Source: a bacterium
Lineage (GTDB): Bacteria > UBA8248
DNA: 64,000 bases
Direction of reading: 5' to 3'
NCBI GenBank assembly: GCA_965199855.1
Contig: OZ241326.1
Coordinates: forward strand, 1,312,001-1,376,000
The notes under the pieces were generated by a model. The model did no database searches, was not told the DNA's origin, and worked only from the letters and a program-made list of their open reading frames with translations. Both the position numbers and the translations under genes were made by a program. Shown piece after piece: positions 1 to 64,000 of this stretch (within the stretch, counting starts at the first letter, position 1; each line of letters opens with the position of its first letter).

Positions 1-55
1 GCGGGGGCTCTCCGCGCGCGCTCGACGGCTCCTCGCCGGCCGGAGCGGACTGCGG

Positions 56-871
56 ATGCGTTCTTTGGAGGGCCATGAATCCGGCGGCGTCGAATTCCTC
101 ACCTCTCCCCTGCTGGAGGAGGCCGGCTTCGCGCGCCACGCCTTCAGCACCCGAAGAGGCGGGGTGAGCGCGGGCCGCTTCTCCTCCCTGAATCTGGGGC
201 GCGCGCGGGGCGAGGCGCCCGAGAACGTGGCGGAAAACAGAAGGCGCTTCTTCGAGGCCGCCGGCTTTTTGGCTGAGCGTCTGGTGGAGCTGAGGCAGGC
301 GCACGGATGCGGCGTTCTCGCCGCCGAGGAGATCGCCCCCGGCGAGAAGGCGAGCGGCGACGCCCTGATGACGAACGATCCGCGCCTGGGCGTCGCCGTC
401 AAGACGGCGGACTGCGTGCCCGTGCTCATCGCGGACGCGCGGAGGCGGGCGGTCGCCGCCGTTCACGCGGGCCGCAGGGGGGTGGCCGGCGGCATTCTGC
501 TCAGGACGGTCGAGCGGATGCGGGAGAAATACGGGTGCGACGCCCGGGATTTGCGCGCCGCCCTGGGCCCCGCCGTTTCCGGGGGGCGCTACGAGGTGGG
601 CGAGGAGTGTCTGCCGCCGTTTCGCGCGTGGTGCCGGGACTGGAGAGACTTCAGCGCGCCCCTGGGGCGCGGGAAATGGCTGCTTGATCTTCCCGAGGCG
701 GCGCGGCGTCAGCTTGTCCTGGCGGGGGTTCCCGAGGAGCGCGTCGGCGCGCCCGGGCCCTGCACGTTTTCCGGGCCGTCGCGGTTTTTTTCCTACCGCC
801 GGGACGGCGCGCCCGCCGGGATGCTGCTCTCGGCGATACGGGCGACGCGCCATGGAGAAGGCGATGGCTGA
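56..871 (+). CDS. pgeF: PgeF/YfiH family purine nucleoside phosphorylase (peptidoglycan editing factor)
   Basis: Motifs FSTRRGG, SLNLG, QAHG, TADCVPVL, AVHAG, FFSYRR. The frame is open to the window edge, so the true start may lie upstream. Confidence 0.9.
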   Translation: MRSLEGHESGGVEFLTSPLLEEAGFARHAFSTRRGGVSAGRFSSLNLGRARGEAPENVAENRRRFFEAAGFLAERLVELRQAHGCGVLAAEEIAPGEKASGDALMTNDPRLGVAVKTADCVPVLIADARRRAVAAVHAGRRGVAGGILLRTVERMREKYGCDARDLRAALGPAVSGGRYEVGEECLPPFRAWCRDWRDFSAPLGRGKWLLDLPEAARRQLVLAGVPEERVGAPGPCTFSGPSRFFSYRRDGAPAGMLLSAIRATRHGEGDG

Positions 872-1568
872 GATTCGGGAGAGATGCGAGGCGGTGAGGC
901 GGCGCGCGGCGGCCGCCGCCCGCTCCGCGGGCCGCAAACCCGACGAGGTGCGCCTGCTGGCCGTGAGCAAGACGCAGCCGCCCGAGAGGCTCATCGAGGC
1001 CATCGAGGCGGGCGTGGAGATTCTGGGAGAGAACCGGGTGCAGGAGGCCCGGCGGAAAAGGGACGGGATGCCCCCCGAGGTGGCGGAGAAGGCGCGGTGG
1101 CACCTCATCGGCGCCTTGCAGAGGAACAAGGCGCGCGCCGTGCCGGGGCTGTTCGACGCGGTGGAATCCGTGGATTCCCTCCCTCTCGCGCGCGAGCTGG
1201 ACAGGCGCGTGGGGACGGCGGGGGGCGCGCCGCTCGAGGTCTTCATCCAGGTGAACACGGGCGAGGAGGCCCAGAAGAGCGGGGTCGCGCCGGCGGAGGC
1301 GATGGCGCTCGTGCGGGAGGCGTCCGCGCTGGAGTCGCTGCGGTTGGTCGGCCTCATGTGCATTCCCCCTCTGGGCCGCGAGGCGGAGGAGAGCCGTCCC
1401 CATTTCGCCCTGCTCAGAAAGCTGCGCGACGAGGCGCGGGAGCGCGGGTTTTCCAGGGTGAGGGAGCTCTCGATGGGCATGTCGAACGATTTCGAGACGG
1501 CCATAGCGGAGGGGGCGACCCTCGTTCGCGTCGGCGCGGCCATTTTCGGCCCGCGGCGAACGGAGTGA
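864..1568 (+). CDS. yggS: YggS family PLP homeostasis protein
   Basis: LLAVSKTQ, GENRVQE, WHLIGALQRNK, LSMGMSNDF, VRVGAAIFG. GGAG precedes ATG 864. Confidence 0.93.
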   Translation: MAEIRERCEAVRRRAAAAARSAGRKPDEVRLLAVSKTQPPERLIEAIEAGVEILGENRVQEARRKRDGMPPEVAEKARWHLIGALQRNKARAVPGLFDAVESVDSLPLARELDRRVGTAGGAPLEVFIQVNTGEEAQKSGVAPAEAMALVREASALESLRLVGLMCIPPLGREAEESRPHFALLRKLRDEARERGFSRVRELSMGMSNDFETAIAEGATLVRVGAAIFGPRRTE

Positions 1569-1661
1569 GCGAATTTGAGTTGCGCCGTCAATTTCAGTAG
1601 GGTGGGTTCGCTCCGGCGCGTGAAGCGGCCTTGACCTTGCGGGCTTGAAGGGTTGCGAAAG

Positions 1662-2468
1662 ATGGCGGAAATCCTCGTGGTCGGCGGCGGAAACATGGGC
1701 GAGGCCCTCTCCACGGGCATGGTGAGCGCGGGCTACGCGCGCGCGGAGGAGGTCGTCATCGCGGAGCCTCTCCCCGCGCGCGCCGAATATCTGCGCGAGA
1801 AGGCGGGGTTTCGCGTGGCGTCCGACGGGGCGGAGGCGGCGCCCGGGGCGGACAGGGTGATCATCGCCGTGAAGCCGCAGGTTCTGGACGCGGTTCTGGG
1901 CGGGCTGAAGGAAGCCCTGGCGCACCGCCCGCTCCTGATCTCGGTCGTCGCCGGCGCGCCGACGAGACGCTTCACCGCGGCCCTGGGCGAGGAGGCGCGC
2001 GTCGTCCGCGTCATGCCGAACGCGCCCGCCCTTGTGGGGGAGGGCGCCGCCGGGCTGTGCGCGGGAGGGCGGGCTTCGGATGCGGACCTGGCGGAGGCCA
2101 GGCGCCTGCTGGAGTCCGTCGGCAGGGCGGTGGTTCTGCCCGAATCGCTCATGGACGCCGTGACGGGCCTCTCGGGCAGCGGCCCCGCCTACGTGTTTCA
2201 GTTCATCGAGGCGCTGGCGGACGGCGGGGTGCTGGCGGGCCTGCCGCGAGAGGAGGCCATGACGCTGGCGGCGCAGACGGTTCTCGGCGCCGCGAGAATG
2301 CTGCTGGAGACGGGGGAGCACCCGGGCCGCCTGAAGGACATGGTCGCCTCGCCCGGGGGGACGACCATCGCCGGCCTGCGCGCCCTGGAGAGCGGGGGGC
2401 TGCGCGCCGCCGTGATGGACGCGGTGGGCGCGGCCGCGCGCCGGAGCGGGGAGCTGGGCCGGGGCTAG
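1662..2468 (+). CDS. proC: Pyrroline-5-carboxylate reductase
   Basis: GGGNMG, AVKPQ, RVMPN, GLSGSGPAY, SPGGTT. Canonical position after yggS. Confidence 0.95.
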   Translation: MAEILVVGGGNMGEALSTGMVSAGYARAEEVVIAEPLPARAEYLREKAGFRVASDGAEAAPGADRVIIAVKPQVLDAVLGGLKEALAHRPLLISVVAGAPTRRFTAALGEEARVVRVMPNAPALVGEGAAGLCAGGRASDADLAEARRLLESVGRAVVLPESLMDAVTGLSGSGPAYVFQFIEALADGGVLAGLPREEAMTLAAQTVLGAARMLLETGEHPGRLKDMVASPGGTTIAGLRALESGGLRAAVMDAVGAAARRSGELGRG

Positions 2469-2496
2469 CCCATTTCATCGAAGCGGGAGCGTATCG

Positions 2497-2793
2497 GTGT
2501 TTCTGATATCGAACTTCATGCACGCGGCGGGCGTCATTCTCAGCTATCTGTTCACCATCTATATCTGGATCATCATCATCCGCGCGCTCGTCTCCTGGGT
2601 GAGTCCCGACCCCTACAATCCCATCGTGCAGATACTGCACCGTCTGACGGAGCCCGTCTTGGCGCCCGTTCGCCACCGGATGCCGAATTTCGGGGGCATC
2701 GACCTGAGTCCGATTGTCGTGGTGCTGATCATCTTCTTTCTCCAGAGTTTTCTCGTGCGGAGCATCTTCGACCTGGCCGCGATACTGCGCTGA
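2497..2793 (+). CDS. yggT: YggT family membrane protein
   Basis: SWVSPDPYNP, LTEPVLAP, GGIDLSP. Confidence 0.93.
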   Translation: MFLISNFMHAAGVILSYLFTIYIWIIIIRALVSWVSPDPYNPIVQILHRLTEPVLAPVRHRMPNFGGIDLSPIVVVLIIFFLQSFLVRSIFDLAAILR

Positions 2794-2814
2794 CTTTGCC
2801 CGGAGGACGCGCCC

Positions 2815-3369
2815 ATGAAGCTCACCGGAAGCGACATCAGAAGCCGTGCCTTCCCGCGCAGGATGCGGGGCTACGACCGGCTCGAGGTGGATGCGTTTCT
2901 GTTCGCCGCGGCCGAGCAGGTGGACAGGCTGGTCCGCGAGAACGAGCAGCTGGGCCTGCAGTGCGCGGATCTGTTCGAGGAATACAACCGCCTGAAAAAA
3001 GAGCACGCCGAGGCGCGGAAGACCCTGGCCTCCCTGCCCGCGCTGAGGGATGAGGCCTCGGCCTGGGCCGGGGAGCTCGTGCGGAAGGCGGAGGCGGACG
3101 CCGACCGCATCCTCGATGAGGCCGAATCCCGCGCGGCGCGGCTTCGGGCGGACGCCGAGAGGGAGGCGGCTCGTCTGCGCGGGGAAGCGTCCGCGCTGCG
3201 GGAGGCGCGGGACAATCTTTTCGCCGATTTTTGCGCGACGCTGCGCTCCCAGACGCGAACCCTGGAGGAGGAAAGCCGGCGCGCGGGGGTGGACCTCGAA
3301 CGCCTCATGGGCGAGCGAAGCGGAACCGTCATCAATCTGAGCCAGAAGGCGGAGGGCGATGCGTCGTGA
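2815..3369 (+). CDS. divIVA: DivIVA domain coiled-coil protein
   Basis: N-terminal LT..DI....F.R..RGYD..EVD.FL signature followed by a coiled coil. Follows yggT. Confidence 0.88.
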   Translation: MKLTGSDIRSRAFPRRMRGYDRLEVDAFLFAAAEQVDRLVRENEQLGLQCADLFEEYNRLKKEHAEARKTLASLPALRDEASAWAGELVRKAEADADRILDEAESRAARLRADAEREAARLRGEASALREARDNLFADFCATLRSQTRTLEEESRRAGVDLERLMGERSGTVINLSQKAEGDAS

Positions 3370-3497
3370 CGGGCCTCCGCCCGGAGGCGGCCGGCGCCAG
3401 CTCTGAGGCGCGGGTTCAGCCGCGCTCCCCGAAAGCGGAAATCGGCGGAACGCGCGACGGCGCCCTCCGCGCGCGGAAAGCTTCCGGCCGGGGATAA
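3366..3497 (+). pseudogene. yggU: Truncated DUF167/YggU remnant (43 aa)
   Basis: GTG overlaps the divIVA stop (GTGA). Translation ...ARVQPRSPKAEIGGTRDGALRAR matches the DUF167 N-terminus (VRVQPRA...I.G..DGALKVR) but stops before the APPVDG motif. Expected syntenic position. Confidence 0.7.
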
Positions 3498-3500
3498 GCC

Positions 3501-4610
3501 GTGAGCGGCAAAGAGACCGAGGGAAACTTTCGCACCCTCTCCTTTCAGGGGGGCGCGCTCGCGCTCATCGACCAGAGGAAACTCCCGCAGGAGGAGACCT
3601 ACGTCGAGTGCCGCACGGAGGACGAGGTGGCCGAAGCCATCGCCGGCATGGTGGTGCGCGGCGCGCCCGCCATCGGGGTGGCGGCGGCCTACGGAATGGC
3701 GCTGGCGGCCGCCCGCCACGCGGATTCGGGCGCGAAGGCGCAGCGCCGCGCCATCGATCGGGCGGCGCGCGCGCTGTCCGCCACGCGCCCTACGGCGGTG
3801 AATCTCTTCTGGGCTATCGAGAAGATGCGGGCGCGCGTCCGGGAAAGCGGCGGCGCGCCCGAGGCGCTGGCCGCGAGCCTCCTGCGCCTGGCCGGGGAAC
3901 TCCACGAGGAGGACGCGGCCGTCTGCCGCAGAATCGGCGACCTGGGCGCGGCGCTGCTGCCGGAGGGAACGAGCGTCCTCACCCACTGCAACGCGGGCGC
4001 GCTGGCGACCGCGGGCTACGGCACGGCGGGCGGGGTGATCCGCAGCGGCTTCCGGGACGGACGGGTGCGGGAGGTGTTCGTGGACGAGACCCGGCCCTTC
4101 CTCCAGGGGGCGCGCCTCACCGCCTGGGAGCTGGACAGGGACGGCATTCCCGTCGTTCTCATCACCGACGGCGCGGCCGCGCACTGCATGAGCCTCGGGC
4201 GCGTGGGCGCCGTGGTGGTGGGGGCGGATCGCGTGGCCGCCAACGGGGACTTCGCCAACAAGATCGGCACCTACGCCCTCGCCGTTCTCGCCAGGGAGCA
4301 CGGGGTGCCCTTCTACGCGGCGGCGCCGACGAGCACCATCGACATGGACGCGGCGCGGGGCGCGGACATTCCCATCGAGGAGCGGCCGGCCGAGGAGGTG
4401 CGCTCGTTTCGCGGCGAGGCTGTCGCCCCCGAAGGGGTGCGCGTCTTCAACCCCGCGTTCGACGTGACGCCCGCCCGCTTCGTGGACGCCCTGGTGACGG
4501 AGCGGGGGGTGGCGCGCCTGGCCGAGGGCGAAACGCTCGCCGCGGCGATGAGGGAGGAGGCGGACGACGCGCCGCGCCCGCCGGGGCGGGAGGCGCGCCT
4601 TTCGTGTTGA
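3501..4610 (+). CDS. mtnA: S-methyl-5-thioribose-1-phosphate isomerase
   Basis: IDQRKLP, MVVRGAPAIG, TRPTAVNL, THCNAGALAT, ETRPFLQGARLT, ANKIGTY, NPAFDVTP. Confidence 0.96.
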   Translation: MSGKETEGNFRTLSFQGGALALIDQRKLPQEETYVECRTEDEVAEAIAGMVVRGAPAIGVAAAYGMALAAARHADSGAKAQRRAIDRAARALSATRPTAVNLFWAIEKMRARVRESGGAPEALAASLLRLAGELHEEDAAVCRRIGDLGAALLPEGTSVLTHCNAGALATAGYGTAGGVIRSGFRDGRVREVFVDETRPFLQGARLTAWELDRDGIPVVLITDGAAAHCMSLGRVGAVVVGADRVAANGDFANKIGTYALAVLAREHGVPFYAAAPTSTIDMDAARGADIPIEERPAEEVRSFRGEAVAPEGVRVFNPAFDVTPARFVDALVTERGVARLAEGETLAAAMREEADDAPRPPGREARLSC

Positions 4611-4636
4611 CTTCCCGCGCGCGCGCGGGCTATAAA
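4607..4636 (+). promoter_or_regulatory. Sigma70-type promoter for tRNA-Asp
   Basis: TTGACT (4607-4612), N18, TATAAA (4631-4636), about 80 nt upstream of the tRNA. Confidence 0.6.
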
Positions 4637-4715
4637 CCCAAACGCTTCGGGCGGCTGTCAGACCGCGCGGCCGGGCGAAAGCCTTGCCGCGCCGTCGGGA
4701 AGGGACATCGCCAAG

Positions 4716-4792
4716 GGGGCTGTAGCGAAGCCGGTTATCGCGCTGGCCTGTCAAGCCAGAGATCGCGGGTTCGAGTCCCGTCAGCCCCGCCA
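4716..4792 (+). tRNA. tRNA-Asp(GTC)
   Basis: Acceptor GGGGCTG/CAGCCCC, discriminator G, encoded CCA. Anticodon arm CTGGC-CTGTCAA-GCCAG, T-loop GGTTCGAGTCC. Confidence 0.96.
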
Positions 4793-4889
4793 CCTCCTTC
4801 TTCCCGATCCTTCGCCGTCTTTGGATCGCCGTCGAACGCGCTCGCCCGGCTCTCCGCGCGGCGGGGAGCGATGCGCCGCGCGTCCGGCT

Positions 4890-4919
4890 TTGGCGGAATC
4901 CGCTTTTATGGCGTATAAT
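4890..4919 (+). promoter_or_regulatory. Putative sigma70 promoter for the ABC binding-protein gene
   Basis: TTGGCG, N18, perfect TATAAT (4914-4919). Confidence 0.5.
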
Positions 4920-5055
4920 GGACGCAAGGGCATGACATGACCAGCCGCGTCGCCGCCGGGAGGGCTCTTCGGCCGCCGCGCGGCCCGCGCCTTCCCGACG
5001 AGGCTCCGGACGACTATACCGAGGCAGCATTCATTCGCTTCAAGGAGGAGAGGAC

Positions 5056-6048
5056 ATGAAAAGACTCATCGGCTTCACGCTGGCCGCCGCGTTCGCCGCG
5101 GGCGTCTTTCTCGCCGCCGCGCCGGCCGCCGAGTCGGCGACGCTGCGCGTGGGCGCGCACAGGGGCATGTGGGGCTCCTACGAGATCATCGCCGACCGCA
5201 TGGGCTACTGGAAGAAGGAGGGGCTGAAATACAAGATCGGCCACTTCAAGCAGGGCAAGCTCATGCGCAACGCCATCATCCAGAACAACCTGGACACCGG
5301 CACCACGGGCTTCTCGCCCTTCACGACGGCGATCTCCAAGGGCGCGCGGGTGACGGCCATCGGCGTGACGGCGAACATCTGCGCGGCCGTCTCCATCATC
5401 GTGCCCGCGACCTCGAAGGCCAAGAGCCTGAAAGACCTCAAGGGTTCGGTGTTCGCCAACAAGAAGGGCACGAGCACGGACTTCGCGTTTCAGTCCTACG
5501 TCATTCCCTCGTATGGCCTGAAAAGCTCCGACTTCCCCCTTCTGAGCGTCCGCACCACCGAGCGCATCGCCGCGCTGATCTCCGGCGCCGCCCAGGCGGC
5601 CATGATCGGCGAGCCGCAGGGCGAGATCGCCCGCGAGAAGGGCCTCGTTCGCTATCTTGAGGATCTGTGCAAATACGACAACACGAGCATGATGCACGTG
5701 GGCAACCCCCAGACCCTCAAGAAGCATCCCGACCTCTACTACAAGTATTTCCGGGGCTGGCTGAAGGCGCACAAGCTGCTCAAGGACGACCCCAACGCCT
5801 ACGCCAAGGTCTATACCAAGGCGCTGAACGAGGTCGGCGACAAGGCCAAGGTGAGCACCACGCTCAAGGCCCTCAAAAAGCTCAAGACGGAGATTTATCT
5901 GACGGACCGGGTGAAGAACTATCTGAACGACATGGGCGACAAGCAGATCAAGCTCGGCTGGATCAAGAGCCGCCCCGACTTCACCAAGAGCCCGTTCCTG
6001 GACGACTCCATCCTCCGCAGGGCCGCCAAGGACATCGGCTTCAACTAG
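5056..6048 (+). CDS. NitT/TauT (SsuA/NMT1-like) ABC transporter substrate-binding protein
   Basis: Signal peptide, KSLKDLKG, GTSTD, EPQ motifs. Strong RBS AAGGAGG. Adjacent to a TauC/TauB-like pair. Confidence 0.88.
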   Translation: MKRLIGFTLAAAFAAGVFLAAAPAAESATLRVGAHRGMWGSYEIIADRMGYWKKEGLKYKIGHFKQGKLMRNAIIQNNLDTGTTGFSPFTTAISKGARVTAIGVTANICAAVSIIVPATSKAKSLKDLKGSVFANKKGTSTDFAFQSYVIPSYGLKSSDFPLLSVRTTERIAALISGAAQAAMIGEPQGEIAREKGLVRYLEDLCKYDNTSMMHVGNPQTLKKHPDLYYKYFRGWLKAHKLLKDDPNAYAKVYTKALNEVGDKAKVSTTLKALKKLKTEIYLTDRVKNYLNDMGDKQIKLGWIKSRPDFTKSPFLDDSILRRAAKDIGFN

Positions 6049-6086
6049 CGGACGGGTCGATCAAGCCGGAAAGACCGGCGAAAAAC

Positions 6087-6121
6087 AAACCCCCCGGAGG
6101 CCGCGGCCTCCGGGGGGTTTT
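6087..6121. terminator. Bidirectional intrinsic terminator (perfect 34-bp palindrome)
   Basis: AAACCCCCCGGAGGCCG/CGGCCTCCGGGGGGTTT at 6087-6120, flanked by A and T tracts, between convergent genes. Confidence 0.85.
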
Positions 6122-6154
6122 CGCGCCCGCTTCGCGGGAACCGCGGCCGCCACT

Positions 6155-6167
6155 ATGCGTCCCCTAC
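6155..6167 (-). repeat. GTAG-type REP half element
   Basis: Reverse complement GTAGGGGACGCAT is identical to the first 13 nt of the element at 11253. Confidence 0.55.
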
Positions 6168-6278
6168 GGCGCGAAATCAGCCTCCCGAACTTTGTAGCGG
6201 GGACCGCATTCCCCGTCCCCCGCGCCATGCGGACGGGCGCGCTGAATGCGGAGAAGCCGACGGCAGTCCGGCCTTCGG

Positions 6279-7205
6279 CTACACCTTCTTGTCCTGGGCG
6301 CCCATGGCCTCCATCATGCCCCAGCGGATGACGGTGCGGCTTTCGAGGGGCTGGAAGAGAACCTTCTCCAGAACGAAGCCGAAGAGGCCCAGAACGGAGA
6401 GGGCGACCATCATGAAGGCGATGTCGAGGTATTCCTGGGCGTCGAAGATGCCGGCGGAAAGCCCCCAGCGGATGCCGGCGAACGCCTCCGCCCCCACGCC
6501 CGCGCGCCAGGCGCGCGCCAGGCCGATGCGCAGGCCGCTCAGAATCATCGGCAGCGAGCCGGGCAGGACGACGGTGCGGAAGATCGTCATCTTGTCGGCG
6601 TTCATCGACTGCGCCGCGCGTATCCACACGGGGTTGACGGTCTTCACGCCCGTCCAGACGGCCATGGCGATGGGCAGGAAGGAGGCGAAGGCCGTGATGA
6701 CGATGACCGTCTGATCGCCGATGCCCGACCAGATGACGACGATGGGCGTCCACGCGATGGCCGGAATCGGGAGCAGCACGGAGAGAAGCGGCACGAAGAA
6801 CGACTCCCAGAAGGCGAAGCGCCCCATCAGGATGCCCACGATGGTGCCCACGATCGCCGCGATGAAGAACGAGAACGGAAGGCGCCACGCCGTGTTGATC
6901 GTGTGCAGGAAAATCGGGCTTTCCAGGAGTTTCCAGAAGTAGTCGGCGATCCCCAGGTTCGGGTCCTCGGCCAGCGCCTTGAACAGGGGGCCGGTGACCA
7001 GCTCCCACGCGCGGTAGAGAATCGCGTCGACCGTGGGAAAGAGCCGCCCCTGGTTGCCCTGGGCCTGCATGGCGGCCACCTGCCAGATGGCGAGAATGAC
7101 GACGAACGGATAGATCGGCCTGAGTTTCACCCATATCGGCGTTCTGGTCTTCTCCTTCACTTCGTCCATCGACGGAGGGACGGGCGCTGTCCGGGATGTC
7201 TGCAT
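6279..7205 (-). CDS. NitT/TauT ABC transporter permease
   Basis: Multiple TM helices, PIPAIAWTP, EAA-like loop RAAQSMNA, VVLPGSLPMILSGLRIG. Confidence 0.9.
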   Translation of the reverse strand: MQTSRTAPVPPSMDEVKEKTRTPIWVKLRPIYPFVVILAIWQVAAMQAQGNQGRLFPTVDAILYRAWELVTGPLFKALAEDPNLGIADYFWKLLESPIFLHTINTAWRLPFSFFIAAIVGTIVGILMGRFAFWESFFVPLLSVLLPIPAIAWTPIVVIWSGIGDQTVIVITAFASFLPIAMAVWTGVKTVNPVWIRAAQSMNADKMTIFRTVVLPGSLPMILSGLRIGLARAWRAGVGAEAFAGIRWGLSAGIFDAQEYLDIAFMMVALSVLGLFGFVLEKVLFQPLESRTVIRWGMMEAMGAQDKKV

Positions 7206-7224
7206 GGAAGATTCCTCTCTGTCT

Positions 7225-7971
7225 CTAGAAGTCTCGGATCAAATCGTTCACGCGCCGCTGGAGCTTGATGAACTCGGGCGCCAGATCGTCTCTCGGCCGG
7301 GGAATGTCCACCTTCACGATCTCGCGGATTCTCCCCGGATTCGGAACGAAGACGACGATGCGGTTGCCCAGATAGACGGCTTCGCTCAGGTTGTGCGTGA
7401 CGTAGATGATCGTCTTCTTCGTCTTCTGCCAGACGTCGACGGTGAGCTCCTGCAGCTCCTCGCGCGTCTGGGCGTCGAGGGCGCCGAAGGGCTCGTCCAT
7501 GAGGAGCACCTGGGGGTCGAAGGCCATGGCGCGCGCCACCGCCACGCGCTGGCGCATCCCGCCCGAGAGGTTGTGGGGGAAGAAGTCCGCGAAGTCCTCG
7601 AGGCGGACGAGGCGCAGGTAGTCGAGCGCGATGCGCCTGCGCTCCTCCTCCGGCACGCTTCGGATCTCCAGGCCGTATTCCACGTTCTGCCTGGCCGTGC
7701 GCCAGGGGAACAGGGCGTATTCCTGGAACACGACGCCCTTGTCGTAGTCCTGGGAGAGCGTCTTGCCGTCCAGGATGATGCGTCCTGCGGTGATCTCGAC
7801 GAAGCCGGCGAGCATGTTCAGGAGCGTCGTCTTCCCGCAGCCCGAAAGCCCCACGAGACAGATGAACTCGCCGTCGGCGATGTCGAGGTTCACGTCCTCG
7901 AGGGCGTGGACCCGCCTCTCGGGGGTGTCGTAGATTTTCCGCAGATTCTGAATGGATATTTTCGTGACCAT
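7225..7971 (-). CDS. NitT/TauT ABC transporter ATP-binding protein
   Basis: Walker A GLSGCGKTT, VFQEYALFPW, LSGGMRQR, LLMDEPFGALD. Start taken at MVTKISIQNL. Confidence 0.93.
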   Translation of the reverse strand: MVTKISIQNLRKIYDTPERRVHALEDVNLDIADGEFICLVGLSGCGKTTLLNMLAGFVEITAGRIILDGKTLSQDYDKGVVFQEYALFPWRTARQNVEYGLEIRSVPEEERRRIALDYLRLVRLEDFADFFPHNLSGGMRQRVAVARAMAFDPQVLLMDEPFGALDAQTREELQELTVDVWQKTKKTIIYVTHNLSEAVYLGNRIVVFVPNPGRIREIVKVDIPRPRDDLAPEFIKLQRRVNDLIRDF

Positions 7972-8189
7972 GAATGAGAGAGTCCCAGGATGTGAAGGAC
8001 GAGGCGAGGCGTCCTTCGGGCGCATGGAAATGGAGCAGGAGCGCGGGGATTCTAGCAGACGCCCGCCGGAAGGAAAACCGCGAATATACTTTCGCGGCGT
8101 TCTGTAATAATCTGCCCGCGGCGGATGAGCCTCCGCGGCGAGCAAGGCCGCGTCCGGCGCGGGCGGGAATTTACGGAAGGATTCGGGCG

Positions 8190-9419
8190 ATGAGCGCAAG
8201 GCTGCCGCTCGAGGGGCTTCGCGTCCTGGCGGTGGAGCAGTTCGGGGCGGGGCCGCTGGCCTCGCAGCTGCTCGGGGACATGGGCGCCGAGGTCATCAAG
8301 ATAGAGGATCATGCCGTGGGCGGCGATTCGGCGCGGCCCGTCCCCCCCTATCCCCTGCCCGGAAACGACAGCTACTATTTCCAGACCTTCAACCGCAACA
8401 AGAAGAGCGTCGCGCTCAGAATCCGCGAGCCCGAGGGCAGGGCGATAGTGCGCAAGCTCGTCCCGAAAGCGGACGCGCTGTTCGCCAACTGCCGGGGAAC
8501 GGCGCCGGAGAAGCTCGAAATCACCTACAGGCACCTCGCTCCCTACAACGAGAAAATCGTGTGCTGCTTTCTCTCCGGCTTCGGGATGACGGGGCCACGC
8601 GCGGGCGAGCCGGCCTACGACTACCTCATGCAGGCGTACGCCGGCATCATGAACCTCACGGGCGAGCCGGACGGCCCGCCCACGAAGGCGGGCGTAAGCT
8701 TCGTGGACTTCTCGGGCGGCTTCCTCGCGCTGACGGGGCTGCTCGCCGCGCTCTGGGAGGCGGGCCGCACCGGCAAGGGCAGGGACGTGGACGTGGCGCT
8801 CATGGACGGCGCCCTGTTCCAGCTCGGCTACATGGCCACCTGGGCGCTGAACTGCGGCTACGTCCCGCGGAAATTCTCCCACAGCGCGCATCCCTCGCTC
8901 GTGCCCGCGCAGAATTTCCGGACGAAGGACGGCTGGGTGAGCGTGCTGTGCCTCAAGCAGGATTTCTTCCCCGTCCTCGCCGAGCGCATGGGCATGGCCG
9001 CGCTGGCGGAGGACGCGCGCTTCCGAACCGCCCGGAATCGCTTCGACAACCGAGAGGCTCTCCTGGAAATCCTGCGCGGGGCGTTCCTGAAGAAGACGAA
9101 CGCGGAGTGGACCTCCCTGCTCCAGGGACACGTCCCCTTCGCGCCGGTGAACGACGTGGCGCAGGCGATGGAGGACCCCCAGGTTCTGGCGCGGGAGATG
9201 ATCGTGGAGATGGAGCACCCGGCGGCGGGCGCGATAAAGGTCCCCGGCTCGCCCGTCAAGCTGCCGGGCAGCGAGATGAAGTTCCGGCGCGCCCCCTATC
9301 TGGGAGAGCACACGCGGGAGGTGCTGGGCGGGCTTCTCGGCATGAGCGAGGGCGAACTCGCGGATTTGCGGGAGAGGAACGTCGTGTCGTGGACGGAGCC
9401 GCCCGAGGGCGGCGAATAG
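8190..9419 (+). CDS. CaiB/BaiF family (class III) CoA-transferase
   Basis: PLEGLRVL, AGP...LGDMGAEVIKIE, NRNKKSV, SGFG.TGP, PAYD, APYLGEHT. Confidence 0.93.
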   Translation: MSARLPLEGLRVLAVEQFGAGPLASQLLGDMGAEVIKIEDHAVGGDSARPVPPYPLPGNDSYYFQTFNRNKKSVALRIREPEGRAIVRKLVPKADALFANCRGTAPEKLEITYRHLAPYNEKIVCCFLSGFGMTGPRAGEPAYDYLMQAYAGIMNLTGEPDGPPTKAGVSFVDFSGGFLALTGLLAALWEAGRTGKGRDVDVALMDGALFQLGYMATWALNCGYVPRKFSHSAHPSLVPAQNFRTKDGWVSVLCLKQDFFPVLAERMGMAALAEDARFRTARNRFDNREALLEILRGAFLKKTNAEWTSLLQGHVPFAPVNDVAQAMEDPQVLAREMIVEMEHPAAGAIKVPGSPVKLPGSEMKFRRAPYLGEHTREVLGGLLGMSEGELADLRERNVVSWTEPPEGGE

Positions 9420-9528
9420 GGCGGGAACTGCGGGTTCGCGGGCGCGAGGCGTCCTCAATGGCGGACGCCGGACGGGCGCGCCCGCGCGGGATGAAAGTTT
9501 TTTTTCGCGCATCGACGGAGGACGGGGC

Positions 9529-9969
9529 ATGAACAACGCGGCCGGGGATCTTCCGATTCCCAAGATCATCAACTCCCTCGACGTGGACGAGGACAAGGCC
9601 TACGAGCCTCCCTACGACATTCGCTGGGGCGTGAACCGGGAGACGACGGGGACGGACGCCATCACGATGGGCAGAACCATCATCCCCCCGCGCGGGCGCA
9701 ACGCGCTGCACTTTCACAAGAACTGCGACACCACGATTTACGTCGCGCGGGGCCCCGTCAACATCTACTGGAAGGAGGGCGGAGAGATCGTCCGAAAGGA
9801 GGCGCCCGTCGGCCACTTCGTCTATTTTCCCCGCGGCTGCGTTCACGGGCAGGAGAACCCGAGCGAAACGGAGCCCGCAGAACTCATATTCACCTACGGC
9901 GGGATGCCCAACAAGGAGGCGGCGGGCACCACCTTCGTGGACGACCCCAGAGACCCGCTCAGGGACTAG
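9529..9969 (+). CDS. Cupin domain protein
   Basis: Cupin motifs IPPRG...LHFH and GHFVYFPRGCVHGQEN. Confidence 0.85.
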   Translation: MNNAAGDLPIPKIINSLDVDEDKAYEPPYDIRWGVNRETTGTDAITMGRTIIPPRGRNALHFHKNCDTTIYVARGPVNIYWKEGGEIVRKEAPVGHFVYFPRGCVHGQENPSETEPAELIFTYGGMPNKEAAGTTFVDDPRDPLRD

Positions 9970-10017
9970 GCTTTTCCCCGCCGCCCGGCGGCGCCCGTTC
10001 AGGAGACGACGCCTCTC

Positions 10018-10923
10018 ATGCTTCCCGCGCGATTCCTCCTCGCCCCGCTTCTCTTGCTCCTGGCGGGCGTCATCGGGAGTTTTCCCGGCGCCGGCGTCCC
10101 GGACGCATCCGCCCAGCCCCGGGAGGCCGGTATGAAAATATCGGGCTTTGACGGCGCGGCGCTCGTTCGCGTGCCGCCGGGCCGGTTCGTCATGGGCAGC
10201 GAAGCCGGCGACAGAGACGAGCGGCCGCCCGTCAGGGTCTTCGTCTCCGGCTTCTGGATCGACAGGACCGAGGCGACGGCGGAGCGCTTCGCCCGCTTCG
10301 CCGCGCGGACGGGCTACCGCACGACGGCCGAGAAGCGCGGGTGGTCGTGGACGTGGGACGCCTCCCTGAAGGACGGCAGGGGCGGCTGGCGCAAGACGAG
10401 GGGGGCGAGCTGGCGAAGCCCGGAGGGGCCGGGGTCGAGCTGGCGGACGCCGCCCGGACGGCCCGTCTCCCACGCGAGCTGGCCCGACGCCGAAGCCTAT
10501 TGCGGGTGGGCGGGCAGGCGCCTGCCCACCGAGGCGGAATGGGAGCGCGCGGCGCGCGGAGACGACGGTCGGCGCTACCCCTGGGGGTCGCGGAAGGAGG
10601 CGCGGCGCGCCAACCTGAAGGGGGGCGGGGACGGATTTCCGGGCGTCGCGCCCGTGGGCCGCTTCCCGCGGGGGGCGAGCCCCTTCGGCGCGCTCGACAT
10701 GGCGGGCAACCTCTGGGAGTGGACGGCCGACCGCTACGCCTCCCGCGCGTATCGAAGCATGGCGAGGCGCGACCCCCACGGCCCGGCGAAAGGGAAAACG
10801 CGGGTGGTGCGCGGCGCCTCCTGGGGCAGCCCCCTCGCCTGGGCGGCGGCGCACAACCGCTATCACCGCCCGCCGCGCTACACAAACAACAAACTCGGCT
10901 TCCGCTGCGCGTCGGGACTTTAA
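10018..10923 (+). CDS. Exported FGE-sulfatase (SUMF1) fold protein, lacking FGE catalytic cysteines
   Basis: Signal peptide; [43 protein letters not shown]. Confidence 0.88.
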
Positions 10924-10958
10924 TATGGCCCGCATCCATTGGGCGCGCTGCGTGAGCC

Positions 10959-10981
10959 GCAGGGGACGCATATATGCGCCC
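10959..10981 (+). repeat. Degenerate GTAG-type REP palindrome
   Basis: GCAGGGGACGCATATATGCGCCC, a variant of the 11253 element. Confidence 0.55.
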
Positions 10982-11040
10982 GTTGGAACGGCGGCTTTGA
11001 GGTATGACGACCCCTTGTCCTGAATGAAAGAGATCAACCC

Positions 11041-11230
11041 ATGAAGGCGGTAAAGCGGACGGCTCTGCTTTTCGTTGCGGCGGCCCTGCGCGGATTCCGG
11101 CTTCTCGCCGAGCGCGGCGGCGCGGTTTCGCGAGCTGGCCGCGATGTTCCTGACCCCGCCGGAGTTCGCCGGCGTCCGGAGGCTCGCGCGGGAGTGGCGG
11201 CCCCGTAAGGAGGCCCTGCCCGCCAAGTAA
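11041..11230 (+). pseudogene. Collapsed Sel1-repeat protein remnant (signal peptide plus out-of-frame C-terminal tail)
   Basis: ATG 11041 gives MKAVKRTALLFVAAAL. A different frame ending at TAA 11228-11230 gives AARFRELAAMFLTPPEFAGVRRLAREWRPRK, resembling the ..MTP.QIAEAQRLAREW.P tail of bacterial Sel1 proteins. Confidence 0.5.
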
Positions 11231-11252
11231 GCCGCGCGGCGGGGGATCGCTT

Positions 11253-11335
11253 GTAGGGGACGCATTCATGCGTCCCGCCCGCGCATTGACGGAGCGACCC
11301 GTAGGGACAAACGGACAAACCCCCTGTGGTTGTCC
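11253..11335 (+). repeat. Two GTAG-type REP palindromes
   Basis: GTAG-GGGACGCAT-TC-ATGCGTCCC (11253-11276) and GTAGGGACAAAC-GGACAAAC-CCCCTGTGGTTGTCC (11301-11335, with an internal 8-nt tandem duplication). Confidence 0.65.
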
Positions 11336-11386
11336 TCTTGCGGGAAACGGGTGCGGGCTACGGACGGCTGGGGGGATCCTCCGCCT

Positions 11387-12361
11387 TCAATTCGCGGGAA
11401 CGGGCGGAACCACCAGCACGCCGTGGGGGCCGCTGCCCACGCGGATTCTGCGGATGTTGCGGTGCCTGCGGGCGTCCATGACGAACACCTCTCTCGAATC
11501 GCGGTTCGTCACGTAGGCGAGCGCGCCGTCGGGCGTGAAGGCGATGAGGTCGGGGCGGACGCCCTGCTTCACGCGGGCGACGCGCTTTTGCTCGGGCAGG
11601 GCGAACACCGAGACGGCGTTTCGGTGCGGCAGGGTGACGTAGAGAAATTTCCCGTCCGGCGTGATGAGGGCGTCGTGCGGCTCGCCGGAGAGCCTGACGG
11701 CGCGCTCGATTTCGAGGGTGGCGAGATTCACGACGCTGTAGGAATGCCGCTCGCCGTTCATCACGTAGAGCCGCTCGCCGCCGCGCGTCACGTCGATGCC
11801 CTCGATGTAGTGGCCCGCCTCTATCTGCTTGATCGGCCTGCCCGCTTCGAGATCGACGACGGAGACGTCCTCGCTCAGCTCGTTGGCGACGAAGGCGCGG
11901 CGACCGTCCGGGCCGAGCTTGATGTTCACCGGGCTGCTGCCGCCGTGCCGGATGAGGCCGACGAGCTTCCGGGCGGCGACGTCGAGAATCGTCACGTTGT
12001 CGGAGTAGGCGTTCACGAAGTAGGCGAGGCGTCCGTCGGGGGAGAAGGCGAGGTTGTAGGGGTCGCGGCCCGCGCGCACGCGGCGGAGGAGTTTCATCGT
12101 TTGGGCGTCGAACACGCGGACGAAGGCGCTGCCGTCGTTGATGACATAGACGCGGCGGCCGTCCGGGGAGAGGGCGAGGCGGTTCGCCTTGCGGCCCGCG
12201 GGAATCGTCCGGATCACCCTGTGGGAGTCGCGCGAGATGACGCTCAGGGTGCCCTCGCGCGTGTTCGTGACGAGAATTCTCTCTCCCGTCCGCCCCCCGC
12301 TCGCGCCCTCGGGGACGCCGAGCGCGAGGAGGACGAGGATGGCTGCGATCTTGCGCGTCAT
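11387..12361 (-). CDS. Exported YncE/YVTN-type beta-propeller protein
   Basis: Signal peptide; about 7 repeats of (L/F)SPDG(R/K)..YV.N..S..VSV.D. Confidence 0.88.
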   Translation of the reverse strand: MTRKIAAILVLLALGVPEGASGGRTGERILVTNTREGTLSVISRDSHRVIRTIPAGRKANRLALSPDGRRVYVINDGSAFVRVFDAQTMKLLRRVRAGRDPYNLAFSPDGRLAYFVNAYSDNVTILDVAARKLVGLIRHGGSSPVNIKLGPDGRRAFVANELSEDVSVVDLEAGRPIKQIEAGHYIEGIDVTRGGERLYVMNGERHSYSVVNLATLEIERAVRLSGEPHDALITPDGKFLYVTLPHRNAVSVFALPEQKRVARVKQGVRPDLIAFTPDGALAYVTNRDSREVFVMDARRHRNIRRIRVGSGPHGVLVVPPVPAN

Positions 12362-12442
12362 GGGACGTCCGAACGGGTGATGGCGGCGTCCGCGAGCCCG
12401 GACGCCGCCTGAAAACGCTCCCGCCGCCTCGCCCGGTGCGGG

Positions 12443-12898
12443 TTATTTCGCCGCCTTGCCCTGCTCTCTCAGGAAGCGCTCCTTCGCCTTCGGGTCGAAG
12501 CGGCAACGGCACATCCTGCGGATGAGCTCCACCAAATCACGAATCTCCTCCTTTGTAAATACGTTGCCCCAGGGGGGCATGATGGGGGAGAGGTCGCTCG
12601 CCGCCCCGCCGTGGGTGATGGTGCGCGTCATGTCCGCATCGGAGAACTGCGCCATGTCCTTCCCGTCCGTGAGGTCGCGGGGGCTCACGGGCAGCTTCTT
12701 CGTGTTGTTCACCCCCTTGCCGTCTCCCTTGGGTCCATGGCACTGGACGCAGAACCAGCGAAAGTGCGCCTCCGCGCTCGTGCGCCGCGCCGCCTCGCCG
12801 GGCCTCGAGGGCAGGGGGGCGGCGCCCTCGCTCGCGCCGGCGGGGGATGCCGCCGCGAGCGTCAGGGCGAGGAGCGCGGCGAGAGCCGGCGTCCTCAT
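12443..12898 (-). CDS. Monoheme cytochrome c
   Basis: Signal peptide, CVQCH, distal MPPW, C-terminal CRC. ATGA overlap with the upstream gene. Confidence 0.9.
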   Translation of the reverse strand: MRTPALAALLALTLAAASPAGASEGAAPLPSRPGEAARRTSAEAHFRWFCVQCHGPKGDGKGVNNTKKLPVSPRDLTDGKDMAQFSDADMTRTITHGGAASDLSPIMPPWGNVFTKEEIRDLVELIRRMCRCRFDPKAKERFLREQGKAAK

Positions 12899-13695
12899 TT
12901 GAAGCTCGCTATGTAGGCGGCGAGGGCGATGAAGTCCGCATCGCCCAGCCTCGTGAACGCCTTGTCCCCATAAACCGGCATCCTGCCGTTGGGGTTGTAG
13001 CGGCGCGGGTTTTTCAGGAACGCGACGATGAAGTCGGGGTTCAGCCTACGCCCGGCCTCCCGGAAATGGGGCGCGCTGTGGCCGCCCACCTCGATTTTCG
13101 TCCGGTAGACCGTCTTTCGTATCGAGACCATGTGGCACGAATAGCAGGGTTGCTTCTTCTGGAACAGGACGCGCGCCCGCCGCAGCGTCCGCCGGGGGAT
13201 TTTCCTCCACCTGGGAACGACGCCCGAGGGCATTTGCGGGTCTTTGAGGCTCTCCAGCCAGGCGGCGACCTCGCGCGCCTCCTCCTTCGGGAGCGCCGGA
13301 TGCGCGTATCTCCCCCGCTTCATGGTTCCGAATAGGACGCCCCGGAACGGCTTGGGTCTTTCGAGCCAGCCCGCCAGGAAGCCGGGGCGGAACTTGCTGC
13401 CCGCGTACCAGAGCGTAGGTCCTTTTATGCGCCGGCGCGCGGGGACGGGCAGTATGCGCTCGGGCCCCTGAACCGCGTGGCAGCCGCCGCAGCCGCTTCG
13501 CCCGAAAATCGCTTCTCCCGCGCGCGTATCCGCGCCGTGCGAGGCGGCGGGCGCAAGCGCGAAGGCGAGCGCTCCCGCGAGGACGAAGGGGAGAACCGCC
13601 CCGGGCCTCGCTCCCGAAAGCGGCGCGGGGGCGATTCGCCCGCCCGCCCCCGTCCGCCGCCCTGAAGGGGAGGGATTCATTCCGCAAGGCGTCAT
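12895..13695 (-). CDS. Diheme cytochrome c
   Basis: CGGCH and CYSCH; hydrophobic signal segment; ATGA overlaps on both sides. Confidence 0.88.
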   Translation of the reverse strand: MTPCGMNPSPSGRRTGAGGRIAPAPLSGARPGAVLPFVLAGALAFALAPAASHGADTRAGEAIFGRSGCGGCHAVQGPERILPVPARRRIKGPTLWYAGSKFRPGFLAGWLERPKPFRGVLFGTMKRGRYAHPALPKEEAREVAAWLESLKDPQMPSGVVPRWRKIPRRTLRRARVLFQKKQPCYSCHMVSIRKTVYRTKIEVGGHSAPHFREAGRRLNPDFIVAFLKNPRRYNPNGRMPVYGDKAFTRLGDADFIALAAYIASFK

Positions 13696-14753
13696 TGGGG
13701 GAGCTCCGGCGCCCTGACTTCGGGGAGGTCGCCCGTCAGCGCGCCCATGAAGGCGATGAGATCAGCCTTTTCCCGCTTCGTGAGGCCGAGCGGCTTCATG
13801 TCCGGGTCGAGGTGGGGGTTCGGGTGTCCGCCTTTGTCGTAGAAATCCACCACCTCCTCCAGCGTGGCGAAGCGTCCGTCGTGCATGTAGGGCGCCGTCT
13901 GCGCGACGTGGCGGAGGGTGGGGGTTTTGAACCTGCCCCTGTCCCGGACGCGCTTCGTAATCCTCTCGCGCCCCGCCTCGATCGGCCGCTTGTCCATGCC
14001 GACGCCCAGGTTGTGGAACTTGTCGTCCGTGAACGGCGCGCTGAACTCGTCCGCCAGATGGCATTTCACGCAGTTTCCCTTCGAGGTGAACACCTCGAAC
14101 CCCCGAATCGCCGCCTGCGGCATCGCGGCCTCGTCTCCTCCGAACTTCCAGCGGTCGAACGGCGAATTGCCCGAGAGCAGGGTGCGCTCGAAGGAGGCGA
14201 TGGCCCGCGCGACGCGATCCAGGCTGATCTCCCCGCTGCCGAACGCCGCGCGGAAGCGCGCCCGGTATCCCCGAATCGCTCCGAGCGTCCGGATGATTTT
14301 CTCCTCGCTCGAGGCCATCTCGCCCGGGTGGAGGATGGGCCCCTTCGCCTGCTCCTCCAGGCTCCCCGCCCGCCCGTCCCAGAAGAGGAACTCGTGATAG
14401 GCGGCGTTGATGATGGTGGGCACGTTCCTGAGCGTGGACCTGCCCTGGAAGCCCGCGCCATACCGGCGCGCGTTCGAGAATCCGCGCCGCGGCACGTGGC
14501 AGGTCGCGCAGGAGACGGCGCCGTCGCCCGATATGCGCTTCTCGAAGAAGAGCAGCTTTCCGAGCTCGACCTTGGCCCGCGTCATCGGGTTGTTCTCCGG
14601 CGCGGGGGCGTCGTCGAGGCCCAGGGGCGGAGGCGGGGGGAACTCCTCCGCCTCCCGGGGCTGCGCCTGCTGCGCGCGCGCGGGCGGGGCGGCGAGGCAT
14701 CCCGCCGCCAGAGCGAGCAGAACGAGCGCGGCGATTCGCGCGGGGTGCGGCAC
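13692..14753 (-). CDS. Di-heme cytochrome c peroxidase/MauG superfamily protein
   Basis: NPMT.AKVELGK.LFF, SCATCH, RNVPT, FWDGRA.SLEEQA, NCVKCH, FKTPTLR, TAPYMHDG. GTG start after GAGGAAAG. Confidence 0.92.
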   Translation of the reverse strand: MPHPARIAALVLLALAAGCLAAPPARAQQAQPREAEEFPPPPPLGLDDAPAPENNPMTRAKVELGKLLFFEKRISGDGAVSCATCHVPRRGFSNARRYGAGFQGRSTLRNVPTIINAAYHEFLFWDGRAGSLEEQAKGPILHPGEMASSEEKIIRTLGAIRGYRARFRAAFGSGEISLDRVARAIASFERTLLSGNSPFDRWKFGGDEAAMPQAAIRGFEVFTSKGNCVKCHLADEFSAPFTDDKFHNLGVGMDKRPIEAGRERITKRVRDRGRFKTPTLRHVAQTAPYMHDGRFATLEEVVDFYDKGGHPNPHLDPDMKPLGLTKREKADLIAFMGALTGDLPEVRAPELPQ

Positions 14754-14800
14754 GGCGTTTCTTTCCTCGGGGCGGACTGCCTGAAGGCGCGGCTGCGGCC

Positions 14801-15193
14801 TTACGCTCTGCTCAGCAGCTCGATGCTCACGCCGTCGGGCGCCTCGATGAAGGCGATCCTCGTCGTCGGGTTGAACTGTCGGGGCTCCATCGTGAACTTC
14901 ACGCCCTTCGCCTTGAGGTCGTCGCAGAAGCCCTGAAAATCGCCCTCGACGCGAAAGGCGAAATGATCCGTCCCCCATTGGAGGCCGCTTTTCCCGGCCG
15001 CGCGCTCGCCCGTTCTCTCGCCGCGCACCATGACCGTCGCCCCGCCCAGCCGCACCGGAATCTGCGGCGCGCCCCGCACCTCGGCGCCTTCCGCGCGCTC
15101 GCCGCCGAGCTTCTCGACGAACCAGCCGACCGAAGCCTCCGGGTCCCGGCTGATGACGTGGACGTGATCGAACGCGACTCTGGCTGAACCCAT
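14801..15193 (-). CDS. VOC/glyoxalase family protein
   Basis: FDHVHV, DHFAFRV, AFIEAPDGVSIEL. Confidence 0.9.
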   Translation of the reverse strand: MGSARVAFDHVHVISRDPEASVGWFVEKLGGERAEGAEVRGAPQIPVRLGGATVMVRGERTGERAAGKSGLQWGTDHFAFRVEGDFQGFCDDLKAKGVKFTMEPRQFNPTTRIAFIEAPDGVSIELLSRA

Positions 15194-15311
15194 GCTTCGG
15201 CTCCTCTGAAATTCAGACGCTGCGGGCGGGGCCGCTCCCTCCGCCGGAAAAAACGGCGCGTCCCCCCGCCCGTTCGCTTCATGCCGCGCGGCGGGAACCT
15301 TGCGCGCCCCG

Positions 15312-15962
15312 CTATTCGCTCCAGGTCACGTCCCCGTACTCGCCCGGCCTCGGCCGCCCCGCGGCGCGGAAGCCGGCGAATTCCTCCTTGCTCCGGGCGA
15401 CGGTGCTGTTCGCCCCGTGTCCGGGGTAGAGGACGGTCGCGTCCGGCAGGGCGAACACCTTGTTCTCGATGGAGTCGAGCAGGGCGAGCAGCTGGGCGTG
15501 GCTCCAGGTTTTCCCGGGGCCGCCGGGGAAAATCGCATCCCCGCAGACGCAGTGGCCCGGGTAGTGGAACATGAGCATCCCCCTGCAGTGGCCGGGGGCG
15601 TGAATCGCCCGCAGCGCGACCTCGCCGAAGCGGACCTCGTCGCCGTCGTTGATGGCGAAGTCCGGGCTGATGCCGAATTCGGCGGCGTCCTCGGGGTGCT
15701 GGCCCAGGGGCGCGCCCGTCCGATCGCGCACCTCGTCCAGGGCGTCGATGTGATCCCCGTGGCAGTGGGTTTGCAGGATGTATTTCGGCGTCGCGCCCTC
15801 GCAGGCGGCGAGAATCGGCTCGGCGGCGTGGGAGGTGTCGATGATGACGCACTCCCGGGTCGCCTTGCAGGTCAGGACGTAGACGTTGTTGCTGTAAGGG
15901 CCGATGTTGAGCTTCCGGAGGTCGAGGGCGGGAAGCTCCACCCGTTGGTCGAATTCACCCAT
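15312..15962 (-). CDS. Metallo-beta-lactamase fold hydrolase (glyoxalase II-like)
   Basis: THCHGDHI, APGHC, GDAIFPGG, YPGHG. Confidence 0.92.
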   Translation of the reverse strand: MGEFDQRVELPALDLRKLNIGPYSNNVYVLTCKATRECVIIDTSHAAEPILAACEGATPKYILQTHCHGDHIDALDEVRDRTGAPLGQHPEDAAEFGISPDFAINDGDEVRFGEVALRAIHAPGHCRGMLMFHYPGHCVCGDAIFPGGPGKTWSHAQLLALLDSIENKVFALPDATVLYPGHGANSTVARSKEEFAGFRAAGRPRPGEYGDVTWSE

Positions 15963-16037
15963 GTCGTCTTCTCTCCTTTCGCGTGAGGAGGCCGGCGTTC
16001 CCGGGAGGCGCCCGCCCGGGGGCGCGATTTCGGAGAA

Positions 16038-17048
16038 TCATACAGGAAAGTTGGCGAATCCGTATTCCCTCCGGCCGTCAGGAAGCCTTTTTTCTCCCGC
16101 TCCTCGCTCCGGCCGCGGTCTTTCGCGTTCCGCCGCCGCTCCTAAGGCCGGCGCCTCTCCCGCCTCCGGGAGGCGAAGACGGGAGACGGGCTTCGAGAAC
16201 GGCGTGGGGAAATTCGTGAGCAGGGCCTCATGCACGGCGTTTCGGTTCGCCTCCCTCGCGCCCACGTGATAGAAGTGCTCCCGGACGGAGATGAGGCAGT
16301 CCTTCCACAGCGAGAAAACGTGGCCGTTGACGCGGTATCTGTTCCCCAGCCACGTGGAGACCATGAAGTCCGCCCCCGATTCGACCAGCGCGCCGTGAAG
16401 CGCGGCCTCCTCGTCCTCCGACCATGAGCCGTAATAATCCGCGTGGCGGCCGATATACGGCGGGTCGCAATACGCGAGGTCGCCCGCTCCCGCTTCGGCC
16501 AGCGTCGCCTCGAACGGCTGATGCCTGAACTCGTAGTCCCCCTCGGCGATAACGCGCGAGACCGCCTCGATCTGGTTGGCGATTTTCGTGATCAGCGCCC
16601 GCGCGAAGCGGCCGGGCTTCCTGCAGAAGGGGACGTTGAAGCCGCCGCGGCCGTTGAAGCGCATCATCCCGTTGAAGCAGGAGCGGCTCAGGAACAGGAA
16701 ATCCAGGGGGTCGCCGCGCGCGTTGAACCGCTCGCGGACGGCGTAGTAGCGCGCCCCGCCGCTCGCCAGGAGTTTTTCGCCCTCCTTTTCGAAAAAGCGC
16801 CTCGCCGTCTCGCCCGTGATTCTCCCGGAGCGGACGCATTCGTAGAATTCGACCACGTGCGGGTTGCCGTCGCAGAGCAGGGCGGCCTTCGGGCGCGCGT
16901 TGAAGGCGACCGCGCCGGTTCCCATGAACGGCTCCACCCAGCGCCGGAAGCTTCTCCCTTCGGCGTGCGCGACTATCCAGCCGGCGAGCTTCGTCTTGAT
17001 TCCCTGCGACTTGATGGGAGGAGCGAAGCCTGCCTTTTCATGGCGCAT
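16038..17048 (-). CDS. Dam-family N6-adenine DNA methyltransferase, M.EcoRV-like
   Basis: PPIKSQGIKTKL, WVEPFMGTG, SCFNGMMRFN, YCDPPYIGRH, EHFYHVGA, recalled as matching M.EcoRV. Start taken at MRHEKAG. Confidence 0.9.
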   Translation of the reverse strand: MRHEKAGFAPPIKSQGIKTKLAGWIVAHAEGRSFRRWVEPFMGTGAVAFNARPKAALLCDGNPHVVEFYECVRSGRITGETARRFFEKEGEKLLASGGARYYAVRERFNARGDPLDFLFLSRSCFNGMMRFNGRGGFNVPFCRKPGRFARALITKIANQIEAVSRVIAEGDYEFRHQPFEATLAEAGAGDLAYCDPPYIGRHADYYGSWSEDEEAALHGALVESGADFMVSTWLGNRYRVNGHVFSLWKDCLISVREHFYHVGAREANRNAVHEALLTNFPTPFSKPVSRLRLPEAGEAPALGAAAERERPRPERGAGEKRLPDGRREYGFANFPV

Positions 17049-17159
17049 GGGCCGCGTCCTGCCTGCGGGCGGTGAGTTGCGGGGCTTCCGGCGTATAATT
17101 CGCGCACTGTGTATAACGCTTTCTTCGGGCGAATCACAACCACGGAGGCGGAAAGCGGG

Positions 17160-17861
17160 ATGGGGCGGCCTTTCGTGTTCTCGAACCTGGCGATGACGCT
17201 GGACGGAAAAATCGCCGCCTTCGACCGCGCGGACTTCTCCCTCGGCTCGGAGGAGGATCGCCTGGAGATGGATCGCCTTCGGGCGCGGGCGGACGTCGTG
17301 CTGTGGGGGGGCGAGACGCTGCGCGCCGCGCGCCATCCCGCGCGCGTCCGGGAGAAATCCCTCGTGGAGGAGCGCGTGAGGCGGGAGCGCCCGCCGCATC
17401 CGGCGAACGGGGTGGTGACGAAAAGCGGGGTTTTTCCCCCCGGCCTCCCCTGGTTTGAGGCGGGGGACATGGAGCGCTTCGTCTTCACCTCGCCCGCGGG
17501 CGCCGCCCGGCTCGACCCGCGCCAGGCCGCGCGCGCGAGAGTCGTCGCGCTGGAGGGGGAGGATTCCCCGGCGCGGGGGGCGCTGGCGCATCTGGAGGAG
17601 GCGGGGATGCGAAGCGTCCTCATCGAGGGCGGCGGCGGCCTGATCTGGGCGTTCGCCGGCCTGATCGACGAGTTTCACGTGACGCTCACCCCCTGGCTCG
17701 CCGGGGGAGCGAAGGCGCCGACGCTCATGGACGGGGCGGGGTTTCGCCCGGGCGAGTTTCTGGGCCTGCGCCTCGTGGAGGTTCGCCGGGCGGGGGACGA
17801 GCTGTTCCTGCGCTACGCCGCCGCGCCCGGGAGGCGGGGCGGCTCCCGGGCCGCCGATTGA
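17160..17861 (+). CDS. RibD C-terminal domain (dihydrofolate-reductase-like) protein
   Basis: RPFVFSNLAMTLDGKI, LRARADVV, VLIEGGG. Confidence 0.88.
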   Translation: MGRPFVFSNLAMTLDGKIAAFDRADFSLGSEEDRLEMDRLRARADVVLWGGETLRAARHPARVREKSLVEERVRRERPPHPANGVVTKSGVFPPGLPWFEAGDMERFVFTSPAGAARLDPRQAARARVVALEGEDSPARGALAHLEEAGMRSVLIEGGGGLIWAFAGLIDEFHVTLTPWLAGGAKAPTLMDGAGFRPGEFLGLRLVEVRRAGDELFLRYAAAPGRRGGSRAAD

Positions 17862-17965
17862 AACCTCCCCGCTCCGTGTGGTAGGGATGAGTGTCTGATT
17901 TTCCCGTTCTTGCGATGCTCCGGCGGCCGCGCCCGCGCGCCGCCGCCGGGAGGAGGGCGTCTGCT

Positions 17966-18955
17966 GTGGCCACCGGGGCGAGGAGAAGGGCGGCGAAGCC
18001 CAGGAAGCTGACGAAGAAGGACCTGGACGGCATGTATCGCAACATGCTGCGGATTCGCCGGTTCGAGGAGAAGACCGACGAGTTCTTCATGGCCGGCCGG
18101 GTGAAGGGGGCGGTTCACGTGAGCATCGGGCAGGAGGCGTGCTCGGTGGGGGTGTGCGCCGCCCTGACCGAGGAGGACGCCATTCTCACCACCCACCGGG
18201 GCCACGGCCACTCCATCGCCAAGGGCACGCGGATGCCCGAGATGATGGCCGAGCTGCTGGGAAAATCCACCGGCCTCTGCAAGGCGCGCGGCGGCTCCAT
18301 GCACATCGCCGACATCTCGAAGGGCCACTACGGGGCGCACTCCATCGTGGGGGCGAACATGCCGATGGCCACCGGCATGGGCCTCGCCTACCAGCTGGAG
18401 GGCCGGGGGCGCGCGGCGGTGGTCTTCTTCGGCGACGGCGCCTCGAACCAGGGAAGCTTTCACGAATCCATGAACCTGTGCGCCATCTGGAAGCTGCCCG
18501 TCATCTTCTTCTGCGAGAACAACCACTACGCGGTGAGCTATCACGTGGAGCGCTCCACCGCCGTCCGGGACATCAGCGTGCGGGCGCAGGGCTACGACTC
18601 GCCCGGGGTGACGGTGGACGGCATGGACGTGGCCGCCGTCTATGAGGCCACGGCCGAGGCCGTGCGCCTAGCGCGCGCGGGGGGCGGCCCCAGCCTCATC
18701 GAGGCGAAGACCTACCGCTTCTTCGGCCACTCGCGGGGCGACCCCCAGTTCGGGCCGTATCGGACGAAGGAGGAGGTCGATGAGTGGCGCAAGCGCGACC
18801 CCCTCGCGGTCGCGGAGAAGATGCTGCGCCTCACGGAGGCGCGGAAGAAGGCGCACCTGGAAGCCGTGGACGAGGAGCTGGCCGAGGCCATCGCCTTCGC
18901 CGAGCGCAGCCCGGAGGCGACGCTCGAATCGGCGCTCGAGGACGTGTATGCCTGA
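17966..18955 (+). CDS. TPP-dependent dehydrogenase E1 alpha subunit (AcoA/PdhA-like)
   Basis: IRRFEE, GQEA, THRGHGH, GGSMH, FGDGASNQG, ENNHY, TYRFFGHS. GTG start after GGAGGAGG (the ORF is open from 17891). Confidence 0.93.
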   Translation: MATGARRRAAKPRKLTKKDLDGMYRNMLRIRRFEEKTDEFFMAGRVKGAVHVSIGQEACSVGVCAALTEEDAILTTHRGHGHSIAKGTRMPEMMAELLGKSTGLCKARGGSMHIADISKGHYGAHSIVGANMPMATGMGLAYQLEGRGRAAVVFFGDGASNQGSFHESMNLCAIWKLPVIFFCENNHYAVSYHVERSTAVRDISVRAQGYDSPGVTVDGMDVAAVYEATAEAVRLARAGGGPSLIEAKTYRFFGHSRGDPQFGPYRTKEEVDEWRKRDPLAVAEKMLRLTEARKKAHLEAVDEELAEAIAFAERSPEATLESALEDVYA

Positions 18956-19062
18956 GCGTCTCCATCGCCCGGCGAAGGCTTTGCGAATCGAGGCGCCGGG
19001 GGAGGCCGGCCGGGGCGATCGCCGCGAATTTCCGAGTCCGTAGAAAATCCCGGAGGGGCGAC

Positions 19063-20043
19063 ATGCGAGAGATCACTTTTGGGGAAGCGCTGAACGAGGC
19101 CCACCACGAGGAGATGGAGCGCGACGAGCGCGTCATCGTCCTGGGCGAGGACGTGGAGCTGGCCTACGTCTTCGGCGTGACGAAGGGCCTGGCCGAGAGG
19201 TTCGGCAAGGAGCGCGTGCGCGACACCCCCATCAGCGAGCTCGGCATCGTGGGCGCGGGCGTGGGCGCGGCCATGGCGGGCTACCGCCCCATCATCGAGA
19301 TCATGTTCATGGACTTCATCATGCTGGCGATGGACCCCCTCATCAACCAGGCGGCGAAGCTGCGCTACATGCTGGGCGGACAGCTGAGCGTGCCGCTCGT
19401 CGTGCGCACCCCGAGCGGCGGGGGCGTGCAATACGGCCCCACGCACAGCCAGTGCCTGGAGGCGTGGTTCATGCAGATGCCGGGCATCCGGGTGGCCGTC
19501 CCCAGCGACCCCGCCGACGCGAAGGGGCTGATGAAGGCGGCGGTCCGCGACGACAACCCCGTGCTCCTCGTCGAGCACAAGATGCTCTACAAGATGAAGG
19601 GCGCCCTGCCCGAGGGCGACCGCGTCCTCCCCTTCGGCCAGGCCGCCGTGAAGCGCGAGGGCGGCGACATCACCCTCATCGGCGTGGGCTACCAGGTCCA
19701 CAACTGCCTCGCGGCGGCCGAGACGCTGGAGAAGGAGGGCGTGAGCGCGGAGGTGGTGGACCCCAGGACGCTCGCCCCCCTCGACACCGCGGCCATGGCC
19801 GAATCCGTCCGCAAGACGAGCCGCTGCGTCATCGTCGAGGAGGGGCATCTGCGCAGCGGGGCGGGCTCCGAGATCGCGGCGGCGGTTCAGGAGGAGGCGT
19901 TCGACTATCTGGACGCCCCCATCGGCCGCGTGGCCGCCCTCGAGGCGCCCATCCCCTTCGAGCCGCGCCTCGAGGACTTCGTGCTGCCCAACGCCGCCAA
20001 CGTCGTCGAGGCCGCCCGCAAGGCGCTGGGAGCCGTGGTTTAG
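19063..20043 (+). CDS. TPP-dependent dehydrogenase E1 beta subunit (AcoB/PdhB-like)
   Basis: LGEDV, DTPISE, EIMFMDF, HSQ, DPRTLAPLD, LDAPI.RV. Confidence 0.94.
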   Translation: MREITFGEALNEAHHEEMERDERVIVLGEDVELAYVFGVTKGLAERFGKERVRDTPISELGIVGAGVGAAMAGYRPIIEIMFMDFIMLAMDPLINQAAKLRYMLGGQLSVPLVVRTPSGGGVQYGPTHSQCLEAWFMQMPGIRVAVPSDPADAKGLMKAAVRDDNPVLLVEHKMLYKMKGALPEGDRVLPFGQAAVKREGGDITLIGVGYQVHNCLAAAETLEKEGVSAEVVDPRTLAPLDTAAMAESVRKTSRCVIVEEGHLRSGAGSEIAAAVQEEAFDYLDAPIGRVAALEAPIPFEPRLEDFVLPNAANVVEAARKALGAVV

Positions 20044-20209
20044 GGGGAGGGAGGCGGCGGGTGAAAGATCGTGAAAATATGCGCTAATATCGCCGCAGGG
20101 GGCCGGCGAGGGCCGCCTCGTCCGCTTCGGGGAGGCGGACGCCGCCCCCGGGCGCGCCGAAAAGAAGGCCGCTGACCGAATCTTCCAGCCGGGAGGCATC
20201 GAGGACGCC

Positions 20210-21535
20210 GTGCTTCGTCAAGCCGTTTTCGTCATTCTGGCCGTCCTGGTTCTCGCGGCCGGCGGGTGGGCGACGAGGTGGCTCGTTCTGAACCAGCCCG
20301 TCGCCAAGGTCGCCGCCCCCCCCGCTCCGCGCCGGATCGTGCGCGTCATGCGCCTCAAGAAGCAGGACAGGACGCTCTGGGTGAAGGGCTACGGCTCCGT
20401 GCGGCCCAAGACGGAGCTCTCCGTCGCGCCCCAGGTCTCCGGCCGGGTGGTGAGGCGCGCCCCCGGCTTCAGGACGGGCGGCTTCATCCGGAAGGGGGCG
20501 CTGCTCTTCCAGATCGACCCGGCGGACTACCGCCTCGAAATCGAGCGGCGCAGGGCGGAGATCGTCCGGCTCGAGGCGGACGCCGCCCGCCTCGATCAGG
20601 AGGAGAAGAACTACGACGCCGACCTCGCCATCGCCGAGCGGCACATGAAGGTGGTGAGCGAGGAAGTGCGGCGCAACAGGAGGCTCAGGGGGCAGGGCGT
20701 CATCTCCGCCGGCCAGTATGATCAGTCGCGCCGGAGTTTTCTGCAGCAGGAGATGACGGTTCAGTCCATCCGCAACGCCTTGGCGCTCCTGCCCGTCCGG
20801 CGGATGCAGAAGCGCGCCGCGCTGGAGGCGAGCCGCGCCGCGCTCAGGAAGGCGCGCCTGGAGCTCTCCCGCGCGAGCGTCCGCGCCCCCTTCGACGCGC
20901 GGGTGCGCGAGACGAGCCTGGACGTGGGCGACTTCGCCAGCGCGGGCAGGCCGGTGGGCGTCATCTACGACGTCTCGGCGCTCGAGGTTCCGGTGTCGCT
21001 CCCGGTCGAGGACGCGCGCTGGGCGCTCCCGCGGGCGCGGGGCGCGCTCTTTCCGCGCGACGGGGAGGGGGAGAAGCCCCCCCTGCCCGCCGCCCGGGTG
21101 TCCTGGAGCCGGCTCGGCAGGAAATTCGAGTGGGAGGGCCGCGTCTCCCTCGTGGAGGCCGGGCTGGACGCCTCCACGCGCGCCCTCACCCTCGTGGTGG
21201 AGGTGTCCGAGTCCGCGGAGAGCCGCGCGTCCGGCGAGCGCCCTCCCCTGTTCGTGGGCATGTTCGTTCAGGCGGCGATCGAGGGGGCGGCGCTGCGCGG
21301 CGTGTTCGTGATTCCGCGCGCCGCCCTGCGCGCGGAGGACCGCGTCTATCTCCTGGATGAGGGCAGGCTGCGGATAGCGAAGGCCGAGGTCGTCCGCAAG
21401 GAGGAGGAGGGCGCGGTGATCCGGGGCGGCGTGAGCGAGGGCGACCTGCTCATTCTCTCCCCCGTTCCCGACCCGATTCCCGGCATGAGGCTCGAGGCGC
21501 GCGCCGGGGACGCCGCCGGAGGCGCCGCGCGATGA
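20210..21535 (+). CDS. RND efflux periplasmic adaptor (membrane fusion protein)
   Basis: N-terminal TM, APQVSGRV, coiled coil, VRAPFD, LFVGMFV. Confidence 0.9.
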   Translation: MLRQAVFVILAVLVLAAGGWATRWLVLNQPVAKVAAPPAPRRIVRVMRLKKQDRTLWVKGYGSVRPKTELSVAPQVSGRVVRRAPGFRTGGFIRKGALLFQIDPADYRLEIERRRAEIVRLEADAARLDQEEKNYDADLAIAERHMKVVSEEVRRNRRLRGQGVISAGQYDQSRRSFLQQEMTVQSIRNALALLPVRRMQKRAALEASRAALRKARLELSRASVRAPFDARVRETSLDVGDFASAGRPVGVIYDVSALEVPVSLPVEDARWALPRARGALFPRDGEGEKPPLPAARVSWSRLGRKFEWEGRVSLVEAGLDASTRALTLVVEVSESAESRASGERPPLFVGMFVQAAIEGAALRGVFVIPRAALRAEDRVYLLDEGRLRIAKAEVVRKEEEGAVIRGGVSEGDLLILSPVPDPIPGMRLEARAGDAAGGAAR

Positions 21536-24500
21536 GCGGCTTCATCGCCTGGAGCGCCCGCAACACCGTCTTCGCCAACCTGCTGATGAGCATCCTCATC
21601 GTCGTCGGCGTCGTCGCCGTCTTCCAGATCAGGAGCGAGCTGCTCCCCCAGTTCGCCCTCGACAGGGTGAGCGTGAGCGTGGCGTGGGAGGGCGCCAGCC
21701 CCGAGGAGGTGGAAGAGGGCGTCTGCATCAAGATCGAGGAGGCGCTCACCGGCGTGGAGGGCGTGAAGAAGATCACCTCCATCGCCTACGAGCAGCGCTG
21801 CTCCGTGATGGTGGAGCTCTACGCCTGGGTGAAGAACCCCCGGGAGGCGATGGAGGACATCAAGAGCGAGATCGACCGCATCCGCACGCTTCCCGCCGAC
21901 GTCGAGAGCCCCGTCGTCACCGAGGTGAAGCGCGTCAACCAGGTCGTCCACGTCTCGCTTTACGGAGACGTTCCCGAGCGGCTGCTCAAGCGCCGGGCCA
22001 TCGAGATCAAGGACGAGCTCATCGACATTCCCGACATCTCCCGAATCGTGACGCGCGGGCTGAGGGAGTGGGAGATCTCCATCGAGGTCTCCGAGGAGTC
22101 CCTCCGCCGCCACGGCCTCACCTTCGAGCGGCTCTCGGACGTCATCCGCAGGAACGTGCTCGAGCTCTCGGGCGGGGACATCCGCTCGCCCGAGCGCAGA
22201 ATCCGCATCCGCACGCTGGGCAAGCGCTACACGGGGCGCGAGTTCGAGCGCCTCGAAATCCTCACCCGCGAGAACGGGGCGGTTCTCCGGCTCGGCGACG
22301 TCGCCCGCGTGGTGGACGGCTTCGAGGACAGCGACAGGACGGGGCGCTTCAACGGGAAGCCGGGCGCGCTCGTCACGGTCATGCGCACCGAGGAGGAGGA
22401 CGCCGTCGCCATCGCCGGGAAAGTGGATGAATACGTGAAGAAAAAGCGCGCGGAGCTGCCCGAGGGGCTGCATATCGACTCCTGGGCGGACGTGTCGCGC
22501 CTGATCAGGGACAGGCTCAGCCTGCTTCTTCGCAACGGGCGCATCGGCCTCGTCCTCGTCTTCCTCTCGCTGTGGCTGTTTCTGAACATCCGCCTCTCCT
22601 TCTGGGTGGCGATGGGCATTCCCGTCGCCCTGCTGGCCTCGCTCGGGTTCCTGAGCTTCTCCGGCGGCTCGCTCAACATGCTCACCATGTTCGCCTTCAT
22701 CATGGTGCTGGGCATCGTGGTGGACGACGCCATCGTCGTGGCCGAGAACATCTACTCCCACATGCAGCGGGGAAAGCCGCCGGTGCAGGCCGCCATCGAC
22801 GGCTGCCTCGAGGTGCTGCGGCCGGTGACGGCCACGGTCGTTACCTCCATCGTCGCCTTCATCCCCCTGATGATGATCGAGGGAACCATCGGGAAGTTCA
22901 TGGCGGTGCTTCCGGCGGCCATCATCGCCGCCCTCATCGCCTCCCTCATCGAGTCGCTCTTCGTTCTGCCGGCGCACCTGGGCCACTGGGTGCGCCCGCC
23001 CCGGGAGCGCACGATCGCCGCGCGGCTCCGGGGCGCCGTGGACGGGGCGATGGACTGGCTCATCCACGTCTGCTACGCGCGGATTCTGCGCTTCTGCCTG
23101 AGCGCGAGATACCTCGTCGTCGCCCTCGCCGTGGCGACCTTCATGGTGACGATGGGGCTGGCGATAGGCGGGCACGCGCGCTTCCTGTTCTTCCCGAAGT
23201 TCGACTCGGACTTCATCGAGTCCAGGCTCCTGTTTCCGCAGGGAACCCCGATTGAGCGCACGCGCGCCGCGGCGCGGCGCATCGAGGCGGCGGCGCTCTC
23301 GCTCAACGAGTCGCTGCGCTCGAAGACGGGCGAGCCGGTCGTCCGGAAGGTGTTCACGGCGCTGGGCGAGCAGGTGGGCGAGGGCGGCAGGAGCGTCGGA
23401 CAGGGAAGCCACACGGCGCAGGTCATCGTAGAGCTGCTGCCCTCGGAGGACAGGGGAATCGCCTCGGAGGAGATCACCGCGCGCTGGCGCGCCGGCGCGG
23501 GCGAGGTGGCCGACGTCATCAGCCTCACGTTCGGCTCCTCGCGGAACCGGCCGCTCGGCGGCAAGGCCATCCAGGTGCAGTTCTACGGCGAGGAGGTCGG
23601 GCCGATCCGCGGCGCGGCGCTCGCCCTCCGCGAGCGGCTGCGGAAATACCCGGGCGTCTATGAGATTCAGGACGACTTCCGCCCCGGCAAGTTCGAGTTC
23701 CAGGCCTCGCTCAAGCCGCAGGCGCGCTCGCTGGGCGTGAGCCTGGAGAATCTGGCGCGGCAGCTGCGCGCGCGCTTCTTCGGGCTGGAGGTTCTGCGCC
23801 TCCAGCGCGGGCGCGACGACGTGAAGGTGAAGCTGCGCTATCCGCCGGAGGAGCGGCGCTCCCTGGAGGACGTGCGGAACGCGAGAATCATCACCGCCTC
23901 GGGCGCGGAGATTCCCTTCGGCGAGGCCGCGGAGGTGAGGATCGTCCGGGGGCTGGACGAGATCAAGCGCGTGGACAGGCGGCGGGTGGTCACCGTGACG
24001 GCCGACGTGGACCCCGACCGCGCCAATCCCACCGAGGTGATGAACGACCTGCGGGCGAATTTCCTGCCCGGCCTCCCAGGGCGCTTCGAGGGGGTGCGCT
24101 TCCGAATCGAGGGCCACGCGAAGGAGACGAAGGACTCGACCGCCAGCCTGTTCCGCGGCTTCGCCCTCGCGGCGGCCATCATTTTCGCCGTCCTCGCCAC
24201 GCTGTTCCGAAGCTACTTCCAGCCCCTGATCGTGATGAGCGCCATTCCCTTCGGGATCGTGGGCGCGATATGGGGACACATCATCATGGGCTACGACATC
24301 TCCATCCTGAGCATGATGGGCATCGTGGCGCTCTCGGGCGTCGTGGTGAACGACTCCCTCGTGCTGCTGGACTTCGCGAACCAGCGCGTCGCGGACGGCA
24401 TGGAGGTCGAGGAGGCGCTCCATCTGGCCGGCGTCTCCAGGTGGCGGGCGGTGATTATCACGACGCTCACGACGGCGGCGGGGCTGGGGCCGATGATGCT

Positions 24501-24717
24501 CGAGCGCAGCTTCCAGGCGCAGTTCCTGGTGCCCATGGCGATCAGCATGTGCTTCGGCCTGCTGTTCGCCACGGTCATCACCCTCGTCCTCGTCCCGGTG
24601 ATCTCCCTCATCGGAAACGACGTCGGGCGCCTTTGCTGGCGCGTCCGCGCGGGCGCGTGGCTGACGAGGGAGGAGGTGGACGCCCACTCCCCGCAGAGAG
24701 TACGGGCGCGCGCCTGA
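21532..24717 (+). CDS. RND efflux permease (AcrB/AcrD/AcrF family)
   Basis: 1061 aa with two TM clusters; GIVVDDAIVVAEN, GVVVNDSLVL. Confidence 0.94.
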   Translation: MSGFIAWSARNTVFANLLMSILIVVGVVAVFQIRSELLPQFALDRVSVSVAWEGASPEEVEEGVCIKIEEALTGVEGVKKITSIAYEQRCSVMVELYAWVKNPREAMEDIKSEIDRIRTLPADVESPVVTEVKRVNQVVHVSLYGDVPERLLKRRAIEIKDELIDIPDISRIVTRGLREWEISIEVSEESLRRHGLTFERLSDVIRRNVLELSGGDIRSPERRIRIRTLGKRYTGREFERLEILTRENGAVLRLGDVARVVDGFEDSDRTGRFNGKPGALVTVMRTEEEDAVAIAGKVDEYVKKKRAELPEGLHIDSWADVSRLIRDRLSLLLRNGRIGLVLVFLSLWLFLNIRLSFWVAMGIPVALLASLGFLSFSGGSLNMLTMFAFIMVLGIVVDDAIVVAENIYSHMQRGKPPVQAAIDGCLEVLRPVTATVVTSIVAFIPLMMIEGTIGKFMAVLPAAIIAALIASLIESLFVLPAHLGHWVRPPRERTIAARLRGAVDGAMDWLIHVCYARILRFCLSARYLVVALAVATFMVTMGLAIGGHARFLFFPKFDSDFIESRLLFPQGTPIERTRAAARRIEAAALSLNESLRSKTGEPVVRKVFTALGEQVGEGGRSVGQGSHTAQVIVELLPSEDRGIASEEITARWRAGAGEVADVISLTFGSSRNRPLGGKAIQVQFYGEEVGPIRGAALALRERLRKYPGVYEIQDDFRPGKFEFQASLKPQARSLGVSLENLARQLRARFFGLEVLRLQRGRDDVKVKLRYPPEERRSLEDVRNARIITASGAEIPFGEAAEVRIVRGLDEIKRVDRRRVVTVTADVDPDRANPTEVMNDLRANFLPGLPGRFEGVRFRIEGHAKETKDSTASLFRGFALAAAIIFAVLATLFRSYFQPLIVMSAIPFGIVGAIWGHIIMGYDISILSMMGIVALSGVVVNDSLVLLDFANQRVADGMEVEEALHLAGVSRWRAVIITTLTTAAGLGPMMLERSFQAQFLVPMAISMCFGLLFATVITLVLVPVISLIGNDVGRLCWRVRAGAWLTREEVDAHSPQRVRARA

Positions 24718-24821
24718 TGCGCTAGACTTGCGGGGCGGCTCCATCGCCCCGCCCCGCGCGCGGGGGAAACGTTCCGGCGGCTCCCGCGCCGCCGCTCCGA
24801 AGAAGCAAGGAGAGCGAATTC

Positions 24822-25921
24822 ATGCCTTCGCGGTTCGACGTTCGCTACGGCGAGGAGGTGGGGGACAGGATGGAGGCGGTCGTGATGACCGCCCCCGGCG
24901 AGCTCGAGGTCCGGTCGGTTCCCGTCCCCGAACCCGATATAGGAGAAGTCCTCGTCAAGGTGGAATGCGCGACGATCTGCGGCACGGACGTCGAGATTAT
25001 CAAGGGAAGCCACCTTCCGCGCTGGCCGCCCCGCCTGCCGGCGATTCTGGGGCACGAGTGGGCGGGGAGAATCGTCGCCATGGGCCCGATGACCGAGGGC
25101 TTCGGCCTCGAGATGGGCGACGCCGTGGCGGGGACGAGCCACGCGGGCTGCGGCGCCTGCCGCATGTGCCTCATCGGCCGCTACAACCTCTGCTTCAACT
25201 ACGGAAACGAGGCGACCGGCCACAGGCAATACGGGCACGTCTCGCAGGGCGCCTACGCGGAGTACGTCGCCAACAACGTCCGCGCCCTGCACCGGATGCC
25301 CGAGGGAATGTCCTTCGAGCATGGCTCGGCGGTGGACCCGGCGGGTTGCGGCCTGTGGACGGCGAAGCGCGCGGGCGTCAACCCCGGCGATACGGTCGTG
25401 GTGCTGGGCTCGGGGCCCATCGGCGTCTTCGCCTACGAGTCGGCGCGCGCGCTGGGGGCGGGCCGCGTCATCGTCGTGGGCGGCGGCAGGCGGCTCGAGA
25501 TTCTGGCGGAGCAGGGCGCGGAGGTCGTGAACTACCGGGAGGGCGGCGTGCCCGAGCGCATCGGGGAGATGACCGAGGGCGCGGGGCGAACGTCGTGCTC
25601 GAGACGGCGGGCTCCACGGAGAGCTTCAAATGGAGCGTGGACTGCGGCGGCAAGGGGGCGCGCGTGGCCATCACCGGCATCCCGGAGAACATCCCCGACC
25701 TGGCGTGGAGGCGCGTGGTGCTCGAGGAGATGGATGTATTCGGGGTGCGGGCGAACCCGAACTGCGGGGACGAGGCGATAGCCCTCATCCACGCGGGCAG
25801 AATCCGGGTGGACCCCTACGTCACGCACCGCTTCGCGCTCAAGGACTACCAGGAGGCGCACGACGCCTTCGCCGCGCGCAGGGACGGCGCCCTGCTCGTG
25901 AACCTCACGCCGGGAGCCTAG
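24822..25921 (+). pseudogene. Zn-dependent alcohol/threonine dehydrogenase-like gene with a single frameshift near 25577 (pseudogene or sequencing indel)
   Basis: ICGTD, GHEW, C..C..C.......C and GSGPIG in one frame. GRGANVVLETAG...THRFAL continues in the -1 frame. Adding one G to GAGGG (25575-25579) restores ...MTEGRGANVV... Confidence 0.8.
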
Positions 25922-25927
25922 GCGAAA

Positions 25928-26329
25928 ATGGCGCAAGACGGGATGAAATACGGCGCGAGGATGATAGCGGAGGCCAGGCTCGAGACCGCGCCGAACCCCT
26001 CGAAGGGGCGCGACTACGTCGTCGAGTTCGAGATTCCCGAGTTCACCTGCCTCTGCCCGATCAGCAATTTTCCCGACTTCGCGACCATTCGCGTCAAATA
26101 CGTCCCGGCGGAGAAGATCGTGGAGTTGAAATCTCTCAAACTCTACATCAATAATTACCGGGATCGGGAAATTTTCCACGAGCAGGCGGTGACCGAGATT
26201 CTGGGCGACCTGGTGGCGGCCTGCGCGCCCAGGTGGGCGTGGGTGGAGGGCGACTTCAACGTGCGCGGAAACATCAAGACCCGCGTTCGCGCCGCCCACG
26301 GCGAGCGGCCGCCGGGGGCGCCCGAGTAG
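25928..26329 (+). CDS. queF: NADPH-dependent preQ0 reductase (7-cyano-7-deazaguanine reductase), type I
   Basis: PEFTCLCP...PDFA, VELKSLKLY, FHE, FNVRG. Confidence 0.94.
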   Translation: MAQDGMKYGARMIAEARLETAPNPSKGRDYVVEFEIPEFTCLCPISNFPDFATIRVKYVPAEKIVELKSLKLYINNYRDREIFHEQAVTEILGDLVAACAPRWAWVEGDFNVRGNIKTRVRAAHGERPPGAPE

Positions 26330-26431
26330 GGGCGCGGCCGGAGGGCGGGCGAACCGGAGGGGCTCCCGCGCGAATGCGGGGAAAATGGGAAAAGCGAGAA
26401 TCTTTCAGCCGCATATCTCCATGAGGTGAAC

Positions 26432-28681
26432 ATGACGGACTACAAGGTGGCGGGCCTGGGCCACGCCCGAATCGACGCGCCGGACAAGGCGGCCGGAAGC
26501 GCGCAATACGCGGCGGACGTGCCCTCGGGCCGCGCGCTGACGGGCCTCGTTCTGGGAAGCCCGCACGCTTACGCGAAGGTCAAGAGCGTGGACGCCGCCG
26601 AGGCGCGGCGGGTCCCCGGCGTCCGCGCCGTTCTCACGCGCGAGGAGGCGCCCCGCATCCGCTTCGGGGCGAACATCAAGGATCAGAGCTGGTTCGCCCA
26701 GGACGGCTTCGTCCGCTACGGCGGGGAGCCGGTGGCCGCCGCCGCCGCCGAGGACGTGGACGCCGCCCAGGCGGCGCTCGAGCTGATTCGCGTGGAATAC
26801 GAGCCGCTCGAGCCCGTGGTGGACGGCCTTGCGAGCCGCGCCGGGGAGGGCCTCGCCGTCCACGAGGACTGGCGAAAGCTGAACCTCGGCCCGGGCGGGA
26901 AGAAGAACGTCATCGCCCGCTTCGAGAAGGAAATCGGGGACGCGGACGCGGGCTTCCGCGAGGCGGATCGCGTCTTCGAGCACGCCTTCTCCACCCCGTT
27001 CGTCCACGCCGGCTACATCGAGCCGCACGCCTGCGCGGCCGAGGCGGGCGCGGACGGGAAGGTCACCATCTGGACGACCACCCAGGACGCCTGGGCGATC
27101 CGCGCGGACGTGGCCGAGGCGCTCGGGGTTCCGGCGACGCGGGTGCGCGTCGTCCCCACGGAGATCGGCGGCGGCTTCGGCGCGAAGCTCAAGAGCGTCT
27201 ATGAGCACATCGCCGCGCTTCTGGCGCTCAGGACGGGCCGCCCCGTGCGCATGGAGATGAGCCGCGAGGCGGACCACGCCGGCGTGAACCCCAGGCATCC
27301 GCACTTCATCACCATCCGCACGGGCGTGAAGAACGACGGGACGCTCACCGCGCGCGAGCTCGACGTCACGATGGATCACGGCGCCTACGGGCGGGGGGCG
27401 CCGTTTCAGTGCAGCAGCAAGATGCTCATGGGCTCCTCCTCCTACCGCATTCCCAACGTGCGGATTCGCGCCTGCACCGTCTACACCAACGGGCCCGTCT
27501 GCGGCCCGGTGCGCGCCCCGAGCGGCCCCCAGTATCACTTCGCCACCGAGGTGCAGATGGACATCATCGCGCGCGAGATGGGCATCGATCCCCTGGAGAT
27601 CAGGCGAATCAACGCGCTGCGCCCCGGGGACGAGACGCTCGCCGGCGCGGAGGCGAACCCCTCCATGCGCGGCGTGCTCGACTCGACGGCGGCCGAGAGC
27701 CGGTGGGGCGGACGCCCCGAGGCGAACGGCGCGCTCGAGGGCGAGGGCTGGAAGCTCGGGCGCGGCATCGCCTGCGGCTACTGGCCGGGGCCGGGCGAGG
27801 CGTCCAGCTGCTCCGCCCGCCTGAACCAGGACGGCACCGTCCACGTGATCGCGGGGACGGTGAACCTCACCGGCATGAGCACCTCCATCTGCCAGCTGGC
27901 GGCGGAGGAGCTGGGCGTGAGCCTCGACGCGGTGCGCTACGTGAGCGGCGACACGGATTCCGTACCCGAATCCTCGGCGGCGTCGGGCAGCAAGGCGACG
28001 CGCGCGGTGGGCATGGCGGCGCTCGCCGCGGCGCGCGACCTGCGCGAGAAGATTCTGAGCGTGGCGGGCGTTGCGCTCGAGGCGTCGGCGGACGATCTGG
28101 TTCTCGAGGACGGGCGGGTGAAGGTCGCCTCGGCGCCGGATCGCTCCCTCACCCTCGCGGAGGCGGCGCAGGCGGCGCCCGCGATTCAGGGGTTCCTCAT
28201 CGGGCAGGGCGAGAGCGCGAAGCCGCCCCCGTGTCCGATACACACCGCGCAGGTGGCGGACGTGGCCGTCCACCCCGAGCTCGGCGAAATCCGGGTGCTG
28301 CGCCTCACGTGCGTGCAGGACGTGGGCTTCGCCATCAACCCGCTCTCCGTGGTCGGGCAGATCGAAGGCGCGATGCTCCAGGGGCTGGGCCTCGCCCTCA
28401 TGGAGGAGCAGCCCCGCCGCCCGGACGGAAACCTCCACGGCGAGACCCTGCACGAATACCTCCTCCCCACGAGCATGGACGTGCCGGAGCTCCGCGCCGT
28501 CCTCTACGACAACCCGGCCGAGGACACGCCCTACGGGATGCGGGGGGTGGGGGAGCCGCCCATCGTGGCGACGGCCGCCGCCATCGTGAACGCGATTCAG
28601 GACGCCGTGGGAGCCCCCGTGTTCTCCCTGCCCGTCGGCCCCCACCACATACGCGAGGCGCTGGCGGGGAGCGGCGCGTGA
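26432..28681 (+). CDS. Xanthine dehydrogenase/CoxL family molybdopterin-binding large subunit
   Basis: VRYGGEPVA, HAGYIEP, IGGGFGAK, active-site loop PVRAPSGPQ, QIEGAMLQG, RGVGEPP. GAGGTG RBS. Confidence 0.93.
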   Translation: MTDYKVAGLGHARIDAPDKAAGSAQYAADVPSGRALTGLVLGSPHAYAKVKSVDAAEARRVPGVRAVLTREEAPRIRFGANIKDQSWFAQDGFVRYGGEPVAAAAAEDVDAAQAALELIRVEYEPLEPVVDGLASRAGEGLAVHEDWRKLNLGPGGKKNVIARFEKEIGDADAGFREADRVFEHAFSTPFVHAGYIEPHACAAEAGADGKVTIWTTTQDAWAIRADVAEALGVPATRVRVVPTEIGGGFGAKLKSVYEHIAALLALRTGRPVRMEMSREADHAGVNPRHPHFITIRTGVKNDGTLTARELDVTMDHGAYGRGAPFQCSSKMLMGSSSYRIPNVRIRACTVYTNGPVCGPVRAPSGPQYHFATEVQMDIIAREMGIDPLEIRRINALRPGDETLAGAEANPSMRGVLDSTAAESRWGGRPEANGALEGEGWKLGRGIACGYWPGPGEASSCSARLNQDGTVHVIAGTVNLTGMSTSICQLAAEELGVSLDAVRYVSGDTDSVPESSAASGSKATRAVGMAALAAARDLREKILSVAGVALEASADDLVLEDGRVKVASAPDRSLTLAEAAQAAPAIQGFLIGQGESAKPPPCPIHTAQVADVAVHPELGEIRVLRLTCVQDVGFAINPLSVVGQIEGAMLQGLGLALMEEQPRRPDGNLHGETLHEYLLPTSMDVPELRAVLYDNPAEDTPYGMRGVGEPPIVATAAAIVNAIQDAVGAPVFSLPVGPHHIREALAGSGA

Positions 28682-28716
28682 AGCCCGTCCGAACCTTCCT
28701 GTGAGGAGAGAATCCC

Positions 28717-29382
28717 ATGCCCGTGGACGAAGCGACGAGCCTGCCCGACAGCCTGGGCGTGACCGACGAGATGATGGCGTGTCCGCTGCCGCGCCTGCCC
28801 TTCGTCGCGCCCGAAGCCGTGCCCGATGAACTGAAGGAGGAGCTCGACCCCCTCTATGCGTGGGCGAAGCGGATGTGGGGCACCGTCCCGCGCTTCCTCC
28901 AGCTGCTGGGAAATTCGCCCCCCACCGTGGAGGGGTGGATGCTGCTCGACCAGAAGCTGCGCACGAACCGTCTGAAGACGGAGCCGGACTACATCCGCCT
29001 CATGGAGCTCGTCATCGTCAAGACGGCCATCCTCACGGAGTGCAACAACTGAATCGGGCACAACGTGGAGCTCGGTCGGGCTCTGGGCCTCAGCCAGGAG
29101 CAGATCAACCTGCTCGAGGGCGACGGCTGGCGGGACAGCGAGGCGTTCGACGAGAAGGAGAAGGCCGTCGTCCGGTGGGCGGACGAGGTCTCGAAGCTCA
29201 CGGCGAAGAACAACGACTTCGCCTTCGCCGAGATGAAGAAGCACTTCACCGATCGCCAGATCGTGGAGCTCACCTTCATCTGCGGCATGTGGCACCTCTC
29301 GGGCAGGCTCGCCGAGGCGCTTCACCTGGTGGTGGAGCCTCCGGGCGGGCGCATCGAATTTCAGAAAGAGGACATGGCGTAG
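28717..29382 (+). CDS. AhpD/carboxymuconolactone-decarboxylase fold selenoprotein (CxxU, Sec112)
   Basis: ORFs 28717-29052 and 29065-29382 share a frame, separated by TGA 29050-29052. Read-through gives ELVIVKTAILTE-C-N-N-U-IGHNVELGRALG, with U at the second Cys of the AhpD CxxC..H motif. SECIS-like hairpin follows. Confidence 0.88.
29068..29083 (+). promoter_or_regulatory. Putative bacterial SECIS element
   Basis: GAGCTC-GGTC-GGGCTC hairpin; loop G at +22 after the UGA. Confidence 0.7.
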
Positions 29383-29569
29383 GCGGCCGGTTCCGGCTCC
29401 CTCCGAACCGTTGACGGCGCATGGGGGCGAACCGCCCCGCAATCCCTCCTCCCTGTCGCGCCCGTTTTGACGCCGGAGGGACGGAGGCGCGCGCCGCCGG
29501 CGCATTGCCCGCCTGATGGAAAAACAAAGGCTTAAGAGGTTTTTTTGATGAAAAAGGATGAAAAAAGCG

Positions 29570-29597
29570 TTGCATTTTCCGAAAAATCGGCTATACT
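29570..29597 (+). promoter_or_regulatory. Putative sigma70 promoter with AT-rich upstream region
   Basis: TTGCAT, N16, TATACT, preceded by A/T tracts at 29521-29566. Confidence 0.55.
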
Positions 29598-29671
29598 CGC
29601 CCGCTTTGTCGCGCCGCCTCCGGCGAAAGCGGGGCGCGCGCGCATCGGGCCGCCCACGCAGCGAGGACGAC

Positions 29672-29842
29672 ATGATCGAATTGAAGGATGACAGCGCAGC
29701 CGTTCTGAACCGGGAATTTTTCGCGGAGGCCGGAGACGCCCTCCCCGCCGATCTCGCCGACTATGACGCGCCGGACAAGGGAGCGGGCGAGTACGCCTCC
29801 ATCCTGAGCGACGGCGAGGGGGGAGTCGCCCCCGCCTCGTAG
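29672..29842 (+). CDS. Small acidic hypothetical protein (56 aa)
   Basis: GAGGA RBS before ATG 29672; own promoter and terminator; MIELKDDSAAVLNREFFAEAG... Confidence 0.55.
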   Translation: MIELKDDSAAVLNREFFAEAGDALPADLADYDAPDKGAGEYASILSDGEGGVAPAS

Positions 29843-29863
29843 CGGCGCCTCCCGTCGAGGGAG

Positions 29864-29908
29864 AAAAAGACGACGCCCGGCCGCTTCCATCGGCCGGGCG
29901 TCTTTTTT
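29864..29908. terminator. Intrinsic (probably bidirectional) terminator
   Basis: GACGCCCGGCCG-CTTCCAT-CGGCCGGGCGTC-TTTTTT with an upstream AAAAA. Confidence 0.85.
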
Positions 29909-29932
29909 CGGACAACTGAACCAAATCCGACT

Positions 29933-30288
29933 CTACTTGTTCTTGCCTTTCTCCTCGAATTTCACTTTCGGAGCCGGAAGGTCGCATTTCTTTCCAGCGG
30001 CCGGGTTCCTCAGAATCTTGTTGCCGCTTCCCTGCCCTTGAGGTCCATAAAGAACCAGGGAACCACGATCAAAGCCCCCACGATTCCCATCCCTACGTTC
30101 TTCCTGAACGTCTTGTTTTTCTCCTTCGTCAACTTGATGATCTCATCCTCGTTCGCCGCGATCTCCGCAACGAGACTCTTGCAGGAACGCTTCTCGTCTC
30201 CCGGTTGGTGCGTCGGAATCGTCCTCGGCGCCGACCCCGCGCATCCCGTCAACGCCAACGACAGCAAAACCGCCGTGACCCTTCGCAT
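29933..30288 (-). pseudogene. Lower-GC lipoprotein gene, apparently frameshifted or internally deleted near 30025
   Basis: Lipobox LTGC. The ORF stops at 30010, but another frame continues NKILRNPAAGKKCDLPAPKVKFEEKGKNK to TAG 29935-29933, just before the terminator. Confidence 0.55.
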
Positions 30289-30336
30289 CTCTATCCCGCC
30301 CTGTTTTCGGGACCGTTCCGTTTGGATAGCGGGGGC

Positions 30337-30412
30337 TGGTGGAGGTGAGGGGACTCGAACCCCTGACCTCGTGGGTGCGATCCACGCGCTCTCCCAGCTG
30401 AGCTACACCCCC
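30337..30412 (-). tRNA. tRNA-Ala(CGC)
   Basis: GGGGGTG/CACCTCC acceptor with G3:U70, A73, CCA. Anticodon arm CGTGG-ATCGCAC-CCACG, T-loop GTTCGAGTC. Confidence 0.95.
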
Positions 30413-30426
30413 ACAAGAGCGGACTG

Positions 30427-30456
30427 AAAGTAGGCGAAGGCGCTTCGGGTTGTCAA
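30427..30456 (-). promoter_or_regulatory. Sigma70 promoter for tRNA-Ala
   Basis: Minus strand TTGACA (30456-30451), N18, TACTTT (30432-30427). Confidence 0.65.
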
Positions 30457-30472
30457 GTCGGGCGCGGGCCCG

Positions 30473-30522
30473 AAAAAGGGAGCGCCGATGAAGACCCCCC
30501 CAAGGGGACTCCATCGGCGCTC
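30473..30522 (-). terminator. Intrinsic terminator downstream of nrdJ
   Basis: Minus strand GAGCGCCGATG...CATCGGCGCTC hairpin followed by CCTTTTT. Confidence 0.65.
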
Positions 30523-30674
30523 GGCCTGCCGCAGAGTCCGCCCGTTTCCCCCGCAGCAGAAAATTCCGTGTTCTATGAACGCCCTTGCAGCCTCCTTCCG
30601 GTGAGGGCCGGGGAGGAATCCTCCGAGGATTCTCCCCGGCCCTCGTCCCGCCGCAGAGTCCGCCCGTTTCCCCC
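30480..30674 (-). repeat. Tandem module: identical 25-nt motif plus 42-43-nt hairpin, two copies
   Basis: GCCGCAGAGTCCGCCCGTTTCCCCC at 30528-30552 and 30650-30674; hairpins at 30480-30522 and 30603-30644. Confidence 0.85.
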
Positions 30675-30691
30675 ACGACGGGGTTGTTTTC

Positions 30692-33600
30692 TCAGGAGCA
30701 TCCGCTCGTCGCTCCGCAGGTCACGCATTTGAGGCAGGTGCCGTTTCGCACGAGGGTGAACAGCCCGCAGTCGCCGCACGCCTCGCCCTCGTATCCCTTG
30801 GCGCGCGCCTCCTCGATCCCGGCCGAGGGCGCGGCGGAAGCGCCGGCGGCCTCCTCGCCGTAGTCGAGGCTCACCCGGTCGCTGCGCGGCGCGCCCATGT
30901 CCGGCCCCGGGATCATGGTCTGAATCTCGTCTTCCTCCTCGGCGTCGAACTCGGGCATTTCCTCCTCCGGCCGTCCGAGGGTGTCGCTCCTCAAGTCCTC
31001 CGGCGTCACCTGCGCGAGGTCGTGGCGTCCCAGGTAGGAGACGGCCAGCTCCCGGAAGATGTAGTCGATGATGGAGGTGCTCATCTTGATGTGCGGATTG
31101 CCCGCCACCATCCCGCCCGGCTCGAAGCGCGTGAAGACGAAGGCGTCCACGAACTCGTCCAGCGGCACGCCGTGCTGGAGACCCAGCGAGATGGCGATGG
31201 CGAAGCAGTTCATCAGGCTTCGGAAGGCGGCGCCCTCCTTGTGCATGTCGATGAATATCTCGCCCAGCGAGCCGTCCGCGTATTCCCCCGTTCTGAGATA
31301 GACCTTGTGGCCGCCGATGACGGCCTTCTGCGTGTATCCGCCCCGGCGGGTGGGCAGCTTGCGCCTTCTCGACTGGTAGATGATGCGGCGCACGATCTGC
31401 TGGGCGACGCGCGCGGGCGCGCTCTGTCCGTCCGCCGCCTTCTCCTCCCCGCCGGCCTCCTCCTCGCCGAAGAGCTCCGCCTCGCTCTGGGCGGAGAGCG
31501 GCTGGCTGAGCTTCGAGCCGTCCCGGTAGATGGCGATGGCCTTCGTCATCCGCCGCCAGGATTCGCCGTAGATGTCCAGGACGTCCTGAATCGTGGACTC
31601 GGCGGGCATGTTGATGGTCTTGCTGATCGCCCCCGATATGAAGGGCTGGGCCGCCGCCATCATCCGCACGTGCGCCGTCGGGCTGATGAAGCGCTGGCCC
31701 TCGCGCCCGCATTTGCTCGCGCAGTCGAAGACGGCGAGGTGCTCCTCCTTCAGGCGCGGCGCGCCCTCGAGCGTCATCCGCCCGCACACGTAGTCGTTCG
31801 CCTCGCTGATCTGCTCGGGCGCAAAGCCTATCGCCTCGAGCAGGTTCAGGCTCCAGTCGGCGATTTGCGCGTCGTCCAGCCCCAGGTGCTCGCGGCAGAA
31901 GTCCTCGCCCAGGGCGTATTTGCTGAAGGCGAAGGGCAGCTCGAACGCGCCGTCGAGGGCGGCCTCCGCCTTTTCGATGGCCTTGGCCGTGAAGCCCTTC
32001 TCGCGCAGGGACTCCGGGTTCACGTGCGGGGCGTTCGTGAGGGTGCCGCGCCCCCGGCAGTAGGCGACGATCTCCCTGACTTCCTCCTCGTCGTAGCCCA
32101 GGCGGCGCAGCGCCGCGGGAACCGACTGGTTGATGATCTTGAAGTATCCCCCGCCCGCCAGCTTCTTGAACTTCACCAGGGCGAAGTCCGGCTCGATGCC
32201 CGTCGTGTCGCAGTCCATCACCAGGCCGATGGTGCCCGTCGGCGCGATGACCGTGGTCTGCGCGTTGCGGTAGCCGCTGCGGTAGCCCATGGCCAGGGCG
32301 TCGTCCCACGCCTCGCGCGCGGCCTCGAGGAGGTAGTCGGGGCATACCTCCGCGTCGATTCCCGCGGGCGTCTTGGAGAGCATCTCGTATTCCGCCGCGG
32401 GCGCGGCGTAGGCCGCCCGCCGGTGGTTTCTCAGAACGCGCAGCATGTGCTCCTGGTTCTGCGGATACCTCTCGAAGGCGCCCAGCTCCTGCGCCATCTC
32501 GGCGCTGGCGGCGTAGGCGTAGCCCGTCATGATGGAGGTGAGCGCGCCGCACCACGCCTCCGCCTCGGGCGAGTCGTAGGGAATTCCGAGGATCATCAGC
32601 ATGGCGCCCAGGTTCGCGTATCCCAGCCCCAGGGTGCGGTATTCCCAGGAGCGCCTCGCTATCTCCCGGCTCGGGAACTGCGCCATCAGCACCGAAATTT
32701 CCAGGACGACCGTGAGCAGGCGAATCGCGTGGCGGTAGTCCTCCACCCGGAAGCGGCCGCTCCCGGCGTCCAGGAACTTCATCAGGTTCATGGAGGCCAG
32801 ATTGCACGCGGTGTCGTCCAGGAACATGTATTCGGAGCAGGGGTTCGAGCCGTTGATGCGCCCGTCCGCCGCGCAGGTGTGCCAGTCGTTGATGGTCGTG
32901 TCGAACTGGAGGCCGGGGTCGGCGCAGCACCACGCCGCGTAGCCGATCTGCTCCCAGAGGGCGCGCGCGCTGACGGAGGCGGCGACCTCGCCGTCGGTGC
33001 GGCGGATGAGCCTCCATTCCGCGTCCTTCGCGCCCGCCTCCATGAATTCGTCCGTGACGCGGACCGAGTTGTTCGAGTTCTGCCCGGAGACCGTGGCGTA
33101 GCCCTCGCCCTCCCAGTTGACGTCGAACTCCTCGAACTCGATTTCGGAGACGCCCTGCCGCGCGAGGTCGAGGGCGCGGCGGATGTAGGCGTCGGGAACG
33201 CCGGCGAGCCGGGCGGCGCGCATCGCCCGGGCGAGGGCGGGGTTGCGCGAGGGCTGGCGGAGGCTGCCGTTCAGCCCCGGGTTCTCCCCTTCCCGGCAGG
33301 CGGCGAGGATGGCGTTCATGTGCCGCCCGCACATCCTGCTTCCCGATACCAGGGAGGCCGCCTTCTGCTCCTCGCTCACCTTCCAGTTGATGAACTCCTC
33401 GACGTCGGGGTGGTCGATGTCGAGCGTGACCATCTTCGCCGCCCGGCGCGTCGTGCCGCCCGACTTGATGGCGCCCGCCGCGCGATCCCCGATCTTGAGG
33501 AAGCTCATGAGGCCGGAGCTGCGCCCCCCTCCCGAGAGCGACTCGCCCTCCGCCCGCAGGCTCGAGAAATTCGTGCCGGTGCCGGAGCCGTATTTGAAGA

Positions 33601-34270
33601 TGCGCGCCTCGCGCGTCCACAGGTCCATGATGCCGCCCTCGTTCACGAGGTCGTCCCTCACCGACTGGATGAAGCACGCATGGGGCTGGGGACGCTCGTA
33701 GGCGTTCACCGAGCGGAGGATTTCCCCCGTTTCGGGGTCGGCGTGGAAGTGGCCCTGGGCGGGGCGCGTGATGCCGTAGGCCCAGTGCAGGCCGGTGTTG
33801 AACCATTGCGGGGAGTTGGGCGCCGCCATCTGGCTGGCGAGAACGTAGAGGGTCTCCTCGTAGAATGCCCTCGCGTCCTCCTCGGCGTGGAAGTAGCCGT
33901 GCTTCCAGCCCCAGTACGTCCAGCATCCCGCCATGCGGTGGAACACGTCGCGCGCGTCGCGCTCGCTTCCGAACCGCTCCGCCTCGGGCAGGGCCGCGAG
34001 CTTCTCCTCATCCGGCTCCGAGCGCTGGAGCCACTCCGGCACGCCCTCCTCGGGAACCCTTCGGGAATGGACGGGCGCGCCCGCCTTCCGGAAATACTTC
34101 TGCGCCAGAATATCTACGGCGACCTGCGACCAGTGCTCGGGCGCGAGGATGTCCTTCGCCTCGAATACGACCGAGCCGTCCGGATTGGAGATGCGCGACG
34201 CGCGCGGGACGAAGCTGATGCCCCGATACGCCTCCTCGCCCGCCCGCGTGAAACGCCTCGTGAACCTCAC
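30692..34270 (-). CDS. nrdJ: Vitamin B12-dependent (class II) ribonucleotide reductase
   Basis: [51 protein letters not shown]-like domain and C-terminal C..C...C..C. Confidence 0.96.
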
Positions 34271-34340
34271 GCCCGCTCCCTTGAGGGCGACGCCGCCCTG
34301 TTGAAAGTCATCGCCATGAAAGCCCTCCGCCGCGTTCCCG

Positions 34341-34388
34341 GGGGCATATCTAGCGCTTCCGCATCAGTCAATGACACCAAATGTAGTG
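34341..34388. promoter_or_regulatory. Tandem NrdR boxes
   Basis: ACACCAAATGTAGTG (34374-34388) matches acaCwAtATaTwGtg and overlaps the -10. A weaker copy GGGGCATATCTAGCG lies at 34341-34355, 33 bp away. Confidence 0.7.
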
Positions 34389-34408
34389 CCTCCCTCCCTC
34401 CCTGTCAA
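34380..34408 (-). promoter_or_regulatory. Sigma70 promoter of nrdJ
   Basis: Minus strand TTGACA (34408-34403), N17, TACATT (34385-34380). Confidence 0.75.
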
Positions 34409-34422
34409 CCCCTAAAAAGAGA

Positions 34423-34486
34423 ATATGCACAAAATATATGATTTTACCCACACGTTATGCCCAAGTATTGTGGATTTTGTGGACAA
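34423..34486. promoter_or_regulatory. Cluster of five DnaA-box-like 9-mers
   Basis: ATATGCACA 34423, TTACCCACA 34444, TTATGCCCA 34455, and inverted TGTGGATTT 34469 and TGTGGACAA 34478; each 1-2 mismatches to TTWTNCACA. Confidence 0.45.
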
Positions 34487-34520
34487 GCGGGAACGAGGCG
34501 GCGATCCGGGCGCGCGCCAG

Positions 34521-34704
34521 GGAGGAAACTCGCGCGTGGGCGCGTTCTACAGCCTCGCGGCCGGCTCGGTGGAAAGGCGGCGCGTCTCCTCTCGCGTCGG
34601 GCGGAACATGCCGGAGCCGGTCCCGCTCATCCTTCTCGGGACGGCTCGCGGTGGACATCGGCTGGCGGGGGAGGGGCTTGGGAGCGGGCCTGCTCCTTGA
34701 CGCG
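34521..34704 (+). pseudogene. Internal fragment of a GNAT-family (TacT/AtaT-like) toxin with a frameshift
   Basis: RVGAFYSLAAGSV...RNMPEPVPLILLG, then a frameshift at 34638-34640 into RLAVDIGWRGRGLGAGLLLDA. No start, no C-terminus, no antitoxin. Confidence 0.75.
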
Positions 34705-34868
34705 GGCAGAGCGGGCCGCGTCCGCGCCAGAGGCCCGGCAGGTCGGAAGCGCCGGCCTGCCGCCCGCCGCCGCGCCGGGGCGGCCGCGTTTGGCAGGAGG
34801 ATGAAGCCTCTGGTCTAATGGCCGCGAACTTTCGTCCGAAAAAAGCGGGCGCGTCCGAAGGAGGGGGC

Positions 34869-36275
34869 ATGGCGGCGTTCGACCTGGCGATCATCGGCGG
34901 GGGGCCGGCGGGCTACGTGGCGGGCGTGCGCGCGGCGCAGCTGGGAGGGAGGTGCGTCGTCGTCGAGCGCGACGAGCTGGGCGGCACCTGCCTCAACTGG
35001 GGCTGCATTCCCAGCAAGAGCCTGATCGCCGCGGCCGAGGTGTTCCGGAGCGTCAAGCGCGCGGAGCGCTACGGCATCGAGATTCCGGGCGGGGCGCGCG
35101 CCGATCTGGCCGCCATGGTGGCGCGCAAGGACGGAATCGTCGCCGGGCTGGTGAAGGGAATCGGCGCGCTGTTCCGCGCCCACGGGGTGCGCCATGTCGC
35201 GGGCGAGGCGGAAATTTCGGCCCCCGGCGAAATCCTGGTCAGGAGAAGGGACGGCGCGCGCGAGGAGATTTCCGCGCGAAAAATCATCATCGCCACCGGC
35301 TCCCGTCCCGCGCAGATTCCCGCCTTGCCCATCGACGGAGAGCGCGTCATCTCCTCCGAGCAGGCCGTGCACATGAAGCGGCTTCCGGCGAGGCTGCTCA
35401 TCGTGGGCGCGGGCGTCATCGGCTGCGAGTTCGCCTGCCTGTATCGGGAGCTGGGCGCGGAGGTCGCCCTGGTGGAGGCGCTGGATCGCGTCCTGCCGCT
35501 TGGGGACGAGGACGTCTCCCGGCTCATGGAGCGCGAGCTGAAGAAGCAGAAAATCAACGCGCGCCTGGGCGAGCGGATAGCGCGCGTCTCGCGCGAGGGC
35601 GGCGAGCTCGTCGCCGCCCTGGAGGGGGGCGGCGAGATTCGCGCGGACACAATCCTCGTCTCGATCGGCCGGACGATGAACACCGCCGGCCTCGGGCTCG
35701 AGAGAATCGGGGTTCGCCTGGGGGAGCGGGGCGAGATTCAGGTGAGCGAGAGGATGGAGACGAGCGCCCCGGGCGTCTATGCGGCGGGCGACGTGACGGG
35801 CGACCCCATGCTCGCACACGTGGCCTCGGCGGAGGGCGTCGCCGCCGCCGAGAACGCCATGGGCGGGGAGGCGCGGATGGATTACCGGGCGATTCCCGCC
35901 GGCATCTTCACGCATCCCGAAATCGGCGTCGTCGGCATGACGGAGCGCGAGGCGGCGGAGGCGGGGCGCGAGGCGCGCGTGGGCCGCTTCCCGATGCGCG
36001 CCCTGGGCAAGGCGCAGGCCGAGCGCGCCATCGAGGGGGAGGTGAAGATCATCGCCGACGCGGGCGACGACGCCATCCTGGGCGTTCACGTCGTGGGCGC
36101 GCGCGCCGCCGAGGTCGTGCACGAGGCCGCCGTCGCCATGCGCAATGGTCTGACCGCCTCCGCGCTCGCGCGGACGATTCACGCCCACCCCACCCTCTCC
36201 GAAGCCCTCATGGAGGCTGCCCACGACCTTCACGGCGCGGCGATTCACGCCCCCCCGAGGAAGACGAGGCGCTGA
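34869..36275 (+). CDS. lpdA: Dihydrolipoyl dehydrogenase (E3)
   Basis: GGGPAGY, GGTCLNWGCIPSK, IATGS, GAGVIG, YAAGD, HAHPTLSE. Confidence 0.95.
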   Translation: MAAFDLAIIGGGPAGYVAGVRAAQLGGRCVVVERDELGGTCLNWGCIPSKSLIAAAEVFRSVKRAERYGIEIPGGARADLAAMVARKDGIVAGLVKGIGALFRAHGVRHVAGEAEISAPGEILVRRRDGAREEISARKIIIATGSRPAQIPALPIDGERVISSEQAVHMKRLPARLLIVGAGVIGCEFACLYRELGAEVALVEALDRVLPLGDEDVSRLMERELKKQKINARLGERIARVSREGGELVAALEGGGEIRADTILVSIGRTMNTAGLGLERIGVRLGERGEIQVSERMETSAPGVYAAGDVTGDPMLAHVASAEGVAAAENAMGGEARMDYRAIPAGIFTHPEIGVVGMTEREAAEAGREARVGRFPMRALGKAQAERAIEGEVKIIADAGDDAILGVHVVGARAAEVVHEAAVAMRNGLTASALARTIHAHPTLSEALMEAAHDLHGAAIHAPPRKTRR

Positions 36276-36713
36276 CTCGCCGGGAGCCGCCGCCCGAACG
36301 CTCCCGCGATCATCCGTTGCGGGAGATTGGAAAGATTGCCGGGAGGTTCACGTCGAACCCGACCGGCTTTTGATTCGCCGCGTGGAAGGAGGCGAATTGC
36401 GCCTCGTCCGAACCGGCTCCCGCTCCGATCTTTTCAAGGGATAAATCCTCACGGTCGCCCCGGCGGCTTTCCCCGCCCCGGTGATTTCCTGTTTATGCGA
36501 AAATGCGCAAATAGCGACAAATTCAGACAAATTCCCGTCCTTTTCAAAGCTATTTTCCGGCCATTTCCTGTCCGTTTTCCTTCGATTTTCTTCCGACTCC
36601 TTCTCCCTGGCGGGCGCGCACCCGCGGCGCCGCTTCCAGTCCGCCGAATATAACCCCTCTTGGCGGATCCTTGCCGCCCGCAAATGCGGGCAGGGGCGGG
36701 CAAATGCGCGCGA

Positions 36714-36729
36714 TGTTCCACGTGGAACA
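36714..36729. promoter_or_regulatory. parS centromere-like site (ParB binding)
   Basis: Exact palindrome TGTTCCACGTGGAACA (extends to 18 bp) in a non-coding region between convergent genes. Confidence 0.88.
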
Positions 36730-36786
36730 TTTTGAGGAGGGAGAAGCTGCGCTTCCCGGGCGTTTCTCCGGTGAAAAAGGCCGCGG

Positions 36787-37770
36787 CTAATACGGCACGT
36801 CGATGAGCATTCCCTCGCCCGAGCGCATGTCCTCCTCGAGGAGCTCGCGCATCGCCCGCGTCACGGGGCCCGGCTTTCCGTCTCCGATCCTCTGATCGTC
36901 CCACCGCGTGACGGGGGCTACGTATATCGAGCTCCCGATGAGCATCATCTCGGCGGCGGCCTTGGCCTCCGCCACGGGGACGTCGTCCACCCGCACCTCG
37001 CGGATGAGGCCGCGCTCCACGAGGCGCTCGGCGAGCTCGAGTAGCCGCTTCACGGTGCAGCCCGCGAGGATGTTGTCGAATTTCGGATGCCGCAGAACGC
37101 CCTCCGCCGTCACGAAGGCGCAGTTCATGTTCGATCCCTCGCCCACGAACCCCGCCTCGTCCACGAAAATCCCGTTGTCCAGCCCCCGCTCCTTCGCCTC
37201 CATCTGCATGAGCGTGTTGGGGAGGTAGTTCGTGCTCTTGGTGACGGCGTAGAGGGGCGGCTTGATGGGGTAGGTGGTCGTCATCACCCTCATGCCTTCC
37301 TCGTAGTAGCGCGCGGGATAGTCCAGACCGCCGAATATCATCACGAAGAAGCCGGGGCGGGCGTCCGCCGCCGGCAGCAGCCCCAGGTTTCCCGCCCCGG
37401 AGGAAGCCCAGTAGCGAATCGAGCCCTCGCGGCGGCCCGAGAGTGCCGTCGCGCGGATGACGATATCGCGCATCTCCTCGCGGCCGTGGGCGAGTTCGAG
37501 CTTCGATGCCCGCGCCGAGCGGAGGAAGCGATCCAGGTGGTTGTCCAGATCATAGATTCTGCCCTCCACGATGGCGGCGGTGTCGAAGACGCCGTGGCCC
37601 CGGTGCACCATGTGGTCGTCGAAGGGCAGCACCATGAGGGCGGGATCCGTCACCACGCCGCCCAGGTAGCTCGAGTAGAACGCCGAGAAATCGACCTGCT
37701 GCGCCTCGCGCAGGCCCTTGAGGCGCGTCAGGACGTCCTCGGCCGTGAGAACGCTGATGGTTTCCGCCAT
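36787..37770 (-). CDS. Class IV PLP-dependent aminotransferase (D-amino-acid/ADC-lyase-like)
   Basis: [45 protein letters not shown]. Confidence 0.9.
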
Positions 37771-37968
37771 GGTCTTCTCCTTCGGGAGCGGGGCGAGGGA
37801 AATCCCCGGAATTTCAGGGAATCACGCCGGGGAACGGACTCGCGTCGCCCCCATGATGCCGTCTGGGTGCTTTTCGGGCAAGGGCCTGCTACATTGCGCG
37901 CCCGAAGGCGCGGTTCGCGGCGGATGGGGTTCAGTGGGGCGGGCGGGCTTGCGGGGAGCGGGGCGCGG

Positions 37969-39114
37969 ATGACGTCGGATGCGGCTTTTCTGAGCGACGA
38001 GCAGAAGATGGTGCGCCGGCTGGCGCGCGATTTCTGCGAGCGCGAGCTCGCGCCGCAGGCGGCGGAGATCGACGCCGGCCGCTTCCCGGCGGAGGTCATC
38101 CGGAAGATGGGCGCGCTGGGGCTGATGGGCCTCACCGCGCCCGACGCCTGCGGCGGAGGCGGGGCGGACCCGGTGTCGATGGCGCTGGCGACGGAGGAGG
38201 TATCCGCCGCGTGTCCTTCCACGAGCGCCATTTTCGCCGCGCACAACTCCCTGGTCTGCGAGCCGCTCCACCGCTACGGAAGCGAGGGGCAGAAGGACAG
38301 GTTCCTGCGCGGCCTGGCGACGGGCGAATGCCTGGGCGCCTTCGCCCTCACGGAGCCGGGGGTCGGCTCGGACGCCGCCTCGCTCGCCTCGACCGCCCTG
38401 CGCGAGGGCGGCGTCTATCGCGTCAGCGGGGTCAAGCGCTTCATCACCAACGGCAGGCAGGCGGGGCTTTGCCTTCTCTTCGCGGCGACGAACCGCGCCC
38501 TGCGCCACAAGGGGCTGAGCGCCTTTCTGGTGCCGACCGACGCCGAGGGCTTCGAGGTCGTCCGCAGCGAGGAGAAGATGGGGATGGGCGGCTGCTCGAT
38601 ATCGGAGCTCCGCCTGGACGCCGTGGAGCTGCCCGAGGAGAACCGCGTGGGCGAGGAGGGCGAGGGCTTCTCGCTGGCGATGCGCATTCTCGATTCGGGG
38701 CGCATCGTCGCCGCCGCCCAGGGCGTCGGCTTCGCCCGCGCCTGCCTCGACGCCTCGGCGGCCTACGCCCGCGAGCGCGAGACCTTCGGCGTTCCGATAA
38801 AGGATCACCAGCCCGTGGCGTGGAAGCTCGCCGACATGGCCACGCGCGTCCACGGCGCGCGGCTCCTCACGCTCCGGGCGGCGCGGCTCAAGGCGGCGGG
38901 GCGGCCCTACGCGGCGGAGGCCGCCGCCGCCAAGGTGTTCGCCACCGACGCCGCCCAGCGCAACGCGGAGGAGGGCGTCCAGCTGCACGGCGGCAACGGC
39001 TACATGCGCGAGTATCCCGTGGAGCGCTTCTACCGCGCCTCGAAGGTGACGCAGATCTACGAGGGGACGAATGAAATCCTCCGCCAGGTCGTCGCCAGGC
39101 ACCTGCTCGCCTGA
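37969..39114 (+). CDS. Acyl-CoA dehydrogenase
   Basis: [39 protein letters not shown]. Confidence 0.94.
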
Positions 39115-39161
39115 GGCCGCCTCCCCCGCCCGCAGCCTGAAAGGCGCTTGGAGAAGTCCTG

Positions 39162-40280
39162 ATGTCCCCGGCCCGCTACCGCGAAGGGAGGTTTCCCCCG
39201 GAGGATCGTCTCGACTGGCGGGCGCTGGCGCCGCTGATCGGGCCGGCGGTGGCGGCCCTGGCGCGCTACGACGGGACGCTCGCCGCCATTCCCAACGCCG
39301 ACGTTCTGATCGCGCCCCTCGCCACCCAGGAGGCGGTGCTCTCCTCGCGCATCGAGGGAACCCGCGCCACCATGGGCGAGGTGCTCGAATTCGAGGCCGC
39401 GGGAGAGGCGGCCTCCCCGGAAATGCAGAACGACATCGTGGAGGTGCTCAACTACCGCGCGGCGATGCGGGAGGCGGAGAAGATGCTGGAAAATTTGCCG
39501 CTCTCCCAGAGAGTCGTCCGCGAGGCGCATCGGGTATTGCTCTCCGGGGCGCGGGGAAAGAACAAAGCGCCCGGCGAATACCGGCGCGTTCCCAACTGGA
39601 TCGGGCCGCCGGGGTGCTCCATCGACGCCGCCACGTACGTCCCCGTCGGGCCGGAGAATCTCGCGGACGCCATGAGCGCGTGGGAGCGCTATATGCACGA
39701 GAATGCGCCCGATCTGCTGGTTCAGGCGGCCGTCCTGCACGCCGAGTTCGAGGCCATTCACCCTTTCCTGGACGGCAACGGCCGACTGGGGCGGATGCTG
39801 ATTCCCCTGTTTCTGTGGCGGCGCGGCCTCATCAGTCGTCCCATGTTCTACATCAGCGCCTATTTTGAAGCGCATCGCGATGCGTATTACGATGGACTGC
39901 TCGCCGTCTCGCGCGACGACGACTGGACGGGTTGGTGTAGATTCTTTCTCGAAGGCGCGCGCGCGCAGGCGGAGGACAATCTGGCGAAGGCCAGGGCGAT
40001 TCTCGATCTCTACGAGGAGATGAAGCGCCGCGTCCCGGAATTGACCCGCTCCCGATACGCCGTCCAGGCGCTGGACTGGATGTTCGGGCGTCCGATTTTC
40101 CGGGGCGTCGATTTTATGAAGAAGGCGGGCATCCCGAAGCCGACGGCGTACAGGGCCTTGAAGATGCTTCATCGCGGCGAAATCCTGAGCGTCGCCAGAA
40201 CGGGGCGAGGCCGCAGGTCGCCCGTTTATTTGTTCCCGGGTTTGCTCAACATCGCGGAAGGGAGGAAAGCGTTTTCATGA
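39162..40280 (+). CDS. Fic family protein with N-terminal inhibitory motif
   Basis: Canonical HPFLDGNGRLGR; SSRIEG (S/T)xxxE(G/N)-type motif; probable C-terminal HTH. Confidence 0.92.
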   Translation: MSPARYREGRFPPEDRLDWRALAPLIGPAVAALARYDGTLAAIPNADVLIAPLATQEAVLSSRIEGTRATMGEVLEFEAAGEAASPEMQNDIVEVLNYRAAMREAEKMLENLPLSQRVVREAHRVLLSGARGKNKAPGEYRRVPNWIGPPGCSIDAATYVPVGPENLADAMSAWERYMHENAPDLLVQAAVLHAEFEAIHPFLDGNGRLGRMLIPLFLWRRGLISRPMFYISAYFEAHRDAYYDGLLAVSRDDDWTGWCRFFLEGARAQAEDNLAKARAILDLYEEMKRRVPELTRSRYAVQALDWMFGRPIFRGVDFMKKAGIPKPTAYRALKMLHRGEILSVARTGRGRRSPVYLFPGLLNIAEGRKAFS

Positions 40281-40363
40281 TCATGTATGAAACATAAATG
40301 CGTTTATATTTCATTTTTTGATGAAAATGAAATGAAAAACATGAAAAGCTTACTGTATGAAAC
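40272..40363. repeat. AT-rich cluster of ATGAAA/TTTCAT hexamers
   Basis: ATGAAA at 40287, 40321, 40327, 40332, 40341, 40357; TTTCAT at 40273 and 40309; TGTATGAAAC twice. Confidence 0.7.
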
Positions 40364-40400
40364 GAAAAAATGCTTTTGTGTCGCTTTGGGGGGCGAAGCG

Positions 40401-41081
40401 ATGCGTAAAACCGCATCCTCGAAGATTCTTCCAGACGATTTTTCAGGGAGGAGGGCGGGGGCGCGCCGCCCCGGGGGCGCGCTCGTTCTCGTCCTCCTGC
40501 TGGCCGGCCTCTCCGCCTGCGTCGCGCCGACGCCCGCGCGGCAGGGGGACATCTGCGAGGTTTTCGCGCAGCAACCCGACTGGTACGACCACGCCCGCGC
40601 CTCGCGGGCGCGCTGGGGCACGCCGATGCACGTGCTGATGGCGTTCGTGCGGCACGAGTCGAGCTTCCGAAGCCACGCCAGGCCGCCCATCCGGTGGTTC
40701 TTCATCGTTCCGCTCGGCCGCGCCTCCTCGGCGAGGGGATACGCGCAGGCGCTGGACGGCACCTGGAGGGAATACAAGGCGGAGCGGGGGATGTTCCGCA
40801 GCCGCTCGAGCATGAAGGACGCGCTCGACTTCATCGGCTGGTACAACTACAGGACCCGGCGCGAGCTGGGCATCTCCCTCTGGGACGCGCGCAGGCTCTA
40901 CCTCGCCTATCACGAGGGGCAGGGGGGCTACCGGCGCGGAACCTGGAAGCGGAAGCCCGGCCTCCAGCGCGTCGCGCGGCGGGTGGCCGCCACCGCCCGG
41001 CGCTACAGGGCGCAAATCAGGCGCTGCGAGTCGAGGTTCCGATGCGACGCCTGGTATCAGGTATGGCCTTTCTGCCGATGA
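40401..41081 (+). CDS. Lytic transglycosylase SLT-like lipoprotein
   Basis: Lipobox LSAC; MAFVRHESSF, SSARGYAQALDGTW, YLAYHEGQGG. Start uncertain. Confidence 0.82.
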   Translation: MRKTASSKILPDDFSGRRAGARRPGGALVLVLLLAGLSACVAPTPARQGDICEVFAQQPDWYDHARASRARWGTPMHVLMAFVRHESSFRSHARPPIRWFFIVPLGRASSARGYAQALDGTWREYKAERGMFRSRSSMKDALDFIGWYNYRTRRELGISLWDARRLYLAYHEGQGGYRRGTWKRKPGLQRVARRVAATARRYRAQIRRCESRFRCDAWYQVWPFCR

Positions 41082-41106
41082 GGGCGCGCGGGCCCGGAGC
41101 TTCCCG

Positions 41107-41823
41107 ATGAGAACGGCGAGGAAAATGGCCGCGCGGGGCGGACGCGGGCGCGCGACGCTCGCCCCCGCGCTTCTCGCCGCGCTCCTCGCGCTCTCGCCCG
41201 GCGCCGCGCCGGCGGAGGAGGAGATCGTCCTCGGCCGCTTCTCGGCGGGCGACCTCTCCGGCTGGACGACCAAGAGCTTCAACGGCGAGACCGCGTATCG
41301 CTTCGTCAGGGACGCGGGAGGCGGAACCGTCCTCGAGGCCGTCAGCGAGGGAACGGCCTCCGGTCTCGTGCTGGAGCGGAGGATCGACCTCACGAAGACG
41401 CCCGTTCTCGTCTGGCGCTGGCGGATCGAGCGTCCCGTCAGCCCGCCGGACGAGCGCAGCAGAGAGGGGGACGACTTCGCCGCGCGGATCTATTTCGTCG
41501 TCCCCGGCGCGGGCTGGCTCTCCCTGCCGGATTCCATCGCCTACGTCTGGGCGAGCCGCCAGCCCGAGGGCGCCTCCTGGCCCAACCCCTTCACCGGGAA
41601 AGTCCGCATGGTCGCCGTCGATTCGGGCGCGGAGCGCGCCGGGCGGTGGCGGACGCATCGCCGGAACATGCGCGAGGATTTCCGCGCGCATTTCGGGCGG
41701 GACGTCACCGAGGTCACCCACGTCGCCATCATGACGGATTCGGACAACAGCAAGCTCTCGGCGCGGGGCTGGTATGGCGACGTCCGCGTCGCCCCGGCGC
41801 AGCCGGGAGAGAAGACCCGCTGA
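41107..41823 (+). CDS. DUF3047 family exported protein
   Basis: W.W.I, DDFAARIY, YVWAS, WPNPFT, VAIMTDSDN. Confidence 0.85.
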   Translation: MRTARKMAARGGRGRATLAPALLAALLALSPGAAPAEEEIVLGRFSAGDLSGWTTKSFNGETAYRFVRDAGGGTVLEAVSEGTASGLVLERRIDLTKTPVLVWRWRIERPVSPPDERSREGDDFAARIYFVVPGAGWLSLPDSIAYVWASRQPEGASWPNPFTGKVRMVAVDSGAERAGRWRTHRRNMREDFRAHFGRDVTEVTHVAIMTDSDNSKLSARGWYGDVRVAPAQPGEKTR

Positions 41824-41859
41824 GGACGGGCGGGGTTCAATCGCAAGGGAGAACAATTC

Positions 41860-42478
41860 ATGCGCGTCGCCGTGATTGATATAGGCAGCCCTGAAAAAGA
41901 CAACATCGGTTGGGCCATTGTCGGGAGAAAAAGCGATTGTGGCACCGATCTGGATAAATGCGTCAAATCTCTCGCCCGCGCGCTTGAAGCGGGTCCCTTG
42001 GCGCTCGGCTTTGAGGCGCCGATGTTCGTCCCCATGCGCGAGGAGCCGAAGTCGCTGACAGAGGCGCGGCGCGGTGAGGGCAATCGAGCATTCTCGGCTG
42101 GACCTGGCGCCACTGCCCTGGTTACTTCAACGGTGGTCGCGCCTTATGTCCTGCGTCGTCTCAGAGAAGACGTTCGGGATGCGGCGGCGACGCTTGATTG
42201 GCGCGACTGGCCGGGCGACCGCGCAGGGCCGAAGCAAATGCTTCTATTCGAGGCTTTTGTGACAAATCAGAATGGAAACAAGGATAATCGGCACGTTGAG
42301 GACGCCAAACTGGCGGCTGAAGAGATCTACTCGAAGCTCAAAGAGAAAGAGGAAAATTGAATCGGCTGTTACGGTCGATGAGTGTTTCAGCATTCTCGGC
42401 GCCATGATGCTGCGAACCGGCTGGTCAAGCGATATTCGCATTCTGTCTGAGTCGTGTCTGGTGGTCAGACCGGCCTAA
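41860..42478 (+). pseudogene. Lower-GC gene with RNase H-like/DUF429-like N-terminus, frameshifted near 42345
   Basis: VAVIDIG...GWA, LGFEAP, FEAF. The ORF stops at 42360, but the +1 frame continues KIESAVTVDECFSILGAMMLRTGWS...VVRPA to TAA 42478 across an A-rich tract. Confidence 0.55.
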
Positions 42479-42494
42479 GCGGAGAGCGGGTCTT

Positions 42495-44519
42495 TTACTC
42501 CTCAAGCGCCTCGGCGACGAGTTCGGCGACGTCGGCGGCGCGGATGGTCTTCTCCGGGTCGAGCGCCTTCAGGGCGTCCTCGAACATCTGCATGCAGAAG
42601 GGGCAGGAGACGGCGGCGGTCTCTGCGCCGCAGGCCTTCACGTCCTCCAGCCGCTCGTGGTTGATGCGCTTCTTCGGGTCGTCGTCCATCCAGGCGTAGC
42701 CGCCCCCCGCCCCGCAGCAGAGCGAGCGCGAGCGGCTGCGCCCGAGTTCCGTGAAGCCGCCGTCCGAGATTTGACGAAGCGCCTCGCGCGGGGCGTCATA
42801 GACCCCGTTGTGGCGGCCCAGGTAGCAGGGGTCGTGATAGGTGAGGGAGCCGGGCGACTTCCGGAGCCTGAGCTTTCCGCTCCGGATGAGCTCGGCGATG
42901 AGCTGCGTGTGGTGCACCACCTCGTAGTCGCCGCCGAAGTCGGGGTATTCGTTCCTGTAGGTGTTGAAGCAGTGCGGGCAGGTGGTGATGATTTTCCTCA
43001 CCCCGTAGCCGTTCAGCGTCGCTATGTTCCGCTTCGCGCACATCTGGAAGGTGAACTCCCCCCCGACGCGCCGCGCCGGATCGCCCGTGCAGACCTCCTC
43101 CGCCCCCAGAATCGCGAAATCCACGCCCGCCGCCTTGAGAATCTTCACCATCGCCCGCGAGATCTCGATGTTGCGGTCGATCATCGAGCCCGTGCAGCCC
43201 ACCCAGTAGAGATACTCCGCCCTCTCGCCGCTTGAGAGGACTTTCACGTCCAGCCCCTCGTACCACTCCTCGCGGTTGCGTTGGGCGCCCACCCAGGGGT
43301 GGAGCCGATCGTCCATGGACTTGAGGAACTGGCGCGCGTCCTCGCTCGTCTTCGACTCCATCATCACCAGATGGCGGCGCATGTCCACCATCTTGGGGAC
43401 GTGCTCGATGAATACGGGGCACTCCTGCTGGCAGGCGCCGCAGGTGCGGCAGCCCCAGAGCTCCTCCTCCAGGACGGCGGGCCTCTCCGCGGGCTCGCCG
43501 AACAGGGGCGCGCGCTCCGCCGCCTCGCCGTTCGCCTCGCCCGCCTCGCTCATGTGCGCCTTCATGTCCTGAATCAGCTTTCGGGGGCTGAGCGGCACGC
43601 CGCTCATGTAGGCGGGGCAGACGTCCTGGCAGCGGCCGCAGTTCGTGCAGGCGTCCAGATCGAGGAGGCTCTTCCAGGTGTATTCCTCGATTTTCCCGAC
43701 GCCTAGGGTTTCCAGCGCCTCGGGGTCCGACTCCATCGCCGCTTCGATGTCGATGAAGCGGAGCTTGCCGCTCGGCTCGAGATTCCGGCAGAAGGCGTTC
43801 AGCAGGCCGTACCAGATGTGGTTGAATTTCCCGAAGCCCATGTAGCCCAGCAGGACGAAGGCGCTCACGGCGTGGAACCACCAGTTCACGCGGTGGAGGA
43901 AGCGGAGCGTCTCGACGTCGAGGCCCTGCGCCATCAGGGCGATCGCGTAGCCGCCCGGCGACCAGGGCGCCAGGCCCGGCTGCTGCCTGAGCTCCGTCGC
44001 CGCGATGCGAAGCCCCTCCACCACGAAGCCCTGCGCGAAGACGAGCAGGAGCAGCCACAGCGCGAGGTGGTCGTCGAGCATGGAGTTCATGCGCTCGGGC
44101 CGCGTCACCAGACGCCGCCAGAGCGCCATCAGGATTCCGACGATCCCCAGGAGGCCGAAGCCGTCGCTGAGCAGGGAGTAGCCCAGATAGAGGTTTCCCT
44201 TGAGATAGTGGATGCCCGTCCACTCCTGGACGGCGATCATCGACGTGGCGATGAGCTCGGCGAAGAAGCCGTAGAAGATGAACAGGTGCATGAGGCCGGG
44301 GTAGGCGTCGCGCAGCATCCGGCGATGAAGCAGGAGCTCGCCCGCCACGCCCGCGAGCCGCCTGCCGGGGCTGTCGGTTCGCGCCTCGCCGCCGCCTAGA
44401 CGCCACAGCCTCACGCGCTGGTATATGCCGAAGGACATGACGCCGAGCGCCGCCGCGGCGAGAAGATAGACCAGGGGGCCCAGGACGATGTTCCAGTAGA
44501 TTTCCCGCGTGGGCGTCAT
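42495..44519 (-). CDS. Membrane-anchored Fe-S oxidoreductase (FadF/HdrED-like: TM domain, 2x[4Fe-4S], two CCG domains)
   Basis: TM helices; [50 protein letters not shown]. Confidence 0.92.
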
Positions 44520-44691
44520 GTGGGAGTCCCGTGGGGCTGCGGGGCGCGCGGGGGCTTCTGCGCTTCCGTTTTTCGGGAGAGTAGCCAAACTCGCGGGAAA
44601 TGTCGAATCATCGCGCGGATCGTTTGAAACGCGGCCGTCTTTGCGGGATAATTCCGAAGCGGGAATTTTCGGGAGGGCGCGGAGGCGGCGA

Positions 44692-45105
44692 ATGAGCGAG
44701 CGGAAGATTCGGGTGCTGGTGGGCAAGCCCGGCCTCGACGGGCACGACCGGGGGGCGAAGGTCGTCGCACGCGCGCTCAGGGACGCCGGCATGGAGGTGA
44801 TTTACACGGGCATTCGCCAGACGCCCGAGCAAATCGCCTCGGCCGCCATGCAGGAGGACGTCGACTGCGTGGGCCTCTCGATTCTCTCCGGCGCGCACAA
44901 CCACCTGTTCCCCAGAATACGCGAGCTCCTCGACCGGCAGGGGATGGAGGACGTCCCCCTCTTCGGGGGCGGCATCGTGCCGGACGAGGACATACCGGCC
45001 CTGAAGGAGAAGGGGGTGGACGAGATTTTCACCCCGGGCGCCACGATGGAGGCCATCGTCGCCTACGTGCGGAAAACGGCGGCCGGGCGCGGGCGCGGCG
45101 CGTGA
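44692..45105 (+). CDS. Stand-alone cobalamin-binding subunit of methylmalonyl-CoA-mutase-type enzyme
   Basis: [14 protein letters not shown] (DxHxxG), [18 protein letters not shown]. Confidence 0.93.
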
Positions 45106-45190
45106 TGAAGCGGCCGCGTTGCGGCGCGCGCCCCCCTCGCCTATACTGCGGGGCGCGGCGGCCGCGCTTTTTGGAAACCGGAATGAAGGG

Positions 45191-45646
45191 ATGACGATGA
45201 CGAAATGGCCATGGCGCGCGGGGCTGGCGGCCTGCCTGCTGCTCGTCGGCGCCTGCCAGCGCAGCCCGATAGAAAACGCCCTGCGGGGCGCTCTCCTTCC
45301 CACGGAGGAGAACGTGGTCGTCAGGTCCTACTGCCAGAGTTGCCACGTGCACGTGAAGTTCGAGGAAGCCTCGCACGTGGAGAAGCAGCAGCTCCGGTAT
45401 GACGGGAAAAGCCCGCTGCGCGCCGCCACCCGGTGCCTCGAATGCCACGTCCTGCGTCCCAGAACGGTTTTTCGGGGAGAAGAGGAGCGCAGGACGCGCT
45501 TTCCGCACGGCGGGCTGATCGAGGTCGCCGACATCCCCAGCCCGAAGCCCGCCGCCGCCCTGAAAGGCGGAGACGGGCCGGCTCCCAAGACCGGCGCTCC
45601 CGCGAAAAAGAAGAAGAGGCGCTGGTATTTCCTGTATCTCTACTGA
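45191..45646 (+). CDS. Small diheme c-type cytochrome lipoprotein
   Basis: Lipobox LVGAC; CQSCH and CLECH; basic/aromatic tail KKKKRRWYFLYLY. Confidence 0.8.
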   Translation: MTMTKWPWRAGLAACLLLVGACQRSPIENALRGALLPTEENVVVRSYCQSCHVHVKFEEASHVEKQQLRYDGKSPLRAATRCLECHVLRPRTVFRGEEERRTRFPHGGLIEVADIPSPKPAAALKGGDGPAPKTGAPAKKKKRRWYFLYLY

Positions 45647-46455
45647 GCCGGCCGCCGGGTCGGATCGAGCAGGTCCCGCAGCCCGTCGCCCAGCGCGTTC
45701 AGTCCCATGACGGTGAGGGCGATGGCGATTCCCGGATAAATCGTCAGGTGCGGCGCGACGAGCAGGAAGTCGCGCCCCTCGGCCAGCATCGCCCCCCAGC
45801 TCGGCTCCGGCGGCTGTATCCCCAGACCCAGGAACGAGAGGCCCGACTCGGCGAGAATCGCCCCCGCCATGCCGAAGCTCGCCTCCACCACGACGGGAGA
45901 GACGACGTTCGCCAGCAGGTGCCGGGTGAGGATGCGCGCGGGCGCGGCGCCCGCGGCGCGGGCGGCGGTGACGAACTCGCGCTCGCGCAGCGCGAGCGTC
46001 TGCGCGCGGACGAGGCGCGCGTAGCCCACCCACCCGAACGCCGAGAGCGAGAGGACGATGTTCCACAGGCTCGGCGCGAGGACGGACATGAGCGCGATGG
46101 CGAGCAGGATGCCGGGAAAGGCGAGGAACACGTCGGTTACGCGCATGATCGCCTCGTCCCAGATTCCGCCGAGGTAGCCCGCCGCCCCTCCGATGAGAAC
46201 CCCCAGCAGCGCGGAGACGGAAACGGCGGCGAAGCCCACCGCGAGCGAGATTCTGCTGCCGTGCAGAACGCGGCTCAGGATGTCGCGGCCCAGCTTGTCC
46301 CGCCCGAAGGGGTGCGCCGCGTCGGGAGGCGCCAGCCCCTCGGACAATTCCATCGCATAGGGGCTTTGGGGCGAGAGCGCCGGGGCGGCGAGCGCCGCGG
46401 CGAGCAGGAGGACGATGACGCCGCCGCCCAGATAGATGGCCAGTCCGCCCCTCAT
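45640..46455 (-). CDS. Peptide/nickel ABC transporter permease (DppC/OppC-like)
   Basis: HPFGRDKLGRD, EFVTAARAAGA, ESGLSFLGLG, PSWG, LGDGLRD. Confidence 0.92.
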   Translation of the reverse strand: MRGGLAIYLGGGVIVLLLAAALAAPALSPQSPYAMELSEGLAPPDAAHPFGRDKLGRDILSRVLHGSRISLAVGFAAVSVSALLGVLIGGAAGYLGGIWDEAIMRVTDVFLAFPGILLAIALMSVLAPSLWNIVLSLSAFGWVGYARLVRAQTLALREREFVTAARAAGAAPARILTRHLLANVVSPVVVEASFGMAGAILAESGLSFLGLGIQPPEPSWGAMLAEGRDFLLVAPHLTIYPGIAIALTVMGLNALGDGLRDLLDPTRRPAQ

Positions 46456-47372
46456 TCCAGCCTCACGCGGGGGTCGAGCCAGGCGTAGGCGAGGTCGGCC
46501 AGAAAGTTGGCGCTCACGTAGACGAGGGCGATGAACAGCACGCAGCCCTGCACGAGCGGATAGTCGCGGGCGGCGATGGCCTGAATCACCAGCCTCCCCA
46601 CGCCGGGCCAGGCGAATACCGTCTCCGTGATGATGGCGCCCGAAAGCAGGGCGCCGAGCTGGAGGCTCAGGACGGTGATGAGCGGCAGGCAGGCGTTCCT
46701 GAGCGCGTGGAGCCAGAGCACCCTGCGCTCCGAAAGCCCCTTGGCGCGCGCCGCGCTCACGTAGTCGCGCGGCAGCTCCTCCAGGAGGCTCGAGCGCGCC
46801 ATGCGCATGAGGATGGGAGAGAGCGCGGCGCCGAGCGTCGCGGCGGGCAGAACGAGGCTCAGGGCGCCCTCCCTGCCCGAGACGGGAAGCCAGCCCAGTC
46901 CGATGGAGAAGACGATGATGAGCAGAGGCCCCAGCCAGAAGACGGGAACGCTCGCCCCGGCCACGGCGAGGAAGCCCGCCGCCAGGTCCACGCCCGCGCC
47001 CGGCCGCCGCGCCGCCGCCGCCCCCAGCGGAAGCGCGATGAGCGCGGCGGCCGCCATGGCGGCGAGTGCCAGCTCGGCCGAGGCGGGGGCGCGCTCCAGG
47101 ATGATGGCCGACACCGCTCTTCTCTGGTGGAGCGAGACGCCCATGTCCCCCGCCAGCAGCCCGCCCATGTAGTCCGCGTATTGGGCGCCGAGGGAGCGAT
47201 CCAGCCCCAGCGTCCGGCGCAGCCGCTCGCGCTGGGCGGGCCGGGCGGTCTCGCCCAGCATCAAATCCACCGGGTCGCCCGGCAGCGCCTGGGTGACGAC
47301 GAACACGAGCGTCGCCACCCCCCACAGAACGGGGAGGAGGAGGAGGACGCGCCTCAGCATGAACCTTCTCAT
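46452..47372 (-). CDS. Peptide/nickel ABC transporter permease (DppB/OppB-like)
   Basis: PGDP, DYVSAARAKGL, HALRNA, ETVFAWPG, RDYPLVQG. Confidence 0.92.
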   Translation of the reverse strand: MRRFMLRRVLLLLPVLWGVATLVFVVTQALPGDPVDLMLGETARPAQRERLRRTLGLDRSLGAQYADYMGGLLAGDMGVSLHQRRAVSAIILERAPASAELALAAMAAAALIALPLGAAAARRPGAGVDLAAGFLAVAGASVPVFWLGPLLIIVFSIGLGWLPVSGREGALSLVLPAATLGAALSPILMRMARSSLLEELPRDYVSAARAKGLSERRVLWLHALRNACLPLITVLSLQLGALLSGAIITETVFAWPGVGRLVIQAIAARDYPLVQGCVLFIALVYVSANFLADLAYAWLDPRVRLE

Positions 47373-48931
47373 TCGCCGCCCCGCCGCGCGCCCGGGGAGA
47401 GCCTGACCCTCGCCAGCGAGATCAAATCCTCGTCCGGGAACACGCGATAGCCCGAGATGCGCCTGTCGAATGCCGCCACGTTCACGCTGTGCCACAGGTT
47501 CACGTAGGGAAGCTCGGCGCCGAGGATGCGCTGCGCCTCGCCATACAGGCGGGCGCGGGCGTCCGCGCGGGCGTCGGCGCGCGCGGCTTCGAGGAGCGCG
47601 TCCACGCGCGCGTTTGCGTAGCCGCCCCGGTTGAGGCCCGCCGGCGGCGTGAAGCGGCTGTGGAAGATGTGGCGGTAGATGTCCGGGTCGGATATGCCGA
47701 CCCACGTCAGGCTGTAGAGCTGGAAATTCCCGCTTCGGACGTCGCCGAAAAATGTGCCCCACTCATAGGAGCGGATTTTCATTTCGATTCCCACGGCGGC
47801 GAGCTGATGCGCCAGCACGGAGGCGACGCGGCGCCTCAGCTCGTTCTGGGAGGTTTTGTAGATGAGGGTGAAGCGCGGTCTGGGCCCCGGCCCGTCGGGG
47901 TCGGGAAAGCCCGCCTCGTCGAGGAGCTTTCTCGCGAGCGCCGGGCGGTGCGCGTAGCGGGGCAGGCCCTTTTCGTGTGCCCAGTGGGTCGGCGGCAAGA
48001 GGCTGTCCGCCTCCCTGGCGAGGCCCTTGAGGATGAAGCGGACGATGGGCGCCCTGTCGATCGCGTGGGCGATGGCGCGCCGCACTTTCAGCCTGGAGAG
48101 AATCGGGTCGCTCAGGTTGAAGCCGATGTAGCTGAAGTTCGTGCCCAGGCGCCTGCGAACCCGGAGCCGCTCGTTCTTGAGGAGCCGGGGCAGGAGATCG
48201 GGGGAAAAGGAATTCTGGAGGAAATCGACGCCTCCGCTCTCGAGTTCGAGGACGCGGATGGTCTCCTCCGGCAGGATTCGGAAGACGAGGCGCTCGAAGG
48301 CGGGCCTGCCGCCGAAGTGGCCGGCGAACGCCCGGAGGGTGACGCGATCGTCGGGCGCGAACTCCGCGAACTCGAAGGGTCCGGTGCCGACGGGCCTTTG
48401 GGCGAAGCGCCTCCCCGCCCCGCGCGCGCTTTCGGGGAGGATGCCGACCATCAGCGATTCCGCGAAGGAGGCGGAGGGCTCCCTCAGATGGAATACGACG
48501 CTGTGCGGCGTGGGCGTCTCTATGCGCGCGAGCTCCTCCAGGCCCGCCGCCTTGGGGGAGGCGAGCGCGGGGTCCCGAATGGAGTCGAAGGTGTATTTCA
48601 CGTCGGCCGAGGTGAGGGGCGCGCCGTCGTGGAACCGCACGCCGCGCCTGAGCTCGAAGCGATGAACGAGGGGCGTGGGCCGCTCCCAGCTGCTGGCGAG
48701 CTCCGGAACGAGGCGGCCTTCTTGATCCCTGGCTATCAGGCGGTTGAAAATGAAGCGCTGCACCTGGGAGGAGACGGCGTCCTGCGAGAGCCTCGGGTCG
48801 AGCTGCGTCGGGTTGGCCTCGATGCCGACCACGAGGGCGCCGCTTTCGACGCGGCGCCTCTCCCCGCAGCCGGATGAGGCGCCCCACGCGAGAGCGAGAA
48901 GGACGGGAAGGACGAGCGATTTTTTCTTCAC
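47369..48931 (-). CDS. Peptide/nickel ABC transporter substrate-binding lipoprotein (family 5)
   Basis: Signal/lipobox; PELASSW, FHDG, DVKYT, VGTGPF, VRRAIAHAID. Confidence 0.92.
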   Translation of the reverse strand: MKKKSLVLPVLLALAWGASSGCGERRRVESGALVVGIEANPTQLDPRLSQDAVSSQVQRFIFNRLIARDQEGRLVPELASSWERPTPLVHRFELRRGVRFHDGAPLTSADVKYTFDSIRDPALASPKAAGLEELARIETPTPHSVVFHLREPSASFAESLMVGILPESARGAGRRFAQRPVGTGPFEFAEFAPDDRVTLRAFAGHFGGRPAFERLVFRILPEETIRVLELESGGVDFLQNSFSPDLLPRLLKNERLRVRRRLGTNFSYIGFNLSDPILSRLKVRRAIAHAIDRAPIVRFILKGLAREADSLLPPTHWAHEKGLPRYAHRPALARKLLDEAGFPDPDGPGPRPRFTLIYKTSQNELRRRVASVLAHQLAAVGIEMKIRSYEWGTFFGDVRSGNFQLYSLTWVGISDPDIYRHIFHSRFTPPAGLNRGGYANARVDALLEAARADARADARARLYGEAQRILGAELPYVNLWHSVNVAAFDRRISGYRVFPDEDLISLARVRLSPGARRGGE

Positions 48932-49089
48932 TTGGATATACCGGCGGGCGAGGCGTCTTTGGGGAGATTCGCACGGGCGGGAGCCCGGCGTCAACGCCGC
49001 GGCTCCGCCCGGGTTTACAGTCCCTTTCGGGAGGATTAAGATTGGCGCGACATGAATTCGCCGGTTCGATGATCTGGAGGGGTTCGCCG

Positions 49090-49632
49090 ATGGGATGGAG
49101 CAGGCGGGGTTTGAAGCGTGCTGTCCGCGCGGCGGCGGTGGCGGCCGCCCTCGCTCTGGCGGGCGCGGCCATGGCCGCGCCCTTCGACGAGAATCGCCCG
49201 AAGGTGGGGGAGAAGGCGCGAGAGTTTGAAGTCCAGGGCTTCAGGCTCTCCGACCTCAAGGGAAAGAAAAGCCTGCTGATGGTGTTCTACCGGGGCCACT
49301 TCTGAGGCGTCTGCCAACGGCAACTCGTCGAGTTCCAGCGATTCTCCGAAAAGATTCGCGGCCTGGGGGCCGAAATCGTCGCCATCAGCACGGACAACGC
49401 GCTTGACGCCGGCAGGACGACCCGGGAGCTGGGTCTGCGGTATCCGATAATCTCCGACGCGCAGAAGCGCATCGTCCAGCTCTACGGCGTGCTTCACCCC
49501 CGGGAGAACCTCGCCCGGCCCGCCGTTTTCATCATCGACAAGCGCGGCGTGGTTCGCTACGTCCACGTGGGCAGGAATTTCAGGGATCGCCCCTCGCTTC
49601 AGCAGGTGATGCAGGCCCTGGCCTTTTTGTGA
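49090..49632 (+). CDS. Exported peroxiredoxin-like (AhpC/TSA) selenoprotein (UxxC, Sec72)
   Basis: The ORF stops at TGA 49303-49305 inside FYRGHF-U-GVC-QRQL. The frame stays open through EIVAISTD, YPIISD, ARPAVFIIDK.GVVRY, RDRP to TGA 49630-49632. GGAGG RBS; signal peptide. Confidence 0.9.
49319..49336 (+). promoter_or_regulatory. Putative bacterial SECIS element
   Basis: GG-c-AACTC-GTC-GAGTT-CC hairpin; loop G at +22 after the UGA. Confidence 0.65.
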
Positions 49633-49681
49633 GCGGCCCCGACGCCCCTACGCTCCCGCCCGCCCGCGACGGACGCCGGCC

Positions 49682-51358
49682 ATGAGATTCGAGAATCAGG
49701 ACGCGGCGGGCCGCCTCCTCCGGTTCCTCCTGTGGGGGATGGCGCTGTCTCTCCCCGCGCTCTGCGCGTCGGACGCCTTCGCCGCGAAGGGGAAGCGCGC
49801 GGGCAGGCGCGTCATCGGGACGAAGGCCGCCTTTCAGGCGAGGGTGAGGCGCGCCGTCAAGAGGCAGTGCGCCCGCCCCGGAGGCCTGGGGCTTTACGTC
49901 CGCTCGGTCTCCACGGCGCAGACGCTCTTCTCCCACAACGCCGCCGTCAGGCGCGTCCCCGCGTCGAACGTCAAGCTCCTCACCGCCGCCGCCGCGCTCG
50001 CGCGCCTGGGGCCGGACTATCGGTTCGCCACCGACTTTTACGCGGAAGCCGAGGCGCGGGGCGGCGTCCTCCACGGCGATCTGTATCTCAAGGGCTACGG
50101 CGATCCCCTCTTCACGCAGGGGAGGATGCGCGACCTCGCGCGGCGGCTGAAGCTGCGCGGCGTGCGGCGCGTGAAGGGCGATCTGGCGGCGGACGATTCG
50201 TTTTTCGACGCGCGGAGATACGGGCGCGGGTGGCGCGTGGGCGGCTCCATCCGCCCCTATCTGGCGCCGCACGGGGCGCTGTCCCTGAATTTCAGTCTGG
50301 TGAGCGTGCTGGTGGCCCCGGGCGAGAGGCCCGGCGACCCCGCCCGGGTGCTGCTGGAGCCGCCCTCGCGCGCGCTTCGCCTCGAGTCGCGCGTGAAGAC
50401 CGCGCGCGGCGAGCGGCGGCGGGTCGCGCTGGGCCGCCGCCGCGTCAGGGGGAGGGACGTGGTCCGGGTGAGCGGGCGGGTTTCTGTGGGCGAGGAGATG
50501 AGAACCCGGCGGGTGCCCGTCACGGACCCCACGGCCTTCGCCGCCGGGGCGGTCGCCGCCGAGTTCGAGAGGCAGGGCATCGTCCTCGAGGGCCGCGTCC
50601 GGCGGGCGGCGACGCCGCCCGGCGCGCGGCTTCTGGCGCGAAACCTCTCGCCGCCCCTTGGCGAGGTGGTTCGCGGACTGAACAAGCACAGCAACAATTT
50701 CGTGGCCGAGCAAATCCTGAAGACGCTGGGCGCGGAGACCTACGGCGCGCCCGGAACCTCGGAGAAGGGCCTGCGCGCGGTGCGGGATTTTCTGATCTCC
50801 GTCGGCGTTGCGGCGAAGGACTTCGAGCTCGCCGACGGCTCGGGCCTGAGCCGGATGAGCCGCGTTTCGCCGCGCGCGCTCGTGGCGCTGCTGGAGGCGG
50901 CGCACAACGACTTCCGGCTGCGGCCCGAGTTCACGGCGTCGCTGGCCGTGTTCGGCGTCGACGGCACGGTGCGAAAGAGAAGGGGGGCGCGCGCCGCCTC
51001 GCGCCGGGTGCGCGTGAAGACGGGGATGCTGCGGGGCGTGCACGCCTTCAGCGGCTACGCGGCCGCCGAAAACGGGGAAATCCTCGCGTTCTCCGTTCTC
51101 GTCAACGAGGATGCGTGCCGGCCCAAAAGCCTCACGGGCGCGCTCGTGCGCGCGATGACTGTATTCAGCCGGAATCTTCCGAATCCCGCGGACGCCTATT
51201 TCGAGGGCGCGCGGAGGATGCTCGCGCGGCCCATGCCCGCGCCGCGCCTCAGGGACCGGTGGCGCGGGCGGGGCGCGCCGCGTCCCGTCGGGGCGGGGGA
51301 TTCCGCCGGGGCGGAACGGCGCGCGGGGGCCGCCCCGGGCGGCGGGAGGACGGAGTGA
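49682..51358 (+). CDS. dacB: D-Ala-D-Ala carboxypeptidase/endopeptidase PBP4 (peptidase S13)
   Basis: PASNVK (SxxK), SNN, KTG, DGSGLSR. Confidence 0.93.
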   Translation: MRFENQDAAGRLLRFLLWGMALSLPALCASDAFAAKGKRAGRRVIGTKAAFQARVRRAVKRQCARPGGLGLYVRSVSTAQTLFSHNAAVRRVPASNVKLLTAAAALARLGPDYRFATDFYAEAEARGGVLHGDLYLKGYGDPLFTQGRMRDLARRLKLRGVRRVKGDLAADDSFFDARRYGRGWRVGGSIRPYLAPHGALSLNFSLVSVLVAPGERPGDPARVLLEPPSRALRLESRVKTARGERRRVALGRRRVRGRDVVRVSGRVSVGEEMRTRRVPVTDPTAFAAGAVAAEFERQGIVLEGRVRRAATPPGARLLARNLSPPLGEVVRGLNKHSNNFVAEQILKTLGAETYGAPGTSEKGLRAVRDFLISVGVAAKDFELADGSGLSRMSRVSPRALVALLEAAHNDFRLRPEFTASLAVFGVDGTVRKRRGARAASRRVRVKTGMLRGVHAFSGYAAAENGEILAFSVLVNEDACRPKSLTGALVRAMTVFSRNLPNPADAYFEGARRMLARPMPAPRLRDRWRGRGAPRPVGAGDSAGAERRAGAAPGGGRTE

Positions 51359-51365
51359 GGGGCCG

Positions 51366-53153
51366 ATGAGCGACTTCAGGGATCCATTCGCCCATCCCCG
51401 CCGGTGGGTCCTGCGCCCGGTCGAGGAGGAATCCGCCCGAAAGCTCTCGGAGGCGCTGGGCGCCCCCCCCCTGATAGGGAGGCTCCTCGCGCAAAGGGGG
51501 ATGGAGAGCCCGCAGGAGGCGCGCGGGTTCCTGGACGCGCCCCTGGCGAATTTGCGCGATCCGTTTCTGATGAAGGGGATGGAGGAGGCGGCCGCCCACC
51601 TCGCCGATCGGATAGGGCGCGGACGCCCCGTCGGCGTCTATGGGGACTACGACGTGGACGGCGTCTCCGCCACGGCGCTCCTGTGCCGGTTCTTCGACCA
51701 TCTGGGCGTCCGCGCGCGTTACTACATTCCGGGGCGGCTGGACGAAGGCTACGGTCTGCACGAGGAGGGGCTGAGGAGGCTCAGGGAGGCCGGGTGCGAT
51801 ACGGTGGTTACGGTCGATTGCGGCGTCAGCGCGCATGACGCCGCGAAAGAGGCCGAGCGGATGGGGATTCGCCTCATCATCACGGATCACCACCGCCCGC
51901 CCGATGAGCTGCCGAACGCCCTGGCCGTCCTGAATCCCCGCCAGAGGGGCTGCGAATATCCCTTCAAGGGGCTTTGCGGCGCAGGCGTCGCCTTCAAGCT
52001 GGTCACCGCCGTCAGGAGACGCCTGCGCGAAGGCGGATTCGGGGGCGCGCTGCCGAACCTGAAGCAGCATCTGGACCTGGTGGCGCTGGGAACGGTGGCC
52101 GACGTGGCTCCCCTGCGCGACGAGAATCGCATTTTCGCGCGGCGCGGGCTGGAAATTCTCTCTCCCCCCTCGGAGGACGAGGGCGGGTTCGAGGCCAAGG
52201 ACCGCCGCAAGGCGGGGGTTCGCGCCCTCCACGCGGCGGCGAACCTCAAGGCGCGGACGCTCAACGCGGGCCATATCTCCTTCGTCCTCGCGCCGAGGCT
52301 CAACGCGGCGGGGCGCGTCGGGAGGGCCGACCTGGCCGTCGAGCTTCTCGTCTCCGACGACGAGGCGCAGGCGCGCTCCTGGGCCGTGGAACTGGAGGAA
52401 TTGAACCGCGATCGCCGGAGCCTTCAGCAGGAGGCGTGGAAGGAGGCGGAGGCGCTCATGGAATCTTCCGGTGCCGACGCGGAGGAGGCCATCGTGCTTT
52501 CGAGCGCGAAGTGGCACCCCGGCGTGGTCGGCGTCGTGGCCTCGAAACTCGTGGAGGCGCATCGCCGCCCCTCGGTGCTCATCCACGTCAGGGACGGGGT
52601 GGGCAAGGGCTCCGCGCGGACGGCCATGGGGCTTCACGTGTATGACGCGCTCGCGCGCTGCTCCGACCTTCTGATTCAGTTCGGCGGACACAAGGGCGCG
52701 GCCGGGCTGAAGGTGGAGGAGGGGAAAATCGACGCCTTCCGGGCGCGCTTTCAGGAGGCGGTTCGAGCGATGCGGGAGCCGGGGGCGGACGAGGAGCGGC
52801 TGTCGCTGGACGCCGCCGTCGATTTTTCGGCGCTGGACGCTCCGCTTCTGGAGCGTCTCGAAGCGATGGCGCCCTTCGGGGAGGAAAACCCCAGGCCCCT
52901 GTTCGCCGCCTGGCGCGTCGAGGCGGTCGGCAGCCCGATCCGCGTGGGCCGCGAGGGCGAGCACCTCAAGCTGCGCCTGCGGCAGTTCCGCGACGAGAGG
53001 GAGGCCATCGGCTTCGGCATGGGGGTGCTGCTCGAGCGGCCGGAGCTTTTGCGGGGAAAACTGGACGTGGCGTTTTCCCCGGGTCTGAATCGCTGGCGCG
53101 GCGGCGCCAGGCCGCAGCTGGAGATTCGCGCCCTTCGCCCGGCGGACGGCTAG
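51366..53153 (+). CDS. recJ: Single-stranded-DNA exonuclease RecJ
   Basis: YGDYDVDG, TVDCG, TDHH, LGTVAD, PRLNAAGR, GSAR, GGHKGAAG. Confidence 0.96.
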   Translation: MSDFRDPFAHPRRWVLRPVEEESARKLSEALGAPPLIGRLLAQRGMESPQEARGFLDAPLANLRDPFLMKGMEEAAAHLADRIGRGRPVGVYGDYDVDGVSATALLCRFFDHLGVRARYYIPGRLDEGYGLHEEGLRRLREAGCDTVVTVDCGVSAHDAAKEAERMGIRLIITDHHRPPDELPNALAVLNPRQRGCEYPFKGLCGAGVAFKLVTAVRRRLREGGFGGALPNLKQHLDLVALGTVADVAPLRDENRIFARRGLEILSPPSEDEGGFEAKDRRKAGVRALHAAANLKARTLNAGHISFVLAPRLNAAGRVGRADLAVELLVSDDEAQARSWAVELEELNRDRRSLQQEAWKEAEALMESSGADAEEAIVLSSAKWHPGVVGVVASKLVEAHRRPSVLIHVRDGVGKGSARTAMGLHVYDALARCSDLLIQFGGHKGAAGLKVEEGKIDAFRARFQEAVRAMREPGADEERLSLDAAVDFSALDAPLLERLEAMAPFGEENPRPLFAAWRVEAVGSPIRVGREGEHLKLRLRQFRDEREAIGFGMGVLLERPELLRGKLDVAFSPGLNRWRGGARPQLEIRALRPADG

Positions 53154-54307
53154 CGGGAGAGCGTCCCGAAGGACGCCCTGTCGTCCGGCTTCATCGAGAA
53201 TTCGCTCAAATCGCCCAACTCCAGATTCTTCGACAGCAGCATGACCTTGATGGCGCCGCCCAGCCCGGCGGGGTTGACGAGGCCCATGACGGCGCGCCGC
53301 TCCCGCCTCGCCTTCTCATCGCCGTCCGCCGCGCTCTCCAGCGCCTGCGGGAGGCCCGCCCCGAGCAGGAAATGCGCCTGATCCGTGAAGCCCGCGAGCT
53401 TCATGCCGCGCGAGGCGGCCGCCCGGAGGATGGAGGTGAAGTCCACGTGGGCGGTGAGGTCGGTTTCTCCGGGACGCGACAGCGGGTCGCTCTTGATCGC
53501 GTGGCGCCTGTAGCCGCGCAGCGCGCCCTCCGGCCGGGCGGCGCCGTAGAGCTCGCGCGCGGAGAAGCCGTAGTCGAAAATCAGGATGGCGCCCCGCTCC
53601 ATCCGGCGCGCCGCCTCGCGCGTCCAGTCGAAGGCGGGCAGGTTCACCTCCGCCGCCTGGTTGACGGAGAGCCGCACCCCCAGCCCGGCGAACCAGCCGC
53701 CCAGGCGCTCCTCCGAGAGCGCGCCCTCGGTGAACGCGAGCCGCCCGCCGCGCCGCGCTACGTATCTTTCCCGGAGGCCCGCCTCGCGCTGAACGAGGGC
53801 GTGGACGGGCAGGGCGTCCAGAAATTCATGGGCGAGAATGACGCCCTCGAAGCCCGGAGGCGGACGTCGCGCGGCGTCCTCGAACCGCGCGGCGCGGAAG
53901 CCTTCGAGCCTCCTCCGCGCCCGCTCCCCGGCCGGGGCGCTTCGCTCGGCGAGCGTATAGACGAGGGCGCGGTCGAGCGCGGAGCGCGAGGAGCGAATCG
54001 ACCCGAGCACGTCGAAGGCGAGCCATCCCTCTCCCGGCCCGAACTCCCAGAGGGGCAGCGAGGGCGGCGCGCCCATGCGCCGCCATATCTTCTCCAGAAG
54101 CGGCGCTATCATACGCCCCAGCCAGGGGCTCTGGTGGGGGCTCGTGTAGAAATCGCCCCGGGCGCCGATTCGCGCGCTTTCCCGGCAGTAGTAGCCGCCC
54201 GCGGGATGGTAGAGCGCGAGCTCCATGAAGCGGCGGAAGGGGATGGGGCCTTCTTCCAGCGCGTCGGCGAGAGCCTTTGACAATTCGGGATGAGAGGCGA
54301 TTTTCAT
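53150..54307 (-). CDS. SAM-dependent methyltransferase, MidA/NDUFAF7 family
   Basis: FMELALYHP.GGYY, GDFYTSP, EFGPG.G, EFLDALP, DYG, DLTAHVDF. Confidence 0.92.
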   Translation of the reverse strand: MKIASHPELSKALADALEEGPIPFRRFMELALYHPAGGYYCRESARIGARGDFYTSPHQSPWLGRMIAPLLEKIWRRMGAPPSLPLWEFGPGEGWLAFDVLGSIRSSRSALDRALVYTLAERSAPAGERARRRLEGFRAARFEDAARRPPPGFEGVILAHEFLDALPVHALVQREAGLRERYVARRGGRLAFTEGALSEERLGGWFAGLGVRLSVNQAAEVNLPAFDWTREAARRMERGAILIFDYGFSARELYGAARPEGALRGYRRHAIKSDPLSRPGETDLTAHVDFTSILRAAASRGMKLAGFTDQAHFLLGAGLPQALESAADGDEKARRERRAVMGLVNPAGLGGAIKVMLLSKNLELGDLSEFSMKPDDRASFGTLSR

Positions 54308-54475
54308 GTCCGCGAGTATAGCCCTGAAAAGCGGGGGCGGGAATCGGGGCGATCGGGACGCCTCTTGATTCCGCCGGCGGGAATAGCTATCATCCGGGGG
54401 AGCGTGAAAGCCGGCGATAGCAGAGGGGCGTTCCGGGGGCTTCGCCGCCGGCGTCGTTTTTCCGTGAGGTTTCGC

Positions 54476-54730
54476 ATGAGAGTTCGCGTCAAGTGCTTCG
54501 CCTGGGCGAAGGAGGTGACGGGCGAGGACGAAATCGATCTGGAGGTGCCCGAAGCCGCCACGGTGGCGGACCTGAGGGAGAGCCTCGCCGGGCGGTTTCC
54601 CGTCTTTTCGGGACGCATGGAGTCCATCGCCGTCTCCGTCAACCGGGAGTTCGCGGGCGAGGGGACGCCCGTGGCGGCGGGCGACGAGCTGGCGCTGATT
54701 CCGCCCATCAGCGGGGGGCTCTCGGAATGA
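54476..54730 (+). CDS. moaD: Molybdopterin synthase sulfur carrier subunit with a C-terminal extension (GG-LSE)
   Basis: VKCFA, AVSVN, GDELALIPPISGG. ATGA overlap with moaE. Confidence 0.9.
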   Translation: MRVRVKCFAWAKEVTGEDEIDLEVPEAATVADLRESLAGRFPVFSGRMESIAVSVNREFAGEGTPVAAGDELALIPPISGGLSE

Positions 54731-55185
54731 TTTGCCGCGTCACGGATTCCGCCATCGACGTGGACGCGCTCGCGGACAGCCTCGACGCTCCCGACCTGGG
54801 CGGGGTCTGCGCGTTCATCGGCAAGGTCAGGAACCACAGCGGGGGGCAGAGGGTCTCGCGTCTTGAATATCACGCCTATCCGGAAATGGCGGAGAAGAAG
54901 ATGCGCCAGGTCGCCGCGGAGATCGAGGAGAGGTTCGGCGTCTCCCGTCTGGCGATGGCCCATCGCGTGGGAACGCTCATGGTGGGAGAGGTCGCGGTGG
55001 GCATCGTCGCGGCCTCCGCCCATCGGGACGCGGCCTTCAAGGCGTGCCGCTACGCGATCGATCGCGTCAAGCAGATCGTCCCGATATGGAAAAAGGAATA
55101 CGGCGAGAACGGGGCGGTCTGGGTGGAGGAGTGCGTGGTGGACGCGGAGACCGCGGCCGAAGGAGTGCAGGAAAAAGCGCTTTGA
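54727..55185 (+). CDS. moaE: Molybdopterin synthase catalytic subunit
   Basis: F.GKVRN, LEYHAY, HRVG.L, SAHR..AF, PIWKKE. Confidence 0.94.
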   Translation: MICRVTDSAIDVDALADSLDAPDLGGVCAFIGKVRNHSGGQRVSRLEYHAYPEMAEKKMRQVAAEIEERFGVSRLAMAHRVGTLMVGEVAVGIVAASAHRDAAFKACRYAIDRVKQIVPIWKKEYGENGAVWVEECVVDAETAAEGVQEKAL

Positions 55186-55266
55186 CGCTCGCGCCCTTGC
55201 GGGGAGAATCCGGCGGGAAGTCGCGCCGCATGGGGCTTCACGCTGTCTGAAAGAAAGGACGGGAAA

Positions 55267-56466
55267 ATGAAGACGTCGCACGTTTTCATCGCGGCCGCTC
55301 TCGCGGCGGCGAGCGCGCTTTTCGCGGCGCCCGCGCTCGCGGCGAGCGGGGCGATCACCTTCGGCGGGGCCATCTCCAAGACGGGCCGCTACGCGGAGCC
55401 CGCCGGCCGCTTCGTGAACGCCTATCGCCTCTTCATCGAGCACCAGAACGCCAGGGGCGGGCTGCTGGGCCGGAAGCTCGATCTGATTCTCCTCGACGAC
55501 AAGTCGGACAAGCAGACCGCCATCAAGCTCTACGAGAGGCTCGTCACGCAGGAAAAGGTGGACTTCACGCTCGGCCCCTACTCGAGCGGCATCACCGACG
55601 CCATCGCCAACATCCTGGAGACGCACAAATATCCCACGCTGGCGCCGGGCGCCTCCTCCCGGGTGCTGTGGGAGAAGGGCAGAAAATACATTTTCAACCA
55701 GAACGCCGTCGCCCAGAAGAACCACAAGGGGGCGCTGCACATCGCCCGGGATCTCGGGATCAGGCGAATCGCCATCATCGGCGAGGACACCCTCTTTCCC
55801 CGGCAGTCGGCCGACGGCGCCGTGGAGTGGGCGAAGAGGCTGGGCCTGAGAGTCGTGCTGAACGAGAACTATCCGCGCAAGCAGACGGACTTCTCCGCCC
55901 TGCTCCAGAAGATCAAGGCGCGCCGGGCGGAGGCGCTGCTCACGAACAGCTACTTCGCGGACGCCGCCGCCCAGATTCGCCAGCTGCGCGAGCTCAACAT
56001 CAACCTCAAGATGTTCGCGGGAACCATCGGCCCCGGCCTCCCGAAGTTCGCCGAGCAGCTCGGCGGCACCGCGGAATACGTGCTGGGCTTCAGCCAGTGG
56101 GAGCCGCGCCCCGACGCCCTGAAGTTTCCGGGCATGAGAGAGCTCATCGACTCCTACGAGAAGCGGCACGGCGTGAAGCCGAGCGACCACGTCGCCATGT
56201 CCTACGGCGCCATGGAGGTTCTCGCCAAGGCGATTCAGAAGGCGGGCTCCGCCGATCGCCAAAAAGTCTGGGAGACCCTGCGCGCCTCCTCCTTCGAGAC
56301 CGTGATGGGCAGGTGGAAGGTGGACGGGAACAACCTGAACGATCGGGACGGCCTCACCTTCCAGATTCTGAACGGCAGACGCAGGATCGTCTGGCCGAAG
56401 AGTCTGGCGGAGGTTCCCTACAGGCTGCCGATGCCCGCGTGGAAGGACAGGGGCGGGAAGCGATAA
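55267..56466 (+). CDS. Branched-chain-amino-acid-type ABC substrate-binding protein, paralog 1
   Basis: Signal peptide, TGRYA, DDKSD, GPYSS; paralogous to 56783-57979. Confidence 0.9.
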   Translation: MKTSHVFIAAALAAASALFAAPALAASGAITFGGAISKTGRYAEPAGRFVNAYRLFIEHQNARGGLLGRKLDLILLDDKSDKQTAIKLYERLVTQEKVDFTLGPYSSGITDAIANILETHKYPTLAPGASSRVLWEKGRKYIFNQNAVAQKNHKGALHIARDLGIRRIAIIGEDTLFPRQSADGAVEWAKRLGLRVVLNENYPRKQTDFSALLQKIKARRAEALLTNSYFADAAAQIRQLRELNINLKMFAGTIGPGLPKFAEQLGGTAEYVLGFSQWEPRPDALKFPGMRELIDSYEKRHGVKPSDHVAMSYGAMEVLAKAIQKAGSADRQKVWETLRASSFETVMGRWKVDGNNLNDRDGLTFQILNGRRRIVWPKSLAEVPYRLPMPAWKDRGGKR

Positions 56467-56579
56467 GAGAAGGGCGGCGCGCGCGGCTCCCCGTTTCGCG
56501 GCCCGGCTCCGCGCGGGGCGGGCGGACGCCTGCGCGCGCCCCTGTGGAGGGCGCCGCCTGATTTCTTCAAAAAACCCCT

Positions 56580-56607
56580 TTGACATCCGGGGGAATATGC
56601 GTATCAT
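56580..56607 (+). promoter_or_regulatory. Putative sigma70 promoter for the Liv-type operon
   Basis: TTGACA, N16, TATCAT, preceded by an A-tract. Confidence 0.55.
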
Positions 56608-56782
56608 AACGCGCATAGCACGCATCGTAAGACGCGGCCTGGAGCTTCGCGCGATTGCCCGCCCGTCGGGCGAAGCGGTGAATCCGCTTGGCGCTCGCGC
56701 CCTCCGGCGGCGCGGGTGAGGAATTTTTGGGGCTTTCAAGGCGGCGGAACTTTTGGATCCACCATCGAGAGGAGTCACGGAC

Positions 56783-57979
56783 ATGAAGAAAAGCCTGGCG
56801 TTGATTCTCGGCTTTGCTCTCGCCCTCGCGGCCGCTCCCTTCGCGGAGAAGGCGCTCGCGGCGGACAAGGTCACCCTGGGGATCGCCATTTCGCAGACGG
56901 GCCGCTACGCCGAGCCCGCCGGGCGGATGGTGAACTCCTACAAGCTGTACGTGGACCAGGTGAACGCGAAGAACGGCTGGCTCGGCAAGAAGATCGACTT
57001 CATCATCCTCGACGACAAGTCGGACAAGCAGACCAGCATCAAGCTCTACGAGAAGCTCATCACGCAGGACAAGGTGAACCTCACCATCGGCCCCTATTCG
57101 AGCGGCATCACCGACGCCGTGGCGAACGTGCTGGAGAGGTACAAGTACCCCACGATGGCGCCGGGCGCCTCCTCGGGCATCATCTGGAAGAAGGGCCGCA
57201 AATACCTGTTCAACATCATCGCCATCGCCCAGGACTACCAGAAGGGCGCCCTGCACATCGCGAAGGACATCGGGGTGAAGCGCATCGCCATCGTCGGCGA
57301 GGACAGCCTCTTTCCCCGGCAGTCGGCCGAGGGCGCCGTGGAGTGGGCGAAGAAGCTGGGCCTCAAAGTCGTGCTGAACGAGAACTATCCGCGCAAGCAG
57401 ACGGACTTCACCGCCCTGCTCCAGAAGATCAAGGCGCGCCGGGCGGAGGCGCTCATCTCGAACAGCTACTTCGCCGACGCCTCCGCGCAGATTCGCCAGT
57501 TGCGCGAGCTGAACATCAACCTCAAGATTTTCGCCGGAACGGTAGGCCCCGGCCTCCCGAAGTTCGCCAAGCAGCTCGGCAATACCGCGGAATACGTGCT
57601 GGGATTCAGCCAATGGGAGCCGAAGCCGGCCATCCTCAAGCGCCCCGGCATGAAGGAATACATCGCGGCGTATGAGAAGCGCTACGGCGTGAAGCCGAAC
57701 TACCACGCGGGGCAGTCCTACGCGGCGCTCCAGATTTTCGGCGACGCGGTGGAGAAGGCGGGCTCCGTGGATCGGGGCAAGGTGTGGAGCGCGCTGCGCT
57801 CCATGAAGACCACGACCGTCATCGGCCCCTGGAAGGTGGACGACACCAACCTGAACGAGCACGAGGGACTCACCTTCCAGATTCTGAACGGCCAGCGCAA
57901 GATCGTGTGGCCCAAGAAGATATCGGAAGTTCCCTACAAGCTCCCGATGCCGACCTGGAAAGAGCGCGCCAAGAACTAG
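56783..57979 (+). CDS. Branched-chain-amino-acid-type ABC substrate-binding protein, paralog 2
   Basis: GAGGAG RBS, signal peptide, TGRYA, DDKSD, GPYSS. Confidence 0.92.
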   Translation: MKKSLALILGFALALAAAPFAEKALAADKVTLGIAISQTGRYAEPAGRMVNSYKLYVDQVNAKNGWLGKKIDFIILDDKSDKQTSIKLYEKLITQDKVNLTIGPYSSGITDAVANVLERYKYPTMAPGASSGIIWKKGRKYLFNIIAIAQDYQKGALHIAKDIGVKRIAIVGEDSLFPRQSAEGAVEWAKKLGLKVVLNENYPRKQTDFTALLQKIKARRAEALISNSYFADASAQIRQLRELNINLKIFAGTVGPGLPKFAKQLGNTAEYVLGFSQWEPKPAILKRPGMKEYIAAYEKRYGVKPNYHAGQSYAALQIFGDAVEKAGSVDRGKVWSALRSMKTTTVIGPWKVDDTNLNEHEGLTFQILNGQRKIVWPKKISEVPYKLPMPTWKERAKN

Positions 57980-58109
57980 CGGGCCGCGCTCCACGCGAAA
58001 GCGACATGACATGAGCGTCTCGCCCGCGTCGGGGCCGTTTGAGGCGGCCCCGGCGTCGGGGCGAGCGCGTTGAGGCTGTTTCGCGCGCTTTGAGGATGCG
58101 ACCTTACCC

Positions 58110-59099
58110 ATGCAGGAAAGAGCGGAAATCCGCAGCAAATACTGGCTGGCGCTTTTTCTGATCGCGGCCTACACGGTCCCCTTCGGGGTCGGGATTTATA
58201 CCGACAACGTCTTTTTCGACATGCAGTGGCTGGGGGATCTGACCACCGTCCTCCTGAACGGCGTCATGCAGGGCGGCGTCTACGCCATGTTCGCCGTGGG
58301 GCTCACGCTCATCTTCGGCGTCATGCGCATCATCAACGTGGCCCACGGCGAGATGGTGATGCTGGGCGCCTATCTCACGTGGGTGTTCTTCTTCTTCGTG
58401 GGCGTCGATCCCCTCCTGGCGCTGTTCCTCACGCTTCCCATCGCCTTCTGCCTCGGCATCGTGATTCAGAAGCTGCTCCTGAACGCGGTGGTGGGCGGAC
58501 CGGACCTCACGCCCCTGCTGATCACCTTCGGTCTGGGGCTGACGATGATCCACATCGTGGAGGCCATCTTCACCACGGACTACCGAACCATCCCCTACGC
58601 CCCGGACGCGCTCCAGGTCACCGAGACCATCGCGGTGGGCAGGAGCAAGATCATCAGCTTCGTGATGGCCGCCTTCATCTCCTTCACCGTCTTCTTCTTT
58701 CTCAAGCTGCACCGCATCGGCAAGGCGATACGCGCGACGGCGCAGAACGCCGACGTCGCCATGGTCTGCGGCATCAACATCTTCCACATCTACATGATCA
58801 CGTCGGGCCTGGGCGCGGCGCTCGCGGTGGCGGGCGGCGCGCTGGTGTCGATTCAGTTCGGCTTCAACCCGGAAACGGGCGTTCTCTACACCCTCCAGGC
58901 CTTCGCCATCATCGTGCTCGGAGGCAGGGGCCACTACATCGGCGCGCTCATCGGCGGGGTGATGCTGGCGGTCATCGAGAGCCTCATCTCCTTCATGATC
59001 CCCAACGGCACCGCCATGGTGGAAATCGCGTCCTACGGACTGATGGTATTCGTCCTGCTCATCAGGCCCCGCGGCCTGATGGGGCCGAGAGAAAACTAG
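58110..59099 (+). CDS. livH: Liv-type ABC permease (LivH-like)
   Basis: GLTLIFGVMRIINVAHG, GKAIRA, IIVLGG. Confidence 0.88.
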   Translation: MQERAEIRSKYWLALFLIAAYTVPFGVGIYTDNVFFDMQWLGDLTTVLLNGVMQGGVYAMFAVGLTLIFGVMRIINVAHGEMVMLGAYLTWVFFFFVGVDPLLALFLTLPIAFCLGIVIQKLLLNAVVGGPDLTPLLITFGLGLTMIHIVEAIFTTDYRTIPYAPDALQVTETIAVGRSKIISFVMAAFISFTVFFFLKLHRIGKAIRATAQNADVAMVCGINIFHIYMITSGLGAALAVAGGALVSIQFGFNPETGVLYTLQAFAIIVLGGRGHYIGALIGGVMLAVIESLISFMIPNGTAMVEIASYGLMVFVLLIRPRGLMGPREN

Positions 59100-59110
59100 G
59101 AGGCGCCTGA

Positions 59111-60049
59111 ATGGCCCAGAAAGAGCACATCCGCAACTTCGGGATGCTGGCCGCGTTCACCATTCTCCTGATTTACCTGCCGTGGCAGGTGAATCTGTAC
59201 CTGCGCTCCGTCCTTCTCTTCACGATGATGTACGTCGTCCTCTCCCTGAGCTGGAACATCATCAGCGGCTACACGGGCTACGTCTCCTTCGGCCACGTCA
59301 TGTTCTACGGCATCGGCGCCTACGCCACGGCCATCCTGGTGGTGGACTACGGCTGGCACTGGGTGCCGACCCTTTTCGTGGGCGTGCTCCTCTCCTTCGT
59401 CATCTCCCTGTGCATCGGGTATCCCGTCCTGCGCCTCAAGGGGCCCTATTTCGCCATCGCCATGCTGGGCGCCGCGGAGGGCACGCGCGTGGTGGCCACC
59501 GTGTGGGAGAGCCTCACGCACGGCGGCGAGGGAATCGGGCTGCCCAACGTGGAGAATTCCTTCGAGACCTATTTCGCCATGCTGGTGGTCATGCTGATCA
59601 CCATCGTCGTCTCCTACTGGGTGGGGCATTCGAGGTTCGGCATCCGGCTGAACGCCATCCGCGAGGACGAAATCGCCGCCGAGAGCCTGGGCATCAACAC
59701 CACGTTCTACAAGCTCTCCGCCTTCGCGCTCTCCGCCATCTTCCCGGCGGCGGCCGGGGGCATCCAGGCGTACAAGATTCTCTACATCGACCCCGAGACG
59801 GAATTCTTCATTCTCGTCAGCATCTACATGAAGCTCTTCGCCATGTTCGGCGGCAAGGGAACGGTGATCGGCCCCATCATAGGCACGTTCATCCTCTACA
59901 TCGTTCAGGAGATTACCTGGGTGAAGTTCCCCACGGCCCACCTCATCGCCTTCGGCATCTTCATCGTCCTCGTGGCGCGCTTCATGCCGCGCGGGCTGAT
60001 GGGGTTCGCCGTCGACAAGGGCTGGGCGCGCAAGGGGATGGTTCACTAG
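59111..60049 (+). CDS. livM: Liv-type ABC permease (LivM-like)
   Basis: SWNIISGYTGYVSFGH, RLKGPYFAI, AIREDE, GGKGT. Confidence 0.88.
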   Translation: MAQKEHIRNFGMLAAFTILLIYLPWQVNLYLRSVLLFTMMYVVLSLSWNIISGYTGYVSFGHVMFYGIGAYATAILVVDYGWHWVPTLFVGVLLSFVISLCIGYPVLRLKGPYFAIAMLGAAEGTRVVATVWESLTHGGEGIGLPNVENSFETYFAMLVVMLITIVVSYWVGHSRFGIRLNAIREDEIAAESLGINTTFYKLSAFALSAIFPAAAGGIQAYKILYIDPETEFFILVSIYMKLFAMFGGKGTVIGPIIGTFILYIVQEITWVKFPTAHLIAFGIFIVLVARFMPRGLMGFAVDKGWARKGMVH

Positions 60050-60070
60050 GAAGCGGAGTCGCGGCGGAAA

Positions 60071-60796
60071 ATGGCTGAAGCGGAAATCGCTCTCGACATT
60101 CAGAACCTCAAGAAGCACTTCGGCGGCATCAAGGCCGTCGACGGCTGCACCTTCCAGGTGCCCAGGGGCAGGATATCCGGCCTCATCGGGCCCAACGGCT
60201 CCGGCAAGACCACCACGTTCAACCTGCTCACGGGCGTTCTCCAGGCGGACAGCGGCTCCGTGTTCTACGGGGAAGAGGACCTCATGGGGCTGCGGCCCTA
60301 TGAAATTTTCAACAGGGGCATCAGCCGCACCTTCCAGATCACCCGCATCTACCGCGAGATGACGGTGTTCGAGAACATGCTCTCCGCCTCGAGCATGAAG
60401 ATGCCCGTGGGCGAGGCGCGCGAGCGGGCGGAGCAGCTCATGGAGTTCGTCACGCTCACGAAGCTGCGCGCCGAATACGGCGGCAACCTCTCCTACGGCC
60501 AGCAGAAGCTTCTCGAATTCGCGCGCGCCCTGATGACCGACCCGGACCTCATCCTTCTCGACGAGCCGGCGGCGGGCGTCAACAGAACCCTGCTGAACAA
60601 CCTGCTCGACCACATCCACCACCTCCAGGAGGAGCAGGGAAAGACGGTGCTCATCGTCGAGCACGACATGAACGTCATCATGAACCACTGCGAAAAGGTG
60701 TTCGTGCTGGACTACGGCGTGAAAATCGCCGAGGGCCTGCCCGAGGACATTCAGAAGAACGAAGACGTCATCGAAGCCTACTTTGGACACAGATAA
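60071..60796 (+). CDS. livG: Liv-type ABC ATPase (LivG-like)
   Basis: FGGIKAV, GPNGSGKTT, RTFQ, LSYGQQK, LDEPAAG, VEHDM. Confidence 0.9.
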   Translation: MAEAEIALDIQNLKKHFGGIKAVDGCTFQVPRGRISGLIGPNGSGKTTTFNLLTGVLQADSGSVFYGEEDLMGLRPYEIFNRGISRTFQITRIYREMTVFENMLSASSMKMPVGEARERAEQLMEFVTLTKLRAEYGGNLSYGQQKLLEFARALMTDPDLILLDEPAAGVNRTLLNNLLDHIHHLQEEQGKTVLIVEHDMNVIMNHCEKVFVLDYGVKIAEGLPEDIQKNEDVIEAYFGHR

Positions 60797-61507
60797 ATGG
60801 CGCTATTGGAACTGAAGGACGTCAGCGCGGCCTACGGCCGGATCCAGATCCTCCACGACGTGTCGCTCCACGTGAACGAAAACGAGGTGGTGGCCGTCAT
60901 CGGGCCGAACGGGGCGGGGAAGTCCACGACCTTCAAGATCATCATGGGCTTCATCAACTATCTGGGCGGCGAGATCGAGTTCGAGGGGCAGAACATCGTG
61001 GGCTACCGGCCGGATCAGATCCTGGGCCGGGGGCTGGGCTACGTGCCCCAGGGCCGCATCGTGTTCAACCAGATGACGGTCAAGGAAAACCTGGAGATGG
61101 GCGCCTACATCGAGCGCGATCAGGCGAAGATCAACGAGGCGATGGACTACGTCTTCACGCTCTTCCCGCGCCTCGGCGAGCGGCAGAAGCAGCTGGCGGG
61201 CACCATGAGCGGCGGCGAGCAGCAGATGCTGGCCATGGGCCGCGCCCTGATGACGCGCCCCAAGATGATCATGCTCGACGAGCCCTCCCTGGGTCTGAGT
61301 CCCCGCTTCGTGACCGAGGTGTTCGAGAAAATCGTGAGTCTCGCCAGGGAGATGACCATCATGCTCGTCGAGCAGAACGCCGCGCGCGCCCTGGAGATTT
61401 CGGATCGGGGCTACGTCCTGGAGCTCGGCAAGAACCGCTACGAGGGCGGCGGCCACGAGCTGCTGAACAACCAGGAAGTCAAGATGATGTATCTGGGCGG
61501 CGGCTGA
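60797..61507 (+). CDS. livF: Liv-type ABC ATPase (LivF-like)
   Basis: GPNGAGKST, MSGGEQQMLA, LDEPSLGL, VEQNA, YLG. Confidence 0.9.
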   Translation: MALLELKDVSAAYGRIQILHDVSLHVNENEVVAVIGPNGAGKSTTFKIIMGFINYLGGEIEFEGQNIVGYRPDQILGRGLGYVPQGRIVFNQMTVKENLEMGAYIERDQAKINEAMDYVFTLFPRLGERQKQLAGTMSGGEQQMLAMGRALMTRPKMIMLDEPSLGLSPRFVTEVFEKIVSLAREMTIMLVEQNAARALEISDRGYVLELGKNRYEGGGHELLNNQEVKMMYLGGG

Positions 61508-61529
61508 TCAGCCCCCCTCATCCGGCCGC

Positions 61530-61565
61530 GCCGCTCGCCCTCCCCGGGGCGGGCGGCTTTTCTTC
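61530..61565 (+). terminator. Intrinsic terminator after the Liv operon
   Basis: GCCGCTCGCCC...GGGCGGGCGGC followed by TTTTTCTT. Confidence 0.8.
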
Positions 61566-61782
61566 TGGAGACGGCGTATCTGACGCGCGTCAGGCATGGC
61601 GCTGCCTTTCTTTTCCGCGCCGCGCGGCGCCGCCAACCCTCCCCCGCGCCTGCGGCTTGCGGAGAATCCTCCGCCCGGGCGCCTGCTCCCGCCCCGCCGA
61701 AGCGCGGAGACCCTCCCCCGCGCTAGGCTTGCGCCCCGCCCCTGTGCTATAAGATGCTCCTCCGCCCGGGAGGGCTTCGCGC

Positions 61783-62433
61783 ATGATCCGCGTGAAGATT
61801 TGCGGGGTCACCACGGTGGAGGACGCGCGCTTCGCCCTGGAGTCGGGCGCCGACGCCCTGGGGCTGAACTTCGTCCCCGGAACGCCCCGATGCCTGGAGG
61901 CGGAGCGGGCGCGGGAGATCGCCCGCGCGCTGCCCCCCTTCGGGACGCGGGTCGGCGTTTTCGTGAACGAGACGCCCGCGCGCGTGGAGGAAGTCGCGCG
62001 CCTCGTCGGCCTGGACGCGGCGCAGCTGCACGGCGACGAGACGCCCGGGGACTGCCGCCGGCTCATCGGGCGGGGGCTGCGCGTCATTCGCGCCCTGCGG
62101 GTGCGGGGGCCTGAATCGATAGCGGAGATGGATGCGTTCCCCGGCTGCGCCATCCTGCTCGACGCCTATGTGGAGGGCGCGCGCGGGGGCACGGGCGAGA
62201 CCTTCGACTGGGAGCTGGCGCGGCGGGCGGCGCAGGCGCGGCCCATCATCCTCTCGGGAGGCTTGAGGCCGGAGAACGTGGCGGAGGCGGTGCGGCGCGT
62301 CCGGCCCTACGGCGTGGATTCGAGCAGCGGGGTGGAGGGCGCGCTTCCCGGCCGCAAGGACCCCGCGCGGGTTCTGGCTTTCGCGCGAAGCGCGCGCGCG
62401 GCGGCGTCGGAGCCCGAGGGAGCGGAAAGATGA
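61783..62433 (+). CDS. trpF: Phosphoribosylanthranilate isomerase
   Basis: [36 protein letters not shown]. Confidence 0.95.
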
Positions 62434-63638
62434 GCGATCTGGTCTCCAGGGGAAGGTTCGGTCGGTTCGGGGGGCGCTATGTCCCGGAAACCCTCATGCC
62501 GGCGCTCGAGGAGCTGGAGGAGGCGTATCTTCAGGCGCGGGAGGACCCGGCGTATCACGCGGAGCTCGCCGATTATCTGCGGGAGTTCGCGGGCAGACCC
62601 ACGCCGCTCTATCCGGCCGGGCGCCTCTCGGATCATCTGGGCGCGCTCCGGGTCTATCTCAAGCGCGAGGACCTCTGCCACACGGGCGCCCACAAGATCA
62701 ACAACACCATCGCCCAGGCGCTTCTGGCCAGGAGGCTGGGGAAAAGCCGCATCATCGCGGAGACGGGGGCGGGCCAGCACGGGGTGGCGACCGCCACGGC
62801 CGCCGCCCTGTTCGGCATGGAGTGCGACATCTACATGGGCGAGGAGGACATCGGCCGCCAGGCGCTCAACGTGTTCCGCATGAAGCTTCTGGGGGCGCGG
62901 GTGGTTCCGGTCGCCTCGGGCAGCCGCACCCTCAAGGACGCCACGAACGAGACGCTGCGCGACTGGACGGCCTCGGTGCGGACGACCCACTACATCATCG
63001 GCTCGGTGGTGGGGCCGCACCCGTTTCCGGAGATGATACGCGATTTCCAGTCCGTCATCGGGCGGGAGGCGCGCGCGCAGATTCTCGAGGCGGAGGGCCG
63101 GCTTCCCGACGCCTGCGTGGCCTGCGTGGGCGGGGGGAGCAACTCCATCGGTCTCTTCCACCCCTTCCTGGAGGACGAGGAGGTCGAGCTCATCGGCGTG
63201 GAGGCGGGGGGGCGGGGGCTGGCCACCGGGGAGCACGGCGCCTCCCTCACCGCCGGCCGCGTGGGCGTTCTGCACGGCTGCGAGACGTTCCTGCTCTACG
63301 ACGACGACGGGCAGATCGTCCCGGCGCATTCGGTGTCCGCCGGCCTCGACTACCCGGGCGTGGGGCCCGAGCACGCCCACCTGAAGGATTCCGGGCGCGC
63401 GCGCTACGTGACGGTGGACGACCACGACGCGCTCAAGGCGTTTCAGCGCCTCTCGACGCTGGAGGGCATCATCCCCGCTTTCGAGAGCGCCCACGCGATC
63501 GCGCATCTGGACCGCATGGCCGAGGAGGCGAGGGAGGCGCGGACGGTCGTGCTCTGCCTCTCCGGCCGCGGGGACAAGGACGTTCATCAGGCCGAGGGGC
63601 TTTTGTCCGAAATGCTCGACGACGAGGACGCGCGCTGA
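62430..63638 (+). CDS. trpB: Tryptophan synthase beta chain
   Basis: [53 protein letters not shown]. Confidence 0.97.
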
Positions 63639-64000
63639 TGGGCGGCAGGCTGGAGGCGCGCTTCTCGCGCCTGCGCGCGCGGGGCCGCGCCGGCCTGTTC
63701 CCGTTCGTCACCGCGGGCGATCCCGACCTGGCGTTCACGCGGGAGCTGCTGCCGCTCCTGGCGCGCGCGGGTGCGGACGGCTTCGAGATAGGGGTTCCCT
63801 TCAGCGACCCCCTGGCGGACGGCCCCACCATCCAGCGCGCGAGCATGAGGTCGCTCGCCGGAGGAACGCGCCTGGGCGGCGTGCTGGAGATGGTGGGCGA
63901 GGTGCGGCCGGAGATTCCCGACGCGCCCCTCATCCTGATGACCTACTACAACCCCGTCGTGGCCATGGGCCTGGCGGAGTTCGCGCGCGGCGCCTCGACC
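63638..64000 (+). CDS. trpA: Tryptophan synthase alpha chain (5' part, runs off the window)
   Basis: ATG overlaps the trpB stop (TGATG); FVTAGDP, EIGVPFSDPLADGPTIQ, LMTYYNP. Confidence 0.94.
   Translation, partial: MGGRLEARFSRLRARGRAGLFPFVTAGDPDLAFTRELLPLLARAGADGFEIGVPFSDPLADGPTIQRASMRSLAGGTRLGGVLEMVGEVRPEIPDAPLILMTYYNPVVAMGLAEFARGAST

Follow-up and report, generated by a model that had tools for sequence, protein, structure and literature searches.

A locus in the 64,000-nucleotide stretch of DNA analyzed here (the window) places a gene for a lone molybdopterin-binding (Mo) large subunit directly upstream of a gene for an AhpD-like selenoprotein. With moderate confidence, we favor a joint reading in which the two genes are probably co-transcribed, the Mo subunit receives its [2Fe-2S] (FeS) and FAD subunits in trans, the downstream product is a selenoprotein of an already known class, and the pair does not make up a self-contained redox module. 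The features of the locus are collected in Table 1.

Table 1. Features of the Mo–AhpD locus and its conserved surroundings, with positions in the window.
Feature	Positions	Strand	Remarks
RND adaptor	20210-21535	+	Part of conserved block
RND pump	21532-24717	+	Part of conserved block
Zn-dependent alcohol dehydrogenase (ADH), frameshifted in the window	24822-25921	+	Part of conserved block
queF (preQ1 synthase), upstream neighbor	25928..26329	+	143 bits for TIGR03139 (cut-off 86.9)
Xanthine dehydrogenase/CoxL-family molybdopterin-binding large subunit, 749 aa	26432..28681	+	Pfam PF01315, PF02738, PF20256
Intergenic spacer, 35 nt	28682..28716	+	Shine-Dalgarno GAGGAG at 28703-28708
AhpD/carboxymuconolactone-decarboxylase-fold selenoprotein, 221 aa	28717..29382	+	Motif C109-N-N-U112-I-G-H115
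UGA read as selenocysteine (Sec), residue 112	29050..29052	+	TGA/Cys codons in homologs, Sec machinery
SECIS hairpin	29068..29083	+	6-bp stem (29068-29073 with 29078-29083), GGUC loop (29074-29077)
Terminator-like hairpin, strong and bidirectional (12 pairs, 11 G-C)	29872..29902	.	First such site after the AhpD-like gene

Sequence features of the Mo subunit

The Mo gene was read from the ATG at 26432, which is preceded by GAGG and yields a protein as long as its closest homologs; a GTG at 26426 is an alternative start. Ald_Xan_dh_C (76 bits), MoCoBD_1 (247 bits), and MoCoBD_2 (217 bits) all scored above their Pfam cut-offs, giving the three-domain architecture of the family, an a/b hammerhead followed by MoCoBD_1 and MoCoBD_2. 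The active site in the xanthine dehydrogenase family comprises the Gln of TTTQ, a GGGFG motif, a loop Arg, and the catalytic Glu. Both the loop GPVRAPSGPQ and the sequence GVGEPP were found in the translation, and TTTQ (Q220), GGGFG (G248-F251), R363, and the Glu of GEPP (E710) are invariant across 25 homologs with 57-91% identity. Given the intact frame and this invariance of the catalytic residues, the idea that the gene is a decaying relic was ruled out. The product is predicted to be an intact large subunit of the xanthine dehydrogenase/CoxL family that is capable of catalysis, and the first-pass annotation was right to describe a complete Mo-binding subunit that retains the catalytic Glu.

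All 13 matches to NCBIfam equivalogs (4-hydroxybenzoyl-CoA reductase [4-HBCR] alpha, XdhA, PucD, glyceraldehyde dehydrogenase alpha, PaoC, and CoxL) fell below cut-off. The best of them, and the best-scoring characterized relative, was 4-HBCR alpha (HcrA; PDB 1RM6, E 2.8e-84), to which the Mo subunit aligns end to end with R363 and E710 matching the loop Arg and the catalytic Glu. However, the score of 451 bits against TIGR03194 is far below the cut-off of 994.55, and the loop reads VRAPSG here and MRGHG in HcrA. By its name, HcrA is also a component of an enzyme with several subunits; this locus has no partner gene. The selenium-dependent molybdenum hydroxylases, whose marker genes yqeB and yqeC occur in the genome, belong to the same superfamily. 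The Mo subunit is nevertheless not one of them by score (TIGR03311, 294.8 against 830.45; TIGR03313, 274.1 against 1101.9), and the selenium of those enzymes is a labile cofactor ligand (Haft and Self 2008, PMC2276186), whereas selenium here resides in the neighboring selenoprotein.

The active-site loop had been described as atypical at first, yet it is not unusual for this branch of the family: of 33 related loci in which FAD and FeS genes adjoin the Mo gene, 29 have R-A-P in the same loop, including the forms FRAPSGPQ and YRAPSGPQ. Since these classical-type loci carry it, the R-A-P loop is compatible with ordinary partners.

FeS and FAD partners in the genome

The reported absence of an adjacent FeS or FAD subunit gene was borne out by a whole-genome Pfam search, in which the window held no Fer2_2 or FAD_binding_5 match and the nearest lay about 88 kb away. 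The genome as a whole contains 10 MoCoBD_1, 4 Fer2_2, and 4 FAD_binding_5 matches. Seven of the ten Mo genes are lone, with neither an FeS nor a FAD partner within 85 kb, and the six lone genes other than the one studied here have no AhpD gene nearby. Because both kinds of partner gene are present elsewhere in the genome, their absence from the locus counts against a type of operon and not against membership in the family.

Searching the genome for orphan small and medium subunit genes, a check proposed along with the first-pass annotation, uncovered a stand-alone cluster of FAD, FeS, and vWA/CoxE-like genes at genome positions 1994325-1998022 that contains no Mo gene; its FAD and FeS proteins are encoded at 1994325-1995800. 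A lone FeS protein is encoded at 1222767-1223375. At most of the classical operons among relatives, the FeS and FAD proteins of this cluster were the best-matching queries from the own genome. Across 26 genomes from nine genera of the family, Mo matches numbered 4-16 and FeS matches 1-6, and Mo matches outnumbered FeS matches in every genome. In one genus, all four genomes (2.0-2.2 Mb) carry exactly one Fer2_2 match, located inside the orthologous stand-alone cluster, around which about 5 kb is free of Mo genes, and each of the four encodes four to six Mo subunits, the Mo–AhpD pair included. Lone Mo subunits are the rule in this lineage.

Like most of its paralogs, the Mo subunit would draw its FeS and FAD subunits from genes elsewhere, and the stand-alone FAD-FeS-CoxE-like cluster would be their likeliest source. 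Its cofactor maturation factors, XdhC, YqeB, and YqeC, whose genes lie together elsewhere in the genome, would also be supplied from outside the locus; with these factors encoded, the idea that the AhpD-like protein replaces XdhC in maturing the cofactor was set aside. The first-pass annotation had offered two options, partners supplied in trans or the Sec protein as partner. The former gained support from the ratio of 10 Mo to 4 FeS and 4 FAD matches, the stand-alone cluster, and the single-FeS genomes.

The latter option, in its strongest form, has the selenoprotein stand in for both the FeS and FAD subunits and pass electrons directly to or from the Mo center, as a two-component, selenol-driven Mo reductase or oxidase. 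The lack of FeS and FAD genes at the locus would accord with such a replacement, as would the reductase activity of the closest characterized relative by score. We regard it as very improbable because, in the Mo tree, lone relatives that lack AhpD (clade B, L081, and L096/L103) branch below the AhpD-linked clade, which indicates that the lone state predates the AhpD adjacency. It is further opposed by the six other lone Mo subunits in the same genome, by the sharing of the loop with Mo subunits of classical three-subunit operons, and by the availability of the stand-alone cluster.

An AhpD-like selenoprotein

The CxxU-containing AhpD-fold gene reported 35 nucleotides downstream of the Mo gene, with its own ribosome-binding site, was confirmed by the GAGGAG sequence, the ATG at 28717, and the Sec signals. 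The gene reads ECNN-UGA-IGHN around an in-frame UGA. Among 103 homologous loci, the codon aligned with this UGA is TGA in 54, TGC in 41, and TGT in 8, and U/C112, H115, and N116 are invariant among the homologs. The redox pair of AhpD is a CxxC motif followed by a His. In three Mo-adjacent orthologs, the first Cys of CxxU is replaced by Ser (SDYU), and this position is mostly Ser or Gly in Cys-type homologs.

The SECIS hairpin (GAGCUC-GGUC-GGGCUC) begins 18 nt after the UGA (+19 to +34). It was detected only through comparison of the paralogs; RNAfold did not pick it out from the 61 nt after the UGA as a single sequence (z -0.6). Over 49 distinct sequences, 98% of cells are paired, with compensatory changes on both sides in four of the six pairs. 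None of 500 shuffles equaled the observed pairing, and slid controls were 18-54% paired. The element is common to all eight Sec-containing AhpD-like paralogs of the genome, this one included. The genome also encodes tRNA-Sec, SelB (371.9 bits, above cut-off), and SelD (344 bits), the last with an in-frame TGA of its own. On the strength of the covarying SECIS, the Cys codons in homologs, and the genomic tRNA-Sec, SelB, and SelD, the UGA at 29050 is assigned as a genuine Sec codon. Gene callers truncate such a gene, and the selenoprotein with its SECIS is now cleanly annotated.

The protein scored above the cut-off for Pfam CMD (PF02627; 26 bits against 23), placing it in the CMD family, and below both NCBIfam cut-offs (TIGR01926, peroxidase-related enzyme, 32 against 81.8; NF053654, YciW-related (seleno)protein, 46.4 against 310). 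A profile search against the PDB matched 2GMY (E 3.5e-18) as well as 2O4D, 2OYO, 6K40, and 6OHI. The best matches, Atu0492 (2GMY), PA0269 (2O4D), and AhpD (6K40), with E values from 3.5e-18 to 1.3e-07, share the core with Cys/Sec-x-x-His. They differ in being shorter, at 145-197 residues, in lacking the AhpD-like protein's conserved N-terminal extension (about 35 residues), and in carrying Cys instead of Sec; their molecule names show no connection to a Mo enzyme. Selenoproteins of this type have already been catalogued by Zhang and Gladyshev as the AhpD-like 1 and AhpD-like 2 families of COG2128/pfam02627 (PMC2398784, PMC1794560), and the downstream protein belongs to this known class. The AhpD-like 1 and 2 families have the CMD/AhpD fold, the CxxU motif, and Cys-containing homologs in common with it. 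However, the present subfamily often has Ser or Gly at the first Cys, and only the Sec/Cys position of CxxU is invariant. Family resemblance suggests that the protein is most likely a selenol/thiol-based peroxidase or oxidoreductase, which would act in peroxidase-type chemistry through Sec112 and His115, and our best reading is that of a general thiol/selenol oxidoreductase.

Conservation of the pairing

The Mo and AhpD-like genes are the final two cistrons of a co-directional block whose upstream RND and alcohol dehydrogenase genes span 20210..25921 on the forward strand. Co-transcription of the two is probable because, among the 18 related loci examined, 17 have an equivalent spacer of 12-48 nt that includes a Shine-Dalgarno sequence (it measures 147 nt in the other one), and no terminator precedes the hairpin at 29872. 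With so short a spacer and no terminator-like site within 28682-28716, an independent promoter would have little room unless it lay within the Mo coding region. A promoter-like match at 26126-26155 within queF was taken as chance, and Rfam returned only a tRNA-Ala over the locus.

Wherever the pair occurs with enough flank, the whole RND-ADH-queF-Mo-AhpD block is syntenic. The single-copy queF (one PF14489 match in the genome, syntenic in related loci) was used as a control for conserved synteny and proved as faithful a neighbor as AhpD. According to a quick tree, the Mo-adjacent AhpD genes form one clade, and their adjacency to the Mo gene is kept across several genera. These patterns point to an adjacency that arose once, within the conserved RND pump-ADH-queF-Mo-AhpD block. 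The proposal of a new redox module with a seleno-AhpD in place of FeS and FAD subunits is not supported, in view of this single origin, the equal constancy of queF, the shared loop, and the older lone state.

Conserved synteny of the whole block would also be expected if the adjacency were purely inherited gene order, with the two genes independently transcribed and regulated and unrelated in function. The block indeed mixes unrelated functions (efflux, alcohol dehydrogenase, and tRNA modification), and in a metagenome sample, no Mo gene lies upstream in 58 of the 65 AhpD-subfamily loci whose upstream flank is 500 nt or longer. However, the very short spacer without a terminator-like site argues against independence, and we consider such a purely inherited neighborhood rather improbable. 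When the neighbors of non-Mo-adjacent AhpD homologs were clustered, a noisy comparison with ORFs taken from stop to stop, lineage-specific sets were obtained with no common partner.

The pair itself is intact across Mo identities of 60-91%. It is kept in two loci (L073 and L076) despite about 0.8-1 kb inserted between queF and the Mo gene, and it is also kept where the downstream genes differ. The cohesion of the pair is somewhat greater than that of the rest of the block, which counts against our favored reading and would suit a functional link. The Mo subunit would in that case still use FeS and FAD subunits in trans, and the selenoprotein would be a specific accessory of this one enzyme, which might clear peroxide or some other reactive product generated at the enzyme, hold the cofactor's sulfido ligand or a residue of the active site in the reduced state, or process the product. 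The operon-like spacing and the single AhpD clade retained across several genera are consistent with such a helper. Nevertheless, the adjacency has a single origin within a block where queF is equally constant, the AhpD gene is missing from L079, whose Mo gene is nested in the AhpD-linked clade, and from its sister L081, and in one locus of the AhpD clade (L150) the 6 kb upstream of the AhpD gene hold no Mo gene. None of the seven other Sec-AhpD paralogs of the genome lies near a Mo gene, and the first Cys of CxxU has been lost in the three Mo-adjacent orthologs noted above. We therefore consider a dedicated helper unlikely, although it retains appreciable weight. By neighborhood linkage, the check proposed for the pairing, the pair recurs across several genera and is missing in some relatives.

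Implications

Tectomicrobia genomes are reported to average 29 coxL genes (PMC8941161). As in the genome studied here, the coxL-like (COG1529) Mo subunits that are expanded in lineages of uncultured symbionts occur as many genes per genome, with functions unlinked to CO oxidation; unlike the present analysis, the excerpted text of that paper takes up neither the sharing of one FeS/FAD module among lone Mo subunits nor an AhpD neighbor. Relatives of the window include sequences labeled Nitrospinota and Candidatus Tectomicrobia.

The locus adds little as a proposed new redox module: both proteins of the pair are of known kinds, and a simpler explanation exists for the missing FeS and FAD genes. 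If the selenoprotein were a specific helper of this Mo enzyme, it would be an accessory factor of a kind new to the xanthine dehydrogenase family, in which no such protein is known to our knowledge. A broader and doubtful extension is that, throughout the family of genomes, one FAD-[2Fe-2S] module and one maturation cluster serve 4-16 interchangeable lone Mo subunits, with the Sec-AhpD protein as a dedicated partner protecting or recycling the active site or product. A family with many lone Mo subunits and, at the lowest, a single FeS/FAD pair offers a direct test of the long-held assumption that molybdenum hydroxylases share their electron-transfer subunits.

Active site loop of the Mo subunit

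The gene encoding a molybdenum-binding large subunit of the xanthine dehydrogenase/CoxL family (the Mo gene) lies in a window of about 69% G+C, at 1312001-1376000 of the single 3.04-Mb contig of the genome (coordinates prefixed C1). Its completeness, as first annotated, was confirmed by an intact frame and by a Pfam search in which the 749-residue product matched all three domains of the family. Thirteen NCBIfam models matched the protein end to end but each far under its cut-off, the best being 4-hydroxybenzoyl-CoA reductase alpha (451 bits versus 994.55).

The first-pass annotation regarded the GPVRAPSGPQ loop as atypical. In the close clade the loop is conserved, with R363, P365, and P368 invariant in 25 sequences, and its arginine aligns with that of MRGHG in 1RM6. 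In order to compare relatives, one genome per species was scanned and the loop was tabulated in all 80 loci kept of 583 confirmed. Arg-Ala-Pro was present in 29 of the 33 loci with genes for the FAD medium and [2Fe-2S] small subunits (FAD and FeS) immediately upstream of the Mo gene; 25 of these read YRAPG(A/T)PQ, and the others include FRAPSGPQ or YRAPSGPQ. The loop is thus common among relatives in classical operons. On this comparison, it marks a family branch that normally works with ordinary partners, and it is specific neither to an AhpD neighbor nor to Mo genes that stand alone.

Locations of the features in the window and on the genome contig
Feature	Position	Strand	Details
E1-beta-like 2-oxoacid dehydrogenase gene	18784-20043		
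Zn-dependent alcohol dehydrogenase gene	24822-25921		Split across two frames
Mo gene	26432-28681	+	ATG 26432 after GAGG; in-frame GTG 26426; stop ends 28681; 749 aa
Spacer, Mo gene to AhpD-like gene	35 nt	+	Contains GAGGAG
AhpD-like gene	28717-29382	+	221 codons; single TGA at 29050; context ECNN-TGA-IGHN
SECIS hairpin	29068-29083	+	6-bp stem, GGUC loop, 18 nt past UGA
A+T-richer stretch	29383-29902		3' of AhpD-like gene
Dihydrolipoyl dehydrogenase gene	34818-36275		
Lone FeS gene	C1:1222767-1223375		
Stand-alone FAD and FeS genes	C1:1994325-1995800		CoxM-like, 288 aa; CoxS-like, 193 aa; then vWA/CoxE-like gene, cluster to 1998022
yqeB, yqeC, xdhC	C1:2257408-2262295		Together

Selenocysteine in the AhpD-like protein

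With the TGA read through, the downstream gene product gave a CMD/AhpD Pfam match above cut-off, and the AhpD-family profile matched solved CMD/AhpD-fold proteins (2GMY, E 3.5e-18; 2O4D; 2OYO; 6K40; the debrominase Bmp8). Of 103 related loci taken from public genome and metagenome data, 54 have TGA at the aligned codon, 41 TGC, and 8 TGT. The SECIS hairpin was not revealed by a single-sequence fold; its sequence is conserved, wobble positions included. Across 49 distinct sequences it was 98% paired, with four of six pairs changed on both sides, a level of pairing and covariation reached by none of 500 shuffles, and slid controls were 18-54% paired. The genome also encodes one tRNA-Sec, a SelB above cut-off, and a SelD that itself contains an in-frame TGA. 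The UGA at 29050 is a selenocysteine codon, and the CxxU AhpD-fold gene proposed beside the Mo gene, with its own ribosome-binding site, stands on the hairpin covariation, the Cys homologs, and this machinery. The annotation is sound without being novel, since AhpD-like CxxU selenoproteins were catalogued long ago (PMC2398784, PMC1794560).

The Sec/Cys, His, and Asn motif positions are invariant among homologs. In three Mo-adjacent orthologs Ser replaces the first Cys of CxxU, and most Cys-type homologs have Ser or Gly there, a loss that appears to count against a classical dithiol-type AhpD mechanism.

Ten AhpD-like matches occur in the genome, eight of them with TGA at the same motif position. 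The seven besides the Mo-adjacent gene (C1 1780048, 2070799, 3005763, 689005, 1627038, 2744694, and 208329; L020-L027) form an unusually large paralog set for a 3-Mb genome, and all five that were aligned carry a GGUC-loop hairpin with the same spacing to the UGA. The closest paralog adjoins a 356-codon low-G+C ORF (C1:1778916-1779986; third-position G+C 0.41 versus about 0.9 in neighbors) that is probably foreign DNA. In two related genomes (L092 and L039), the AhpD-like gene matches in two pieces, suggesting a frameshift, and in L092 another incomplete copy follows it, about 1.2 kb downstream.

Probable FeS and FAD partners encoded elsewhere

Profile searches of the genome gave 4 Fer2_2, 4 FAD_binding_5, and 10 MoCoBD_1 matches, with none of the Fer2_2 or FAD_binding_5 matches in the window. 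By coordinates, two Mo genes are flanked by both partners and one by a FAD gene only, and the other seven have neither FeS nor FAD within 85 kb. The reported absence of adjacent partners is therefore true at this locus and equally of six other Mo genes. Mo matches (4-16) outnumbered FeS matches (1-6) in all 26 genomes compared, which span nine genera of the family, and a published survey of symbionts also describes large coxL expansions (PMC8941161). One CoxL-like gene beside an FeS gene (C1:1427304-1429642) is divided between an ORF of 182 aa and an overlapping one of 615 aa, which could reflect another frameshift like that in the alcohol dehydrogenase gene.

A genome-wide search for orphan partner genes identified a stand-alone FAD-FeS-CoxE-like cluster, with no Mo gene within 30 kb, and a lone FeS gene. 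The cluster proteins were the best-matching own-genome FeS and FAD queries at most classical operons of relatives. In a genus with small genomes (2.0-2.2 Mb), four genomes that are 90-97% complete have 4-6 Mo matches apiece and a single FeS match. The FeS gene is located in every case within the orthologous FAD-FeS-CoxE-like cluster (L225-L228; 65-66%, 80-82%, and 75% identity), and the flanking 5 kb or so to each side contain no Mo gene. All four encode a Sec-AhpD of 72-74% identity, and three have a Mo match about 1.1 kb upstream of it on the same contig and strand. We consider these four genomes the strongest comparative result. Two readings arise: a single FeS/FAD pair is shared in trans by several Mo subunits, or the Mo subunits work without one. 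Sharing in trans is simpler, given that the catalytic and loop residues match those found in partnered relatives.

The yqeB, yqeC, and xdhC genes are markers of the selenium-dependent molybdenum hydroxylase trait, and here these maturation genes are centralized away from the Mo gene. A second yqeC (C1:668673-669320) lies about 5 kb from a lone Mo gene (660923-663250), near a weak SelD-family match (665044-665787).

Distribution and origin of the pairing

Within the genus, a Mo ortholog of 84-91% identity was found in 21 of 22 genomes, always as queF-Mo-AhpD; the best match in the remaining genome (93% complete, 280 contigs) was only 58%. Neighbors in the 80 kept loci were detected by tblastn with own-genome FeS, FAD, and AhpD proteins as queries (E 1e-4 to 1e-6); in other phyla these queries picked up partners at 28-55% identity. 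Mo-AhpD adjacency occurred in 23 loci (Mo identity 61-91%). No AhpD, FeS, or FAD gene lay within 5 kb in 12 loci at 57-64% Mo identity, and likewise in 5 more of the same phylum label at 39-45%; 33 were classical operons, one had an FeS fragment at a contig edge, and 6 others had none. The linkage of RAPSG/RAPG-loop Mo genes to AhpD that the first-pass annotation proposed to check held in one lineage and not in the 29 classical operons with Arg-Ala-Pro. All pair-bearing loci with enough flank, even at 58-61% identity, show an RND pump, alcohol dehydrogenase, queF, Mo, and AhpD, often with a class II ribonucleotide reductase. The alcohol dehydrogenase gene is in one frame in related loci, and its split in the window is either a pseudogene or an assembly indel error. 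Three loci (L073, L074, and L148) carry another, divergent Mo subunit gene (36-37% identity) some 1.6-2.3 kb downstream of AhpD.

In the reverse direction, 80 metagenomic loci of the AhpD subfamily were examined, 65 of which extend 500 nt or more upstream of the gene. A Mo gene was upstream in 7 of the 65, all Sec-type and in the same block, and absent upstream in 58 (18 Sec-type, 40 Cys-type). A search of one complete genome from a different genus in the family returned no AhpD ortholog at E 1e-30. A quick maximum-likelihood AhpD tree placed the Mo-adjacent genes in one clade (SH-aLRT 93) of 24 adjacent genes, one without flank, and L150, which has no Mo gene in its 6 kb of upstream sequence; the closest own-genome paralog (61%) sits in another, unlinked clade. 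In a FastTree analysis of Mo proteins, the AhpD-linked genes formed a clade (support 0.946) that includes L079, which is without AhpD; L081, also without AhpD, is sister to it, followed by a lone clade (B) and two more lone genes. Census and trees together show that the adjacency had a single origin, arose after the Mo gene already had no neighboring partners, and was lost or rearranged at least twice since. We found no description of the pairing in the available parts of the literature on AhpD selenoproteins, Nitrospinota xanthine dehydrogenase, and orphan coxL/coxS.

Role of the AhpD-like protein

Of 18 loci examined, 17 have a spacer of 12-48 nt that contains a Shine-Dalgarno sequence, and in one the spacer is 147 nt. 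No terminator-like site follows the Mo gene in the window before 29872, and the pair stays joined despite insertions of about 0.8-1 kb separating queF from the Mo gene and despite downstream gene changes. For these reasons the genes are likely co-transcribed. The same features would suit an accessory role for the selenoprotein, for example in removing peroxide or in maintaining a residue or ligand in its reduced form. However, queF, a housekeeping gene judging by its single copy and score above the equivalog cut-off, is as constant a neighbor of the Mo gene, so conserved adjacency in the lineage alone is no sign of shared function, and we consider the accessory role possible but rather doubtful.

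The E1-beta-like and dihydrolipoyl dehydrogenase genes bracket the block, the latter being syntenic also in two distant loci (L146 and L147). Mycobacterial AhpD is reduced via a lipoamide system, and with a dihydrolipoyl dehydrogenase gene nearby, lipoamide could by analogy be an electron donor of the AhpD-like protein. Visual inspection of the A+T-richer stretch showed a promoter-like TTGCAT-17 nt-TATACT near 29571-29600; the stretch also contains a 94-codon ORF (29558-29842) and, at 29872-29902, a strong bidirectional terminator. Rfam gave no match there, and the stretch could be a small gene or RNA.

The first-pass annotation also proposed a new redox module, with the selenoprotein in place of FeS and FAD. 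Replacement by direct electron transfer is highly improbable given the loop common to partnered relatives, a lone state that predates the adjacency, and the stand-alone FAD-FeS cluster. The alternative of partners supplied in trans is favored by the 10 Mo against 4 FeS and 4 FAD matches and by the four small genomes, and we suggest it as the best explanation. The Mo subunit would draw FeS and FAD from a pair encoded elsewhere and common to several Mo subunits, with the stand-alone cluster a candidate shared electron-transfer module, and its cofactor would be matured by the central yqeB-yqeC-xdhC genes. The Mo-AhpD locus is a real, lineage-specific, and probably co-transcribed gene pair encoding two known kinds of protein.
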